This document shows, piece after piece, positions 1 to 64,000 of a stretch of DNA of 64,000 bases. The stretch's first letter is position 1; each line of letters starts with the position of its first letter. Under the pieces are notes generated by a model that made no database searches, was not told the DNA's origin, and saw only the letters and a program-made list of their open reading frames with translations. The stretch is from Eubacteriales bacterium. Its GTDB lineage: Bacteria; Bacillota; Clostridia; Oscillospirales; QAKW01. The DNA lies in contig JAZQDW010000056.1 in assembly GCA_045546995.1 (NCBI GenBank), positions 3,701 to 67,700 on the forward strand. Direction: 5' to 3'. Both the position numbers and the translations under genes were made by a program.

Positions 1-699
1 CTGCGCCAAAATCTGCAGGGTGTAGGCCACGCCGCTGGACAGCACGCCTGTGTATACGATGGGGAGCCATGCGGATAAAACCGCTTGCGGCGCACTGGGG
101 CCTGCAATCAGCGCCGCCACCAGACTCAACACACCGCACACTAAAAACTGGATGCAGGACATTTTAACGCCGTCCACCTTGGGAGAAAAATGGTCAATGA
201 CCATGATGTGCGCCGTGAAAGCGATGGCGCACAGCAGGACCAATAAATCGCCGATCTCCAATGTAAATCCGTCGGTCATACACAGCAGATAAAACCCAAC
301 GGTACTCAGCGCCACACCGGGCCAAACGATCCACGCCGGCTTTTTGCCGAACAGCAATCCTGCCACCGGAACAAAAATGACGTATAGGGTGGTGATAAAT
401 CCTGCCTTGGCGGTGGTGGTATATACGATGCCGTATTGTTGCAGGGCAGAGGCGATAAATAAAATAACGCCACAGAAAATGCCGCCCAGCCACAGCGTCT
501 TGCGATCTCCGCTTTTTTCTTTTTTGGAAAACAGGGCAATGACGGGTAGCAGTACCACCGCGCCCAATAAATATCTCGCCGCCATAAAGGATAACGGATC
601 CACGTTGTCCATGGCGTTGCTTTGCGCTACAAATGCCGTGCCCCAGATCAGGGCGGTCAGCAGCATCATTAAATTTCCTTTCAGCTTTTGACCTTTCAT
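1..699 (-). CDS. DMT/EamA family transporter (3' end runs off the window)
   Basis: Hand-translated, not in the ORF track: ATG at 699 after GGAGG, MKGQKLKGNLMMLLTALIWGTAFVAQ...LQQYGIVYTTTAKAGFITTLYVIFVP...VAYTLQILAQ, typical EamA repeats. Confidence 0.9.
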   Translation of the reverse strand, partial: MKGQKLKGNLMMLLTALIWGTAFVAQSNAMDNVDPLSFMAARYLLGAVVLLPVIALFSKKEKSGDRKTLWLGGIFCGVILFIASALQQYGIVYTTTAKAGFITTLYVIFVPVAGLLFGKKPAWIVWPGVALSTVGFYLLCMTDGFTLEIGDLLVLLCAIAFTAHIMVIDHFSPKVDGVKMSCIQFLVCGVLSLVAALIAGPSAPQAVLSAWLPIVYTGVLSSGVAYTLQILAQ

Positions 700-828
700 A
701 GATTCCTCCATATGAAATATAGTATAGATGTTACCATATCCTGCACTTTTCGTCAAGAAACGGGGGTGGAAAAATGAAAAAAGATATGTTATAATATATT
801 GAATCATGTTTTAAGGGAGAGAATGAAT

Positions 829-2319
829 ATGCCTTATAATGCAATTTCTGATTTGGTTGAATACGGTATCCGTTGCAATCTGTTGCGGGTGGAGGATGCG
901 ATCTTCGTTACCAACAGCCTGATTGCCGCCTTCGGGCTGTCCGACTATGCCCCGGACAGAGCGGCGGAGGAACGCCCCCTGGAGGAAATTCTGGATGAAC
1001 TGCTGGAGGCCGCGGCCAAGCTGGGGCTGATCGACGGTGAAAGCCAGACCGAACGGGATTTGTTTGATGCCAAACTGATGGGTCTGATGATGCCCCGTCC
1101 CAGTCAGGTCATTGACGAGTTCTGGGCGGACTATGAGGAGGATCCGGTGCTGGCCACCGACCGCTATTACCGTTTGAGCCAGGACAGTGACTATATCCGC
1201 CGCTATCGTATTGCCAAGGATATCAAATGGCAAACACCCACGGCTTACGGTGATCTGGATATCACCATCAATTTGTCTAAGCCCGAAAAGGATCCTAAGG
1301 CCATTGCCGCCGCCCTCAGCGCTAAGCAGAGCAGTTATCCTGCCTGCGCCCTGTGTAAGGAAAACGAGGGTTATGCCGGCAGAATGAATCCGGCCGCCCG
1401 TCAAAATCACCGTATCATTCCCTTGCGTCTGGCAGGGGAGGACTGGTATCTGCAGTATTCTCCTTATGTATATTACAACGAACATTGCATCGTCCTGTGC
1501 GGTGAGCACACTCCGATGAAGATCACCCGCAAGACCTTTGAACGGTTGTTGGATTTCACCGATAGATTTCCGCACTATTTTCTCGGCTCCAATGCGGATC
1601 TTCCCATCGTGGGCGGTTCTATTTTGACGCACGATCATTTTCAGGGCGGTCATTATACCTTCCCTATGGAACGGGCGCCCATCGTTCATCCCGTTACCTT
1701 TACCGGCTTTGAGGACGTCAGTGCCGGTATTGTCAAATGGCCGTTGAGCGTGCTGCGACTTCGCTGTGCGGATAAGGAGCGTTTGGTCGAGCTGGCAGAC
1801 AAAATTTTGGTCGCCTGGCGCGGCTATACGAATGAAGAGGCGTTCATCTTTGCTCATACCGACGGCGCAGATCATAACACCATCACCCCCATCGCCCGTA
1901 GACGGGATGAGGATTTTGAACTGGATCTGGTGTTGCGCAATAACATAACCACGGAGGAGCATCCCTTGGGCGTGTATCATCCCCATGCGGAGCTGCACCA
2001 TATTAAAAAGGAAAATATCGGGTTGATCGAGGTGCTGGGCCTTGCCGTATTGCCCGCTCGCCTGAAACAGGAGATCGCCGAGCTGCGTACCGCTATTTTG
2101 GAGGGACGGGACATATCCGACGACGAGACCCTTGCTAAGCATAAGCCTTGGGTGGACGAATTCACCGCCCGGTACGAACGTCTGGACGAAAGCAATATCG
2201 ATCAGGTATTGCAGGACGAGGTGGGCGCTGTGTTCTGTCAGGTGCTGGAGCACGCGGGCGTGTATAAAAATGTGGATGCCTTCGTAAAATTTACTGAATA
2301 CGTAAATCAGTTGGTGTAA
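829..2319 (+). CDS. galT: UDP-glucose--hexose-1-phosphate uridylyltransferase (Firmicute type-2 GalT)
   Basis: ITINLSKPEKDPKAIA, YPACALCKENEGY, GSNADLPIVGGSILTHDHFQGG, HHIKKENIGLIEV; RBS AAGGGAGA 8 nt before ATG 829. Confidence 0.95.
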   Translation: MPYNAISDLVEYGIRCNLLRVEDAIFVTNSLIAAFGLSDYAPDRAAEERPLEEILDELLEAAAKLGLIDGESQTERDLFDAKLMGLMMPRPSQVIDEFWADYEEDPVLATDRYYRLSQDSDYIRRYRIAKDIKWQTPTAYGDLDITINLSKPEKDPKAIAAALSAKQSSYPACALCKENEGYAGRMNPAARQNHRIIPLRLAGEDWYLQYSPYVYYNEHCIVLCGEHTPMKITRKTFERLLDFTDRFPHYFLGSNADLPIVGGSILTHDHFQGGHYTFPMERAPIVHPVTFTGFEDVSAGIVKWPLSVLRLRCADKERLVELADKILVAWRGYTNEEAFIFAHTDGADHNTITPIARRRDEDFELDLVLRNNITTEEHPLGVYHPHAELHHIKKENIGLIEVLGLAVLPARLKQEIAELRTAILEGRDISDDETLAKHKPWVDEFTARYERLDESNIDQVLQDEVGAVFCQVLEHAGVYKNVDAFVKFTEYVNQLV

Positions 2320-2320
2320 A

Positions 2321-3307
2321 ATGAAAAAAATCAGTTTCACCCTTGGCCCGCGCGGTAAAAAAGTCTTGAAGGCGCTTGGGTTGTTCGGGATTACCATCGT
2401 TTGTCTTTGCCTGATCAGCGCCCTGGCGCTTGGCGCCATCGGTCTGGGCGTGTACAGCTATGTCTTTTCAAAGTTCGAGCCGGAAACGGTCAAGATCAAA
2501 ACGGAAAATATCGCAATTTCTGAGAAGGCGCCGCAAACCAAAATGAAACATATTGCCGTATTCGGCATCGATACCGATGGTGAGGGTACGGGACGCTCGG
2601 ACACCATTATGATCTTTACGGTGGATCAAGAGAATAAACAACTCAAGCTCAGCAGTATCCTCCGCGACAGCTACGTTTCGGTCAAGGGGCACGATCAGGA
2701 TAAGATCAATCACGCCTTTGCCTACGGGGGCGCAGAGCTGGCGCTCCATACCATCAACAGTAATTTTAATATGAATATTTCTGAGTACGTGGCTTTGGAT
2801 TTTCGTGATTTCGTGCAGATTATCGATATGCTGGGCGGCGTGGATCTGGAGCTGACGGCGCAGGAATGCGAGCAGATCAATCTCGGCGCAAAATTCATCG
2901 ATCCCTCGGCAGGAACTGTGCCGTTGGGCGGCAACGTCCATCTCAACGGTGCGCAGGCTATCACCTATTCCCGTATCCGTAAAATTGACAGTGAAGTGGA
3001 ACGCACCGCCCGTCAACGGCGTTTGATCCAGCAATTGGCCTACAAGCTGAAAAATCAAAATCTGACGGACTATCCGAAGCTGATCAGGGATTTTCTTCCA
3101 CTGATGGAAACCAGCCTTACGGAGGGCGAATTGTTAAATCTGGCAATGGACGTACTTGCCTGCGATCCCGATATTAAGCAATATACGTTGCCGGGTGATG
3201 CAGATGAGCCATGGGGCGGCACTTACGACGGCTTTTGGTGCTGGCGTTTTGACATTCCTGCCGCCGCCCAACGTTGGCATAATTTTTTGAAAACAAAAGT
3301 TGAGTGA
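2321..3307 (+). CDS. LCP (LytR-CpsA-Psr) family cell-wall polymer ligase
   Basis: N-terminal TM helix; GRSDTIM, SILRDSYV, KINHAFAYGG, YSRIRK...RTARQR. Confidence 0.92.
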   Translation: MKKISFTLGPRGKKVLKALGLFGITIVCLCLISALALGAIGLGVYSYVFSKFEPETVKIKTENIAISEKAPQTKMKHIAVFGIDTDGEGTGRSDTIMIFTVDQENKQLKLSSILRDSYVSVKGHDQDKINHAFAYGGAELALHTINSNFNMNISEYVALDFRDFVQIIDMLGGVDLELTAQECEQINLGAKFIDPSAGTVPLGGNVHLNGAQAITYSRIRKIDSEVERTARQRRLIQQLAYKLKNQNLTDYPKLIRDFLPLMETSLTEGELLNLAMDVLACDPDIKQYTLPGDADEPWGGTYDGFWCWRFDIPAAAQRWHNFLKTKVE

Positions 3308-4377
3308 AAAATATGGAAAAGCAAACCTTGACCCGTGAAGAACGGGCCCGCATCGCCGCACGGCGGCGTACGGCACAACTGGGTCAGTATCCCGGGGGAG
3401 AAAGACAGCCATCGCCCCGCCCGTCCCACAAAAAAAGAAGAAAAAAGAAAAAGCATACCGCTTTGGCGGTATGCTTGGTCGTGGTGGCTGTTTTGGTGCT
3501 GTGCGTGGTTGGTGTGATCAATTTTGTGCTGGGTGACTATCATAAGGCAGAAACCTTTTCAGCCAAGGATTTGGCGGTTTCCGCCGATGCTCCCTCCGGA
3601 TTGCGGCATATTGCTGTATTCGGCGTAGACAGCTATGATCAGTTGGAGGGGCGTGCGGACAGCACCATGGTCATCACTATGGATAAAAAGCATCGACAGA
3701 TCAAATTAACTTCCATTCAGCGGGACAGCTATCTGCCGGTCAAGGATCACGGTAATGATAAGCTGACGCACGCCTTTGCCTACGGTGGGGCCGAATTGAT
3801 GTTGCACACCATCAATAGCAACTTTGATATGAACGTCACCGATTACGTGGTGCTCGACTATAAGGACGTTGCCGATATGGTGGATATTATGGGCGGTCTG
3901 GTGCTTGATATTTCCGAGTCGGAACGAAAAGAACTGAACCGTATCTGCCTTGAAATGGATCCCACTCACGAACAGGTAGAGGAATCGGGGGAACAATATC
4001 TGGACGGTTTGCAGGTCACGGCCTTTGCCCGTATCCGCAAAATCGACTCCGAGACACAGCGCACTGCCCGACAACGGTTGGTTTTAGGCAAGTTATTTGA
4101 AAAAATGAAGCAAAAAAATGTGGCGGATTATCCTGATTTGCTGCGCAAGCTTGCGGCCGTTCCTACCTGCTCGCTGAGCAAGCAGGAGCTGATTTCACTG
4201 GCAACGCAGGCCTTGACCTATGATACGCAGGTGCGTCAGTACGTCATTCCGTCCGCAGAGGACGACGCCATCGGTGGTAGCTATTCCGGCTTTTGGTGTT
4301 GGCGTTACGATATCGACGCCGCTAAAGAAAGATGGCATACTTTCCTCAAAGAGGATGTCTCTGTTGAAGAAAACTAG
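3304..4377 (+). CDS. LCP family protein (tandem paralog)
   Basis: Basic cytoplasmic tail + TM helix; GRADSTM, SIQRDSYL, KLTHAFAYGG, FARIRK...RTARQR; start may be ATG 3313. Confidence 0.92.
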   Translation: MKNMEKQTLTREERARIAARRRTAQLGQYPGGERQPSPRPSHKKRRKKKKHTALAVCLVVVAVLVLCVVGVINFVLGDYHKAETFSAKDLAVSADAPSGLRHIAVFGVDSYDQLEGRADSTMVITMDKKHRQIKLTSIQRDSYLPVKDHGNDKLTHAFAYGGAELMLHTINSNFDMNVTDYVVLDYKDVADMVDIMGGLVLDISESERKELNRICLEMDPTHEQVEESGEQYLDGLQVTAFARIRKIDSETQRTARQRLVLGKLFEKMKQKNVADYPDLLRKLAAVPTCSLSKQELISLATQALTYDTQVRQYVIPSAEDDAIGGSYSGFWCWRYDIDAAKERWHTFLKEDVSVEEN

Positions 4378-4607
4378 CGGTTGCTTTTGACCCAGATGGT
4401 CTCCTCGGTGATGCGCTGAATCTCTTTCCAGGGGATCTGCCGTGTTTCGTTGCGGGTAAACCGCAGGGAAAAACCGGGCGTGGCAAGGCATAAATACAAA
4501 ATGTTGCCGCATTCGTCAAAGACGATATCATCGGGAAAACCCAAACGAGCGCCGTCGCAGACGTCGATGACTTCCTTTCGCTTTAATTCGCATACGGTGT
4601 ATGTCAA
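4374..4607 (-). CDS. YlmC/YmxH family PRC-barrel sporulation protein
   Basis: ELKRKEVIDVCDGARLG...IPWKEIQRITEETIWV; TTG start after GGGTGA. Confidence 0.85.
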   Translation of the reverse strand: MTYTVCELKRKEVIDVCDGARLGFPDDIVFDECGNILYLCLATPGFSLRFTRNETRQIPWKEIQRITEETIWVKSNR

Positions 4608-4624
4608 TTGTTATCACCCGTAAC

Positions 4625-4654
4625 AGTATATGCACGGCAAAGAAGAGGTATGAC
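4625..4654 (-). promoter_or_regulatory. sigmaE-type sporulation promoter for the ylmC-like gene
   Basis: Minus strand reads GTCATA-N16-CATATACT, resembling the mother-cell sigmaE consensus. Confidence 0.6.
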
Positions 4655-4662
4655 GCTATGCG

Positions 4663-5232
4663 TTAGCGACGATCTATTTCTTCCATGCGTTCCAGATGCG
4701 ACCGGATGGGCTCCACCGCCTTAAAACAGCCGAAACTCAATAGGATCATAATGACCAACGTGATGGCCGCCGGGAGCAGGCGCAATAACGCCGTGGCCCA
4801 AAATCCCGTGCCGTACATCACACAGAGGGCAACGGTCTTAAGTATCAACTCAATGATAACCGTTTCTGTTACACTTGCAATTATGCAGCGTGACAGGGAC
4901 GGTTTTTCTTTATAATAAAACAATCCGAACAATAGTCCCATGGCAGCCATACACAGCGTGATGCCGATATTTAAGGGGCCGGGGGTGCGCAAGATCCATG
5001 CAATAAGATCGCCCAATCCGCCCACGATCGCCCCCATTACCGGCCCCAATAAATAGCCGGTGATGGCAAGAAAGATAAAGCTCAGGCTGATTTTGACAGA
5101 TTCGCTGGGATAAAACTGCAAAAAAAAGGAAGATAAAACATACAATGCCATCAGCATGGCGCCGACAGTCAGAGTGCGGAGTTGTTTTATCTTCTGAAAT
5201 GAATCTGTGATTTTAAAAATGAATTTACGCAT
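4663..5232 (-). CDS. folT: Folate ECF transporter S component
   Basis: Hydrophobic ~189 aa, ISLSFIFLAITGYLLGPVMGAIVGGLGDLI; ATG 5232 after AAGGAGGT; preceded by a THF riboswitch. Confidence 0.9.
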   Translation of the reverse strand: MRKFIFKITDSFQKIKQLRTLTVGAMLMALYVLSSFFLQFYPSESVKISLSFIFLAITGYLLGPVMGAIVGGLGDLIAWILRTPGPLNIGITLCMAAMGLLFGLFYYKEKPSLSRCIIASVTETVIIELILKTVALCVMYGTGFWATALLRLLPAAITLVIMILLSFGCFKAVEPIRSHLERMEEIDRR

Positions 5233-5290
5233 AGCAGATACCTCCTTACAAAATTTTTCCGTTCGTTGTAAGGGAAGGTCCTTATACAAC

Positions 5291-5389
5291 GCAGCGGGAT
5301 GCGATGGACAAACCGCAAGCCTTCCGGCTTTTCGTGTCTCGAGCAACTCCCCGTCCCGAGACCACTTGACGCTTGTCCGTCTACTCTGC
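5291..5389 (-). promoter_or_regulatory. THF (tetrahydrofolate) riboswitch
   Basis: Minus strand GCAGAGTAG...GCGTCAAGTG...GACGGGGAGTTG...ACGAAAAGC...GCTTGCGG...CGCATCCCGCTGC matches THF-I landmarks; upstream of folT; promoter TTGACA(5427-5422)-N16-TATAAT(5405-5400). Confidence 0.93.
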
Positions 5390-5471
5390 TTACGAGTTTA
5401 TTATATCACGCTTGTTTGGTTTGTCAATAAAAAACGGATATCCGTTTTAAAAATTCGGATATCCGTTAAAA

Positions 5472-6848
5472 TTAAAAGAATTTTGTGATGATGCCCTGTA
5501 TCCAGAAGATGAGCAGCAAGGCGGGCAGGATCCATTTTGCATAAAAATACATCCATTTGGCGGCCGGGATCTTGACGCCTTTTCCGGCGTTAGCCTCGGC
5601 TATAAAGCGTTTCCAGCCCCATGCTCCCTTTTCGCGTGTACAAAACAGTACGTAGATCACGCTGCCCAACGGCAGGATGTTGTTGCTGATAATAAAGTCC
5701 TCCAGGTCCATAATATTGGTGCCTGCGCCCAATGGGGCAAAGCCGGACCATACGTTAAAGCCAAGAACGCAGGGGATAGACAGCACCAGCAATAAAATGC
5801 CGTTGACAAGGCAGGACTTTTTGCGGCTCCAGTTCCATTTGTCACACACGCAGGAAACGATGTTTTCAAAAACACCGATGATGGTGGACATGGCTGCAAA
5901 TACCATAAAGACGAAGAACAGCGCGCCCCATACTCTGCCCAGGGGCATTTCGTTGAACAGATTGGGCAGGGTCTCAAACACCAGACCGGGGCCGGCGCCG
6001 GCATCCAGATCGTAGGCAAAGCAGGCGGGAATAATGATCAGTCCTGCGGTAAAGGCCACAAAGGTATCCAGCGCGGCAATGGACATGGATTCTCCGAACA
6101 GACGGCGGTCCCTGCCGATATAACTGCCGAATATAGCCATACTGCCCATGCCGATGGAAAGCGTAAAGAACGCCTGTCCCAGCGCAGCAAAGATCACCTC
6201 ACCCCATCCGTGCTCATTGATACCGTCCAGGCTGGGGAGCAGGTAGTATTTAATACCTTCACCGGCGCCGGGCAGGGTGACCGAGCGTACCGCCAGTACG
6301 ATAATAATGGCAAACAACGCCATCATCATTACCTTGGTGATGCGTTCCACACCGTTTTGCAGTCCCAGCGAGCAGACCAAAACACCGAGGATCACGGATA
6401 GCGCCATAAATATAAGCATAATTTTCGGTTCAGCGGTCAATTGCTTAAATTGTGCGCTGATCGCATCGGGCTGTAATCCTACAAAATCTCCCCGCAGCAT
6501 TTTCAGTACGTAGGCAAACATCCAGCCGGTAACGGTGGTGTAAAACATCATCAGCAGATAATTGCCGATCAAACCGACCCATCCGAAGGTGTGCCATTTG
6601 GTGCCGGCCGGCTCCAGTCGACGAAAGGACGTCATAATACTTTTTTGACTGGCTCGTCCCACTGCAAATTCCATCGTCATAATGGGAAGACCGAAAATGA
6701 CCAAAAACAGCAGATAAATCAAAATAAAGGTGGCGCCGCCGTATTGACCGACAATGTATGGAAACCGCCATACGTTTCCAAGTCCGATGGCGCAACCGGC
6801 TGCAATCAGGATAAAGCCGAGTCTCGATCCGAATTTTTCTCTTGCCAT
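5472..6848 (-). CDS. Sodium-dependent transporter, NSS/SNF (LeuT-like) family
   Basis: SRLGFILIAAGCAIGLGNVWRFPY, ALGQAFFTLSIG; ATG 6848 after AAGGAG. Confidence 0.95.
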   Translation of the reverse strand: MAREKFGSRLGFILIAAGCAIGLGNVWRFPYIVGQYGGATFILIYLLFLVIFGLPIMTMEFAVGRASQKSIMTSFRRLEPAGTKWHTFGWVGLIGNYLLMMFYTTVTGWMFAYVLKMLRGDFVGLQPDAISAQFKQLTAEPKIMLIFMALSVILGVLVCSLGLQNGVERITKVMMMALFAIIIVLAVRSVTLPGAGEGIKYYLLPSLDGINEHGWGEVIFAALGQAFFTLSIGMGSMAIFGSYIGRDRRLFGESMSIAALDTFVAFTAGLIIIPACFAYDLDAGAGPGLVFETLPNLFNEMPLGRVWGALFFVFMVFAAMSTIIGVFENIVSCVCDKWNWSRKKSCLVNGILLLVLSIPCVLGFNVWSGFAPLGAGTNIMDLEDFIISNNILPLGSVIYVLFCTREKGAWGWKRFIAEANAGKGVKIPAAKWMYFYAKWILPALLLIFWIQGIITKFF

Positions 6849-6915
6849 TGTTTTCTCCTTGTGCGACAAAACAGAGGGAAACGATCGTTTCCCTCTGTTT
6901 GTACGTTGTACTATT

Positions 6916-7137
6916 TTACAGTTCGATGGTGTTGAGCAGATCACGCAATGCGATGAGCTCTTCTTTGGTAAAGGTCAAGCCCTTGTTCATTTTGGTGCCA
7001 TCGGGAGACCAATCACGAATATCGTATTTGGGATCTCTTCCGGCCCAGCTGATCAGCTTAACTTCCTTTGCCCAGCCGTTGGGTCCATCGACCAGTTTGC
7101 CGAAAGTGTCCTTAACTTCGTAAGTGAATCCTGCCAT
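6916..7137 (-). CDS. YdbC/PC4-like ssDNA-binding protein
   Basis: GWAKEVKLISW...KYDIRDWSPDGTKMNKGLTF. Confidence 0.88.
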   Translation of the reverse strand: MAGFTYEVKDTFGKLVDGPNGWAKEVKLISWAGRDPKYDIRDWSPDGTKMNKGLTFTKEELIALRDLLNTIEL

Positions 7138-7275
7138 TTATGTAGCCCCCTTATATAAAAATTTTATTATCTTTATTATATTAAATTATATTTATATATG
7201 TCAACACATTTTTTTCTTTTTGGGGCTGATTTGTTAAAAAATAGCAAAAAAATACGCAAATCAGCCCCAAAAAGC

Positions 7276-7494
7276 TTATTCTTTATCGATTGAACGGTGA
7301 TCAGCGGGTACGATTTTTTGAAACAGAATCGAAATTGCCCACAGACCTGCCAGACCGACAACGGTAAAGATGATCCGGCTGATCAATGCATCGGTGCCGC
7401 CGAAAATAAATCCAACCAGGTCAAAGCCGAACAGGCCGACCAACCCCCAGTTGATTGCGCCGATGATGATTAAAACCAAGGATAACTTATTCAT
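7276..7494 (-). CDS. DUF378 (YuzA-like) small membrane protein
   Basis: LVLIIIGAINWGLVGLFGFDLVGFIFGG...SRIIFTVVGLAGLW; ATG 7494 after AAGGAG. Confidence 0.9.
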   Translation of the reverse strand: MNKLSLVLIIIGAINWGLVGLFGFDLVGFIFGGTDALISRIIFTVVGLAGLWAISILFQKIVPADHRSIDKE

Positions 7495-7526
7495 ATTGGT
7501 ACACTCCTTTTTTTGATATTTGTTTT

Positions 7527-7555
7527 CATTGTGCCCGATTTGAAATAAATTATGC
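7527..7555 (-). promoter_or_regulatory. sigmaF/sigmaG-type forespore promoter for the DUF378 gene
   Basis: Minus strand GCATA-N15-GGCACAATG fits the sigmaF consensus GYATA-N15-GGnnAnAhTR. Confidence 0.6.
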
Positions 7556-8143
7556 ATCATTCGGTTTAAATACGGCGCTGTCGATCATTTTGCCCCGTTC
7601 GACCAGTATTCCTTCATATTCGACGCCGGTACGGCAAGGAAGGCCGTATTCGTTCAGCTGTAACATCAGCGCCGCAAATTTTGGATGTTCCAGCTGCATC
7701 GGTGAGAATTCCATCGTACAATACAGCCGATTTTGATATAGATACAAGGAACTTTCCGAGGGCAACAGCGTCGGATGACCGGCAAGGATCTTTTGCATAC
7801 CGCGGATATGATCGGGATGCTGTAATAAAAAGATCCGCATTTCATCATTTTCGCCGCCGCTTTTTCGTAACTGAAGCGGTGTATCCGGATCGTTACCGAC
7901 GGTAATGGTGATATAATAATTACCGCCGCAGGCAGGCGTTGCCTCTAAAATCAACGCATTCTCCAAAAAGGATATGCCCGTTTCTTCTAAAATTTTCAAA
8001 AGGATCTTATATATAAATTCTGCGCTTTGATCGTCGGCAGTATTCAGTCGTTGATAGGGGACTTTATAGTCGCGAATATCCTTTGCTTCAATCAGTACCT
8101 TAACCCGTTTGTCGGTGATTTTTTTGATGATCACAGCCGTCAC
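7550..8143 (-). CDS. mecA: MecA-like ClpC adaptor protein
   Basis: N-term IIKKITDKRVKVLI...FIYKILLKILEETG...LILEA...YYITIT; C-term SSLYLYQNRLY...LNEYG...LVERGKMI. Confidence 0.6.
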   Translation of the reverse strand: MTAVIIKKITDKRVKVLIEAKDIRDYKVPYQRLNTADDQSAEFIYKILLKILEETGISFLENALILEATPACGGNYYITITVGNDPDTPLQLRKSGGENDEMRIFLLQHPDHIRGMQKILAGHPTLLPSESSLYLYQNRLYCTMEFSPMQLEHPKFAALMLQLNEYGLPCRTGVEYEGILVERGKMIDSAVFKPNDA

Positions 8144-8189
8144 CTCTCCTTATATAATATACAAAACTGCATCGGAAAGTGAAAAAATG

Positions 8190-8217
8190 AAAACCGGTCA
8201 GTTTCCTGACCGGTTTT
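8190..8217 (-). terminator. Intrinsic terminator after serA
   Basis: AAAACCGGTCAG-tttc-CTGACCGGTTTT hairpin. Confidence 0.8.
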
Positions 8218-8238
8218 GCGGCTGTTTTAATTGTGGTT

Positions 8239-9387
8239 TCAGATCACTCTGACGCGGATGATGCCATCCAGAGCGGCAATATCCTTGATGTTCTGTTCGG
8301 ATACGTCGGTGTCGCAATCGATGATGGTGTAGGCGAAGTCGCCCTTGGAACGATTGGTCATATTGCCGATGTTGATGCCGTCCTCGGCGATTTCGCCGGA
8401 AATGGAGGACAGAACAGCGGGAATGTTTTTGTGAATGATACAGATTCTGGTTTTGCCGCTACGCGCCATTTCGGTGTTGGGGAAGTTGACGGAGTTGATG
8501 ATGTTGCCGTGCTCCAGATATTCCTTCATCTGATCAACTGCCATCACGGCGCAGTTGTCCTCGCTCTCGGGAGTCGAGGCGCCCAGATGAGGAATGCAAA
8601 GCGCATTGGGCATTGCCAATACTTCAGCATCCGGGAAGTCGGTCACGTACTTGGCAACCTTGCCCTCTGCCAACGCGGCGGCCATATCGGCGTTGTTGAC
8701 CAGACCGCCACGAGCCAGGTTCAGAATACGAACGCCATCCTTCATCAGTGCAATGCTGGTTTTGTTGATGAATTCCTTGGTGTCGGGGGTGAGGGGAGCA
8801 TGAATGCTGATATAATCACACTCTGCGTAAATCTCAGCCAGCGTTGCCATTTTAACGTTGTTGGACAGGTTCCAGGCGGACTTGATGGACAGATAGGGGT
8901 CCTGACCGTAAACCTTCATACCCAGTGCCTGCGCGGCATTGGCCACGTGTACGCCGATGGCGCCCAAGCCGATCACACCCAGCTTTTTGCCCATAATTTC
9001 GGGGCCGACAAATTGGCTTTTCCCTTTTTCAACCTGTTTTGCAACGTCATCGCCGGTCAGGCCCTCGGCCCATTTGATACCGTCAACGATGTTACGGGAG
9101 GCAAGCAACAGTGCGGCAATGGCCAACTCTTTTACAGCGTTGGCGTTAGCGCCGGGGGTGTTGAAAACAACAATGCCCTTTTCAGCGCACTCGTCAACAG
9201 GAATGTTATTGACGCCGGCGCCTGCTCTGGCAATAGCCAGCAAGCTGTCGGGAGTCTCATATTCATGCATATTGGCGCTGCGGACCAAAATACCTTCGGG
9301 GTTGGTGACGTTATCACCAACGGTATAGTTTTCGCCCAGTCGGTCGGTACCGAGCTTGGAAATTTTGTTTAAAGTAAGAATGTTCAT
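8239..9387 (-). CDS. serA: D-3-phosphoglycerate dehydrogenase with ACT domain
   Basis: ARAGAGVNNIP, NTPGANANAVKE, GVIGLGAIG, PHLGASTPESE, C-terminal ACT (HKNIPAVL); coupled to serC. Confidence 0.95.
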   Translation of the reverse strand: MNILTLNKISKLGTDRLGENYTVGDNVTNPEGILVRSANMHEYETPDSLLAIARAGAGVNNIPVDECAEKGIVVFNTPGANANAVKELAIAALLLASRNIVDGIKWAEGLTGDDVAKQVEKGKSQFVGPEIMGKKLGVIGLGAIGVHVANAAQALGMKVYGQDPYLSIKSAWNLSNNVKMATLAEIYAECDYISIHAPLTPDTKEFINKTSIALMKDGVRILNLARGGLVNNADMAAALAEGKVAKYVTDFPDAEVLAMPNALCIPHLGASTPESEDNCAVMAVDQMKEYLEHGNIINSVNFPNTEMARSGKTRICIIHKNIPAVLSSISGEIAEDGINIGNMTNRSKGDFAYTIIDCDTDVSEQNIKDIAALDGIIRVRVI

Positions 9388-10466
9388 TATGCATTTTCCT
9401 CTTCAAATTTTTTCATAAATTCGATGAGAGCTTTTACGCCCTCAACGGGCATTGCGTTGTAAATGCTGGCGCGCATACCGCCAACGGAACGGTGACCCTT
9501 CAGGTTGACAAAGCCGGCGGCAGTGGCCTCGGCAATGAACTTTTTGTCCAGATCGGCATTGCCGGTAACAAAGGGGATGTTCATCAGAGAACGGCTGCCC
9601 TCAGCAACGGTGGCGCTGAACATTTTGGAGGAATCCAGATAATCGTACAGCATACCCGCCTTCAGCTCGTTGATCTTCTTCATTTCTTCCAGGCCGCCCA
9701 GAGATTCCAACCACTCCAGTACCAAACCCAGTACGTAGATGCAGTAGCAGGGAGGGGTATTGAACATAGAATCATTTTCGGCATGAGTGGTATAGCGGAA
9801 CATAGTGGGGGTGATCTCCTGTGCCTCACCGATGAGATCTTCACGAATGATCACAACGGTTAGACCGGCAGGGGCCATGTTCTTCTGCGCACCGGCATAA
9901 ATGATGCCGAACTTGGAAACGTCCACCGGCTCGCTGAGGATGCAGGAGGACATATCGGCAACCAGCGGAACGTCGCCGGTATCGGGCAACTCGGGGAACT
10001 TGGTGCCGTAGATGGTATTGTTCATACAAATGTGGAAATAATCCGCCTCTTTATCAAAGGTGGAGGCATCCAGCTCGGGAATATAGCTGAAGGTCTTATC
10101 TTCAGAAGAGCCGACCACACGGCACTCGCCGTAACGGCAGGCCTCTTTGTAAGCCTTCTTGGCCCAGGCGCCGGTGATGACAAAATCAGCCTTTTTGCTG
10201 CCGGTCAGCAGATTCAGGGGAACCATGGCAAACTGACTGGATGCGCCGCCCTGCAGGAACAGTACCTTGTAATTGTCGGGAATGTTCATGATCTTGCGCA
10301 GTTTTTCTTCGGCGGACTGGATGATCTGTCCGTACTCTTTAGATCGATGGCTCATTTCCATAACGGACTGGCCGCTGTCTTTATAGCAAAGCATATCGCT
10401 TTGTGCTCTTTTCAGAACCTCTTCCGGCAAAACGGAGGGGCCTGCGGAAAAATTGTAAACTCTCAT
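9387..10466 (-). CDS. serC: Phosphoserine aminotransferase
   Basis: MRVYNFSAGPSVLP, EMSHRS, YAGAQKN, LKGHRSVGGMRASIYNAMP. Confidence 0.97.
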   Translation of the reverse strand: MRVYNFSAGPSVLPEEVLKRAQSDMLCYKDSGQSVMEMSHRSKEYGQIIQSAEEKLRKIMNIPDNYKVLFLQGGASSQFAMVPLNLLTGSKKADFVITGAWAKKAYKEACRYGECRVVGSSEDKTFSYIPELDASTFDKEADYFHICMNNTIYGTKFPELPDTGDVPLVADMSSCILSEPVDVSKFGIIYAGAQKNMAPAGLTVVIIREDLIGEAQEITPTMFRYTTHAENDSMFNTPPCYCIYVLGLVLEWLESLGGLEEMKKINELKAGMLYDYLDSSKMFSATVAEGSRSLMNIPFVTGNADLDKKFIAEATAAGFVNLKGHRSVGGMRASIYNAMPVEGVKALIEFMKKFEEENA

Positions 10467-10500
10467 ACTCAGTTCACCTTTCTTTATAAAATATACAAAT

Positions 10501-10529
10501 ATTATAGACACATTTTTTGGGGATGTCAA
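10501..10529 (-). promoter_or_regulatory. sigmaA promoter of serC-serA
   Basis: Perfect TTGACA-N17-TATAAT on the minus strand. Confidence 0.85.
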
Positions 10530-10559
10530 TATTTTAAAATAATAAAGATCAATAAATTC

Positions 10560-10588
10560 TTGAAACCGTGCACAGGATATGATATTAT
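10560..10588 (+). promoter_or_regulatory. sigmaA promoter of the hydrogenase-associated operon
   Basis: TTGAAA-N17-TATTAT with extended TG. Confidence 0.65.
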
Positions 10589-10631
10589 AAAGATAAATAA
10601 ACGATCAATATTTTTGTAAGGAGCGTGGCCA

Positions 10632-10988
10632 GTGAAAATCCGTGATATTCAGAAAATTTTAAATGCTACGGTACATTGCGGTCAGGAACAGCTGGATCTG
10701 GAGGTTTCCTCTGCATTCGGCTCGGATATGATGAGCGACGTACTGGCTTTTGTGAAAGACCAGGGCGTGCTGTTGACCGGTCTGCTTAACCTGCAGACGG
10801 TTCGTACGGCTATGATGATGGATATGAAATGTATCGTTTTCGTACGTGGAAAATTACCCGACCAGACTACGGTCGCATTGGGTGAGCAAAATGGGCTGGT
10901 TCTGATGTCCACAAAGGAAAGAATGTATGCCGCCTGCGGTAAGCTGTATCAACACGGCCTGCGGGGAGAAAGCGACGGTGAAGCATAA
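10632..10988 (+). CDS. DRTGG domain protein
   Basis: AFGSDMMSDVLAF...LLTGLLNLQTVRTA...IVFVRGKLP. Confidence 0.85.
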   Translation: MKIRDIQKILNATVHCGQEQLDLEVSSAFGSDMMSDVLAFVKDQGVLLTGLLNLQTVRTAMMMDMKCIVFVRGKLPDQTTVALGEQNGLVLMSTKERMYAACGKLYQHGLRGESDGEA

Positions 10989-11407
10989 TGGAATCGATCA
11001 AATTCTCATATAAGGTCGACGGTGATAATTTCATTTCCGCCGGCGAGGCCTCTTCTGCCGTCAAGGCGGCGCTGAAGCAAATGGGCTTTCCTCCCGATGT
11101 GATCCGTAAGGTGGCCATTGCCATGTATGAGGCGGAGATCAATATGGTCATTCACGCGCAGGGCGGTACGGCCGACGTGGAGATCCTGCCCGATCGGATC
11201 GAAATCGTGCTGGCGGATCGAGGTCCCGGTATTCCCAATATCGAGCTTGCGATGACTGAGGGCTATTCTACCGCCCCTGATGACGTGCGTTCGTTGGGAT
11301 TTGGCGCCGGCATGGGCCTGCCGAATATCAAAAAGTATTCTGACGATCTGCAGATCGAAACGGAGATCGGTGTGGGCACCACACTTAAGATCACTATTAA
11401 CTGTTAA
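10988..11407 (+). CDS. Anti-sigma-factor-type Ser/Thr kinase (RsbT/RsbW-like GHKL ATPase)
   Basis: YEAEINMVIHA (N box), DRGPGI (G1), GFGAGMGLPN (G2), GVGT. Confidence 0.88.
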   Translation: MESIKFSYKVDGDNFISAGEASSAVKAALKQMGFPPDVIRKVAIAMYEAEINMVIHAQGGTADVEILPDRIEIVLADRGPGIPNIELAMTEGYSTAPDDVRSLGFGAGMGLPNIKKYSDDLQIETEIGVGTTLKITINC

Positions 11408-11416
11408 GGAGTGCGT

Positions 11417-12688
11417 ATGCGTAATTTTCATTCTGTTACACTTGATCAAGACAAGTGTAGGGGGTGTATCAACTGTGTTAAGCATTGCCCGACGGAGGCG
11501 ATCCGCGTTAAACAGGGGAAAGCGCACATTATTGCCGAACGGTGTATTGACTGCGGCGAATGTATCCGCATCTGTCCCCACCACGCAAAGCGGGCGGTGT
11601 ACGACCATTTGGATGCCTTGCAAAAATTTAAATATAATATTGCTATTCCCGCACCGGCATTGTACGGGCAGTTTAATAACCTGGATAACGTGGATTACAT
11701 ATTGGCCGGCTTGTTGGAACTTGGCTTTGATGACGTTTTTGAAGTGGCAAAAGCAGCAGAATTGGTCAGTGAGATCAGCAGAGAAAAGTTTAAAAATCAT
11801 ACCGGGCCCAAGCCGATTATTTCCACTGCCTGCCCTGCGGTGGTGCGCCTGATTAAGGTGCGCTTTCCAAAGCTGATCAGTCATTTGCTTGACGTCAACG
11901 CCCCGGTGGAGGTGGCGGCAAAAATCGCCAAAAAACAGGCGGTCAAGAAAACAGGCTTGTCTTCCGAAGAGATCGGCGTTTTCTTTATTTCACCTTGCCC
12001 CGCAAAGGTTACGGCGGCCAGCAATCCCATCGGAACAAAGCAGATCAGCATTGACGGTGTGTTGGCGATCAATGATATTTACAAGCCCTTACTGTCCGTA
12101 ATGAATCGCATTAAGGACGAGCCGCCTGTCTTACACAATTGCGGCCTGACCGGCATCTCCTGGGCTTATACCGGCGGTGAGGCAACGGCGTTGCTCCGCC
12201 CGAAATATTTGGCGGCCGATGCCATTCGCAACGTAATTGCTATTTTAGAGAATATTGAGGATGAAAAGCTGACCGATCTGGATTTCGTGGAGTTGAGCGC
12301 TTGCCATGCCGGCTGTGTCGGCGGTTGCCTTACCATTGAAAATCCGTTCGTTGCCATCACTCGGATCCGTCGGCTGCGTAAATATTTGCCTGTTTCCGGC
12401 ACACGCCTTGCCGATTTTGGCGAGAGCGTTGACAGCTTTGATTGGGATGTTCAGGAGACGGCTGCGCCGGTTATGCAGCTGTCCGCTGATCGTAGTAAGG
12501 CAATGGAAATGATGCTGGAGATGCAACGTATCGAGCAGTTGTTGCCTGGAATCGATTGCGCCGCCTGCGGTTCGCCGTCCTGTCATGCCTTTGCCGAGGA
12601 CGTGGCGCTTGGAAAGGCCAAAGAGGCAGATTGCGTGTTTGTAATGCGCAACAAATTGAAAAATATTATGGACAATATCACAGAATAG
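11417..12688 (+). CDS. Atypical (group-D-like, putatively sensory) [FeFe] hydrogenase with N-terminal 2x[4Fe-4S] and C-terminal FeS domain
   Basis: CRGCINCVKHCP and CIDCGECIRICP; H-domain motifs STACPAV, ISPCPAK, ELSACHAGCVGG; C-term LPGIDCAACGSPSC. Confidence 0.85.
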   Translation: MRNFHSVTLDQDKCRGCINCVKHCPTEAIRVKQGKAHIIAERCIDCGECIRICPHHAKRAVYDHLDALQKFKYNIAIPAPALYGQFNNLDNVDYILAGLLELGFDDVFEVAKAAELVSEISREKFKNHTGPKPIISTACPAVVRLIKVRFPKLISHLLDVNAPVEVAAKIAKKQAVKKTGLSSEEIGVFFISPCPAKVTAASNPIGTKQISIDGVLAINDIYKPLLSVMNRIKDEPPVLHNCGLTGISWAYTGGEATALLRPKYLAADAIRNVIAILENIEDEKLTDLDFVELSACHAGCVGGCLTIENPFVAITRIRRLRKYLPVSGTRLADFGESVDSFDWDVQETAAPVMQLSADRSKAMEMMLEMQRIEQLLPGIDCAACGSPSCHAFAEDVALGKAKEADCVFVMRNKLKNIMDNITE

Positions 12689-12698
12689 GGGAGAGAAT

Positions 12699-13025
12699 AT
12701 GACTGTTCAACAGCTTGCCGCCACGTGCGGTTTTGAGGTATTACATTTGGCGCAGGAGGATGCGGTGGTTACCGGTGCCTATGCCTGCGATCTGTTGTCC
12801 TGGGTCATCGGCCGCGCAGAGGCCGGCTCTGCGTTGATCACGGTAATGACCAACGTGAACGTTATCGCCGTTTCAGTGATGGCAGAATTGCCCTGCGTCA
12901 TTTTAACCGAGGGTGTAGTTCCTGACGCCGTTGCCCTGGAAAAGGCCAGACAGCAGGGTGTCAGCGTATTGTCCAGTAAACTGCCCAGCTATGAAACCAG
13001 CCTTGCCGTGGGGAAAGCATTGTGA
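12699..13025 (+). CDS. DRTGG domain protein
   Basis: AYACDLLSWVIG...ITVMTNVNVIAVS...VILTEG. Confidence 0.85.
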   Translation: MTVQQLAATCGFEVLHLAQEDAVVTGAYACDLLSWVIGRAEAGSALITVMTNVNVIAVSVMAELPCVILTEGVVPDAVALEKARQQGVSVLSSKLPSYETSLAVGKAL

Positions 13026-13762
13026 GGGTATACTACGATCTTCATATGCATTCCTGCCTTTCGCCCTGCGGCGATGAGGATATGACACCGAATAATATGG
13101 TCAATATGGCAATGCTGGACGGTTTGCAGGTGATTGCCATTTCCGATCATAACACTACCGGCAATGCCGAGGCTTTTTTGCAGGTGGCCCGGTCGGTGGA
13201 TTTGATCGCTTTTCCGGGTATGGAGCTGGAAACGGCGGAAGAGGTGCACGTTTTGTGTCTGTTTTCCGATCTTGCGTCGGCCCGTGCCTTTGATGCCGAG
13301 GTGGTTGCTCCTGCCTTGCCGCCCATTGCTAATCGGGTGGATATTTTCGGCCATCAGTATTTGATGAATGCCGAGGATGAAATCGTAGGGGAGGAGGAAC
13401 GTTATCTCATCAACGCCACCTCTATCACTATTGATGAATTGCCCGCGCGGATCGCACCGTATGGCGGTATCGCTATTCCCGCTCACGTTGACAAGGGAAG
13501 CAAGAGCGTTTTTTCACAGCTCGGCTTTTTGGAGGAGAGTTGGGGGTATAGCCTGCTGGAACTTTCCAAAAACGCCCCCGACGACTTTTTAGAACTGCAT
13601 CCGGAACTGCGGAATTGCACCTTTTTATATGACAGTGATGCGCATTATTTGCAGGACGTGGGGGAAGAAGGCGGCAAAAATTATTGGGAACTGGACGAGC
13701 TTTCAACTGAATCGGTATGGCAATATTTGCTTAAAGCGGCACAAAAAAACAATATAAAATAA
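13022..13762 (+). CDS. PHP domain phosphoesterase
   Basis: DLHMHSCLSPC, ISDHN, GMELETAEEVH, PAHVDK, DSDAH. Confidence 0.92.
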   Translation: MRVYYDLHMHSCLSPCGDEDMTPNNMVNMAMLDGLQVIAISDHNTTGNAEAFLQVARSVDLIAFPGMELETAEEVHVLCLFSDLASARAFDAEVVAPALPPIANRVDIFGHQYLMNAEDEIVGEEERYLINATSITIDELPARIAPYGGIAIPAHVDKGSKSVFSQLGFLEESWGYSLLELSKNAPDDFLELHPELRNCTFLYDSDAHYLQDVGEEGGKNYWELDELSTESVWQYLLKAAQKNNIK

Positions 13763-13905
13763 TATTTTTAAAAATTTTGTGTAATTTTGAGAAAAATGGT
13801 GGAAATTTGCCGCTTACTATGTTATATTAAATGTTGGTATTATTTATATCCGTAAGAAGGACTGTACTGCCTTCTTATGCGATTATTTTTATAGGAGGAC
13901 ATATT

Positions 13906-14400
13906 ATGAGTACAAGATGCACCATTCCTTTTAAAGGGACTAAGGAGCAGGAAGAGCGTCTGATGGCTGTTATTGCTGAACATAAAGAGCAGCAAGGCAA
14001 TCTGATGCCCATTCTGCAGGGCGCGCAGGAGATCTATGGTTATCTTCCCTATGAAGTTATGACCATTATTTCCGAACAACTGAACATTTCCATGGCACAC
14101 ATTTACGGCGTTGCCACGTTCTATGCTCAGTTTTCTTTGGTGCCCAAGGGCGAGTACAAGATCGGTGTTTGCCTGGGTACGGCCTGCTACGTTAAGGGCT
14201 CCGGCGACCTGATCGATAAGGTGAAGGAAGTTCTGAATTTGGAAGTTGGCGGTTGCACCCCCGACGGTAAGTTTTCTTTGGAGGCTACCCGTTGCATCGG
14301 TGCCTGCGGTCTGGCTCCCGTATTGACAATCAATGATGACGTATACGGCCGCCTGACGGTGGATCAGATCCCCGGTATTTTGGCAAAATATATGGACTAA
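13906..14400 (+). CDS. Bifurcating hydrogenase NuoE-like [2Fe-2S] subunit (HndA/HydC)
   Basis: YGVATFYAQF, VCLGTACYVKG, TRCIGACGLAP; ATG 13906 after AGGAGG. Confidence 0.93.
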   Translation: MSTRCTIPFKGTKEQEERLMAVIAEHKEQQGNLMPILQGAQEIYGYLPYEVMTIISEQLNISMAHIYGVATFYAQFSLVPKGEYKIGVCLGTACYVKGSGDLIDKVKEVLNLEVGGCTPDGKFSLEATRCIGACGLAPVLTINDDVYGRLTVDQIPGILAKYMD

Positions 14401-14406
14401 CGTCCT

Positions 14407-14961
14407 ATGAAAGAAATTTCACTCAATATTTTGGATGTGGTCAGCAATTCCGTTAAGGCAAAAGCTGAACGCATTGACATTCTCCTTACCGAAAGTATGG
14501 CGCGCAACGTTTTGGAGTTGGCCATCATCGATAACGGTTGCGGTATGTCGCCGGATTTTTTGTCGGGCGTCACCGATCCGTTTACCACTACCCGCACCAC
14601 CCGTAAGGTTGGACTGGGCTTGCCGCTGCTCAAAATGGCGGCTCTGGGATGTGACGGCACCTTTGATATCACCTCGCAGATCGGAATCGGAACGACGGTT
14701 AAGGCCACCTTCCGATTGGACCATCTGGACCGTATGCCGCTTGGCAATATGGCGGAAACGATGGTTACACTGATCAGTATGTGTGATTCGATCCGGTATG
14801 TGTATACGCACAAAACGGATGAGGGCGAATTCGTTTTCGACAGTAAAGAGATTGCAGATACCCTGGGGAGTGAGATCCCGTTGTCCACACCGGAGATCCT
14901 GGCGTGGATATCCGATTATATTAAAGAAAATTTAGAAAATATTAAGGGAGGCAATATATAA
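14407..14961 (+). CDS. Stand-alone histidine-kinase-like ATPase (HATPase_c)
   Basis: LDVVSNSVKA, DNGCGM, DPFTTTRTTRKVGLGL, GIGT; no obvious HisKA or sensor domain. Confidence 0.85.
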   Translation: MKEISLNILDVVSNSVKAKAERIDILLTESMARNVLELAIIDNGCGMSPDFLSGVTDPFTTTRTTRKVGLGLPLLKMAALGCDGTFDITSQIGIGTTVKATFRLDHLDRMPLGNMAETMVTLISMCDSIRYVYTHKTDEGEFVFDSKEIADTLGSEIPLSTPEILAWISDYIKENLENIKGGNI

Positions 14962-15338
14962 TGAAAAGCTTAGCAGAATTGCAGGCGATCAAGGCTAAAA
15001 TGGCCAACAAGGTCGTTTTGCGTGAATATGACGAAAGTTCCGCTGTCCGTGTGGTTGTCGGTATGGCAACCTGTGGTATTGCTGCCGGTGCTCGTCCCGT
15101 ACTGAACAAATTCCTGGAAGAGGTTCAGGCCAAAAATCTGAGCAATGTTATGGTCACCCAGACCGGTTGTATCGGCATCTGCCGTTACGAGCCTGTGGTA
15201 GAGGTCGTTGAGGGTAGCAAAAAGACTACATATATTAAGATGACCCCTGAGAAGGTAGCCAAAATTGTTCACGAGCATCTTGTTAACAACAAGGTAGTTG
15301 AAGAATACACCATCGGCGCAGCCGAAGACGCGAAATAA
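14961..15338 (+). CDS. Thioredoxin-like [2Fe-2S] ferredoxin subunit (HndB/HydD)
   Basis: VVVGMATCGIAAGA, QTGCIGICRYEP. Confidence 0.9.
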   Translation: MKSLAELQAIKAKMANKVVLREYDESSAVRVVVGMATCGIAAGARPVLNKFLEEVQAKNLSNVMVTQTGCIGICRYEPVVEVVEGSKKTTYIKMTPEKVAKIVHEHLVNNKVVEEYTIGAAEDAK

Positions 15339-15350
15339 GGAGGAATAGAC

Positions 15351-17141
15351 ATGGTAAGAAGCCATATTCTTGTATGTGAAGGTACCGGTTGTACCTCTTC
15401 CAACGCGCCGGCGATTGTTAAAGCGCTGAATGACGAGTTGGCAGCAAACAACCTGCAGGACGAAGTAAAGGTCGTTACCACCGGTTGCTTCGGTCTGTGC
15501 GCATTGGGTCCGATCATGATCGTTTATCCCGAAGGCGCATTTTACAGCCGTATGACCCCCGAACGTATTCCGGAGATCGTAAGCGAGCATATTATTAAAG
15601 GTAGAATCGTTAAGAAATACCTGTATGAAGAGACGGTTGATTCCGAAAGCGGTGCAACCAAGTCTTTGAACGAAACCAATTTCTACGCCAAACAGGAGCG
15701 TGTTGCACTTCGCAACTGCGGTGTTATTAACCCCGAGGATATCGAAGAGTATATCGCCGTTGACGGTTATGCCGCATTGGGTAAGGTTTTGACCGAGTGG
15801 AAACCCGAGGACGTTATCAAATGCATCAGTGATTCCGGTCTGAAAGGCCGCGGCGGCGCCGGTTTCCCCACGGGCCTGAAATGGTCCTTGGCCGCCAGAA
15901 CTGTTGCTGACGTAAAATACGTTTGCTGTAACGCTGACGAAGGTGACCCCGGTGCCTTTATGGACCGTTCCGTTTTGGAAGGTGACCCCCACGCCGTATT
16001 GGAAGCTATGGCCATTGCCGCTTATGCAGTGGGCGCCTGCCGTGGTTTCATTTACGTTCGTGCTGAGTATCCCATTGCGATCCATCGTCTGCAGATCGCC
16101 ATCGATCAGGCCAGAGAATACGGTCTGTTGGGTGAGGGCATCTTCGGTACCGACTTTAATTTTGATATCGAGCTGCGTTTGGGCGCAGGTGCTTTTGTTT
16201 GCGGTGAGGAAACTGCACTGATGACCTCCATCGGCGGTAACCGCGGTGAGCCTCGTCCCCGTCCTCCTTTCCCCTCCGAGAAAGGTATTTTCGATATCCC
16301 CACTATGAACAACAACGTTGAGACCTATGCCAACATTCCTCAGATCATTCTGAAGGGTGCAGATTGGTTTGCCTCCATGGGTACTGAAAACTCCAAGGGC
16401 ACCAAGGTATTTGCTCTCGGCGGTAAGATCAAAAACACCGGTCTGGTTGAGATTCCCATGGGTACCACCCTGCGTGAGATCGTTGAGGACATTGGTGGTG
16501 GTGTTCCGGACGGTAAGGCCTTTAAGGCAGCCCAGATGGGTGGTCCCTCCGGCGGTTGTATTCCTGCCTCTTTGATCGACACGAAGGTTGATTATGAATC
16601 TCTGGCTGCTGTTGGCGCTATGGTTGGTTCCGGCGGTCTGATCGTTATGGATGAAGACAACTGTATGGTTGACATCGCCAAATTCTTCCTGGAGTTTACG
16701 GTTGATGAATCCTGCGGTAAATGTACCCCCTGCCGTATCGGCACCAAGAGACTGCTTGAGTATCTCAACAAGATCACCGATGGTAAGGCTACCATGCAGG
16801 ATCTGGAAGATATGGAAGCTCTGTGCTATCATATCAAGGCCAACTCCTTGTGCGGTCTGGGCCAAACGGCTCCCAACCCCGTTCTTTCCACTTTGAGATA
16901 TTTCCGCGATGAGTACATTGCTCATATCGAAGAGAAGCGTTGTCCCGCCGGCGTTTGTAAGAAACTGGTTCAGTACGTCATCACTGATAAGTGTATCGGT
17001 TGTACCAAGTGTGCACGTAACTGCCCTGTAAATGCAATCAACGGTACCGTCAAGCAGCCTCACGTGATCGATCAGAGCAAGTGTATCAAGTGCGGTGCCT
17101 GCGTTGACGGCTGTAAGTTCGGCGCTATTATTAAAAAGTAA
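15351..17141 (+). CDS. Bifurcating hydrogenase NuoF-like FMN/NAD subunit (HndC/HydB)
   Basis: GRGGAGFPTG, NADEGDPGAFMDR, AFVCGEETAL, PPFP, GGPSGGC, ESCGKCTPCR, C-terminal 2x[4Fe-4S]. Confidence 0.95.
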   Translation: MVRSHILVCEGTGCTSSNAPAIVKALNDELAANNLQDEVKVVTTGCFGLCALGPIMIVYPEGAFYSRMTPERIPEIVSEHIIKGRIVKKYLYEETVDSESGATKSLNETNFYAKQERVALRNCGVINPEDIEEYIAVDGYAALGKVLTEWKPEDVIKCISDSGLKGRGGAGFPTGLKWSLAARTVADVKYVCCNADEGDPGAFMDRSVLEGDPHAVLEAMAIAAYAVGACRGFIYVRAEYPIAIHRLQIAIDQAREYGLLGEGIFGTDFNFDIELRLGAGAFVCGEETALMTSIGGNRGEPRPRPPFPSEKGIFDIPTMNNNVETYANIPQIILKGADWFASMGTENSKGTKVFALGGKIKNTGLVEIPMGTTLREIVEDIGGGVPDGKAFKAAQMGGPSGGCIPASLIDTKVDYESLAAVGAMVGSGGLIVMDEDNCMVDIAKFFLEFTVDESCGKCTPCRIGTKRLLEYLNKITDGKATMQDLEDMEALCYHIKANSLCGLGQTAPNPVLSTLRYFRDEYIAHIEEKRCPAGVCKKLVQYVITDKCIGCTKCARNCPVNAINGTVKQPHVIDQSKCIKCGACVDGCKFGAIIKK

Positions 17142-17158
17142 GAAAGGAACTGAAAATC

Positions 17159-18904
17159 ATGAGTGTAAATCTTAAGATCAACGGAATTGATGTTACGGTT
17201 CCCAAGGGCACGACCATTTTGGAAGCTGCCAGAACCATCGGCGTCGAAATTCCCACCCTTTGTTATATGAAAGAGATCAATGCGATCGGCGCCTGCCGTA
17301 TCTGTATGGTCGAAGTTAAAGGTGCCAAGGGCCCCGTGGCCGCTTGTGTTTATCCTGTAAACGAAGGTATGGAGGTATTTACCAATACTCCCGCCATCAT
17401 TCAGTCCAGAAAAACAACGCTGGAACTGATCCTCTCCAATCATAACAGAAAGTGCTTGTCTTGCGTGCGCAGTGAAAACTGCGAACTGCAAAAGTTGTGT
17501 AAGGAATTCGGTGTTGACGACTGCGGTCGTTTCGATGGCGATAAGACTCCTTCCACCATTGATGACAGCGCGGCTCATATGATCAGAGATAACAGCAAGT
17601 GTGTTCTGTGCCGCCGCTGTGTTGCTGTTTGTAAGCACAACCAGGGCGTAGACGTGATCGGCGCTGTTGAAAGAGGCTTTGCCACCAGCATCAATTGCGC
17701 TTTTGAGGACAACCTGGCTGACAGCCCCTGTATCTCTTGCGGTCAGTGTATCGTTAACTGTCCCACCGGCGCTCTGTCTGAGAAAGACGACACCGCTAAG
17801 GTTTGGGATGCTCTGAAGGATCCCGAAAAGACCGTCATCGTTCAGTTTGCTCCTGCCGTTCGCGCCGCCATCGGCGAAGAATTTGGTATGCCTATCGGCA
17901 CCAATGCAGAAGGTAAAATGATCACTGCGCTGAAGATGTTGGGCTTTGATAAGGTATTTGATACCAACTTCTCTGCAGACCTTACCATTATGGAAGAAGG
18001 AACCGAGTTTATCGATCGTGTTCAGAACGGCGGCAAACTGCCTCTGATTACTTCCTGTTCTCCCGGCTGGATCAAGTTCTGTGAGTATTATTATCCTGAG
18101 TTCATTGAGAATCTCTCCTCTTGTAAATCTCCTCAGCAGATGTTCGGTGCCGTAACCAAGACCTGGTATGCGGAAAAGAACGGTCTGGATCCCAAGAATA
18201 TCGTTTGTGTCAGCGTAATGCCTTGCGTTGCCAAAAAGTTTGAGTTGGATAGAGACGATCAGGCTGCTGCCGGTGTTCCGGATGTTGATATTTCCATCAC
18301 CACCAGAGAACTGGCCAGAATGATCAAAGCTGCTTGTATCCATATGGAAAATTTGCCCGATACTCCCGCAGACAATCCGTTGGGCGAGTACACCGGCGCC
18401 GGCGTTATCTTTGGCGCTACCGGCGGTGTTATGGAAGCGGCTCTGCGTACCGCTGTTGAGATTCTCACCGGCGAGGAAGCTCCTTCTTTGGATTTTGTGG
18501 ACGTTCGCGGTCTGGAAGGCATCAAGGAAGCTACCTACAATGTCAACGGTATGGATATCAACGTTTGCGTATGTTCCGGTACTGCCAATGCCGCCAAGGT
18601 TTTGGAGGCTGTTAAGAGCGGCGAGAAGAACTATCACTTTATCGAGGTAATGGGTTGCCCCGGCGGCTGTGTCAACGGTGGCGGTCAGCCCATCCAACCT
18701 GCCAGCGTTACCAACTTTACCAACGTGCCCGCCCTGCGTGCCAAGGTATTGTATGATATTGATGCTGCTGCTCCCCGCAGAAAGAGTCACGAGAATCCTG
18801 CTGTCAAGGCCGTATACGAAGAGTATTTTGAAAAGCCCGGCAGCCATAAGGCACATAAGGCTTTGCATACATCCTATGTTGCCCGTAGCAAATACTCCAA
18901 ATAA
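17159..18904 (+). CDS. hydA: Group A3 [FeFe] hydrogenase catalytic subunit (HndD/HydA)
   Basis: N-term [2Fe-2S] + His-ligated + 2x[4Fe-4S]; H-cluster motifs TSCSPGW, MPCVAKKFE, EVMGCPGGCVNGGGQP; small-subunit tail RKSHENP. Confidence 0.95.
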   Translation: MSVNLKINGIDVTVPKGTTILEAARTIGVEIPTLCYMKEINAIGACRICMVEVKGAKGPVAACVYPVNEGMEVFTNTPAIIQSRKTTLELILSNHNRKCLSCVRSENCELQKLCKEFGVDDCGRFDGDKTPSTIDDSAAHMIRDNSKCVLCRRCVAVCKHNQGVDVIGAVERGFATSINCAFEDNLADSPCISCGQCIVNCPTGALSEKDDTAKVWDALKDPEKTVIVQFAPAVRAAIGEEFGMPIGTNAEGKMITALKMLGFDKVFDTNFSADLTIMEEGTEFIDRVQNGGKLPLITSCSPGWIKFCEYYYPEFIENLSSCKSPQQMFGAVTKTWYAEKNGLDPKNIVCVSVMPCVAKKFELDRDDQAAAGVPDVDISITTRELARMIKAACIHMENLPDTPADNPLGEYTGAGVIFGATGGVMEAALRTAVEILTGEEAPSLDFVDVRGLEGIKEATYNVNGMDINVCVCSGTANAAKVLEAVKSGEKNYHFIEVMGCPGGCVNGGGQPIQPASVTNFTNVPALRAKVLYDIDAAAPRRKSHENPAVKAVYEEYFEKPGSHKAHKALHTSYVARSKYSK

Positions 18905-18910
18905 GCAAAC

Positions 18911-18948
18911 CAAAAAGGTGCTTATCCTAAGGGATAAGCACCTTTTTT
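18911..18948 (+). terminator. Intrinsic terminator of the hydrogenase operon
   Basis: AAAAAGGTGCTTATCC-taag-GGATAAGCACCTTTTTT. Confidence 0.88.
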
Positions 18949-19212
18949 ATATTTGGCTGAATCAGAGGTTAAAACGAGGGACAACTTTCGTGAAATACAG
19001 TGCAATAATTAAGTATTTATCCGGTGTCTTTTCGAACATATCGATCAGGATTTATGCACAACGTTATGATCTCCGTTATCAAATATTGTCAAATGTTTTG
19101 ACAGATTATTAACTTTTTTCCGTCTGCATTGACTTGCATTGTGATTTGGGATATAATCCCAGTGTGAGAAATGTTTGTATTTGAATGCTTTTGAAAGAAG
19201 GAAAACATTAAA

Positions 19213-22200
19213 ATGTTAAGTTTGAAAAATATCACAAAGGATTATCAGGCGGGCACTACGGTGGTACAAGCGCTTAAGGGGGTTTCATTGGATTTCCGTA
19301 AAAGCGAGTTTGTTTCCATACTCGGCCCATCCGGCTGCGGTAAGACCACGATGCTGAATATTATCGGCGGTCTGGATCAATATACCCAGGGCGATCTTGT
19401 TATCAATGGTCGATCCACCAAGGATTTTAGGGATCGTGATTGGGACGGATACCGCAACCATTCGGTTGGCTTTGTTTTTCAAAGTTATAATTTGATCCCG
19501 CATCAATCCGTGCTGCAAAACGTCGAGCTGGCCCTCAGCCTGTCCGGCGTATCTAAAAGTGAACGGAGAAAACGTGCCAAAGCGGCGCTGGAGCGTGTGG
19601 GGCTCGGCGATCAGCTGAAGAAAAAGCCCAGTGAAATGTCCGGCGGACAGATGCAACGCGTTGCCATCGCACGCGCTATTGTAAACGATCCGGATATCAT
19701 TTTGGCGGACGAGCCTACCGGCGCTCTGGACAGTGAGACCAGTATTCAGGTTATGGAGATCCTTAAGGAGATCTCGGCCGATCGTTTGGTCATTATGGTT
19801 ACTCACAATCCTGATCTGGCTGAAAAATATTCTACCCGCATTGTTCGTATGCTGGACGGCGAGATCACCGATGACAGCGCTCCGTTGACGGAAGAGGAAC
19901 TGCAAACAGACGTAGCAGAAATGCCGGACAAAAAGAAGAGAAGACGGGAGAAAAAGCCGTCAATGTCTTTTGCCACTTCCTTTGGTCTGTCTTTGAAAAA
20001 TTTGTTTACAAAAAAAGGCCGTACCATCCTGACCTCCTTTGCCGGGAGCATTGGTATCATCGGTATTGCGTTGATTTTCGCCGTGTCCAACGGTATGACG
20101 GCATATATTAATATGGTGCAGGAGGATACGCTTACTTCTTATCCCTTGACGATCGAGGCGACCACCGTAGATATTAGCACGCTGATGAAAACCTTTATGG
20201 GTGTGGCTGAAGAAACAGAAAACGGTCACGAGAATGATAAGGTCTATTCCCAGTCGGTAATGGTAGATATGATTACGGCACTTAATAATCAGGAGGATAA
20301 AGAAAACGACCTTCGTTCTTTCAAATCTTATATAGAAAGCCAGCTTGCCAATGAGAATAGTACCTCCGGTTTGAAGGAGGCGCTCAACGGCGTACAGTAT
20401 ACCTATGATTTCGATCTGCAGGTTTATACCAAAGATGAAAACGGGGACGTCGTTTTCTCCGATACGGAGGAATTGCTCAGTAAGGCGCTTGCTGAAAATC
20501 TGGGTCTGGATACGGCGGCGATGATGAATGCCGGCGAAACCATGGGCTTTTCGATGGATTCATCGGCAATGGGTGGTATGATGGGCAGTCCCAAACTGTG
20601 GAACGAAATGCTGACGGGTAAGGACGGCTCAATGATCAGCCCGGTGCTGGAAAATCAGTATGACGTGGTGTATGGCTCTTGGCCCAATTCCAAGGAAGAG
20701 ATTGTTCTGGTGCTCAACGAGCGTAACGAGCTGGATGATCTGACCCTCTATGCTTTGGGTCTGGAAACCAAGGCGGAGATTGATGCCGTATTTGATGCGG
20801 TTAAGAATAAAGAAGAATATGAAACCAAGCAACGTACCTGGAGCTATAAGGAAATTTGCGACCTTGAGTTTCGTGTGGTACTGAATTCGGATTGTTTTAC
20901 GTTGGATGAAAAAACGGGATTGTATCAGGACCTGCGGGATACCGATTCCGGTTTGCGATATTTGTACGATAACGCTATGAAGTTGAAGGTCAGCGGCGTC
21001 ATCCGTCCCAGCGAGGATGCATCCTCTCATATGCTGACCGGCTCTATTGCCTACACCAAGGCGTTGACCGATCATTTGGTAGAAGAGGGAAAGAAGAAAG
21101 ATTCAATCAGCGCTCAGCTGGAGAAAAAGGATAAGGATATCTTCAGCGGTCTGCCCTTCAAATCCACGACCGGCAGTCTTTCAGATACTGAAAAGGAAAA
21201 AGAGTTCAGAAAGTATATCGAAGATCTGACCCAGGCGGAAAAGGCGGACACTTACGTTAAAATTATGAGTATTCCTGCGCAGGAGCAGGTTGATGCCGCT
21301 GTTCAGCAAGCCAAGGATTCGATGGATCGCGAACAAATGGAAGAACAAATGGCTCAGGCAATGGGGCAGCAGGTCGGCATGAATACCGAAGAGATCCGTA
21401 AATATATTTCGGAGATGAGCGATGAAGATCTGAATAAACTCATTGAGCAGATGGTCACTGAACGGATCAAGGCGGAAATGGCGGCGCAGGTGCAGGCGCA
21501 AATGGCATCGCTGCCGGACGTTCAATTGGCCACGGCCTTGGAGCTTGCTATGGCTGACTACACTGTCCAACAATGTGCTCAGTATTATGATGAAGTACTC
21601 GAGTTTTCCGAAAGCACCTATGAGGAAAATATGCGACAGTTGGGATACGTTGATCTGGACGAGCCTTCGACCATTAATTTGTATGCAGCCAGTTTCGAGG
21701 ATAAGGACGTTATTGAAGACGTAATCGCCAGCTATAACGATTCCGTTCCTGAACTTTCGCAAATTCACTATACCGATTACGTGGGCATTATGATGTCGTC
21801 TATCACAACGATCATCAACGCCATCTCTTACGTGCTGATTTCCTTCGTGGCCATTTCTTTGATCGTATCCTCCATTATGATTGGCGTTATCACGTTGATT
21901 TCGGTACAGGAACGTACTAAAGAGATTGGTATTTTGCGTGCCATCGGCGCATCCAAGAAAAACGTTTCCGGTATGTTTAATGCCGAAACGATGATTATCG
22001 GACTTGCGTCAGGCTTGTTAGGTGTTTTGATTACGTATTTGTTGTGTATTCCTATCAATGCGATCATTCAACACTTGACCGGTATCCCCAATCTTTCGGC
22101 ACAATTGCCCATTGAGATTGCGGCTGTTTTGGTGGTGATCAGTGTTTTGCTGACCTTGCTTGCGGGTATCATTCCGTCCCGCTCTGCCGCTAAAAAGGAT

Positions 22201-22227
22201 CCGGTTGTCGCTTTGCGCACAGAATAA
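19213..22227 (+). CDS. Fused ABC ATPase/permease, MacB/FtsX-like
   Basis: [27 protein letters not shown] + large extracellular domain; [14 protein letters not shown]; promoter TTGACT-N17-TATAAT at 19129-19157. Confidence 0.93.
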
Positions 22228-22266
22228 AAAATGACCTATGAAGCTTTGCTTCATAGGTCATTTTTT
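22226..22266. terminator. Bidirectional terminator
   Basis: AAAAAATGACCTATGAAGC-ttt-GCTTCATAGGTCATTTTTT between convergent genes. Confidence 0.85.
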
Positions 22267-23989
22267 AGTATCGCAGATAATAATCCAAAATGCCATCGGC
22301 GATGGCGCGTGCCAGCAATGATTTGTGGCTGTAGATCCAGTTGGCATAGCGGCTGTAGTCGTGATATTCGACCTCGATCAAAACGTTTGCCATTTTTGGG
22401 AACAGGATCTCTGTGTACGGCCCTGCTGCATAACTGTTATTTTTGATTCCGTTATCTTTGGTCGGTGTCAATGCGGAAATATAGCTGCTTGTCATTTTGG
22501 CCAGTTGCTCGCTGCCGGGATTGTTGGAATGATACACGATCGACCCCTGCCAATAACCATTATTTTGGGTGCCGCAGGCATTGGAATGAATTGCAACGTA
22601 AATATCGGCCTCCAATCGCTTGGCTTCAAAGGCACGGTCGACCAATTGCGTGTTTGTGTTGGCGGTATAAACCTGAAAACCCATTTCTTTTAACATGGGC
22701 GTTAGACGTGATGCAATGGCTTGCATCTGCGCTCCTTCATTGGTGTCGACACCGGTATAGGGGTTGTGCATTTGGCGGGAAGGGCTGAGATAGATCAGGG
22801 GTGGGGCAGTGATCAGATCGTTCAGTACGTACAATTTACTGTAGGCATTGTTCTTTTTGCCCTCATCTTGTCCCTCGTATGCCTTAACTGCGGTGCGATA
22901 AGCATCTTTTAATCGAGTGCGAAACACCTGGGGAACCGTGTCGATTTTTTGGATCAGCTTCCACGCTTTGGTGATCTGTCCGTACAGTATTTTGTCAATG
23001 TCAAAATCCATTCTGCGTGCGATCATTGCCATCATTTCTTCCCGAGTGATGCGGTGGGAAGGGTTGAGGTAGAGTTTGTTTCCGCGGGCGGAGCCATTGT
23101 AAAACTTGAAATAATTTACGGCAAGTGCCATATAAGGGCGTGCCCACGAGGCGATCGTTTTTTGATCGGCAAAGGAACTCAATTTCTTTTCGTAGGTACT
23201 TTTGTTTTTTTGATACAATGATGTGGCGGAGCTCTGATTTCCGGTTTTTAACAAAAGGAGATTTACCATGATGACGGCTACTTCCTGACGGGAAACGTGC
23301 TTATCTCCGCGAAAATAATATTTTCCGTTCTCTTTGTGGCCGCTTATGATGCCCAGAGTTGCCAGCGCATAGGCCGCCGGACGGGCCCATTGGATCGGCG
23401 TATCTTCAAATTTGACGGAATCAGTCGAAAATTTGGCGCAATCAAGTCCTAAAAACCTGGCCGAAACGGTAGCAATCTCGTTGCGCGTCATAAAGGCGCG
23501 TGGGGTTGCATTACCGAATTGGTCGCCCAATATGATCCCCATACCTTCCTCGTTGCAATAATTGAGATAGGGTAACGACCAGACGGAAATATCGATCTCG
23601 TCCTTGTAGTCTGTTGGAGTGCGTGGGGAGATTAATTGCAGGGTATATTGTTGGGTATCATTGATTGTAACGTATAAATAGGTATATTTTTGTGTGAGAT
23701 TTACACTTACTTTTTGACTATCATTGAGTGAGACGGGCTGTTGCTTGCAAGGGGCGGCATAAATTCTGGCGCGTTTGCCGAATTGTTGCGTGATTTTTAA
23801 TACGGCTGTGCTTGTGTTTTCCGGATAGGTAATCTTTAGGGTGTTGTTAGCCCTATCTACGGTAGTTTTGGCTCCCTCTGCCGTTACCGTAAAAGGAAAG
23901 ACGGAGACGGCGAAAGAACTGAAACTACATGTGGAAAGCAACAAGCACAACAGCATAAGCAGAGTGATTGTACGTCGTGACTGTTTCAA
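22265..23989 (-). CDS. Secreted SLH-domain protein with C-terminal Amidase_3-type N-acetylmuramoyl-L-alanine amidase
   Basis: Signal peptide; SLH motifs MTRNEIA, VSRQEVA, ITREEMM; amidase IYLSPS, LVDRAFEA, VAIHSNA, LIEVEYHD. Confidence 0.82.
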   Translation of the reverse strand: MKQSRRTITLLMLLCLLLSTCSFSSFAVSVFPFTVTAEGAKTTVDRANNTLKITYPENTSTAVLKITQQFGKRARIYAAPCKQQPVSLNDSQKVSVNLTQKYTYLYVTINDTQQYTLQLISPRTPTDYKDEIDISVWSLPYLNYCNEEGMGIILGDQFGNATPRAFMTRNEIATVSARFLGLDCAKFSTDSVKFEDTPIQWARPAAYALATLGIISGHKENGKYYFRGDKHVSRQEVAVIMVNLLLLKTGNQSSATSLYQKNKSTYEKKLSSFADQKTIASWARPYMALAVNYFKFYNGSARGNKLYLNPSHRITREEMMAMIARRMDFDIDKILYGQITKAWKLIQKIDTVPQVFRTRLKDAYRTAVKAYEGQDEGKKNNAYSKLYVLNDLITAPPLIYLSPSRQMHNPYTGVDTNEGAQMQAIASRLTPMLKEMGFQVYTANTNTQLVDRAFEAKRLEADIYVAIHSNACGTQNNGYWQGSIVYHSNNPGSEQLAKMTSSYISALTPTKDNGIKNNSYAAGPYTEILFPKMANVLIEVEYHDYSRYANWIYSHKSLLARAIADGILDYYLRY

Positions 23990-24012
23990 TTAAAACTCCT
24001 TCATATTATATA

Positions 24013-25041
24013 TTATTTGGACAAAACGTCGACAATGGTTACGGCGACCGCCGCGCGAACCAGCTTGCACATTTCTGTCATATCGCAGGTCTTGATGTTG
24101 GTAAAGGGTGGTAGGATTATATCCCGTTGCTCGCTTCGATGTACGGTGGATTGCTTTTGTCCGATGGCAGGGGAGGGAGCAAAGGTGACGCGGGTCAGCA
24201 AAGGCATGCCGTTGCTGATACCTCCTTGCACGCCGCCGCAATGGTTGGTCTTGGTGGAGATCTGCCCTTTCAATGTATCAACGAAGGGAACGTCGTTGTA
24301 AGTGGCACCACTCATCAATCCACTGCTTGTCCCGGCACCGAATTCAACGGCGGTCACACGGGGCAGGGAAAACAGCATGGATGCCACCTGTCCGTTCAAA
24401 CCTGCAAATACAGGATCGCCGAGTCCTGCGGGAAGCCCCAATACGGCACATTCGATCTGACCGCCGATGGTATCACCCGCATTTTCAATTTGGGCAATTT
24501 TCAGAGTCATCAACATCTCTTTGCGCTTGTCCAAAACGGGCAATGCTCCTTTGATGTTGCCAAACACCCGTTCCGGCTCGGCCACGTTTTCAAAGGATTC
24601 GTCTTGCACTTCGCCGATGCTGAAGATGTGCGAATACACACGGATCTGTTTGGTTTCCAGCAATTGCTCCGCCAGCGCTCCTGCAAACAGCAGGGGCGGG
24701 GCTGCCTGCTCGGCAAGATGTCCCTCGCCACGCAGCTCGGGATGAGAGGATGATTTTTTATATTCACCGATGTCGGCAAAACCGGGGCGCAACACCTGCG
24801 GAGTGATGGGCATATCGGTTTGCGGTGTCGAAACGGGCGGGAATATGGCAGTCAGAGGCGTGCCGGATGTTTTATCCTTGTGTACACCGCTTAATAATTT
24901 AAACGGACCAACGGTATCGCTGAGCGACTTAATGTCGATGGGCAGACCAACCGGCAGACCTTCGATTACAACGCCTACGCCGTTGCTTTGCGCATCGCCG
25001 AAAACGGAAAGGGTAAAATGCTTGCCGAAATGAGATGACAT
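24013..25041 (-). CDS. Chorismate-synthase-fold protein with degenerate active site
   Basis: AroC scaffold (GVVIEGLP, LSGV...TSGTP, GDTIGGQIE, VEFGAG, TNHCGGVQGGISNGMP) but catalytic motifs altered; RBS GGAGG, intact ORF. Confidence 0.8.
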   Translation of the reverse strand: MSSHFGKHFTLSVFGDAQSNGVGVVIEGLPVGLPIDIKSLSDTVGPFKLLSGVHKDKTSGTPLTAIFPPVSTPQTDMPITPQVLRPGFADIGEYKKSSSHPELRGEGHLAEQAAPPLLFAGALAEQLLETKQIRVYSHIFSIGEVQDESFENVAEPERVFGNIKGALPVLDKRKEMLMTLKIAQIENAGDTIGGQIECAVLGLPAGLGDPVFAGLNGQVASMLFSLPRVTAVEFGAGTSSGLMSGATYNDVPFVDTLKGQISTKTNHCGGVQGGISNGMPLLTRVTFAPSPAIGQKQSTVHRSEQRDIILPPFTNIKTCDMTEMCKLVRAAVAVTIVDVLSK

Positions 25042-25129
25042 ATTGTTTCCTCCAACTTAAAAATTACTTTACTATTTTATAACTAATCTTATAAAATGTC
25101 AAATCTCTTGATTTTTTTAAATTTTGGTA

Positions 25130-25158
25130 TTGACTTGTGTGGAAAGGCGTGATAGAAT
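25130..25158 (+). promoter_or_regulatory. sigmaA promoter of rpoB
   Basis: TTGACT-N17-TAGAAT with extended TG. Confidence 0.7.
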
Positions 25159-25316
25159 ATTATACTGTATCATAATGGATTATAATGCCTTTGATATACC
25201 ATTTTTGGTTTTTTAAGGGAATTTGATTCATTAAAAAATGTGTTAGAAAATGCGTCGGAAAGGGGCTGACACACTCTTTTCGTCACGTTGTAAAAAGAAA
25301 TGGAGTGAGCGTTTTT

Positions 25317-28300
25317 ATGGTGAAAGAACAAGTCTTGGGCAAGACTACCAGAATGAGCTTTCAAAAGATCACAGAGGCACTCGAAATGCCGAACCTCATT
25401 GAGATCCAGAAAAAATCGTATCAATGGTTTTTGAAAGAGGGTCTGAAAGAGGTATTTCGTGATGTTTCTTCCATCACGGATTATTCGGGCAATTTGGTGC
25501 TGGACTTTCTGGATTACACCATGGACGAAGAACCGAAATATTCGGTCATCGAGTGCAAGGTCAGGGATGCCACTTATGCCGCCCCGATCAAGGCTAAGGT
25601 GCGGTTGACCAATAATGAAACCGGTGAATTGAAAGAGCAAGAGATCTTTATGGGTGATTTCCCCATCATGACCGACAGCGGTACCTTTATCATTAACGGC
25701 GCCGAGCGTGTTGTGGTTTCTCAGCTGGTTCGTTCTCCCGGCATCTATTACACCACTGAAATGGACAAGGCCGGTAATCCCATCTTCAAGACCACGGTGA
25801 TTCCCAACAGAGGCGCTTGGTTGGAATATGAGACTGATTCTTCCGGTGTTTTCTACGTTCGAATTGATAAAAACCGCAAACTGCCGGTAACCACTTTCCT
25901 GCGTGCCGTTGGCTTTGCTAAGGATCAGGAAATTTTGGATACCTTTGGCAGCGGTGAACTGATCACCAAAACTTTGGAGAAAGATACCGCTCACGACAGT
26001 GATGAGGGTTTGATCGAAGTTTACAAAAAGTTGCGTCCCGGCGAGCCGCCCACAGTGGAAAGCGCCGTGACCCACTTGAACAATCTGTTCTTTGATGAGA
26101 AGCGTTACGATCTGTCCAAGGTCGGCCGTTTCAAATATAATAAAAAGTTGGCTTTGGGTGCTCGTCTGATCGGCTGCACTCTGGCTGAAAACGCCATTGC
26201 CCCCATGACCGGCGAGATTATTGCCACCGAGGGCGAAAAGATCAACAAAACCACCGCTATGGCCATTGAGGAAAGCGGTATTTCCCGTATCGACGTTATG
26301 GTTGGCGACAGCCGTGTCAGCGTGTTCTCCAACGGTATGGTCGATATGAGCAAATTTGTCGGATTTGATCCCGCAGAGTGCGGCATTACCGAAAAGGTAC
26401 GTTTTTCCGTTCTGCAGGAAATCCTGGAAAGCTGTGACAGTGATGACGCTATCAAGGCTGCCGTCAGCGAGCGTATGGGTGAACTGGTTCCCAAGACCAT
26501 CATCTATGATGATATGTTCTCCTCCATCAACTATTTGATCTGCCTGTCTTATGGTATCGGTGTCAATGATGATATCGACCATTTGGGTAACCGTCGTATT
26601 CGCTGTGTCGGCGAACTGCTGCAAAATCAGTTCCGTATCGGCTTTGCCCGTATGGAGCGTACGATTAAAGAAAGAATGTCTCTGCAGGATCTGGACGTTG
26701 TAACTCCGCAGGCATTGATCAACGTTCGCCCCGTTGTTGCTGCAATCAAAGAATTCTTCGGTTCTTCTCCGTTGTCTCAGTTTATGGATCAGACCAACCC
26801 CTTGGCTGAACTGACCCATAAGAGAAGACTCTCTGCCCTCGGTCCCGGCGGTTTGTCCCGTGACCGTGCCGGTTTTGAGGTTCGTGACGTTCACTATACC
26901 CATTACGGCAGAATGTGCCCCATCGAGACCCCTGAAGGTCCCAACATCGGTTTGATTTCTTATCTTGCTTCCTTTGCCCGCATCAATGATTACGGCTTTA
27001 TTGAGGCGCCTTATCTGAAGATTGATAAGGAAACCGGTAAGGTCACCGATGTCATTGAGTATATGACCGCCGACGTGGAAGACAACTATATCGTTGCACA
27101 GGCCAATGAGGCACTGGATGATGAGGGTCGTTTCGTGTCCGAGCAGGTTACTGCCCGTCGCCGCGAAGAGATCATCGAGATCGAGCGTGAAAAGATCGAC
27201 TATATGGACGTTTCACCCAAGATGATGGTTTCCGTTGCTACGGCAATGATTCCCTTCTTGGAGAACGACGACGCCAACCGTGCTTTGATGGGTGCGAACA
27301 TGCAGCGTCAGGCTGTGCCGTTGCTCAAAACGCAGGCGCCTATCGTTGGTACCGGCATGGAATATAAGACTGCTCATGACAGCGGTGTTTGTGTTTTGGC
27401 CAAGCGTGACGGTATCGTTGAATATGTCAGCGCCGATAAGATCGTGCTCAATTACGGTAAGGGCGAGAAGGAAACCTATGAACTGGTTAAATTCCTGCGT
27501 TCCAACCAGGGCACCTGTATCAATCAGCGCCCCATCGTTGAGGTAGGGGAGAAGGTCAAGGCCAGCCAGATCATTGCTGACGGTCCTTCCACCTGCAATG
27601 GTGAGATCGCACTGGGTAAGAATGCCTTGATCGGTTTTATTACCTGGGAAGGTTACAACTACGAGGACGCCGTTCTGCTGAACGAGAATTTGGTGAAGGA
27701 CGACGTATATACCTCTATTCATATTGAAGAGTATGAAATCGAGGCCAGAAGCACCAAACTGGGTCCGGAAGAGATCACTCGTGATATTCCCAACGTGGGT
27801 GATGATGCTCTGAAGGATCTGGACGAGCGTGGTATTATCCGCATCGGCGCTGAGGTTCGCAGCGGCGACATTCTGGTCGGTCGTGTTACCCCCAAGGGCG
27901 AGACCGAACTGACCGCTGAGGAAAAATTGCTGCGCGCTATCTTTGGTGAAAAGGCCAGAGAAGTCCGTGATACCTCTTTGAAGGTGCCGCACGGCGAATA
28001 CGGTGTCATTGTTGACATCAAGGTATTCACCCAGGAGAATTCCGATGAGCTGTCTCCCGGTGTAAATAAAGTTGTACGAGTTTATATTGCTCAGAAGAGA
28101 AAGATTCAGGTAGGCGATAAGATGGCAGGTCGTCACGGTAACAAGGGTGTTATTTCCCGTGTTCTGCCGCAGGAGGATATGCCTTATTTGCCGGATGGCA
28201 CGCCGCTGGATATCGTTCTCAACCCCTTGGGCGTACCTTCTCGTATGAATATCGGTCAGGTGCTGGAGGTCCATCTGGGCTATGCCGCAAGAGCGCTTGG

Positions 28301-28976
28301 CTGGAAGATCATGACTCCGGTATTTGACGGTGCTTCCGAGGCTGACATTCGTCAGTGCCTGAAGAAGGCCGGTCTCCGAGAAGACGGTAAGAGCATTCTG
28401 TACGATGGTCGTACCGGTCTGCCTTTTGATAATCCTGTTACCATCGGTGTTATGTACTACCTCAAACTCCATCATCTGGTTGATGATAAGATCCATGCCC
28501 GTTCCACCGGTCCTTACTCACTAGTTACCCAGCAGCCTTTGGGCGGTAAAGCTCAATTCGGCGGACAGAGATTCGGTGAAATGGAAGTTTGGGCACTGGA
28601 AGCTTACGGTGCCGCCTACACTCTGCAGGAGATCCTGACCGTTAAATCTGACGACGTTGTGGGTCGTGTCAAAACCTACGAAGCGATCGTGAAGGGTCAA
28701 AACGTGCCCACCCCGGGTATTCCCGAATCCTTTAAGGTTTTGGTCAAGGAATTGCAGGCATTGGGTCTGGACTTCAAGGTCCTCTCCAAGGATCTGGAGG
28801 AGATCGATCTCAAAGAAACCTTTGCGGATGACGACGATCTCTACAGCGATCATTATAAGAAGGATATGGGCGGCGACGTTGCTGTTGATTCTGAAATTCA
28901 GGCCGGTTTCAGCCTGGAGGACGAGAATGGCGATCCTATTATGGACGAAGCCGCAGACGAGGATTTTGAAGACTAA
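25317..28976 (+). CDS. rpoB: RNA polymerase beta subunit
   Basis: [55 protein letters not shown]. Confidence 0.99.
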
Positions 28977-28997
28977 TTTTGAAAGGAGCCGGAACTA

Positions 28998-31900
28998 ATG
29001 GAATTTAATGCTTTTGAAGCAATAAAAATCGGCCTTGCCTCTCCCGATAAGATCAGAGAATGGTCTTACGGCGAGGTAAAGAAGCCCGAAACCATCAACT
29101 ACAGAACCTTAAAGCCTGAAAAAGAAGGCTTGTTCTGTGAAAAAATATTCGGACCTACCAAAGACTGGGAATGCCATTGCGGTAAGTATAAAAGAATCCG
29201 CTATAAGGGCAAGGTTTGCGACAAGTGCGGTGTAGAGGTTACCCGTGCAAAAGTTCGTAGAGAAAGAATGGGCCACATCGAGCTGGCAACACCCGTTTCT
29301 CATATCTGGTATTTCAAGGGAATCCCTGCCAGAATGGGCCTGATGCTGGACATGACCCCCAAGGATCTTGAAAAAGTTCTGTATTTCGATTCTTATATCA
29401 TTGTCGATCCCGGCGATACGCCTTTGATGAAAAAGCAGATCGTTACCGACCGTGAGTATATGGAACTGCAGGAAAGATACGAGGACGATTTCCGTGCCGG
29501 AATGGGCGCCGAGGCCATTAAGGAATTATTGGCCGAGATCGATCTGGAGGAGCTTGCCACCGAGCTGCGAGAAGAGTTTGAGACCGCCACCGGTCAAAAA
29601 CGCGCAAGACTGGCCAAGAGAATCGAGGTTGTTGAGGCGTTCCGTCAATCCGGGAACCGTCCCGAGTGGATGATTCTGGATGTCATTCCCGTAATTCCTC
29701 CGGATATTCGTCCTATGGTTCAGTTGGACGGCGGCAGATTTGCCACCTCCGACCTGAACGATCTGTACCGTCGTGTTATCAACCGCAACAACCGTCTGAA
29801 GAGACTGCTGGAGTTGGGTGCGCCCGACGTAATCGTACGTAATGAAAAGCGTATTCTGCAGCAGGCCGTCGATGCTTTGATTGATAATGGCCGCCGCGGA
29901 CGTCCCGTAACCGGTCAAAATAACCGTCCTTTGAAATCCCTTTCCGATATGCTGAAGGGCAAACAGGGCCGTTTTCGTCAGAACTTGCTGGGCAAGCGTG
30001 TCGACTACTCTGGTCGTTCGGTTATCGTTGTCGGTCCCGAACTGAAGATTTATCAGTGCGGTCTGCCCAAGGAAATGGCAATCGAGCTGTTCAAGCCCTT
30101 TGTTATGAAGAAATTGGTTGCTGACGGTCTGGCCACGAACATCAAATCCGCCAAGAAAATGGTGGAAAAACTGCGTACCGAGGTTTGGGATGCGCTGGAT
30201 GCTGTTATCAAGGAGCATCCTGTTATGCTCAACCGTGCGCCCACCTTGCATCGTCTCGGTATTCAGGCATTTGAACCCGTATTGGTCGAGGGTAGAGCAC
30301 TGAAACTGCATCCCTTGGTATGTACCGCCTTCAACGCCGACTTTGACGGTGACCAGATGGCTGTACACGTACCCTTGAGCGCTGAGGCGCAGGCGGAAGC
30401 CAGATTTTTGATGTTGTCTGCCAACAACCTGCTCAAACCCCAGGACGGCCGTCCCGTTGCGGTTCCTACGCAGGATATGGTACTCGGTTCTTACTACCTC
30501 ACTATTATTAAAGAGGATGAGCCCGGCGCGGGCAAAGCCTTTAAGGATGTTGACGAAGCCAAGCTTGCCTATGATGTCGGCGCCATCGGTCTGCACGCAC
30601 CCATCAAGGTTCGTATGACTAAAGAGGTGGATGGCGAGAAGAGAAGCGGTATCATCGAGACCACCATCGGTAAGCTGATCTTCAACCAGCCCATTCCGCA
30701 GGATCTGGGCTTTGTAGATCGTAGCAAACCCGAAAATGAGTTTGCTCTTGAGGTCGATTTCCTCGTCACCAAGGGTGGACTCAATAAGATCGTTGATCGT
30801 TGCATCCGTGTTCACGGTTCTACCGAGACCGCTGAGATTCTGGATGCCATCAAGGCTCAGGGTTATAAGTTCTCCACCCGTGGTGCCATCACCGTTTCCT
30901 GCGCGGATATGAGTGTTCCGCCCGAAAAGGAAGCTTTGATTGCCGAGGCAGAGGAGAAGGTTGCCAAGATTACCAGAGATTATCGCCGTGGTAAGATGAC
31001 CGACGAGGGTCGTTACAGAATGGTTATTGACACCTGGAACGACACCACCAAATTGGTTACCGATGCACTGCAGCAGAATCTTGATGAGTTCAACCCCATC
31101 TTTATGATGGCAAATTCCGGTGCTCGTGGTTCTATGAACCAGATCCGTCAGTTGGCCGGTATGCGTGGTCTGATGGCCAACACCTCCGGTAAAGCGATCG
31201 AAATTCCCATTCGTGCCAACTTCCGTGAAGGCTTGAACGTAATTGAATATTTCATTTCCTCCAGAGGTGCCCGTAAGGGTATGGCTGATACCGCTCTGAG
31301 AACTGCTGACTCGGGTTATTTGACCCGTCGTCTGGTTGACGTTTCTCAGGAGGTTATTATCCGCGAACAGGATTGTGGTAGCAAACAGGGTATTATGGTT
31401 TGTGACATCGTCGAGGGCGGCGGTATCATCGAAGGCATGAAGGACCGTCTGTTGGGCAGATACCTTGTCAATGACTTTGTTGATCCCGCTACCGGTGAGG
31501 TACTGGTATCCAACGAAAAAATGATGGATGAGGATGATGCGGCCAAGATCATTGCCACCGGCGTGACCGAGGTTGAGATTCGTTCCACCCTGACCTGTCA
31601 CCTGATGCACGGTGTTTGCGCCAAGTGTTACGGCGCCAATATGGCCAACGGTAAAGGCGTTAACGTTGGTGAGGCTGTCGGTATCATCGCTGCTCAGTCC
31701 ATTGGCGAACCCGGTACCCAGCTTACTATGCGTACCTTCCATACCGGTGGTGTTGCATCTGCCGAAGATATCACCCAGGGTCTTCCCAGAGTTGAAGAAC
31801 TCTTTGAGGGCCGCAAACCTAAAAAGACCGCGATTCTTGCCGAAGATGAGGGTATTTTGACCACAGAGGATGAGGGCAATATCAAACGTGCCACCATCCG

Positions 31901-32582
31901 CAACCCCGAAACCGGTGAAGAGAAGCAGTTTATGATTCCGTTTGGCATCAAGTATAAGCAAGAACTGGAAGGCACTCACGTTGCTAAGGGTCAGATCATC
32001 ACTGATGGTGTGCCCAATCCTCACGACATACTTCGTCTGAACGGCGACATTGCCGTGCAGGATTACCTCATTAAAGAGGTACAAAAGGTTTACCGTATGC
32101 AGGGTGTTGATATCAACGATAAGCATATCGAGGTTATCGTTCGCCAGATGATCAAGAAGGTTCGTATCATCGAGCGCGGTTCCACCGATTTTCTGGTTGG
32201 CTCTTTGGCTGATCGTTATGAGGTCGATACCGCTAATGAGGCGATTCGTCAGCGGATCGCAGCAGGGGAGGCCGGCCTGACCGAAGCGACCTATGAGGTG
32301 ATCCTGCTTGGTATCACCAAGGCTGCCTTGGCTACCGATTCCTTCATGTCTGCCGCTTCCTTCCAGGAGACCACTCGTGTACTGACCGATGCTGCCATTC
32401 ACGGCAAGATCGATCATCTGGTTGGTCTGAAGGAAAACGTTATTATCGGTCGTCTGATCCCTGCCGGTACCGGCTTGTCCATGTATCGCAGTGTTGATAT
32501 GGAGATCGCTTCTCCCGAAATCGAAAATGACGATACCTTTACCACTGAAAAAGTTGTCGCCGGTGTGCAAGAAAATGCTTGA
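28998..32582 (+). CDS. rpoC: RNA polymerase beta' subunit
   Basis: [13 protein letters not shown], Zn ribbon CHCGKYK...[21 protein letters not shown]. Confidence 0.99.
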
Positions 32583-32740
32583 CATCTTGACAAAAATATG
32601 TTAATTTAATATTTGGTGCCGTATGGGCACTGAAAAGTAAATAGCCTGCCGAGTATCGACAGGCTATTTACTATGTTTGATTGCAGGACGTTTTTGTATA
32701 GAAATGTCTTCAATATAAATAATAAAGAAGGAGGTGCCAT

Positions 32741-33160
32741 ATGCCTACATTTAACCAGCTCGTCAGAAAGGGTCGTGAGATGTCTGAAAAGAAGTCTACT
32801 GCTCCCGCTTTGAATAGAGGCTTGAATACGCTGCGTGGTCGTGCCATTCAGTCCAATTCTCCTCAGAAGCGTGGTGTTTGCACTGCTGTTAAGACTTCCA
32901 CTCCCAAGAAGCCTAACTCTGCTCTTAGAAAAATCGCCAGAGTTCGTTTGACCAACGGTATGGAAGTTACTTCTTACATTCCCGGTATCGGTCACAACCT
33001 GCAGGAGCATAGCGTGGTTTTGATCCGTGGCGGCAGAGTTAAGGACTTGCCCGGTGTGCGTTATCACATCATTCGCGGTACTCTGGATACTCAGGGTGTT
33101 GCCAATCGTCTGCAGCCCCGCTCCAAGTACGGTGCAAAGAGACCCAAGGCCGGCAAGTAA
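32741..33160 (+). CDS. rpsL: 30S ribosomal protein S12
   Basis: [33 protein letters not shown]. Confidence 0.99.
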
Positions 33161-33314
33161 TTTACTGCCAAACAAAATTGCTTTCATCATTTGAAAAAGC
33201 AAAAACTGCTTTTAGAGTGTTTAATATATTAAACCTCTTTAAGCTGACGGAGACCCCCGCGCGGGTTTTCGAGTACCTAAGAGATCATATTATTATAATG
33301 AAGGAGGGAAGAAC

Positions 33315-33785
33315 ATGCCTAGAAGAGGTTTTGTCCCCAAAAGAGATGTTTTGCCCGATCCCGTCTACCAGAGCAAGTTGGTTACCAAGCTGATCAACAA
33401 CATCATGTATGACGGCAAAAAGGGTGTGGCTCAGAAGATCGTTTACGATGCTTTTGAGACTGTTAGAGCAAAAACCGGTAAGGATCCTATGGATGCCTTT
33501 AATGAGGCTATGGAAAACATTATGCCTCAGTTGGAAGTTAAGGCTCGCCGTGTAGGTGGTGCTAACTACCAGGTACCCATCGAGGTAAGACCGGAAAGAC
33601 GTCAGACCCTGGGTCTGCGTTGGATCACCGCTTATTCCAGAAGCAGAAGTGAGAGAACCATGGCTGAGAGATTGGCCGGCGAGATCATGGATGCTTGCAA
33701 CGGTACCGGCGGTGCTGTTAAGAAGAAGGAAGATACCCATAAGATGGCTGAGGCCAACAAGGCCTTTGCTCATTACAGATGGTAA
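33315..33785 (+). CDS. rpsG: 30S ribosomal protein S7
   Basis: MPRRG...[11 protein letters not shown]...[15 protein letters not shown]. Confidence 0.99.
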
Positions 33786-33809
33786 TCCGGGTCGAGGAAA
33801 GGAGTTAAT

Positions 33810-35888
33810 ATGTCAAGAGAATTTCCCATTAACCTGTATAGAAATATTGGCATCATGGCTCATATCGACGCCGGTAAAACCACCACTACCGAAAGAATTC
33901 TGTTCTATACCGGCCGTACTCACAAAATCGGTGAGACCCATGATGGCGCTGCCACCATGGACTGGATGGAACAGGAGCAGGAGCGTGGTATTACCATCAC
34001 TTCCGCTGCTACTACCGCACACTGGAAGGGTCACCGTATCAATATCATTGATACTCCCGGACACGTTGACTTTACGGTAGAAGTTGAGCGTTCTTTGCGC
34101 GTTTTGGACGGTGCTGTTACCGTTTTGTGTGCAAAGGGCGGCGTTGAGCCCCAAAGTGAGACTGTATGGCGTCAGGCTGAGGAATATAAAGTTCCCAGAA
34201 TGTGCTATGTCAACAAGATGGATATTCTGGGCGCCGATTTTTATCGCGTCGTTGATATGCTGAAGGATCGCCTGAAGGCAAATGCAGTTCCGATTCAGCT
34301 GCCCATCGGTGCAGAGGATACCTTCCGTGGTATCGTTGATCTGGTCACCATGAAGGCAGAGGTTTATTATGATGATCTGGGTAAGGACTTCCGTGAAGAA
34401 GAGATTCCCGAAGATCTTAAAGATCAGGCCGAGGCCTATCGTGCCGAGCTGGTTGAGAAAGTTGCTGAAACCAGTGAAGAACTGATGGACAAGTACTTTG
34501 AAGATGGTGATCTGTCCGAGGCTGATCTGCGTAAGGGTATCCGCGAGGCTACCATCGGCAACACCTTTGTTCCCGTTTGTTGCGGTACTTCCTACCGCAA
34601 CAAGGGCGTTCAGCTGTTGCTGGATAACATCATTGAGTATATGCCTTCTCCCGTCGACATTCCCGCCATTAAGGGTGTTAATCCCGACAGCGGCGAAGAG
34701 GATGAGAGACAAGCAGATGATAAGGCACCTTTCAGTGCTTTGGCATTTAAGATCATGACCGACCCCTTTGTTGGTAAGTTGTGCTTCTTCCGTGTATATT
34801 CCGGTACTTTCCAGGCCGGTACTTCGGTTTACAACTCCGTTAAGGGCAGCAAGGACAGAATCGGCCGTATCGTAGCCATGCACGCTAACCATCGTGAAGA
34901 TATCACGGAGGTATTTGCCGGTGATATCGCTGCTGCTGTTGGTTTGAAGAACGTCGGTACCGGTGATACGCTGTGTGATGAGGATCATCCCATCATTCTG
35001 GAATCCATGGAATTCCCCGAGCCCGTTATTCGCGTTGCTATCGAGCCCAAGAGTAAGGCTTCTCAGGAGAAGATGGGTATTGCTTTGGCAAAACTTGCTG
35101 AAGAAGATCCCACCTTCAAGACCTATACCGATGATGAAACCGGTCAGACCATCATCGCCGGTATGGGTGAGCTCCATCTGGAGATCATCGTTGACCGTCT
35201 GTTGAGAGAATTTAAGGTTGAGGCCAATGTTGGCGCACCTCAGGTATCTTACAAAGAGACCATCCGCAAGAATGCTGACGTGGATATGAAATATGCTCGT
35301 CAGTCCGGCGGTAAGGGTCAGTACGGTCACGTTAAGATTCGTGTTACTCCCAACGAAAGCGGCGCTGGTTACGAGTTTATCAACTCCGTTGTCGGTGGTG
35401 CAGTTCCCAAGGAGTATATCCCTGCAGTTGATGCCGGTATCCAGGGCGCTATGCAGTCCGGTGTACTGGCCGGCTATGAGGTTGTTGACCTGAAGGTCGA
35501 ACTGTATGACGGTTCTTACCATGAGGTTGACTCTTCCGAAATGGCATTTAAGATCGCCGGTAGTATGGCTATTAAAGAAGCTATGCGTAAGGCTGATCCC
35601 GTTCTGCAGGAGCCCATTATGCAGGTAGACGTTGTCGTACCTGAGGAATACATGGGCGACGTTATGGGCGACCTGAACTCCCGCCGTGGTCAGATCCAGG
35701 GTATGGAGGCCATTCCCGGTGCCCAGCACATTGCAGCTCTCGTTCCTCTGAGCGAGATGTTTGGTTATGCTACCGACCTGCGTTCCAAGACCCAGGGCCG
35801 TGGTAACTATTCCATGCAGCCGCATTCTTTCCTCGAAGTGCCCAAGAGCATTGCAGAGAAAATTATTGCCGGTCGTGCTAAAAACTAA
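33810..35888 (+). CDS. fusA: Elongation factor G
   Basis: [33 protein letters not shown]. Confidence 0.99.
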
Positions 35889-35978
35889 TTTATTTTCAAA
35901 AAACACTTGATTATATTTTAATTTTATATTAGAATAACTTTATCAACATTAAAAAACCTTTTAAGGAGGAATTCAACA

Positions 35979-37181
35979 ATGGCAAAAGCTAAATTTGAAA
36001 GAACTAAGCCCCACGTAAACATTGGTACCATCGGTCACGTTGACCATGGTAAGACCACCACCACTGCTGCTATCACCAAGTATCTGTCCTTCCTGGGTCA
36101 GGCCGCTTTCGAAGATTATGCAAACATCGATAAGGCTCCCGAAGAGAGAGAAAGAGGTATTACCATTAATACCGCTCACGTTGAGTATGAGACTGCAAAC
36201 CGTCACTATGCTCACGTTGACTGCCCCGGACATGCTGACTACGTTAAGAACATGATCACCGGTGCTGCTCAGATGGACGGTGGTATTCTGGTTATCGCTG
36301 CTACCGACGGTGTTATGGCTCAGACCAACGAGCACTTGCTGCTTGCCCGTCAGGTTGGTGTACCTGCAATCGTTGTTTTCATGAACAAGTGTGATGACGT
36401 TGACGATCCCGAACTGCTCGAGCTCGTTGAAATGGAAATCAGAGAAGCTCTGAGCAACTATGATTTCGATGGCGACAACGCTCCTGTTATCCAGGGTTCC
36501 GCTAAGGTTGCTTTGGACAGCACTTCCACTGATCCCAACGCTCCCGAGTATGCTTGCATCAAAGAGCTGATGGATGCTGTTGACTCTTACATTCCCACTC
36601 CCGATCGTAAGGCTGACCTGCCCTTCCTGATGCCCGTTGAGGACGTTATGACCATCTCCGGCCGTGGTACTGTTGCCACCGGTAGAGTTGAGCGTGGTAC
36701 TCTGAACACCAACGAAGAAGTTGAGATCATCGGTCTGACCGAAGAGCGCAAGAAGACCGTTTGCACCAGCATGGAAATGTTCAGAAAGATTCTGGACAAG
36801 GCCGAAGCCGGTGACAACATCGGTGCTCTGCTCCGTGGTGTTACTCGTGACGAGATCGAAAGAGGTCAGGTTCTCTGTAAGCCCGGCTCTGTAAACCCCC
36901 ACACCAAGTTCAAGGGTGAAGTTTACGTTCTGAGCAAGGAAGAGGGCGGCCGTCATAGCCCCTTCTTCTCCAACTATCGTCCCCAGTTCTATTTCAGAAC
37001 CACTGACGTTACCGGCGTTATCACTCTGCCCGAAGGCGTAGATATGTGTAAGCCTGGCGATAACGTTACCATCTCCGTTGAACTGATCACCCCCATCGCT
37101 ATCGAGAAGGGTCTGCGTTTCGCTATCCGTGAGGGTGGTAGAACTGTTGGTTCCGGCGTTGTTTCCGAAATCGAAGAGTAA
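35979..37181 (+). CDS. tuf: Elongation factor Tu
   Basis: [42 protein letters not shown]. Confidence 0.99.
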
Positions 37182-37193
37182 TTAAAACACAAT

Positions 37194-37310
37194 AAACGAT
37201 TCTTTTGGGGCAGGGTGTAACTCCCTACCGGCGGTACAGTCCGCGAGCGTAAGCTGAGCAGGTGAGATTCCTGCACCGACGGTATAGTCCGGATGATAAA
37301 AAGAATGTTT
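37194..37310 (+). promoter_or_regulatory. FMN riboswitch (RFN element)
   Basis: GGGGCAGGGTGTAACTCCCTACCGGCGGT-ACAGTCCGCGA...GGTGAGATTCC...ACCGACGGTATAGTCCGGATG closed by P1 ATTCTTTT/AAAAGAAT; upstream of an ECF S component. Confidence 0.96.
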
Positions 37311-37327
37311 CGTTGTAAAACAAATAT

Positions 37328-37365
37328 GCCCCAAGGTGCCATTGGCGCCTTGGGGCTTTGTTTTT
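37328..37365 (+). terminator. Riboswitch-controlled terminator 1
   Basis: GCCCCAAGGTGCC-att-GGCGCCTTGGGGC-TTTGTTTTT. Confidence 0.88.
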
Positions 37366-37370
37366 ACCCA

Positions 37371-37405
37371 TCCCAAAAGAGTTGACTTTTGGGATTTTTC
37401 TTTTT
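37371..37405 (+). terminator. Second terminator-like hairpin in the ribU leader
   Basis: TCCCAAAAG-agttga-CTTTTGGGA-TTTTTCTTTTT. Confidence 0.65.
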
Positions 37406-37432
37406 CCAAAAGAGCGACAGAAAGGCTGACTT

Positions 37433-38149
37433 ATGAAAAAAGAAACTTTACTGCAAAATGAAACGGCACCGCAATCCCGTGTGGCGCAAAAAAAAGCCGC
37501 CGTTCGCTTTATTACTTATGGTGCGGTGCTGATTGCCATTTCCTATGCGTTGACCTTATTGCCCGGCTTTTCCATCTTTCCTGCGGCTCCGTTTTTGTCC
37601 TACGATCCGAAGGATATTGTGATCGCGCTGGGTGGATTGATGTTTGGCCCAATTATGCCCGTGATGGTGTCTGTGGTGGTTGCGTTGCTGGAAATGGTTA
37701 CCATCAGCGCAACCGGTCCCATTGGTTGCATTATGAACGTTCTTTCCACCTGCGCTTTTGCTTGCACGACCGCTTTGATTTATAAAAAGCGACGTTCATT
37801 GTCCGGTGCGGTAATCGGCCTTGTTTGCGGCGTGGCCGCAATGTCGGTCGTGATGGTATTGTGGAATTGGCTGATCACCCCTCTCTATATGGGCGTACCG
37901 AGAGAAGCGATTGTCAATATGCTCCTGCCGGTATTTCTGCCCTTCAACCTGCTGAAGGGTGGTATCAATGCAACGTTTACCTTTTTGCTGTATAAACCGG
38001 TTGTTGGCGCCCTGCGCCGCGCACGCTTGCTGCCCGCAATGGATGGAGCAGGGGAGAAACGCAAGAATTCCGTTTGGTTTGCAATTGTTGCGCTTCTGAT
38101 TTTGATTACCTGCGTGCTGATCATTTTGATCATTAAAGGAATTATTTGA
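37433..38149 (+). CDS. ribU: Riboflavin ECF transporter S component
   Basis: APFLSYDPKDI, GPIGCIMN, LPFNLLKG; downstream of an FMN riboswitch. Confidence 0.9.
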   Translation: MKKETLLQNETAPQSRVAQKKAAVRFITYGAVLIAISYALTLLPGFSIFPAAPFLSYDPKDIVIALGGLMFGPIMPVMVSVVVALLEMVTISATGPIGCIMNVLSTCAFACTTALIYKKRRSLSGAVIGLVCGVAAMSVVMVLWNWLITPLYMGVPREAIVNMLLPVFLPFNLLKGGINATFTFLLYKPVVGALRRARLLPAMDGAGEKRKNSVWFAIVALLILITCVLIILIIKGII

Positions 38150-38382
38150 TTGATATCATACTTTTGAGCGCTATGGCATTTTGTCATAGCGCTTATTAAT
38201 TATTTTGATGAATTTGCGTATAGATCAAATCGGGAATTTACTTTGATATTATAACAAATTATGCTCTCAGCATAGGACACTTTGCCAATAATGTGATATA
38301 ATTTATGTATATAGTGAATAGTGTTTACATTTTGCCTATTTGGTGTTATAATGATGCTATTAAGTGAAAAGGAGATGGAACT

Positions 38383-39672
38383 ATGAAAAAACGTATAATT
38401 GCAATGTTGATGGCCGTAATGATTCTCACCGGTCTATTCAGCGGTTTTTCTGTATCTGCCGTCGGCGGTAAATGCGGTGACAATGCCTATTGGTCTATCA
38501 GTGGAAACGTGTTGACCATTACGGGGAAAGGTGCAATTTACGATTACACTGCTCCGGCGCAAACACCATTTGATAATCCGCCGTGGATTCCATACAGCGA
38601 CAATGTGAATACAGTTGTCGTGTCCAAGGGAATTACTCGGATCGGTAGAGAGAATTTTGCCGTTTGGCCGGAGTATATCAGTATTACTTTGCCGGATGGC
38701 TTGCTGGAGATTGGTGAGGCTGCTTTTGCTGAAAACACCTTTAAAAAAATCACTATTCCCAACAGCGTAACTAAAATTGGATGGTGCGCTTTTGCGGACA
38801 ATAACGAATTGGAGGAAGTCATTCTCTCAAAAAATCTAAAGGAAATTGGCAGTCACGCTTTTGTTGGTTGCAACAATTTGAAGAAAATCACTATTCCGGC
38901 GGGTGTTACCAAAATTGGCGAGCACGCCTTAGGATATTGGGGCACCTACTTCCCCGGTCACTGCGGTGGTTGTGGACATGTTGCGGATCCGAAATTCCAT
39001 GATGATCCATATAGAATCGGTTTGACAATTTATTGTGAAAAAGGTAGTGCTGCTCATAAATATGCCGTGTCCGAGCAAATGAACTTTAGATTCACAAACG
39101 TCTGCGAAAAATTTACCGACGTTCTTAAAACGGATTGGTACCATAAAAACGGCGCCATTCATTACTGTGTAGATAAAAAACTGTTCAGCGGCACTTCCGC
39201 CACCACCTTCGGTCCCACCAAGAATATGACTCGTGCTATGTTTGTGACGGTGCTGGGACGCCTGCACGGACAATCGGTCAACCACAAGGTGACAACGGCC
39301 TTTATTGATGTTAAGAAAAATCAGTATTATACCGGCTACGTGAAATGGGCCTATGAAAATGAAATCGTAGCGGGTACTTCCAAAAGAAAGTTCGAGCCTA
39401 ATGCCAACATCACTCGTGAACAGATTTGCGCAATGATGCTCCGTTACAGTAATTATGCCGGCATTCGTATCAAGCAGTTCTATAAGGTCATTACCTTCAG
39501 CGATGCCGACCGGATCTCCGCTTGGGCGAGCGATGCTGTGCGCGCCTGCCAACAAGGGGGATTGGTTACCGGTGAAAAGGTGGGCTCTTCTTACCGTTTC
39601 CGTCCCAAAGGTAGCGCCTCCAGGGCAGAGGTTGCCACGATTATGATGAATTATTCCAAAACTTACAAATAA
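38383..39672 (+). CDS. Secreted BspA-type leucine-rich-repeat protein with three C-terminal SLH domains
   Basis: Signal peptide; ITIPNSVTKIGWCAF-type repeats; SLH motifs MTRAMFV, ITREQIC, ASRAEVA. Confidence 0.9.
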   Translation: MKKRIIAMLMAVMILTGLFSGFSVSAVGGKCGDNAYWSISGNVLTITGKGAIYDYTAPAQTPFDNPPWIPYSDNVNTVVVSKGITRIGRENFAVWPEYISITLPDGLLEIGEAAFAENTFKKITIPNSVTKIGWCAFADNNELEEVILSKNLKEIGSHAFVGCNNLKKITIPAGVTKIGEHALGYWGTYFPGHCGGCGHVADPKFHDDPYRIGLTIYCEKGSAAHKYAVSEQMNFRFTNVCEKFTDVLKTDWYHKNGAIHYCVDKKLFSGTSATTFGPTKNMTRAMFVTVLGRLHGQSVNHKVTTAFIDVKKNQYYTGYVKWAYENEIVAGTSKRKFEPNANITREQICAMMLRYSNYAGIRIKQFYKVITFSDADRISAWASDAVRACQQGGLVTGEKVGSSYRFRPKGSASRAEVATIMMNYSKTYK

Positions 39673-39743
39673 GGGCTTTAAGTGGTGAGCTTCGTGCGGA
39701 TCAAAAGATTGGCATTGTAGTTGCCGCAATCTATTAATAAAAT

Positions 39744-39782
39744 AAAATGCGCGCACAAAGCAGTTGCTTGTGCGCGCATTTT
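39744..39782. terminator. Bidirectional terminator between the LRR-SLH gene and rnpB
   Basis: AAAATGCGCGCACAA...TTGTGCGCGCATTTT. Confidence 0.8.
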
Positions 39783-39792
39783 GTTTTATGTG

Positions 39793-40121
39793 GTGAGCAA
39801 ACCGTAAGCCGAGTTCTGTATTTGGCGGTCATCTATCTCGAATGTATGTTGCCACACATCTCCAGCCACCTTTCGAAGCCGGCCGGACCGACCCATTGCT
39901 TCTGCTGGTGTTGCATCGAATAGGGTTTACAGACCCTCTATGTCACCATAGAGCGTGGTGAGCTCTTACCTCGCCTTTCCACCCTTACCTGTAAAAACAG
40001 GCGGTATATCTCTGTTGCACTATCCCTAAGGTCGCCCTCGGTGGGTGTTACCCACTATCCTGTCCTGTGATGCTCGGACTTTCCTCACAGATTGCTCTGC
40101 GCGACCGTCTGGTTTACTCAC
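39793..40121 (-). ncRNA. rnpB: RNase P RNA (bacterial class A)
   Basis: Minus strand GAGGAAAGTCCGAGC...GTGCAACAGAG...GGTGGAAAGG...GGTAAGAGC...TGTAAACCC...AGATAGATGACCGCC...ACAGAACTCGGCTTAC; P1 GTGAGTAAAC/GTTTGCTCAC. Confidence 0.97.
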
Positions 40122-40221
40122 AAGGTTAGTTTAGCATATTTTTTTCCAAAAGTAAATCCTAAAATGATATTGATAAATCGTTTTTCTTTTACTATAATAT
40201 AAAATGTAAAGGAGTGGAAAT

Positions 40222-41628
40222 ATGTATTTACAAAAAATCAATGATTATTTTAAATCTTTACAAAATAAATCGGTTACGGTGCTGGGAATCGGTGTTTCTC
40301 ATTTGCCCTTGATTGAAATGCTGGTAAAGAAAGGCATTTCCGTCACCGCCTGTGACCGTCGGGACGAGGTGGCCTTGGGCGCCGAGGCCGAGCATCTGAA
40401 ACAGCTGGGCGTTGCTTTGCAGCTTGGCGAGGACTATTTGGAGCATCTTACGGGCGACGTGATTTTTAAAACACCTGGTATGCGTTTTGATCTGCCGCAG
40501 TTAGCCGCCGCCGTGGCGCGGGGCAGTGTGTTGACCAGCGAAATGGAAGTGTTTTTTGACCTTTGCCCCTGCAAGATCATTGCGGTTACCGGTTCGGACG
40601 GCAAAACCACTACCACTACGCTGATTTCCGAAATGCTCAAGACCGCGGGATATACAGTACATCTGGGCGGCAATATTGGTAAACCCTTGCTGCCGGAAAT
40701 CGAAACTATCGGACGTGACGACGTGGCGGTGGTGGAATTGTCCAGTTTTCAGTTGCATACTATGCGTCGCTCGCCGACTGTGGCGGTAATGACGAATCTG
40801 GCTCCCAATCATCTGGATATGCATAAGGGTATGGAAGAATACGTGGAGGCCAAACAAAATATTTACCGCTATCAGGGCAAAAATGACCTGCTGGTCTTGA
40901 ATTACGACAATGATATAACTCGTCCTTTTGCAGAAGAAAGCACCGCAAACGTGCGCTTTTTTAGCTTCAAGAACGAACAGAACGGCGGCATTTACTATCG
41001 TGATGGTCAGGTGATCGACGCCACAACGTCGCCCGAGCGAGTCTTGCTTTGTCGGGAGGATATCGCCTTGCCCGGCAATCATAACGTTGAAAATTATATG
41101 GCCGCCATTGCCGCCGTGCGGGAAATGGTGTCCGATGAGGATATCTTGCAGGTTGCCCGTAACTTCGGCGGCGTAAAACATCGGATCGAATTTGTCAGAG
41201 AGGTAAGCGGCGTTCGGTTTTATAACGACTCGATCGCATCTTCTCCTACCCGCACCCTTGCCAGTATCCGTGCCTTTGATCAAAAGGTGCATTTGCTGGC
41301 CGGTGGATATGATAAACTGATTCCCTTTGACGAAATGGGGCAGGTGTTGCCGCAATATGTAAAGGCGCTGTATCTCAGCGGTCACACCGCCGCAAAGATC
41401 CGTGCGGCGGTCGAGCAGGGAAGTCAATACGATGCCGCCGATCTGCCCATTTACGAATTCGAGGATTATCGGCAGGCGGTGGAATGCGCCTATGCTAAGG
41501 CAGAGCCGGGGGACGTTGTGATTTTGTCTCCCTCCTGCGCCAGCTTTGATCATTTTAAAAACTTTGAGGTCCGCGGAGAATATTTTATTAACTGTGTAAA
41601 GGAACTGAAAGAAAAATGCAGCGAATGA
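40222..41628 (+). CDS. murD: UDP-N-acetylmuramoyl-L-alanine--D-glutamate ligase
   Basis: VTGSDGKTTTT, GGNIG, ELSSFQL, NHLDMH, YNDS, LSPSCASFDHFKNFEVRG. Confidence 0.96.
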   Translation: MYLQKINDYFKSLQNKSVTVLGIGVSHLPLIEMLVKKGISVTACDRRDEVALGAEAEHLKQLGVALQLGEDYLEHLTGDVIFKTPGMRFDLPQLAAAVARGSVLTSEMEVFFDLCPCKIIAVTGSDGKTTTTTLISEMLKTAGYTVHLGGNIGKPLLPEIETIGRDDVAVVELSSFQLHTMRRSPTVAVMTNLAPNHLDMHKGMEEYVEAKQNIYRYQGKNDLLVLNYDNDITRPFAEESTANVRFFSFKNEQNGGIYYRDGQVIDATTSPERVLLCREDIALPGNHNVENYMAAIAAVREMVSDEDILQVARNFGGVKHRIEFVREVSGVRFYNDSIASSPTRTLASIRAFDQKVHLLAGGYDKLIPFDEMGQVLPQYVKALYLSGHTAAKIRAAVEQGSQYDAADLPIYEFEDYRQAVECAYAKAEPGDVVILSPSCASFDHFKNFEVRGEYFINCVKELKEKCSE

Positions 41629-42641
41629 AAACCATTTTGAAAAATTTGTGCAACATTTCTGCCGTTACCGGAGACGAGCGACACGCCCGTGGTCTGGTCG
41701 AACAGTTGCGTCCGTTTTGCGATCAAGTGCGGCAGCTTCCTTGCGGCAGTATTGTTGCCCTGAAAAAGAGTGCAAATCCAAATGCAAAAAAGCTGATGCT
41801 GGATGCCCATCTGGATCAGATCGGTTTGATGGTAACGAAAATTGATGATAATGGATTTGTACATTTTTGTGATCATGCAGGGGTGGATCCCAAAATTCTG
41901 CCCGGCGCCTCGGTGATCATTTTGGGCAAGCAGGCTGTGCGTGGGGTCGTTTCGGCCAAGCCACCGCATTTGCTGTCGGATGAGGAACGGGAAAAACCTG
42001 TCAAGGTTGAAAATATGACCGTTGACGTGGGTCTTTCGGCAGAGCAGGCCAAAAAGGTGATTCGTGTCGGCGACAAGATCGCCATGGATTGCTACGTGGG
42101 CGATATGCTCAATCATTGTGTGACGGGACGCTCTTTGGACGATCGTGCCGGTTGCGCTGTTTTGTTGTCTTTGCTGGATATGCTGAAAAACGAGGAAACG
42201 GATATGGATGTTTGTGTCGTGCTCAGCAGTGGCGAAGAATTCAGCGGCTTTGGCGCCGTGGCAGCAGCGCTGGATGTTGTGCCGGATGAGGCCATTGTTT
42301 TGGATGTTTCTCATGCGGATATGCCCGCTGCCCGCAGTGAAGATTGCGGCGAATTGGGCAAGGGCGTGATGATCGGCATCTCTCCGGTGCTGGACAGGGG
42401 GATCACCGGACAGTTGTTGGCGTTGGCCCGTGACCGTAAAATTCCTTATCAGCGGGAAGCAATGGGTGGCAACACTTACACAAATGCCGATGCGATCGTG
42501 CCTTTGTGCGGCGGTGTGCCCACGGCGTTACTCAGTATTCCTCTGCGCTATATGCACACGCCGCAAGAGGTGATCTCGCTGGAGGATCTGGTCAGCGTGC
42601 GCGCTTTATTGATGGCTTATCTCGGAAAGGAGCGTGGCTGA
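41616..42641 (+). CDS. M42 (TET-like) metallo-aminopeptidase 1
   Basis: DAHLDQIG, SLDDRAG, GEEF, LDV, IPLRYMHTP. Confidence 0.9.
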   Translation: MQRMKTILKNLCNISAVTGDERHARGLVEQLRPFCDQVRQLPCGSIVALKKSANPNAKKLMLDAHLDQIGLMVTKIDDNGFVHFCDHAGVDPKILPGASVIILGKQAVRGVVSAKPPHLLSDEEREKPVKVENMTVDVGLSAEQAKKVIRVGDKIAMDCYVGDMLNHCVTGRSLDDRAGCAVLLSLLDMLKNEETDMDVCVVLSSGEEFSGFGAVAAALDVVPDEAIVLDVSHADMPAARSEDCGELGKGVMIGISPVLDRGITGQLLALARDRKIPYQREAMGGNTYTNADAIVPLCGGVPTALLSIPLRYMHTPQEVISLEDLVSVRALLMAYLGKERG

Positions 42642-42642
42642 T

Positions 42643-43653
42643 ATGAATCCGTTTTTAAAACAGCTTACCGAGCTTGACGGCGTTTCCGGCAACGAGCAAA
42701 ACGTCCGTCGGACCATTGCCGCCCGCCTGGACGGTCAGGTGGAATATACGGTGGACCGTATCGGCAATCTGTACGCCCATAGTAAGGCGTACTTTTCTAA
42801 TGATATCAAGCTGATGATCACGGCGCACATGGATGAGGTCGGTTTTACCGTTACTCACATTACCAAGGACGGTTATCTTAAATTCCAAAGCATTGGCGGT
42901 ATTGACGAGCGTATTTTGCCCGGCAAAGCAGTGCTGGTTGGAAATAAGCAGATCTGTGGTGTCATCGGTTCGCTTGCCATTCATCTGCAAACCAAAAAAC
43001 AAAGAAAGCAAATTACCGAAATGCGTGATTTGTTTATTGATATCGGCGCCAAAGATCGGGAACAGGCTGAAAGGCACGTTTCTGTTGGTGATATCGTTAC
43101 CTTTGCGGCTACTACCGAACAGCTTGGGAACTTGATTCGCGCCAAGGCGTTGGACGACCGCGTGGGTTGTACGGTTTTGTGCGATCTGCTGGAGGAGGTG
43201 TCCGACGGAAACTTTACTGCCGTATTTACGACCCGTGAGGAAATCGGTTGTTTTGGCGCAATGGCGGCGACAGGGGCTGTAAAGCCACGTTATGCTATTG
43301 TGTTGGAGGGAACGACTGCCTCCGACATTGGTGAGACCGATGAGGTGGATCAGGTATGCGCTGTCGGTAAGGGCCCGGTGCTTTCCTTTATGGATAATGG
43401 CGCAATTTATGACCGAAAGTTTTTAAACCTTGCGCGCAAGGTGGCTGAACGGGAGGGAATACCGTACCAACTCAAGCAGGCGGTTGCCGGCGGGAACGAG
43501 GCCGGTCGCATTCAAAAAATGGGTACCGGTTGTCACGTGCTGGCCATTAGCTTGCCCTGCCGTTATATTCACGGCCCTGTCAGTATGGCCTCTGAGCAGG
43601 ATATGAAGGCAATGAAACAACTGGCCGCCGCCATTATTCGAGAATTAAAGTGA
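42643..43653 (+). CDS. M42 metallo-aminopeptidase 2
   Basis: [33 protein letters not shown]. Confidence 0.9.
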
Positions 43654-43663
43654 GGTAAATAAA

Positions 43664-44650
43664 ATGATCAATACACTTGAAAAAATCATTTCCATTGGTT
43701 CTGTTTCCGGCGCGGAGACCGCCTTGCGGGATTATTTGACCGATCAACTCTTACCATTTGTAGACAAGGTGCAGACCGATCCGATGGGAAATCTAATCGC
43801 TCATAAAAAGGGCGACGGTCACAAAATTATGATCACAGCTCATATGGATACCATCGGCGTGATCGCTACGGCGGCAGACGACAAAGGATTTTGGAAGGTC
43901 GCGCCGGTAGGCGGCGTTGACGTGGCGCGCGCCATTGGACGGACAGTAGTGTTTGAAAACGGTATCACCGGCGTGCTCTTTTGCTCCGGTGACGGCAAGG
44001 ATGCCAAATTCTCCGACTGCTTTGTTGACATTGGCGCCGCCAATAAGGCGCAGGCATTGGAACGTGTTTCGGTGGGCATGACGGCTCGTTTTACCGGTTC
44101 CGTCAGTACCTGCGGTGATTTGATCACAGCCCCTACACTGGATAACCAGATCGGTTGTCTGGTGTTGCTGGAAACGATTAAAAAACTGAATGCAACGGCT
44201 CATGACGTTTATTTTGTATTTACCTCGCAAGAGGAGGTTGGCCTGCGTGGCGCCGGTGTCAGCGGCAACAGCATTCGTCCGGATATCTGCATTGCGGTGG
44301 ACGTTACGGTGGCTTCAGATACACCCGGTGCTAAAAGCGGTACGACCGCTCTCGGTAAAGGCGCGGCTATCAAATTGCGTGATAACAGCGCCATTTGCAG
44401 TAAGGCGGTGGTGGATAAGCTGGAAAGCGTTGCGGAATATTACCACATTCCCGTACAGCGTGACGTGCTGGATTTCGGTGGCACAGACATCGGCGCTCTG
44501 CAACGCAACGGTAGCGCTGCTCTTGTGGGTGGCGTAAGCATTCCGTGCCGCTATATCCACACTCCTGTTGAGACGGTTTCCCGCAAGGATGTGGAAAGCT
44601 GTATCAAATTATTGACCGCCTTTGCTGGCAATGTGATCATTAAATCCTGA
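43664..44650 (+). CDS. M42 metallo-aminopeptidase 3
   Basis: [39 protein letters not shown]. Confidence 0.9.
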
Positions 44651-44739
44651 AAAGGAATTTAAAAAGAGATGCAAAATAATTGCATCTCTTTTTTTACTGT
44701 GTTACAATATAAATAACAAAGTGTACGGAGGAAGACAAA

Positions 44740-45801
44740 ATGATTTTTAAAAATGTGTCTTTAAATGGCGTTATAACAGATATTACCGTAGAGAAGGGAA
44801 AGATCCTTTCACTGGAAAGAACGGATGCTCCCGGTACGGATATGCAGGGATTGCGTGTTTTTCCCGGTATGATCGACGTGCACGCCCACGGCTGTATGGA
44901 TATTGAGGCCAACAGCGGCCGCATTGATGAATTGTCCGATTATGAAGCGCGTCACGGCACCACTTCTTGGTTGCCCACCACCGCCACCGTAGCGATGGAA
45001 ACCATTTATGATGCCGTCAACCGTGATATTACCAAAATTAAAGGCGCTCACGTGCTCGGCTTCCATGCGGAAGGTCCGTACATTGCCGAAAAGTATAAGG
45101 GCGCGCAGGATCCCAAATTTATCCGTAAACCCGATTTGGAGGAATTTGAAAAATTGCCGAATATCAAAATGGTTACGGTGGCGCCTGAAGTGGACGGCGC
45201 TTTGGAATTCATTAAAAATTGTAAGGCAATTGTGGCAATGGGTCACACCGAGGCCGATTATGACGCCGCGATTCGCGCCATTGATGCCGGCGCCAATTGC
45301 CTGACCCATACTTTTAATGCCATGCCGCCTATGCTGCATCGCGCTCCCGGCGTGATCGGCGCTGCGGTAGAGAGAAATATTTATGCGCAGCTGATTTGCG
45401 ACGGATTACACGTACAACGGGGCGCTGTTTGGGCGCTGTACCGCGCATTTGGCCCCGATCGGGTGGTGCTGATCAGTGACTCCGTTCAAACGGCGGGTCT
45501 GCCCGACGGTAAATATACCTCCGGCGGTTTGGATGTTATTTTGAAAAATAACGAATGTCGCCTGCTCGACGGCACCCTGGCCGGTAGTTCCGCCTTTTTG
45601 CTGGATTGTGTTAAAAAAGCGATTGAATTCGGCATTCCCGAAGCAGATGCTTTTAAAATGGCCACACAGACGCCGGCAACCTTGCTGGGCGTAAACAAAG
45701 GTAGGGTCGAGGTTGGTTACGATGCCGATCTGATTTTCCTGGACGAAAGTTATGATTTAAAGTATACGGTGATCGATGGAGAAATCTATTACCAAAAATA
45801 A
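44740..45801 (+). CDS. nagA: N-acetylglucosamine-6-phosphate deacetylase
   Basis: PGMIDVHAHG, FHAEGPY...KGAQ, THTFNAM, DGLHV, LISD, TLAGS. Confidence 0.95.
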   Translation: MIFKNVSLNGVITDITVEKGKILSLERTDAPGTDMQGLRVFPGMIDVHAHGCMDIEANSGRIDELSDYEARHGTTSWLPTTATVAMETIYDAVNRDITKIKGAHVLGFHAEGPYIAEKYKGAQDPKFIRKPDLEEFEKLPNIKMVTVAPEVDGALEFIKNCKAIVAMGHTEADYDAAIRAIDAGANCLTHTFNAMPPMLHRAPGVIGAAVERNIYAQLICDGLHVQRGAVWALYRAFGPDRVVLISDSVQTAGLPDGKYTSGGLDVILKNNECRLLDGTLAGSSAFLLDCVKKAIEFGIPEADAFKMATQTPATLLGVNKGRVEVGYDADLIFLDESYDLKYTVIDGEIYYQK

Positions 45802-45841
45802 TCAAAAGGGATGCCATGGCATCCCTTTTTGTATTTAAAAA

Positions 45842-45914
45842 TCAACCGCTGGTTGAAAATACAATAATGCATATAGGAAAATACATTGAAAATATCAACC
45901 AACGGTGTTATAAT
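45842..45914 (+). promoter_or_regulatory. Promoter and palindromic operator(s) of the XRE-kinase/murQ operon
   Basis: TCAACC-GCT-GGTTGA (45842-45856); TTGAAA(45886)-N17-TATAAT(45909) with degenerate copy TCAACC-AAC-GGTGTT in the spacer. Confidence 0.65.
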
Positions 45915-45936
45915 GAGGTCAAAAGAGGTGAGGCTT

Positions 45937-47091
45937 TTGAGTCATACGTACTATCTTGCAGAAAACATCAAACAATTTCGTCTGGCTGCCGGGATGAAAC
46001 AATGGGAGCTGGCAGAGCGACTGTTGGTCAGCACACAATCGGTCTCGAAATGGGAAAAGGGGAGTAGTGTGCCGGACCTTGATAATCTGTGCGCCTTGGC
46101 AAAAATTTTTGACGTCAGTGTGGATGCTTTGCTTGGGGCGCCGCAGATGGAGGAAGAACTGCTGATCGGCATTGACGGTGGTGGCACCAAAACCGAATTT
46201 GTGCTCTTTGAAGAGAATGGCAACATTCGACAGCGGATATTGCTGGATGGAAGCAACCCCAACGTTTGCGGCATGGAAAAGTGCTGTCAAACCTTACGGA
46301 CGGGGATTGATCGATTGATGAATAATCATACGGTCAAGGCAATTTATTGCGGGCTGGCTGGATATATTTCCGGCAATAACGGACCGATGATTTTGTCGTT
46401 TTTACAAAAGACCTATCCCGATATCACTGTCGGAAGCGGCGGTGATATCCTGAATGTGGCTGCCAGCGCTCATCGCGAAGACGAATGTGTTACCGCCATT
46501 TGCGGCACCGGATCGATTGTTTGCGCCATCCAAGATAAAAACGTGCGCCGTATCGGTGGTTGGGGCTATCTGTTCGATCATAAGGGGAGCGGTTATGACA
46601 TTGGCCGGGATGCGTTTACTGCTGCTCTGGCACAGCGCGACGGCTTTGGCAGAGAAACGCTCATTACTGAAATGATGGAAAAACGCCTGGGCAGTACCGT
46701 ATGGGACAGTATCAATTTTATTTATTCGCGCGGCACCTCATATATTGCATCCTTTGCGGGTGTCGTGTTTGAGGCTTATGACGCAGGAGATGCTCTGGCA
46801 AGTGAGATTCTGGACAGCAATTTTGCCGAACTTGCCGGTAAAATCAATTTTGCTGCAGCGTGTGGAAAAAATACGGATACGCTTGTCATTTCCGGCGGCG
46901 TGCTTCATTTTCGCGAGACGGTGCTGTCTTTACTGCGTCGGCACCTGAATAAGGAAATGGAGATCGTGGTGCCTGAGTTACCGCAGATCTACGGCGCCTG
47001 TGTTTTGTGCCGCAAAATGTGCGGTGATATCCCTACGGAATTTATGCAAAACTTTAAAACAGATTATCAAAAACAAATCAGCGGAGAGTGA
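45937..47091 (+). CDS. XRE helix-turn-helix fused to a BadF/BadG/BcrA/BcrD-type amino-sugar kinase (MurK-like)
   Basis: TTG start after GAGGTGA; HTH KQWELAERLLVSTQSVSKWEKG...PD; kinase IGIDGGGTKT, ICGTGS, RIGGWGYLFDHKGSGYDIG, ISGGV. Confidence 0.88.
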   Translation: MSHTYYLAENIKQFRLAAGMKQWELAERLLVSTQSVSKWEKGSSVPDLDNLCALAKIFDVSVDALLGAPQMEEELLIGIDGGGTKTEFVLFEENGNIRQRILLDGSNPNVCGMEKCCQTLRTGIDRLMNNHTVKAIYCGLAGYISGNNGPMILSFLQKTYPDITVGSGGDILNVAASAHREDECVTAICGTGSIVCAIQDKNVRRIGGWGYLFDHKGSGYDIGRDAFTAALAQRDGFGRETLITEMMEKRLGSTVWDSINFIYSRGTSYIASFAGVVFEAYDAGDALASEILDSNFAELAGKINFAAACGKNTDTLVISGGVLHFRETVLSLLRRHLNKEMEIVVPELPQIYGACVLCRKMCGDIPTEFMQNFKTDYQKQISGE

Positions 47092-47096
47092 TCAAA

Positions 47097-47915
47097 ATGC
47101 TTACAACAGAAATGAGAAATCCTAAAACCACTCATATTGATACGATGGACACCTTATCGCAGGTGCGCCTGATGAATGAAGAAAATTTTAATGCCGTGCG
47201 TGCGGTAGAGGCGGCCTTGCCGCAGATCGCTGCCGCTTGTGATGCCGTCAGCGCCGCTATTGCAAATGGCGGTAGAGTGTTTTACGTAGGCGCCGGTACT
47301 TCAGGTCGTCTGGGCGTGCTGGATGCGGCGGAATGTCCACCCACCTTTGGCGTGTCGTCGGAGCAGTTTGTGGGTATTATTGCCGGCGGTTATGAAGCGC
47401 TGCATCATGCAGGGGAGGGCAATGAGGATGATCCTCTGGCCGCTGTGGCGGAACTGAAAAAATATCAATTGTGTCAAAAGGACGTGGTCGTTGGTATTTC
47501 CGCCGCCGGCGGTGCCGCTTTTGTGCTGAAGGCGCTTGCCCATGCCGCAGAAATCGGCTGTGTGACCGTGGGGGTAACCTCTAACAAGGGCAGTTTGCTT
47601 GCCACGCAAAGTCAATTTCCTATCGTGACGGATACCGGCGCCGAGGTAATCACCGGCTCCACCCGTCTGAAGGCCGGAACAGCACAGAAACTGGTGCTGA
47701 ATATGCTTTCTACGGTTTCCATGATCCAAAACGGCTATGTGTACGAAAATATGATGATCAATCTGCGTCCTTCCAATATTAAACTGGAAGGGCGTGTGAT
47801 TCGAATCGTAGGCGAGATCACCGGCCTTGATGAACAAAGTGCAACGGTTCTGCTGGAACGCGCCGATTGGAATATCAAACAAGCCATTGAACTTTATAAA
47901 AGCGAAATTCGGTAA
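47097..47915 (+). CDS. murQ: N-acetylmuramic acid 6-phosphate etherase
   Basis: TEMRNP, YVGAGTSGRLGVLDAAECPPTFG, GAEVITGSTRLKAGTAQKLVLNMLST. Confidence 0.96.
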   Translation: MLTTEMRNPKTTHIDTMDTLSQVRLMNEENFNAVRAVEAALPQIAAACDAVSAAIANGGRVFYVGAGTSGRLGVLDAAECPPTFGVSSEQFVGIIAGGYEALHHAGEGNEDDPLAAVAELKKYQLCQKDVVVGISAAGGAAFVLKALAHAAEIGCVTVGVTSNKGSLLATQSQFPIVTDTGAEVITGSTRLKAGTAQKLVLNMLSTVSMIQNGYVYENMMINLRPSNIKLEGRVIRIVGEITGLDEQSATVLLERADWNIKQAIELYKSEIR

Positions 47916-47948
47916 ATAAAAAGCGGTCATTTGACCGCTTTTATTTTT
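47914..47948. terminator. Bidirectional terminator murQ/ispF
   Basis: AAATAAAAAGCGGTCA-tt-TGACCGCTTTTATTTTT. Confidence 0.8.
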
Positions 47949-48417
47949 GTTGCATCAACAGGCATACGCTGTGGGCGGAGATGCCCTCGCCGTTGCCGGT
48001 GAAACCCAGCTTTTCTTCAGTGGTTGCCTTGACGCTGATCTGATCGATCGATACGCCCAATGCGGTTGCGATATTTTGTCGCATGGCGGGAATGTGATCT
48101 TTCAGTTTGGGCTGCTGCGCAATGATGGTAACGTCAGCATTTCCAAGGACGTATCCCTTTTGTCTGCAAAGTGCGGCTACGTGCTGTAACAGCTTTCTGC
48201 TGTCGCATCCCTTATAGGTGGGATCGGTATCAGGGAAATGCGCGCCGATATCCCCCAATGCCAATGCGCCCAGCATAGCATCCATCAGGGCGTGCAGCGC
48301 AACGTCTGCATCGGAATGGCCGAGTAGACCTTTTTCATAGGGGATTGTTTCTCCGCACAGGATCAAAGCTCTTCCTTCCACCAATTTGTGTACGTCGTAT
48401 CCGTGTCCGATTCTCAT
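47941..48417 (-). CDS. ispF: 2-C-methyl-D-erythritol 2,4-cyclodiphosphate synthase
   Basis: [41 protein letters not shown]. Confidence 0.97.
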
Positions 48418-49109
48418 ACGCTTTCCTTTCCGGCAATCGTCTCCGCCTGTAAAATATCTTCCTCCGTGGTGATCTTGATGTTGTCGTAATCGCCGATAAC
48501 GGGTTGTACCCTTTGGTTGTATAATTCGAAAATAGATGCGTCGTCGGTAACGTCGTGCCCGTCTTGAATACTACGTTCCATATATTCTGTAAATGCTTGT
48601 AAAGAAAACGCCTGCGGCGTCTGGGCCAATAACAACTGTGCTCTTGGAGGTGTGTGTCGGATAAATCCGTCGGGGGAGAGCTGCTTGACCGTGTCCTTCA
48701 CGGGAACGCATAATATGGCGCCGCCATGCTGCTTTGCCGCCGTAACGGTCTGATCGATGTGTTGCGGCTTGGTAAAGGGACGGGCGCCGTCCGCAATGGC
48801 TACGATACTTGCGTTTTTGCATAATTGCAAACCGTTTTGCACGGAATGCTGCCGTGTCCGGCCGCCGAGAGCACAATCGCGGAATTTATCAATTCCGTAC
48901 TGTGTTGCAAGTGTAGCCACAGTTTCGCGCAACTCCGGACGGGTGACTACGTAAATATCATCAATGCTGTCGGCGACCTGATATTGGATCAGGGTGCGCG
49001 CCAAAACCGGAATGCCCTTTATTTCCAGTAATAATTTGTCCTTGCAGACCTTTTTCATCCGTTGGGACGAGCCGGCAGCTACGATCAGGGCGGCGGTACG
49101 GTCGTTCAT
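48414..49109 (-). CDS. ispD: 2-C-methyl-D-erythritol 4-phosphate cytidylyltransferase
   Basis: [42 protein letters not shown]. Confidence 0.95.
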
Positions 49110-49162
49110 ATTTTCCTCCGAAAAACAAATACAGAAAAGGAGGCCCTTTTCTGTATTTGGTA

Positions 49163-49654
49163 TTATTTCACGATTTTACTATGGATCACTTCACTCAAAC
49201 GGTCAGCCAGGGTCGCTTCGTCTAATTCAAGCACCATTGCCATTTCAGTAACTAAAATTCCGCGGGACAAGATCAGCATTTTTCTGTCACCGGTGGAAAG
49301 GCCGTTGGTGGCATCCCGGATCATCAGCTCTCTGACGACCTGAGCCACGTTGTCAAGATCACCTTTTTTCAAGCGTTCCATATTGATCTGATACCGCTTG
49401 GTCCAGGTGAGATTTTGGTCGATATTGCAGCATTCAAACTCGTGCAGAACACGTAATGCTTCTTCTTTTTCAGTGATGGGTCGCAGTTGTATTTCTGCTT
49501 TGTTTTCAACGGGCAGACAAAGCTTGATGTTGCCATTGATTATGTGGATGGTGTAATAATCTGCGGTTTTGCCGCTGATTTCCCTGCTTTCAATATTTTC
49601 TATATAACCCGTGCCATGCATGGGGTATACAATTTTATCGCCGATGGCATACAT
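49163..49654 (-). CDS. carD: CarD family RNA-polymerase-interacting regulator
   Basis: MYAIGDKIVYPMHGTG, WTKRYQINMERLKKG, LSTGDRKML; ATG 49654 after AGGAGGAG. Confidence 0.92.
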   Translation of the reverse strand: MYAIGDKIVYPMHGTGYIENIESREISGKTADYYTIHIINGNIKLCLPVENKAEIQLRPITEKEEALRVLHEFECCNIDQNLTWTKRYQINMERLKKGDLDNVAQVVRELMIRDATNGLSTGDRKMLILSRGILVTEMAMVLELDEATLADRLSEVIHSKIVK

Positions 49655-49805
49655 TTGCTTTCTCCTCCTATTTCTACAACAATTATACTCTTTTTTTCCA
49701 AAATAATCAAGTGAAAAAACCATTAGAAATTGAAAAAAAGGTTGTATTCATTGGGGTTTGCTGTTATACTATATTTGTAATAAAATGTTAAAAGGAGAGA
49801 TTAAA

Positions 49806-50168
49806 GTGGCAATTTTTGATGATATCGTTCGTACTACGCAAAAGGCTGGTAAGGCAATTGCCGATACCGCTACGGATGTTTACGACTTTACCAAGGTAAG
49901 CTATAATCTGGCCGCCTTGGAGAATAAACTCAAGGAAGTGCTGATTAAGATCGGTCGCTATACCGTGGATGCTCAGCATAATGAGCAACCGGATGAGGAG
50001 TATTTGTCGTTACTGCTCTCCCAGGTTGAGGAACTGGAAATTCAGATTGAAAAGGCCAAGGGGCAACGGGCTGAAATCAAAAAAGAGGTGATTTGTCCCG
50101 AGTGCAATCATTCCAATTCCAAGAACAACGCCTTTTGCGCTGCTTGCGGTGCAAAACTGGCTCAATAA
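49806..50168 (+). CDS. Coiled-coil protein with C-terminal zinc ribbon
   Basis: CPECNH...AFCAACGAKL; GTG start after AAGGAG. Confidence 0.8.
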   Translation: MAIFDDIVRTTQKAGKAIADTATDVYDFTKVSYNLAALENKLKEVLIKIGRYTVDAQHNEQPDEEYLSLLLSQVEELEIQIEKAKGQRAEIKKEVICPECNHSNSKNNAFCAACGAKLAQ

Positions 50169-50219
50169 GCTGTAAAAGCATCCCCAGGGATGCTTTTTAC
50201 GTGAAAGGAACTTCAAAAA

Positions 50220-51824
50220 ATGTCAAAAGCACAACGCAATTTTCTTAGTGGTGCGCTGATCCTGACCATCGCCAATGCGCTCAGCAAGGTGATCGGTGCG
50301 ATCTATAAGATCCCGCTGAATAATTTGGTGGGTACGACCGGTGCCAGCTATTATAATGACGGGTATCAGATCTACGCTTTGCTGTTCGTTCTTTCAACGG
50401 CGGGCGTTCCCGTGGCCATCGCTAAAATGGTTAGTGAGGCGGTTGCTAAGGGCCGCACTAACGAGCCACGTCGGATTTTAAAGAATGCCCTGTGGATCTT
50501 TGGTGCCATTGGTCTGGTGTTGGCGGCTTTGATGATGATCTTTGTCAAACCGTTGTCCAGCTTGTTGCAAAACGGTACGACGGTAAACTATTGTATTGCC
50601 GTCATCGCGCCATCTATATTCTTCGTTTCCGTTTCGTCAGTTATCAAGGGCTATTTTCAGGGCTATAAATGTATGACGCCCAGCGCTTATTTTCAGGTGA
50701 TCGAGTCGGCGTTCAAACTATTCGGCATCGTTATTCTCCTGATTTTGGTTGCTATGGGCTATGGTGAGAATTATATCGTTCTGGCCTGCGGCGGTATTTT
50801 GGGCGTAACCTTCGGCTCTTTTGCCGCATCGCTTTTTATGGTGATTCGCTTCTTACGGGAGAAAGATTTCGGTAAATTTGATCCGATGGCGTTGCCTTCC
50901 CAGCCGTCTCGCTCTATTATTAATACGATTATCACGCTGGCTATTCCTATCTCTCTCAGCTCCGCGGTAATGAGCGTCACCTCCACGCTGGATATGATTT
51001 TTGTCAAATACAGCCTGCAGATGCACGGCCTGTCCATTGAAGAGGCGATTGACGTTTACGGCGCGTATATCGGCGCGACCTCCTCTTTATTTAATCTGCC
51101 GCCCACCATTACCATTACGGTGGGTACGGCGGTGTTACCGTTTTTGACCTCTGCATTCGTTTCGGGACGCAAGGAGGAGGCGTATCGGAATATGCGTTCT
51201 GCCTCTAAGGTAGTCTCTTTGATTGCTATGCCCTGTGCGCTTGGTATGTCAGTCATGAGTGAGGGTATTTTGAAATTACTGTATAAGCGTGAGTATTGGG
51301 AAGTCGGTATTCCCACTATGCGCTTTTTGGCTATTTCGATTTTCTTTGTCAGCTTTGTTTCGTTGACCAGTACCTTCCTGCACAGCGTCGGTAAGGTTAA
51401 ACTGACGTTGTTTACAATGGGTATCGGCGCAGTTTTAAAATTGGTAATCAACCTTGTGATGGTCGAAAAGATCGGTATTATGGGCGCTCCGATGGGTACC
51501 TTTGTGTGCTACGGTGCGATCTTCCTGCTGAACTGTATCTATATTAAAAAGTATATGGGATTTTCCATGCCGATGGGTACGATCTTGTGGCGCCCGTTGC
51601 TTTGCTCCGGTATTTGCTGCGGCGTGGCGTACGGCATTTGGTGGGGATTGAGCCTCTGGAAAGAAAGCAATCTGTGGGTGCTGATCGCTTTGGGTGCTGC
51701 TGTGATCGTTTACGTGATCTGTGTGCTGCTGTTCAAGGTATTGGAGGCTGAGGATCTTACGCTGGTCCCCGGCGGAAGCAAGATCAGTGCGTTTTTGGAA
51801 AGAAAGGGTTGGCTCCATGAGTAA
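50220..51824 (+). CDS. MOP-family polysaccharide/lipid flippase (YabM/SpoVB-like)
   Basis: SKVIGAIYKIPL, STAGVPVAIAKMVSE, KGYFQG; many TM segments; yabM-yabN position. Confidence 0.88.
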   Translation: MSKAQRNFLSGALILTIANALSKVIGAIYKIPLNNLVGTTGASYYNDGYQIYALLFVLSTAGVPVAIAKMVSEAVAKGRTNEPRRILKNALWIFGAIGLVLAALMMIFVKPLSSLLQNGTTVNYCIAVIAPSIFFVSVSSVIKGYFQGYKCMTPSAYFQVIESAFKLFGIVILLILVAMGYGENYIVLACGGILGVTFGSFAASLFMVIRFLREKDFGKFDPMALPSQPSRSIINTIITLAIPISLSSAVMSVTSTLDMIFVKYSLQMHGLSIEEAIDVYGAYIGATSSLFNLPPTITITVGTAVLPFLTSAFVSGRKEEAYRNMRSASKVVSLIAMPCALGMSVMSEGILKLLYKREYWEVGIPTMRFLAISIFFVSFVSLTSTFLHSVGKVKLTLFTMGIGAVLKLVINLVMVEKIGIMGAPMGTFVCYGAIFLLNCIYIKKYMGFSMPMGTILWRPLLCSGICCGVAYGIWWGLSLWKESNLWVLIALGAAVIVYVICVLLFKVLEAEDLTLVPGGSKISAFLERKGWLHE

Positions 51825-52551
51825 AGAAATCTTGAAAAAGAAGGAACGTTATAGCTATGAGGATCTGGTGGAGCTGGTCGATATTTTGTGCGCGCCTGAC
51901 GGCTGCCCTTGGGATAACTCGCAGACTCATCAGTCGATCCGTAACAATTTTATCGAAGAAACCTACGAGGCTGTGGAGGGCATTGATAAAAACGACACTG
52001 CCATTATGCAGGAAGAATTGGGTGACGTGCTGCTGCAGGTGGTGCTTCATTGTAAGATCGCCGAAAAGAACGGCACGTTTACAAAGGAGGACGTATTGAC
52101 CGAGCTATGCAAAAAGCTGATCTTTCGTCATCCCCATTTGTTTGCCGAGAATTACACGGCTGAATCTCCCGATCAGGCGCTCTCCAATTGGGAAGCGCTG
52201 AAAAAACAGGAAAAGGGATACGGAACACCCCAAAAAGTGGTTTCTTCCGTCAGCGCCGCATTGCCTGCATTGATGCGCGCGCAAAAGCTGAATGCCAAGG
52301 CGCACAAAAATGGAATCATTGATTCTTTTGCTACTGTCGGGCAGGTTGCAACGGCGACTGAAACGTTGTCTGCCGCTGTCGAAAGCGGTGACAAAGCGGC
52401 GCAGAGTGCGGCACTGGGACAATTGCTTTTTGATATTTGTTCGCTGTCTGCTGCTTTGGATATCAACGCCGAACAGGCACTTTTTGTACAAAATGTAGAA
52501 TTTTGTGAGAATATTTGTGCAAATTGCTCACAAAACAGTGAAAATATTTAA
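51817..52551 (+). CDS. mazG: MazG-family nucleotide pyrophosphohydrolase (YabN-like, no methylase domain)
   Basis: DGCPWD...QTHQSI...IEETYE...EELGDVLLQ...KLIFRHPH; second MazG repeat degenerate. Confidence 0.88.
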   Translation: MSKEILKKKERYSYEDLVELVDILCAPDGCPWDNSQTHQSIRNNFIEETYEAVEGIDKNDTAIMQEELGDVLLQVVLHCKIAEKNGTFTKEDVLTELCKKLIFRHPHLFAENYTAESPDQALSNWEALKKQEKGYGTPQKVVSSVSAALPALMRAQKLNAKAHKNGIIDSFATVGQVATATETLSAAVESGDKAAQSAALGQLLFDICSLSAALDINAEQALFVQNVEFCENICANCSQNSENI

Positions 52552-52661
52552 TTTTTTTTGAAAAAGGTATTGCAAAATCCGTTCATTTTTGGGATAATAT
52601 AGGCATATAAAAGCGAGGCGATTTTTAATATTCGTCTTGTAAAAATAAGGAGGAAATACTC

Positions 52662-52934
52662 ATGAATAAAGCAGAACTCGTCGCAGCCGTTGCTGCAAAA
52701 GCAGAAATTTCTCAGAAAGACGCTGCCAAGGCTTTGGCTGCTATCCTGGACGAAATCCAGGGCGCGCTGAAGAACGGCGAAAAGGTTCAGTTGGTTGGCT
52801 TTGGTTCTTTCGAAGTCAGAGAAAAGGCTGCCAGAAAGGGCAGAAACCCCAAGACCAACGAGGAGATCGATATCCCCGCTTCCAAGTGCCCCGCTTTCAA
52901 GGCCGGCAAAGCATTTAAGGATTTTATTGCCTAA
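52662..52934 (+). CDS. hup: DNA-binding protein HU
   Basis: MNKAELV, VQLVGFGSFEV, GRNPKT, PAFKAGK. Confidence 0.98.
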   Translation: MNKAELVAAVAAKAEISQKDAAKALAAILDEIQGALKNGEKVQLVGFGSFEVREKAARKGRNPKTNEEIDIPASKCPAFKAGKAFKDFIA

Positions 52935-53000
52935 GTTAAATCCGTGAAGGGACTGAGTTTCAGTCCCTTCTTTCTTTTAGGCTCGTAAAGGAGATTGTAT

Positions 53001-53243
53001 ATGCGATTGGATAAATATTTAAAAGTGGCCCGATTGATCAAACGGCGTACCGTGGCGCAGGACGCCTGTAAGGGTGATCGTGTAACCGTCAACGGCAGGG
53101 AGGTTAAGCCTGCTTACCGTGTGAAGGTGGGCGATATCATCGAGATCACGTTTCACAATAAGAGCACACGGGTGGAAGTGCTGGCCTTGGCCGAGCATAT
53201 CGGCGCCGGAGAGGCGGATACACTTTATCGCGTAGTGGACTAA
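53001..53243 (+). CDS. yabO: S4-domain RNA-binding protein (YabO/RqcP, Hsp15-like)
   Basis: MRLDKYLKVARLIKRRTVAQDAC...VKVGDIIEI. Confidence 0.92.
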   Translation: MRLDKYLKVARLIKRRTVAQDACKGDRVTVNGREVKPAYRVKVGDIIEITFHNKSTRVEVLALAEHIGAGEADTLYRVVD

Positions 53244-53245
53244 CT

Positions 53246-53274
53246 GCATATTCAAGACCTCTGCTTCATAGAAT
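53246..53274 (+). promoter_or_regulatory. sigmaE-type promoter of yabP-yabQ
   Basis: GCATA-N16-CATAGAAT immediately upstream of yabP, embedded in a long hairpin. Confidence 0.6.
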
Positions 53275-53306
53275 ATATAAAACTATGAAAAGCAGAGGTT
53301 TTTGTT

Positions 53307-53576
53307 ATGGATGATATGAAGCAAAAGCATCAGGTCATATTGAAGAACAGAGAAAAGGTGGTAATCAGTGGTGCGGCCGAGGTGGATAGCTTTGACGAAA
53401 ATCACGTGGTAATGATCACCGAGCTTGGCGTATTGCTTGTCAAGGGTGGGGGATTACATATTCAATCACTCAACGTTGACAGCGGTGATGTCAGCGTGAC
53501 GGGGAAGATCGATGCGGTGGAATATATAGAGGCGCAATCAAAGGATACCTCCTTTTGGGGGAAACTCTTTAAGTAA
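53307..53576 (+). CDS. yabP: Sporulation protein YabP
   Basis: HQVILKNREKVVISG...VDSFDE...TELGVLLVKG..LHI...FWGKLFK. Confidence 0.93.
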   Translation: MDDMKQKHQVILKNREKVVISGAAEVDSFDENHVVMITELGVLLVKGGGLHIQSLNVDSGDVSVTGKIDAVEYIEAQSKDTSFWGKLFK

Positions 53577-54163
53577 TGTATCTTTCTCTGCAACAGCAGT
53601 TTTTGGCTCTTTGGCTGTCATTTTTGTTGGGCGTCGCCATCGGAGTGCTGTTTGAGGGAATTCGCGTCATACGCCGATTTTGCTCCTCGGGAGTCGTCTG
53701 CTTTTTCTGCGATTTTTTGTTTATTTTTTGTGTGGCGATACTCAGTTTTCGATTTTACCTGAATCATACGGACGGACAATTCAGATGGTTTTATGTCTTG
53801 ACTGAATTCGGCGCGGCAATTCTGTTTCACCGTTTGCTCGGACGCTGGTTGTATCTTGCGGTCATTTGGCTGCTGGAGCGGCTTTTTCATTTGCTCGGAT
53901 GGCTGTTTGCGCCCATTTTCCGTTTTTGTCGGATGCTTTTCGTTTTTTTTCGTAAAACAGTTAATGTAATTTCTAAAAAACTCTTTATTTTTATAAAGAA
54001 ATGTTTTATAATATTCATATATCCGGCGCGACGGATGAAAACGAAAATTAAGGAAAGGAGTGGTACGTATGGCACGCAGAGAAAAAACGATGCCGCGGAA
54101 AGCGGAAAAAGTGAAGAAAACCAAAAAGGTGGCGAGCGGCGGTGTTCGCAGTTTTATCATTAG
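53576..54163 (+). CDS. yabQ: Spore cortex protein YabQ
   Basis: Hydrophobic, DFLF...NHTDGQFRWF; position between yabP and divIC. Confidence 0.8.
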   Translation: MYLSLQQQFLALWLSFLLGVAIGVLFEGIRVIRRFCSSGVVCFFCDFLFIFCVAILSFRFYLNHTDGQFRWFYVLTEFGAAILFHRLLGRWLYLAVIWLLERLFHLLGWLFAPIFRFCRMLFVFFRKTVNVISKKLFIFIKKCFIIFIYPARRMKTKIKERSGTYGTQRKNDAAESGKSEENQKGGERRCSQFYH

Positions 54164-54410
54164 AATACTGTTTGTGGTCTTTGTTTGCTACGTAGCCGTT
54201 TCTTTTATACAGATACAGGTGAGTATCAATGAGAAAAAGCAACAGTTGACCGTGCTGCAGGAAAAAATTGCAGAGCAGGAACAGACCAATGCTGAACTGC
54301 AGGAAATGTTGGACAATGGGATCGACGATGATTATATTGCCAAAATTGCCCGCGAACACGGATATGCTATGCCGGATGAACGCGTGTATGAAAGCACGGC
54401 AGAGGCGTAG
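54069..54410 (+). CDS. divIC: Septum formation initiator DivIC/FtsB
   Basis: Basic tail, TM helix, coiled coil, DDYIAKIAREHGYAMPDERVY. Confidence 0.88.
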   Translation: MARREKTMPRKAEKVKKTKKVASGGVRSFIIRILFVVFVCYVAVSFIQIQVSINEKKQQLTVLQEKIAEQEQTNAELQEMLDNGIDDDYIAKIAREHGYAMPDERVYESTAEA

Positions 54411-54483
54411 GCAGAGGAGTTTTATGTTTTAAAATGGGCGAGCCTAATCGGCTCGCTCGTTTTTGCTTAGAAAGGAACGGCGT

Positions 54484-55968
54484 ATGAAAAAAATTAAAAC
54501 GATCATTTGTTTGGCGATGATTTGCGTACTGTTTGGGGCCTGCGCCCCGAAACGCCAAGCGGACAAGCAGTTGAAGGACGTACCGTATCTGCACGCCGCA
54601 AAAATGCAGATCCTGGATGCATCGGGGCAGGAGATTCGGTTGGCTTCCAAACGGTTTACGATTACCGATGTTACGACGGATCGAACTGCCATTATCGACA
54701 CGTTACAGGAAGAGCGGTATAACAGTATCACTTTGGATTTAAACGGCGCGCTGATCGATGATAGCGCCCTTCCGTGGAAACTGCGGGATGAGGCGGAAAC
54801 GATGATCGATGACGTGATGCAAAAATGTCACGATGCAGAAAAGTATTTGTTGATCGATATTTCCGAATATCCCAAGTCGTATTACGCTTGGTATGATGAT
54901 TCGGATTTCAAAACCGGCGTGGTGGACGTTTGGAAACAATTGGCCGAAAAAATGGCATCACAGCCCTATTTCGGCGCATACGTTCTCAGCGGATTGCCGC
55001 GTACCGGCTCTGCAGAAGAGCGGACAGCGCTTTCTTTTTTTGAGGAAGCGCTGCAAACGATGTGCGATGGGATTCGTCAGCACGATACGGAACATATGAT
55101 TGCGGTCGGTGCGATTTCTCCTTATGTAAAGGACGAGGATGCATTCCACGGTTTCCCCTTGATTCATGATCCGAATTTTGCCTATTGCATCTATCCGCAG
55201 GAAATGGACTTTTTTACCGAGCAGACCCGTGCGGATGATCGGGGCTGTGAGCATCTGACGTATCCGTCAACATATTTGATAACACCGGAAAAACTGATGC
55301 CTTATGAGGAGATCACGGGTAGCGACGTAAATTTCTCCTCTATTCAGTATCAGACTCGCGCCACCAAGGTTTTTAAGATTGAGGATGAACAGTTGTTTGC
55401 GCGTATCGGCGTCAGCGTTAAACCGCCTGATGTGGATGGCGGCGGTGAGCTGCGTGTCTGGACGGTGCATTTTGCCGAGTGCGATCAGGATGGTAAGGAA
55501 CTGAAGGTATTATATGATACCGACACAACGGTGGATATTCCGTTTATGTCGATTGCCGGCTCCGGCGTGCTGGATGAAGGATCGGTGTATGAGGATGACG
55601 GCTCGGCTTATCTTGAGAGTATCAAAGAAAGCACGTTTTTTTATATTAAAGATCTCAATATTCCCGTTGAAAAGGGGAAGTACTATCAGTTGACCGTAAC
55701 GATGAAACAGCGAGGGATGAACAAAGATTTCAGCTGTGCCCCCGCCGTTGGCTTGTACGAACGAAAAGAGATTGCCGCGACCTTTGACGCTTCCTTTGTG
55801 CAGCAATATTATGATACATTATTTGCTGAGGCGGAACAGGTAGGTGTGCCGCTGATTTATGAAGGAATCGGTACAACTGCACCGGCGCAAGGCCGTGGTG
55901 GCGAGCAATACGTTCAGGATGTTAAAAATATGATCCTGCAGCAACAACAGCATTATATTGAACGATGA
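54484..55968 (+). CDS. Lipoprotein with degenerate GH5-like TIM barrel and an inserted domain
   Basis: Lipobox LFGAC; GH5-like segments YLHAAKMQILDASGQEIRL, YLLIDI, WKQLAEKMASQPYFGAYVL, IRQHDTEHMIAV, GVPLIYEGIG; NEP motif absent. Confidence 0.55.
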   Translation: MKKIKTIICLAMICVLFGACAPKRQADKQLKDVPYLHAAKMQILDASGQEIRLASKRFTITDVTTDRTAIIDTLQEERYNSITLDLNGALIDDSALPWKLRDEAETMIDDVMQKCHDAEKYLLIDISEYPKSYYAWYDDSDFKTGVVDVWKQLAEKMASQPYFGAYVLSGLPRTGSAEERTALSFFEEALQTMCDGIRQHDTEHMIAVGAISPYVKDEDAFHGFPLIHDPNFAYCIYPQEMDFFTEQTRADDRGCEHLTYPSTYLITPEKLMPYEEITGSDVNFSSIQYQTRATKVFKIEDEQLFARIGVSVKPPDVDGGGELRVWTVHFAECDQDGKELKVLYDTDTTVDIPFMSIAGSGVLDEGSVYEDDGSAYLESIKESTFFYIKDLNIPVEKGKYYQLTVTMKQRGMNKDFSCAPAVGLYERKEIAATFDASFVQQYYDTLFAEAEQVGVPLIYEGIGTTAPAQGRGGEQYVQDVKNMILQQQQHYIER

Positions 55969-56005
55969 AAAAATCGTCTGAAGAAATCTCTTCAGACGAT
56001 TTTTT
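55968..56005. terminator. Bidirectional terminator
   Basis: AAAAAATCGTCTGAAGA-aatc-TCTTCAGACGATTTTTT. Confidence 0.85.
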
Positions 56006-56261
56006 TAATAATAAAAATAATGACAGCTGCTTGCAGTACCAAAATCAAGGGGATTCCCAGTACAAAATACCAATGTCTTGTTTTGTGGCGAATGGCGTGC
56101 ATGGCAAGAAGACAGCCCGGGCTGCCACCGAGCAATGCCAGCAGAAATAGCGTTCGTTCCGAAATGCGCCACTTGCCGTGTGCGGCCCGGTATTTATCTA
56201 CGCACCAGACAATGATGGCAAGAACGTTGATAAGGATCAAATAAATTTCAAAATATATCAT
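55992..56261 (-). CDS. DUF1294 membrane protein
   Basis: DKYRAAHGKWRISERTLFLLALLGGSPG...RHKTRH. Confidence 0.92.
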   Translation of the reverse strand: MIYFEIYLILINVLAIIVWCVDKYRAAHGKWRISERTLFLLALLGGSPGCLLAMHAIRHKTRHWYFVLGIPLILVLQAAVIIFIIKKIV

Positions 56262-56271
56262 AGCGTTTTTC

Positions 56272-56721
56272 TTACAGCGTTTCCAAAAAAATATCGATTA
56301 ACGGCGGCTCAACGGATAATAGGGCGGCCATTTGCGTTCGTGTGGTGCCATCGGCCGCCAATTGTCGCACCTGTGTTTCATCCAGTAAAAGATGGGCGGC
56401 AAATACGTTTGCTTCATACTCCGGCTGGGAGGAAAGGTCGTATAAAACCGTCTCTCGTACTCCATCTTGTTTTGCCAGATGGGCGTGCAGGATGTGATGC
56501 CCCAGCTCATGGGCCAATACGATTTTTGCCTCGGTCTCATGGAGGCTTTCATTCAGTACAATAAAAGGATTGCCCAGCATGATGCTGTAAAATCCTTTTA
56601 GGGAACCCAGATCTGCATATTTGATTCCGATGTCCAACTCCCGTGCGATCTGCAGGGGATCACGAGTTTGTAAACGCTGAATCAAAAGCTCTGCTTGTTG
56701 TTTACTGTATGCTTTCGACAC
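56272..56721 (-). CDS. ImmA/IrrE family metallo-endopeptidase
   Basis: TRDPLQIA, LKGFY, LAHELGHHILH (HExxH), EYEANVFAAHLL; GTG 56721 after AGAAGG. Confidence 0.93.
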   Translation of the reverse strand: MSKAYSKQQAELLIQRLQTRDPLQIARELDIGIKYADLGSLKGFYSIMLGNPFIVLNESLHETEAKIVLAHELGHHILHAHLAKQDGVRETVLYDLSSQPEYEANVFAAHLLLDETQVRQLAADGTTRTQMAALLSVEPPLIDIFLETL

Positions 56722-56725
56722 CGTT

Positions 56726-57112
56726 TCAGTCCTTCTTTTCTTTCTTTTGATTTTTGCGTTTGGCATCCCAGTACAGCTGATTGATAGCGCTCAGCACCTT
56801 ATCCATATCCTCTTGGCTTAATTCGCCGCCGGAAAACAGGCTGCCGGCCCGCACGATCAACTCCTTGGCCTGATAGGCGGCCTCCTGCTGAGGCGGAAGC
56901 TCGGTATCGGCGGTAATGTCTCCCAAAAGATAATCGGTGCTGACGCCGAATAATTTGGCAATGCGGCCGTAAATTTCCGTTTGTTTGGGATAGATCTTAC
57001 AGGTTTCATAATTTTGCAGGGTGCGCAGGGAAACCCCCAATTTGTCCGCCAACGCGCTTTGGGTCAGATGATTTTGGATGCGCAGAACCTTTAATTTTTC
57101 TCCGAATTTCAT
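56726..57112 (-). CDS. XRE family transcriptional regulator
   Basis: MKFGEKLKVLR...LTQSALADKLGVSLRTLQNYE...VSTDYLLG; helical C-domain LFSGGELSQEDMDK; ATG 57112 after GGAGG. Confidence 0.93.
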   Translation of the reverse strand: MKFGEKLKVLRIQNHLTQSALADKLGVSLRTLQNYETCKIYPKQTEIYGRIAKLFGVSTDYLLGDITADTELPPQQEAAYQAKELIVRAGSLFSGGELSQEDMDKVLSAINQLYWDAKRKNQKKEKKD

Positions 57113-57128
57113 AAAAAAGCCTCCAATA

Positions 57129-57238
57129 CGAAACAAATTTCGCAAAAACTATTTACAACGCAGGTTGTTTCGTGTATAATAAAAACAAGACGAAACAACT
57201 TTCATATATATCTTATCATTGAATTACGCAAAAGTCAA
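57129..57238. promoter_or_regulatory. Overlapping face-to-face promoters with three operator boxes
   Basis: P-dinB TTTACA(57152)-N17-TATAAT(57175); P-xre (minus) TTGACT(57238)-N17-TAAGAT with extended TG; boxes at 57129-57142, 57159-57172, 57191-57204. Confidence 0.75.
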
Positions 57239-57250
57239 GGAGGAAAGCGG

Positions 57251-58492
57251 ATGGAACGAGTGATATTGCATTGTGATATGAATAATTTTTATGCTTCGGT
57301 GGAATGTAAGCTTAATCCGTCCATCCGTAGCAAATACGTTGCCGTTTGCGGCAATACGGCCGAACGGCACGGAATCGTGTTGGCTAAAAATCAACGGGCG
57401 AAGCTGAAAGGCGTCAAAACCGGACAGGCGATTTGGGAGGCGAAGTTGCGTTGTCCCGATCTGATCGTAGTGCATCCTCATTTTGATCAATACGCCCGCT
57501 ATTCCAAACGCGCCAGGGAAATTTACTATCGTTTCACGGATATGGTCGAGCCGTTTGGTATGGATGAATGCTGGCTGGACGTGACGGCATCGGTGGCGCT
57601 GTTCGGCAGTGGAGAGGAAATCGCTGAAATGATTCGCCGGACCGTGAAACGCGAATTGGGGTTGACCATCTCTATCGGCGTTTCATTTAATAAAATATTT
57701 GCAAAGCTGGGCTCGGATCTGAAAAAACCGGATGCGATCACCGTCATTCGCAGGGAGGACTTTCGGGAGCGAATTTGGGATCTGCCGGTGGAACAATTGT
57801 TGGGCGTTGGCCGTTCCACCCTTAAAAAACTTAAAAATATCGGCGTGCTGACGATCGGTCAGCTGGCTCAGTATCCCAGAGAATTTCTCGTTGCCAAATT
57901 CGGTAAAAACGGCGGCGCTTTGTGGGATTATGCCAACGGACTGGAAAACAGCAGGGTAACGGATCACGATAGTTACGCTCCCATCAAAAGTATCGGACAC
58001 GGTATTACCACGACCGGAGATCTGACCGATCAACGGCAGGTATGGCGATTGATGCTGGAACTTTGTCAGGAAATTGCGCGAAAATTACGGAAAAATAGGT
58101 TGTCCGCCTCAGGCGTGCAGGTAAGTATTAAAAATCATGAATTGACGGTGCAGGAATTTCAGGCGCGGTTTACCTATCCGCAGCAAAGCGCCATTGCTCT
58201 TGCCAAACTTGCATATAAGTTATTTTGTAAACGGTACGATTGGCGTAGTACGGTGCGGGCGGTCAGCGTTCGTGCCATTGCGCTGGTGGATGAAACGCAT
58301 CCCACACAGTTGGATCTGTTTTCTGATTTGCAGGGGACCGAGCGACAGGATAAAATCGACCGTGTGGTGGATAGTATTCGATTGCAATACGGAGAGCAGG
58401 CGGTGCGGAACGCAGTATTGCTGCAGGACCTTAAAATGCCTCGGATCAAGCAGGAGCCGATGCTGCCGGGCACATTTTTCAGAAACACTTGA
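57251..58492 (+). CDS. dinB: Y-family DNA polymerase IV
   Basis: LHCDMNNFYASVE, GMDECWLD, KIFAKLGSDLKKPD, KSIGHG; beta-clamp motif QLDLF. Confidence 0.95.
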   Translation: MERVILHCDMNNFYASVECKLNPSIRSKYVAVCGNTAERHGIVLAKNQRAKLKGVKTGQAIWEAKLRCPDLIVVHPHFDQYARYSKRAREIYYRFTDMVEPFGMDECWLDVTASVALFGSGEEIAEMIRRTVKRELGLTISIGVSFNKIFAKLGSDLKKPDAITVIRREDFRERIWDLPVEQLLGVGRSTLKKLKNIGVLTIGQLAQYPREFLVAKFGKNGGALWDYANGLENSRVTDHDSYAPIKSIGHGITTTGDLTDQRQVWRLMLELCQEIARKLRKNRLSASGVQVSIKNHELTVQEFQARFTYPQQSAIALAKLAYKLFCKRYDWRSTVRAVSVRAIALVDETHPTQLDLFSDLQGTERQDKIDRVVDSIRLQYGEQAVRNAVLLQDLKMPRIKQEPMLPGTFFRNT

Positions 58493-58517
58493 CAAAAGGA
58501 TGCTTTTAGGATATAAT
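58489..58517 (+). promoter_or_regulatory. sigmaA promoter of the CNNM leader
   Basis: Perfect TTGACA-N17-TATAAT; the -35 overlaps the dinB stop codon. Confidence 0.88.
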
Positions 58518-58555
58518 GATGCCGCATTATATTGAAAAGGAGAAATTGCAAACAA

Positions 58556-58681
58556 ATGGACAGCGACAGTAGCGACGAAGAAAACTGTTTTCGATCCAAG
58601 TATTGTTTATATATGGCATATCTGTCACCTATGTTTGGTTACAGATATGCCTTTTTGCGTTTAAATCGCATTCGTAGCTGA
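58556..58681 (+). CDS. Putative acidic leader peptide (41 aa) MDSDSSDEENCFRSKYCLYMAYLSPMFGYRYAFLRLNRIRS
   Basis: AAGGAG at 58537-58542, ATG 13 nt later; ORF runs through the leader terminator. Confidence 0.5.
   Translation: MDSDSSDEENCFRSKYCLYMAYLSPMFGYRYAFLRLNRIRS
58615..58656 (+). terminator. Intrinsic terminator (attenuator) in the 5' leader of the CNNM gene
   Basis: GGCATATCTGTCACC-tatgttt-GGTTACAGATATGCC-TTTTT, lying between the promoter and the CNNM start. Confidence 0.85.
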
Positions 58682-58731
58682 AGGGATATGGACTTTAACT
58701 GCAATATAAACAACGATAGAGGAGTAAAACG

Positions 58732-59967
58732 ATGACTGTATATATAATCATAATGTTGGCGTGTGTTATTATGTCTGCCTACTTTTCAGCAACGGAAACT
58801 GCGTTTTCCTCGCTGAACAAAACAAAACTGAAAACTCTGGCGGAGGAGGGCAATCCTCGCGCCGCCCTGGCCGTCAAATTGAGCGATGCTTATGACAAGC
58901 TCATCTCGACGATTTTGATTGGTAATAATATTGTAAATATTCTGGTGGCTTCTATTGGTACGGTGTTTTTTACACAACTTTTAAAAGACGGTGATATGGG
59001 CGCAACGATGTCGACCGTAGTAATCACCGTAGTGATTTTGATCTTTGGCGAGATCACTCCTAAAAGTATAGCTAAGGATATGCCCGAACGGTTCGCTATG
59101 TTTTCGGGCCCCATCATTCAGTTTTTTGAATGGGTATTTTTACCGCTGAATTTCCTGTTTGGTCTTTGGAAAAAACTGGTTAATAAAATTATCAAGACCG
59201 AGGATGACTCGAAAATGTCGCAAGCAGAGCTATTGATGTTTGTAGACGAGGTTGAACAGGATGGCAGCATTGATGAAAATGAAAGCGTACTGCTGAAAAA
59301 CGCTATTGAATTTACCGAGCGTCGGGCTGAGGATATTTTGACCCACCGCGTGGACATCGAAGCGGTTTCGGTGGATACAGATAAAAGGGAAATTGCCAAG
59401 ATCTTTACGCAAATGCGATTTTCCAGAATGCCGGTCTACGAGGAAAGCATTGATAATATCGTCGGTGTCATCCATCAAAAGGATTTGTATGAAAACGGCG
59501 AGCTGACGGATAAACCGTTGGAAGAATTGATGAAACCGGCATTGTTTGTACAGCGTGGCGGTAAAATTGACGATTTGCTGCAAAAACTGCAAAAAAACAA
59601 GTCCCACGTTGCCATTGTTGTGGATGAATACGGCGGCACGTACGGACTGGTGACGATGGAAGATATTCTGGAAGAATTGGTGGGCGAGATTTGGGACGAG
59701 CACGATGAGGTGATCGTACCCTTTAAAAAGATTGCCGACCGTACCTATACGGCGGACGGCACGGCTGAGGCTGAGGCGTTCTTTGAATACTTCGGCATAG
59801 AAAGCGAAACGGAAAGCGTTTCTGTCGGCGGCTGGGTGATGGAACAACTTGAAGAGGTTCCCGAAGAAGGTGCCACCTTCGTATACGATGATTTTGAGAT
59901 CACGGTTATGGAGATCGAAATGCACCGTGTTACAAAAATCAAAGTGATCGGCACCAGAAAAAAATAA
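58732..59967 (+). CDS. CNNM/CorC (HlyC/TlyC-like) Mg2+ transporter: DUF21 + 2 CBS + CorC_HlyC
   Basis: [58 protein letters not shown]. Confidence 0.94.
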
Positions 59968-59970
59968 AAT

Positions 59971-60003
59971 AAAAGCGAAGTGGTAACAACCACTTCGCTT
60001 TTT
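59971..60003. terminator. Bidirectional terminator between convergent CNNM genes
   Basis: AAAAGCGAAGTGGT-aaca-ACCACTTCGCTTTTT. Confidence 0.85.
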
Positions 60004-60006
60004 GAT

Positions 60007-61281
60007 TTATTCTTCCTCTTCTACGGGAGGGGTAACGGTAATCTGTAGGAACTGTACGCGTCGTTTGCGCATTTTATGTACCTTTAGCTCCAGATTTTCG
60101 TAGATAGCAGTATCACCGACCTTGGGGTATCTGCCCAACAGTTCGACGATCCAACCTCCCATGGTGATGTTGTCATCATCAAAATTGCGTTCGTCTTTTT
60201 CGATTTCGTCAAAGAAATCCATAATACGCATATCGCCGACAACCTCGTAAACGTTCTCTTTGATCTGCTTGCATTCCTCGACGATCTCGTCGCTTTCGTC
60301 CCAGATATCGCCTACCAGCTGTTCCAGTACGTCCTCCATGGTCAAGATGCCCATCACGCCGCCATACTCATCGGTGACGACGGCCAAATGACGGTTTTCC
60401 TGCCGCATGCCTTTTAAAACGTCATCTAAGGGCATGGTTTTATGAATGTAGTATACACTCATCAGACGATTACGCAGATCCAGCTTTTCGCCGGCAACGA
60501 CGTCCTTTAAACAGGAGTTGAGATGGAGAATGCCAATGATATTATCAATGGTATCCTCATAAACGGGGATACGGGAATAAGGGGAGGAGTAGAGAGTTTG
60601 CATGATCTCCTCTTCACTGTCATCAACGTCGATGGCGATCATGTCCACACGGGGTGTAATGACCTCATAGGCCAGCACGTCGTCAAAATCCAGCGCACTT
60701 TGTAACAAATCGGCGCTGTTTTCATCAATAACGCCTTCATCCTCAACCGTTTCAATAATGGTTTCAAGATCGTCCTCGGTTACGCTCGGCTCATCCTCTT
60801 TCTTCGCTTTTCTCCATAAGAGGGAAAAGAGGCGGACGATAGCCTCCGAAACCAATACGATGGGACGGGTAATGATCATCATAACGTACAGGGGAATTGA
60901 AACCAGGGTGCTGAATTCGTTGGGAATCTGCTTTGCAACGATTTTGGGCAACGTCTCACCGAAAATCAGTACGATGACGGTCATTACAATAGTAGAAATG
61001 GTAGAGGCCCAGGCAGCGTATTTAGTTCCTTCCAGCCAGCCGATCACGATCAAGGTGGATACAGCGGAGGAGGCGATGTTTACCAGGTTGTTGCCAACCA
61101 AAATAGTACCCAGGGCACATTCATAGTTTTGATAGATGTGAAACGCCAGACGGTGATGCAACTTGTTCTTTTCTTCCGTTGCCGCCTTCAGCCGCCGCTC
61201 GTTTGCGGAAGCGTAGGCGATTTCCGAAGCGCTGAAATAGGCCGAAAAACAAATGAAAATTACAATCAGGAGGTAATTCAT
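60007..61281 (-). CDS. CNNM/CorC family transporter: DUF21 + 2 CBS + CorC_HlyC
   Basis: SAYFSASEIA, TILVGNNLVN, IFGETLPK, YSRIPVY, TDEYGG, TMEDVLEQLVGDIWDE. Confidence 0.94.
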   Translation of the reverse strand: MNYLLIVIFICFSAYFSASEIAYASANERRLKAATEEKNKLHHRLAFHIYQNYECALGTILVGNNLVNIASSAVSTLIVIGWLEGTKYAAWASTISTIVMTVIVLIFGETLPKIVAKQIPNEFSTLVSIPLYVMMIITRPIVLVSEAIVRLFSLLWRKAKKEDEPSVTEDDLETIIETVEDEGVIDENSADLLQSALDFDDVLAYEVITPRVDMIAIDVDDSEEEIMQTLYSSPYSRIPVYEDTIDNIIGILHLNSCLKDVVAGEKLDLRNRLMSVYYIHKTMPLDDVLKGMRQENRHLAVVTDEYGGVMGILTMEDVLEQLVGDIWDESDEIVEECKQIKENVYEVVGDMRIMDFFDEIEKDERNFDDDNITMGGWIVELLGRYPKVGDTAIYENLELKVHKMRKRRVQFLQITVTPPVEEEE

Positions 61282-62309
61282 ACGCCGACACCTCCCTTGA
61301 TGTCTTCCTCGTCATAAATCTCGCCAACCAGCTCTTCCAAAATATCCTCGATGGTAATGATACCCAAGGCCTTGCCTTTGTTGTCAAGAACGACCGCCAG
61401 ATGAACACGGTGCTGACTCATACTTTCCAGCAACTCGTCTACCGCCTTACCCTGTTGAACAAAGTGTGGCGCAGAGATCAGCGGCTGAAGTTCGGGAGCG
61501 CCGTCTTTAAGATAAGCGCGCAGATAATTGCGGATGTGCAGAATACCGACCACCTTACCGTTGGGGTCGGTGACGGGGAGACGGGTAAAAGGGGTCTCGC
61601 GAATGGCAGCAATGATCTGATCGGGCGTCATATCGTTGCAGATAGTGGTTACATCGCTCATAGGGGTAAACACTTCGTGCACCACTGAATCGGTAAATTC
61701 CAAAACGGACTGGATCAAATCGCCGGTATCCTCGTCAATTTCACCCTCCTGCACAACCGTTTCAATGATGTCGTGCAGTTCTTCTTCCGTAACGGTGGGT
61801 TGGACGGTGGCTTTTTTAAGAAACGGCCGGCTGAGCAGATCACCCAACAATGTAAATAAAAAGCTGATGGGTGTAAGCACCTTCATTAAAAAGATCAGCG
61901 AACCTGCAATGTTTTTTGCAAAGGCCTCGTTACAATCCTTGGCAAAGCATTTGGGGATCATTTCTGAAAACTGGAATACGATCACTGTGGTCAGCAGGGT
62001 GGAAACGGTCTGGATCCAGGAAGGCCAATCGGTATGCTGTTGCAGCAACTGATAGGTCATGGTTGTTGCAATGGCGGAACAACCGATGTGGGCAATGTTG
62101 TTGCCAATAAGCAGCGTGGTCAGCGCCTTGTTGAAATTGTCCAGAATATACTGAACACGCTTGGCCTTCTTATCGCCATCATCTACTTGTCCGGCAATGC
62201 GGATCTTATTAACGGAAGCAAGGGCGATCTCCGCTCCTGCAAAATAACCGCCTGCCAAAATCAGTAAACAAAATAAAACTATGCTCGTCGTACTTCGCGC
62301 GGGGTCCAT
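61278..62309 (-). CDS. CNNM family protein: DUF21 + 2 CBS, lacking the CorC_HlyC domain
   Basis: [49 protein letters not shown] then stop; ATGA overlap with the next gene. Confidence 0.9.
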   Translation of the reverse strand: MDPARSTTSIVLFCLLILAGGYFAGAEIALASVNKIRIAGQVDDGDKKAKRVQYILDNFNKALTTLLIGNNIAHIGCSAIATTMTYQLLQQHTDWPSWIQTVSTLLTTVIVFQFSEMIPKCFAKDCNEAFAKNIAGSLIFLMKVLTPISFLFTLLGDLLSRPFLKKATVQPTVTEEELHDIIETVVQEGEIDEDTGDLIQSVLEFTDSVVHEVFTPMSDVTTICNDMTPDQIIAAIRETPFTRLPVTDPNGKVVGILHIRNYLRAYLKDGAPELQPLISAPHFVQQGKAVDELLESMSQHRVHLAVVLDNKGKALGIITIEDILEELVGEIYDEEDIKGGVGV

Positions 62310-62379
62310 AAATGGAACCAACTCCTTTATGATTTGTAATAAAAAATATTATACTATATATTCATATAATATGCAAGAA

Positions 62380-62946
62380 TTATTTGCTCTTTGTCGTGAT
62401 TTGTTGAATCGCTTTTGCCAGCCTTGCCACCGGGAGACCTACCACGTTAAAATAATCGCCGTTGATTTTCTCTACCAACAGCATCCCTTTGCTCTGAATG
62501 CCGTACGCGCCGGCTTTGTCAAAAGGCTCCGCCGTGGAAATATAGGCGTCAATCTCCTCGTCGGACAGAGGATAGAAGGTAACTTCGGTTGTTTGACTGA
62601 AGCTTTCAACGGCGCCGCCCGCAAAAACAGCGCAGCCGGTGATGACCTTGTGTGTTCTGCCGGACAGCGTGCGCAGCATGGCGCGAGCATGATCGGCATC
62701 ATTGGGCTTGCCTAACATTTTTCCGTCGATAAAAACACCGGTGTCGGCGCCAATGACCACGGCAGACGGATGCTCGGCAGCAATATCTGCCGCTTTCAGA
62801 CGCGCCAGATATTCAGGTGCCTGTTCCTGCGGCAGGGTGGACGGAATGATCTCCTGCGCGCCGGATGGTAATACAGTGAAGTTGTCGATGCAATTTTTCA
62901 GTAGCTCTTTCCGTCTTGGAGAGGCGGAGGCTAAAATATATTCCAT
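62380..62946 (-). CDS. maf: Maf family nucleotide pyrophosphatase
   Basis: ILASASPRRKELL, IGADT, LGKP, DKAGAYGIQ, GDYFNVVGLP. Confidence 0.96.
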   Translation of the reverse strand: MEYILASASPRRKELLKNCIDNFTVLPSGAQEIIPSTLPQEQAPEYLARLKAADIAAEHPSAVVIGADTGVFIDGKMLGKPNDADHARAMLRTLSGRTHKVITGCAVFAGGAVESFSQTTEVTFYPLSDEEIDAYISTAEPFDKAGAYGIQSKGMLLVEKINGDYFNVVGLPVARLAKAIQQITTKSK

Positions 62947-63071
62947 AATGCTGATCCTTTCAAATGAACTGAAATAAATATAGTAAATTTATGGAAGAAT
63001 GTCAAGACGACCTTGTCAAATACAGTCAAATATGTTACAATGTCCATATTCTGTTTTAGGAGTATATTTCG

Positions 63072-64000
63072 TTGAAAAGAAGTTTAAAGAGAATAATCAG
63101 CTTTTTGCTGATGCTGATGATTGTTATTTCCGCTTTGCTTCCGGCGCAGGCGGCTAAGACGTCTTTCTATGACGTTGAGAGCGGCGCCTGGTATGAGGCG
63201 GCAATTGCCTTTGCTTTTGATAAAGATTATATGCTGGGTGTGGATAACCGTATTTTTGAGCCGCATACCCCGGTGAATCGGGCAATGCTTGCTACGGTTT
63301 TATACCGCATCAGCGGCAGTCGCGCAACCTATTCAAATTCATCCTTTACGGATAACCCCAAAGGCACCTGGTATTTCACCGGCGTTGAGTTTTGCTATCG
63401 TAATGAGATCGTGTTTGGCTACGGCGATGGTCGTTTCGGGCCGAATCAGCCGTTGCGTCGTGAGGATATGATGGCCATGTTTTACCGTTTTGCCACGGTG
63501 ATGCGGTATGATTCCGATGAAAATGAGCGGGATATCCTCAGCTCGTACGCGGATAAAAAACAGGTCAGTGCTTATGCGGTTTCGGCGGCCAATTGGTGCC
63601 TGAATAACGGCGTCGTTTCCGGTATGAATTATACGGAAATTTCGCCTCGCACCGGCGCCACTCGGGCGCAGCTGGCGCAGGTGTTGATGAATTTTGCCGA
63701 GCATATCTTGCGTATGGATGTCAGCAAATACCGCAAAAGTGAAACCAATCCTTACGGTATTGCCGTGCAGAACGTGCGCTACTATCAGGATTGTCTGGAT
63801 TTTCATTTGACGGGGCTTGATCGTGCCCGCAAGGTACAGATGCAAGTTCAGTATTTGCTGGACGGAAAAGTATTTGATGAGGAAACTATCAGTATTGCCG
63901 CCTATCGTCGGGATTATGACTACAACGGCGACGCGACGGTTTTTCAAAACGCAGGCCCTCGTTATGTTGGAATGAATATGCGTGCGCAACTTCGTGTGAC
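63072..64000 (+). CDS. Secreted SLH-domain protein (3' end runs off the window)
   Basis: Hand-translated from TTG 63072 after AGGAG: signal peptide, then FYDVESGAWY...FEPHTPVNRAML, FGPNQPLRREDM, ISPRTGATRAQLA (three SLH repeats). Confidence 0.88.
   Translation, partial: MKRSLKRIISFLLMLMIVISALLPAQAAKTSFYDVESGAWYEAAIAFAFDKDYMLGVDNRIFEPHTPVNRAMLATVLYRISGSRATYSNSSFTDNPKGTWYFTGVEFCYRNEIVFGYGDGRFGPNQPLRREDMMAMFYRFATVMRYDSDENERDILSSYADKKQVSAYAVSAANWCLNNGVVSGMNYTEISPRTGATRAQLAQVLMNFAEHILRMDVSKYRKSETNPYGIAVQNVRYYQDCLDFHLTGLDRARKVQMQVQYLLDGKVFDEETISIAAYRRDYDYNGDATVFQNAGPRYVGMNMRAQLRV

Follow-up and report, generated by a model that had tools for sequence, protein, structure and literature searches.

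A conserved acidic leader ORF overlapping a terminator-type hairpin upstream of CNNM genes in gut Clostridia: a candidate ribosome-operated Mg2+ attenuator

The window, by which we mean the whole 64-kb stretch of DNA analysed here, carries on its forward strand a gene for a CNNM/CorB-CorC family membrane protein (58732–59967, 411 aa), the putative regulated gene, behind a compact leader. Upstream lies a dinB-type polymerase gene (57251–58492, Pfam IMS domains), given for context only; its stop codon overlaps a sigma-70/A-type promoter, TTGACA-17-TATAAT, which matches the consensus at 12 of 12 positions (58489–58517). The Shine-Dalgarno (SD) sequence AAGGAG (58537–58542) is placed 13 nt 5′ of the ATG at 58556, where a leader ORF (uORF) of 41 codons (58556–58681) is predicted from the sequence, from homologues and from the avoidance of early stops. 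Its 41-aa peptide has no Pfam match. Five of the first nine residues are Asp or Glu, and this acidic and small-residue N-terminus (58556–58582), the sole conserved part of the peptide, is the predicted ribosome-destabilising sensor. A terminator-type hairpin of 15 bp with one mismatch and a 7-nt loop lies within the uORF (58615–58651), found in both the MFE and the centroid folds. It is followed by five T (58652–58656) and then GCG, a short U-tract with the pause-like signature G(-10)...T-rich...G(-2) Y(-1) G(+1) (58649–58659), where pausing is predicted. The CNNM gene has its own SD, GAGGAG (58719–58724), 7 nt 5′ of its ATG. A first-pass annotation had described the promoter, SD, acidic uORF and internal hairpin in this arrangement, and reading and folding the sequence anew bears it out.

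A simple terminator scan returned nothing, the hairpin at 58615–58651 being unlisted. An Rfam search of the leader gave four matches with E-values of 0.9–5.9, far below gathering scores, which we take as chance, and the M-box (RF00380) has no match here or elsewhere in the 98.9% complete genome; the earlier statement that no M-box or other riboswitch is recognisable is upheld. The one RNA run was uninformative: its share of words was 0.07, and none of its contigs covered the uORF and hairpin.

The protein encoded at 58732–59967 matches the CNNM transmembrane domain, the CBS pair and the CorC_HlyC domain. Its best PDB sequence match is 7m1t (E 4e-51), and no NCBIfam model scores above its cut-off. 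It is a probable exporter of Mg2+ or another cation, an assignment in which Mg2+ export by the CNNM family is taken from papers on MpfA and CorC, direct export by MpfA being unsettled.

Many gut Clostridia share this layout, the cultured Neglectibacter timonensis (L092) among them. The first-pass annotation had proposed a survey of 5′ regions of clostridial CNNM genes; at 36 of the 38 CNNM loci with at least 52% identity (window included) an SD and an acidic uORF overlapping a hairpin are found, with differing upstream genes. The same loose uORF test is positive for 199 of 1611 genes of the genome. When the SD was sought blind to the peptide, the MD or VD start ranked first for SD strength, or came within 0.1 kcal of the top, in 30 of the 30 loci with any call; the other eight gave none. 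Starts of the form MD[SGD][DSG][SDE][SDE] occur twice in the genome, and only the uORF has an SD. The rarity of such a start, together with conservation among relatives, makes the leader more than a chance arrangement.

A pattern scan of whole genomes gave 120 matches: 96 upstream of CNNM genes, 10 of P-type ATPase genes, one of ytvI, three on sequence too short to tell and 10 judged to be chance; none precedes a recognised Mg importer. The first base of the pattern, left unspecified, is A or G in all 110 matches kept and in three of the 10 dropped. After removal of these 10 chance matches and of 14 duplicates, and with five leaders that could not be anchored left out (L008, L160, L170, L172, L178), 132 leaders remained for the counts below. 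They are kin and fall into about 81 clusters; for 96 of them the search pattern itself prescribes some of the motif, and the other 36 were found through the protein. One fused or partial match (L208) was excluded from the CNNM-locus, clustering, promoter and mgtE-locus counts. A looser pattern run on 401 genomes of the class gave 11 matches, of which six are real leaders (window included) and five chance, against two for the reversed pattern. With so few real leaders among these genomes, the sequence family is patchy.

Across the leaders, only the small and acidic N-terminus, a frame open up to the hairpin and the hairpin itself are kept. At least three Asp or Glu combined with small residues, judged by residue volumes that we assume, mark the N-terminus of 95 of the 132 leaders, compared with one of 1633 N-termini in the genome. 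Early in-frame stops occur in two leaders where 48.2 would be expected; the other two frames have 67 and 50. This open frame in the homologues supports the proposed conservation of the uORF. The uORF stop codon lies no more than 15 nt before the 5′ arm of the hairpin in 130 of 132 cases. In ATG-starting homologues the aligned SD spacing has a median of about 11 nt, against a genome mode of 6–7 nt that rests on crude start calls. The long spacing, previously listed as a weakness, is a conserved trait among the homologues rather than a defect. A literature search on SD spacing and ribosome drop-off returned nothing relevant. Cysteine sensing was considered and rejected, since among the first 20 residues 49 of the 132 leaders lack Cys and 52 contain a single one. 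A small hairpin over codons 2–11, seen in the fold of the window, is unsupported as a general feature.

Free of ribosomes, the hairpin forms with a probability above 0.8 in all 132 leaders, and a ribosome placed at codons 1–12 leaves it above 0.8 in 130–131 of them. A terminating ribosome of assumed footprint blocks it in 76 of 83 leaders and fails to do so in seven; in the remaining 49 the frame extends past the hairpin. Because no antiterminator or competing fold was found among the 132 leaders folded, only a ribosome that reaches the hairpin could block it. Among the 36 protein-found leaders, both strands of the inner stem have changed while their pairing persists.

The U-tract follows the hairpin at a fixed register. 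Its last two bases, which lie outside the search pattern, are YG in 119 of 132 leaders, compared with 35 of 391 genome-wide; at terminator-like sites of the genome the ending occurs in two of 317. The G-10/Y-1/G+1 signature fits pause features of E. coli and C. difficile; the base at -11, which is T and not G or C, counts against a pause. The motif TTNTTT occurs 25 times in the spacer, where 12.7 are expected.

We favour, with moderate confidence, the reading that this conserved leader is a transcription attenuator with a predicted pause, read through if the ribosome survives the Asp/Ser-rich codons, which it would do mostly at high Mg2+. The uORF would be translated, and its weak initiation, through a long SD spacer or a GTG start, would set the threshold. 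At low Mg2+ an unstable ribosome would drop off within about ten codons and leave the hairpin free to terminate; a stable one would reach about codon 17 and cover the 5′ arm, so that the exporter gene is transcribed. A pause of RNA polymerase at the short U-tract may hold it long enough for the ribosome to arrive, as would be necessary in an uncoupled Firmicute. That the target ATPase is P2A-like rather than MgtA-like also fits this reading. The N-terminus of E. coli YbeX/CorC is an intrinsic ribosome destabilisation (IRD) sequence of Asp and small residues, and low Mg2+ enhances IRD (bioRxiv 10.1101/2021.02.02.429294). Acidic pairs alone are not always ribosome-destabilising (PMC11282234).

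The inverse logic suggested in the first-pass annotation, with low Mg2+ silencing the exporter gene and high Mg2+ switching it on, draws partial support from the conserved open uORF, from folding that permits only translation to block the hairpin, and from the IRD-like N-terminus. The caveat on transcription-translation coupling that was attached to it at the time is real. Terminator-like stems that lie close to stop codons are a signature of uncoupled transcription (PMC7858274); in this genome 163 of 317 begin within 12 nt of one, so it looks uncoupled and the attenuator model requires the pause. Even in E. coli, a terminator that lies no more than 100 nt into an ORF is said to be almost fully efficient (PMC7858274). 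The U-tract lies 96–101 nt from the uORF ATG, a position that, set against such near-full efficiency, counts against the attenuator model.

The same ribosome-operated attenuator might instead answer mainly to another signal, which we consider unlikely: K+, pH, polyamines, a factor of the ABCF type such as EttA, or, as an effect at the codon level, the supply of charged Asp/Ser/Gly tRNA. EttA rescues ribosomes at early acidic residues, and IRD may respond to other ribosome stresses too. The regulated genes also leave room for such a signal: some of the CNNM targets score best to the model of the polyamine exporter PaeA, one is YtvI, and the P2A-type target ATPase has no assigned substrate and carries Ala at the position of the LMCA1 Asp in the NLVND motif. 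Codon usage points the same way, Ser being encoded by AGY in 176 of 181 cases (39% in the genome) and Asp by GAC in 327 of 409; third positions nevertheless vary, with Ala, Glu and GGA/GGG Gly codons also present, so that selection for small or acidic residues fits better than selection for codon type. Related uORFs before mgtE, once behind an M-box, speak for Mg2+. The AGY bias and the shared phase in which 42 of 49 read-through frames cross the hairpin are both features that the attenuator model does not predict.

We find it improbable that the ribosome acts at another step, through Mg2+-sensitive initiation at the long-spaced SD or through mRNA processing or decay at the hairpin. The uncoupling signature of the genome, a U-tract of only five U and the conserved long SD spacing would suit it, whereas the fixed register of hairpin and U-tract would not, and an initiation-only model needs neither a frame open just to the hairpin nor an acidic N-terminus.

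A switch at the RNA level, be it a novel riboswitch or a protein antiterminator on the conserved outer stem, with the uORF incidental, is very improbable. It would account for an outer-stem sequence conserved beyond what pairing needs and for the strong codon bias in the first codons. Against it stand the missing Rfam match and competing fold, a stretch before the hairpin that shows no sign of structure (median z 0.06, with 8 of 132 leaders below -2), a spacer that ranges from 44 to 85 nt, and stops that are avoided in one frame only.

We give hardly any credence to a uORF that yields a functional small protein or couples translation to the CNNM gene through a second ORF. Frames that run beyond the hairpin do so in one phase in 42 of 49 leaders, ending in a similar short motif, but the uORFs vary in length between 16 and 56 codons and stop before, within or beyond the hairpin. 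The second short ORF (58688–58735) exists as first annotated, with its ATGA overlap with the CNNM start; a role in the device is improbable. Its SD-like run is only 1–2 nt from its ATG, no ATG stands at that place in L002, the closest relative, whose CNNM is 86% identical, and in 34 of 36 leaders at least 48 nt separate the uORF stop and the CDS start. On the last two grounds we reject translational coupling and regard the second ORF as probably incidental.

That the hairpin, the first one 3′ of dinB in the window, is merely the dinB terminator and the ORF a chance occurrence has a negligible probability: of the 16 closest loci that were read, just two have dinB upstream, while L005, L006 and L009 have a divergent gene there. 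A promoter-like site lies no more than 100 nt upstream in 109 of 130 homologous leaders, and downstream of the hairpin in two of 132. Its membership in the leader, which the first-pass annotation had made a point to settle, follows from these differing upstream genes and promoter-like sites.

The mgtE-like importer gene of this genome is also preceded by a related uORF, and MD-starting uORFs of this kind occur before 18 of 47 mgtE loci, one of them behind an M-box. Inverse logic at mgtE is only partly supported by modelling: equilibrium folding gave two of 20 as predicted and four clearly opposite, and a duplex test gave five of 16. We advance only tentatively, as a possibility below even chance, that Mg homeostasis in gut Clostridia is largely ribosome-sensed, with a single family of Asp/small-residue leader peptides that would have contrary outputs within one cell: a pause-gated terminator would turn CNNM/P2A exporters on at high Mg2+, and an SD-sequestering switch would turn mgtE off. 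A dedicated pause at the terminator would restore coupling locally in a lineage that is otherwise uncoupled.

Several known systems share parts of the attenuator that we favour. In MgtL of mgtA (E. coli/Salmonella) and CorL of corA, too, a short uORF N-terminus precedes a Mg2+ transporter gene: an acidic/Pro N-terminus aborts translation more at low Mg2+, which sets transporter expression. The D/E/P-rich, small-residue composition of the first ten codons is shared, the peptide here being D/S/G/N-rich and the MgtL type EPDP. In MgtL, however, efficient translation shuts off an importer via Rho and alternative stems; here the targets are CNNM and P2A genes, no alternative fold was found, and translation would switch a probable exporter on through an intrinsic-type hairpin. 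The N-terminal IRD segment of YbeX/CorC shares Asp and small residues, transporter family and proposed sign, and Salmonella corC is induced by high Mg2+; there the segment is inside the CorC protein and acts on translation only, whereas here a separate uORF is tied to a terminator. As the first-pass annotation noted, CNNM proteins themselves may bear acidic N-termini. By crude start calls, 28 of 55 such proteins have one at loci that lack a visible uORF, a larger share than the 11 of 41 at loci with a uORF. YoaL, the leader of mgpA/yoaE (Salmonella, E. coli), likewise precedes a CorC-domain protein; mgpA is induced by high Mg2+, and loss of the YoaL start codon lowers its expression. YoaL overlaps the region upstream of mgpA, with a reported effect on translation.

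For the output, the closest likeness is the pyrBI attenuator of E. coli, where the terminator lies in the leader ORF (pyrL), no antiterminator is needed, and a ribosome catching up with the paused polymerase prevents the hairpin. The pyrL signal acts on polymerase pausing through UTP supply. An intrinsic-type terminator in or just after the leader ORF, within ribosome reach, is found in 130 of 132 leaders; in place of a pyrimidine operon and a nucleotide signal, the downstream genes are transporters, and the proposed signal would act on whether the ribosome survives, in a lineage that bears the signature of uncoupling. In B. subtilis the vmlR leader, made up of a uORF, a NusG pause and an intrinsic terminator, is a Firmicute example of uORF attenuation dependent on pausing. 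There an antibiotic-stalled ribosome favours the antiterminator; here an early stall would leave the terminator intact, and no antiterminator of the trp/vmlR type was found. The M-box (ykoK) is likewise a Mg2+ leader of Firmicute Mg2+ transporters, but works as an RNA aptamer.

In the papers searched, we found no account of this leader. It is probably a real and undescribed attenuator that combines MgtL/YbeX-type sensing with pyrBI-type output. How Mg2+ exporters get switched on is called unclear in the Salmonella CorC/MgpA paper; the leader is a compact candidate answer in a large group of gut Clostridia, with the sign of drop-off opposite to MgtL. It would be a clean case of ribosome control over an intrinsic terminator where polymerase appears to outrun ribosomes. 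It also points to the acidic N-terminus of many CNNM/CorC proteins as a regulatory signal, which can be borne by the protein itself or by a uORF apart from it. If the model holds true, the leader of roughly 200 nt could be put to use as a Mg2+ reporter for anaerobes.

The regulated gene (58732-59967, forward strand) carries CNNM, CBS and CorC_HlyC domains, and the leader elements that the first-pass annotation had placed before it are all present on the same strand. A perfect TTGACA-17-TATAAT promoter (58489-58517) overlaps the stop of the dinB-type gene. The Shine-Dalgarno sequence (SD) AAGGAG (58537-58542) lies 13 nt 5' of the ATG at 58556, from which a 41-codon uORF stays open to 58681 with five acidic residues among its first nine. 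A terminator-type hairpin of 15 pairs with one mismatch (58615-58651), present in both the MFE and centroid folds, is directly followed by five T and GCG. Rfam gives no match at the leader and no M-box in the whole genome, in agreement with the proposed lack of a riboswitch. A second short ORF had also been described: the ORF and its ATGA overlap with the CNNM start exist, but the closest relative has no ATG at that place. In the window, the SD-like run of this second ORF is 1-2 nt from the ATG.

Two further CNNM paralogues form one operon on the minus strand (60007-62321) that converges with the regulated gene. The likely start of the first paralogue is at 62309 (Met-Asp-Pro), 12 nt past its SD. 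This paralogue has no uORF, and its own promoter-like site stands immediately 5' of the start; it possibly carries an in-protein version of the sensor. On the other side (55992-58492), dinB is divergent from what we take to be a small helix-turn-helix-like gene and a HELGH-motif gene, which may encode a damage-inducible repressor and a peptidase.

We gathered CNNM homologues by protein alone, 30 loci from 41 genomes and the best 80 regions in 301 genomes of the order (110 loci). The expected SD and MD-type uORF, with MD or VD starts, occurs in 36 of 38 loci at 52% CNNM identity or more (window counted), in 5 of 41 at 44-52% and in 0 of 31 below 44%; at 44-52%, at least 11 more loci have other uORFs starting with D, E or P. 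An automated, looser uORF test gives 36/38, 20/40 and 6/31 from the highest identity band to the lowest, and 199/1611 for the genes of this genome. When the search is blind to the peptide, the SD of the MD/VD start is the strongest, or falls short of the strongest by at most 0.1 kcal, in all 30 top-band loci giving a call (eight give none). That the hairpin merely terminates dinB is very unlikely: upstream genes differ among close loci, with dinB in just two of the 16 nearest and a divergent gene in three, so the hairpin travels with the CNNM leader. It is near certain that the leader is real and conserved.

D/E/P-rich starts nearer the EPDP of MgtL mark another kind of CNNM leader, seen at L184, L190, L192-L197, L199, L204, L205, L207 and L211; several of these loci have no clear terminator by the detector used. 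Tandem leaders occur at loci L183 and L201, where an ME-starting uORF with a terminator is followed by an MD-starting, Arg-rich uORF and then the CNNM gene. Locus L187 has the Arg-rich uORF by itself.

A pattern scan of the genome collection, joining the first uORF codons to the hairpin ends, matched at least 120 loci (about 160 estimated). Among the 120 matches listed, 96 precede CNNM genes (26-86% identical to the window's), ten precede P-type ATPases (three typed from short N-termini) and one a YtvI-family protein; three have too little sequence and ten were dropped as chance. The base before TG, which the pattern leaves free, is A or G in 110/110 kept and 3/10 dropped matches, although the decision to drop rested partly on such features. 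Among 80 listed titles, the kept matches are of Clostridia type (Eubacteriales, Oscillospiraceae, Acutalibacteraceae, Lachnospiraceae), plus one "Bacillota bacterium". No Mg2+ importer was recognised behind a terminator-type leader among the 120 matches listed.

P2A-type ATPases follow the leader at L251 (1693-4344), L064, L086, L101, L103, L106 and L116. P2A Ca2+ models give the full-length L251 protein its best scores (693 and 661 bits, both under the cut-off), far above MgtA (417). In the PDB it is closest to Listeria LMCA1, but Ala replaces the Asp of the LMCA1 NLVND motif. At the YtvI locus, L114, 21 nt separate the uORF stop from the hairpin, more than in any other leader of the set.

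Removing 14 duplicates left 137 leaders (41 protein-found, 96 pattern-found), 132 of them anchorable; at 75% identity they fall into about 81 clusters, hence counts overstate independence. Position 2 of the uORF is D in 129 of 132 and E in three, partly because of how the leaders were selected, and positions 3-7 are chiefly D, S, G, N or A. With small residues classed by volume, three or more D/E set among them mark the N-terminus of 95/132 leaders (23/36 protein-found) versus 1/1633 crudely called N-termini of the genome. The frame closes more than 15 nt upstream of the 5' arm in 2/132 leaders, against 48.2 expected after shuffling; the other two frames do so in 67 and 50. It ends shortly before the hairpin in 28 leaders, inside it in 55 and past it in 49. 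Judged from these sequences, the frame must reach the hairpin and need go no further. Initiation also appears weak across the leaders: aligned SD spacing is about 11 in the 97 leaders with ATG and 8 in the 35 with GTG, and the genome mode is 6-7.

The hairpin itself is constrained. In an alignment whose anchor pair was picked by folding, each of the eleven outer positions pairs in 30-36 of the 36 protein-found leaders, and inner pairs change on both sides (TA 24, CG 8; GC 15, AT 9, CG 3; CG 14, TA 13). The tail reads G-Y-Y-T5-G-Y-G in fixed register. The pattern leaves its final two bases free, and they are YG in 119/132 leaders versus 35/391 genome-wide, and in 70/83 leaders lacking a frame through the hairpin; the whole motif occurs at 2/317 terminator-like sites of this genome. 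Two regularities are not predicted by an attenuator model. Within codons 2-9, Ser is encoded by AGY in 176/181 cases, compared with 39% across the genome, and 42/49 read-through frames cross the hairpin in one shared phase, which 18/83 of the other frames also have.

We modelled the ribosome as a 31-nt unpaired block, an assumed footprint. Hairpin probability exceeds 0.8 in 132/132 free RNAs and in 130-131/132 with the ribosome at codon 1, 4, 8 or 12. At the stop codon the ribosome blocks the hairpin in 76/83 cases, and the window's hairpin is lost once it reaches codon 17. Nothing notable folds 5' of the hairpin in the 132 leaders (median z 0.06). In this model, an early stall or drop-off would be unable to open an antiterminator, and translation up to the hairpin would be the sole way to prevent it. 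The geometry is that of pyrBI, where, in the available text of PMC5021804 and PMC4824070, a ribosome reaching the hairpin prevents it.

The caveat that such a switch needs coupled transcription and translation is borne out by an uncoupling signature in this genome. There, 163/317 terminator-like stems begin no more than 12 nt from a stop codon, a proxy for runaway transcription according to parts of PMC7858274, which also describe near-full termination within the first 100 nt of E. coli ORFs; in the window, the ATG and the U-tract are 96-101 nt apart. This makes simple coupling improbable, so that the switch requires a pause. The pause features described for the polymerases of E. coli and C. 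difficile (G-10, T-rich -9 to -3, g-2, Y-1, G+1) recur in the conserved tail, except for T at -11, and C. difficile NusG increases halting in 5' UTRs (both from excerpts of bioRxiv 10.64898/2026.05.06.723315). Pause-dependent uORF attenuation is known in B. subtilis (PMC9226507, in part). We infer from the motif that polymerase pauses at the U-tract, which would let the ribosome catch up despite uncoupled transcription. Between the convergent CNNM genes of the window (59971-60003), a hairpin with A and T runs at its sides begins a few bases past the stop codon; it is a bidirectional-type terminator and an instance of the uncoupling signature.

The mgtE-like gene of this genome (Pfam above cut-off; TIGR00400 202 bits, below cut-off) has an SD and a 19-codon MD-starting uORF 100 nt upstream (L252:795-895, equal to G000:C71 16795-16895). 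There a hairpin hides the gene's SD, and its anti-SD arm can form a duplex with RNA of the uORF. Such uORFs occur in 18/47 mgtE loci, 15 with small residues versus 72/1611 genes, and are less acidic than the CNNM leaders (mean 1.3 D/E). By their sequences, they appear to tie the leader type further to Mg2+. At one of these 18 loci, L253, an M-box riboswitch (148-304) and an MD-starting uORF (391 onward) stand in tandem 5' of mgtE. Mirror logic for this importer is only partly supported by modelling: equilibrium folding behaves as expected in 2/20 and is clearly reversed in four, and pairing of the uORF RNA to the anti-SD is stronger than that of shuffled sequences in 5/16, including this genome (p 0.007). 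A mirror-image switch at mgtE is possible on these folds.

When D/E/P runs stand among small residues at the N-terminus, translation aborts, more so at low Mg2+; E. coli YbeX/CorC opens with a segment of this kind, rich in Asp and Ser, for which more efflux at high Mg2+ is proposed (bioRxiv 10.1101/2021.02.02.429294, in part); acidic pairs do not always destabilise (part of PMC11282234). High Mg2+ induces Salmonella corC and mgpA by an unclear mechanism (PMC12421838, in part), and in S. aureus MpfA is tied to the export of Mg2+, either directly or by regulating it (portions of PMC6711546). Acidic N-termini on CNNM proteins themselves are indeed common: in the set collected here, D/E stands at position 2 in 28/55 loci without a uORF versus 11/41 with one (genome, 5%).

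The literature searched, chiefly outside subscription papers, holds no description of the CNNM leader element that we found, nor do the available portions of PMC11552253, PMC13009471 and PMC11109978. The leader resembles MgtL/YbeX at its input and pyrL at its output, but it fits neither class and would join the sensing of the one to the output of the other. It is probably a ribosome-operated attenuator in which translation promotes read-through. We lean, less firmly, towards Mg2+-dependent drop-off as its main signal: early drop-off would leave the hairpin free, and arrival of the ribosome at the hairpin would permit read-through.
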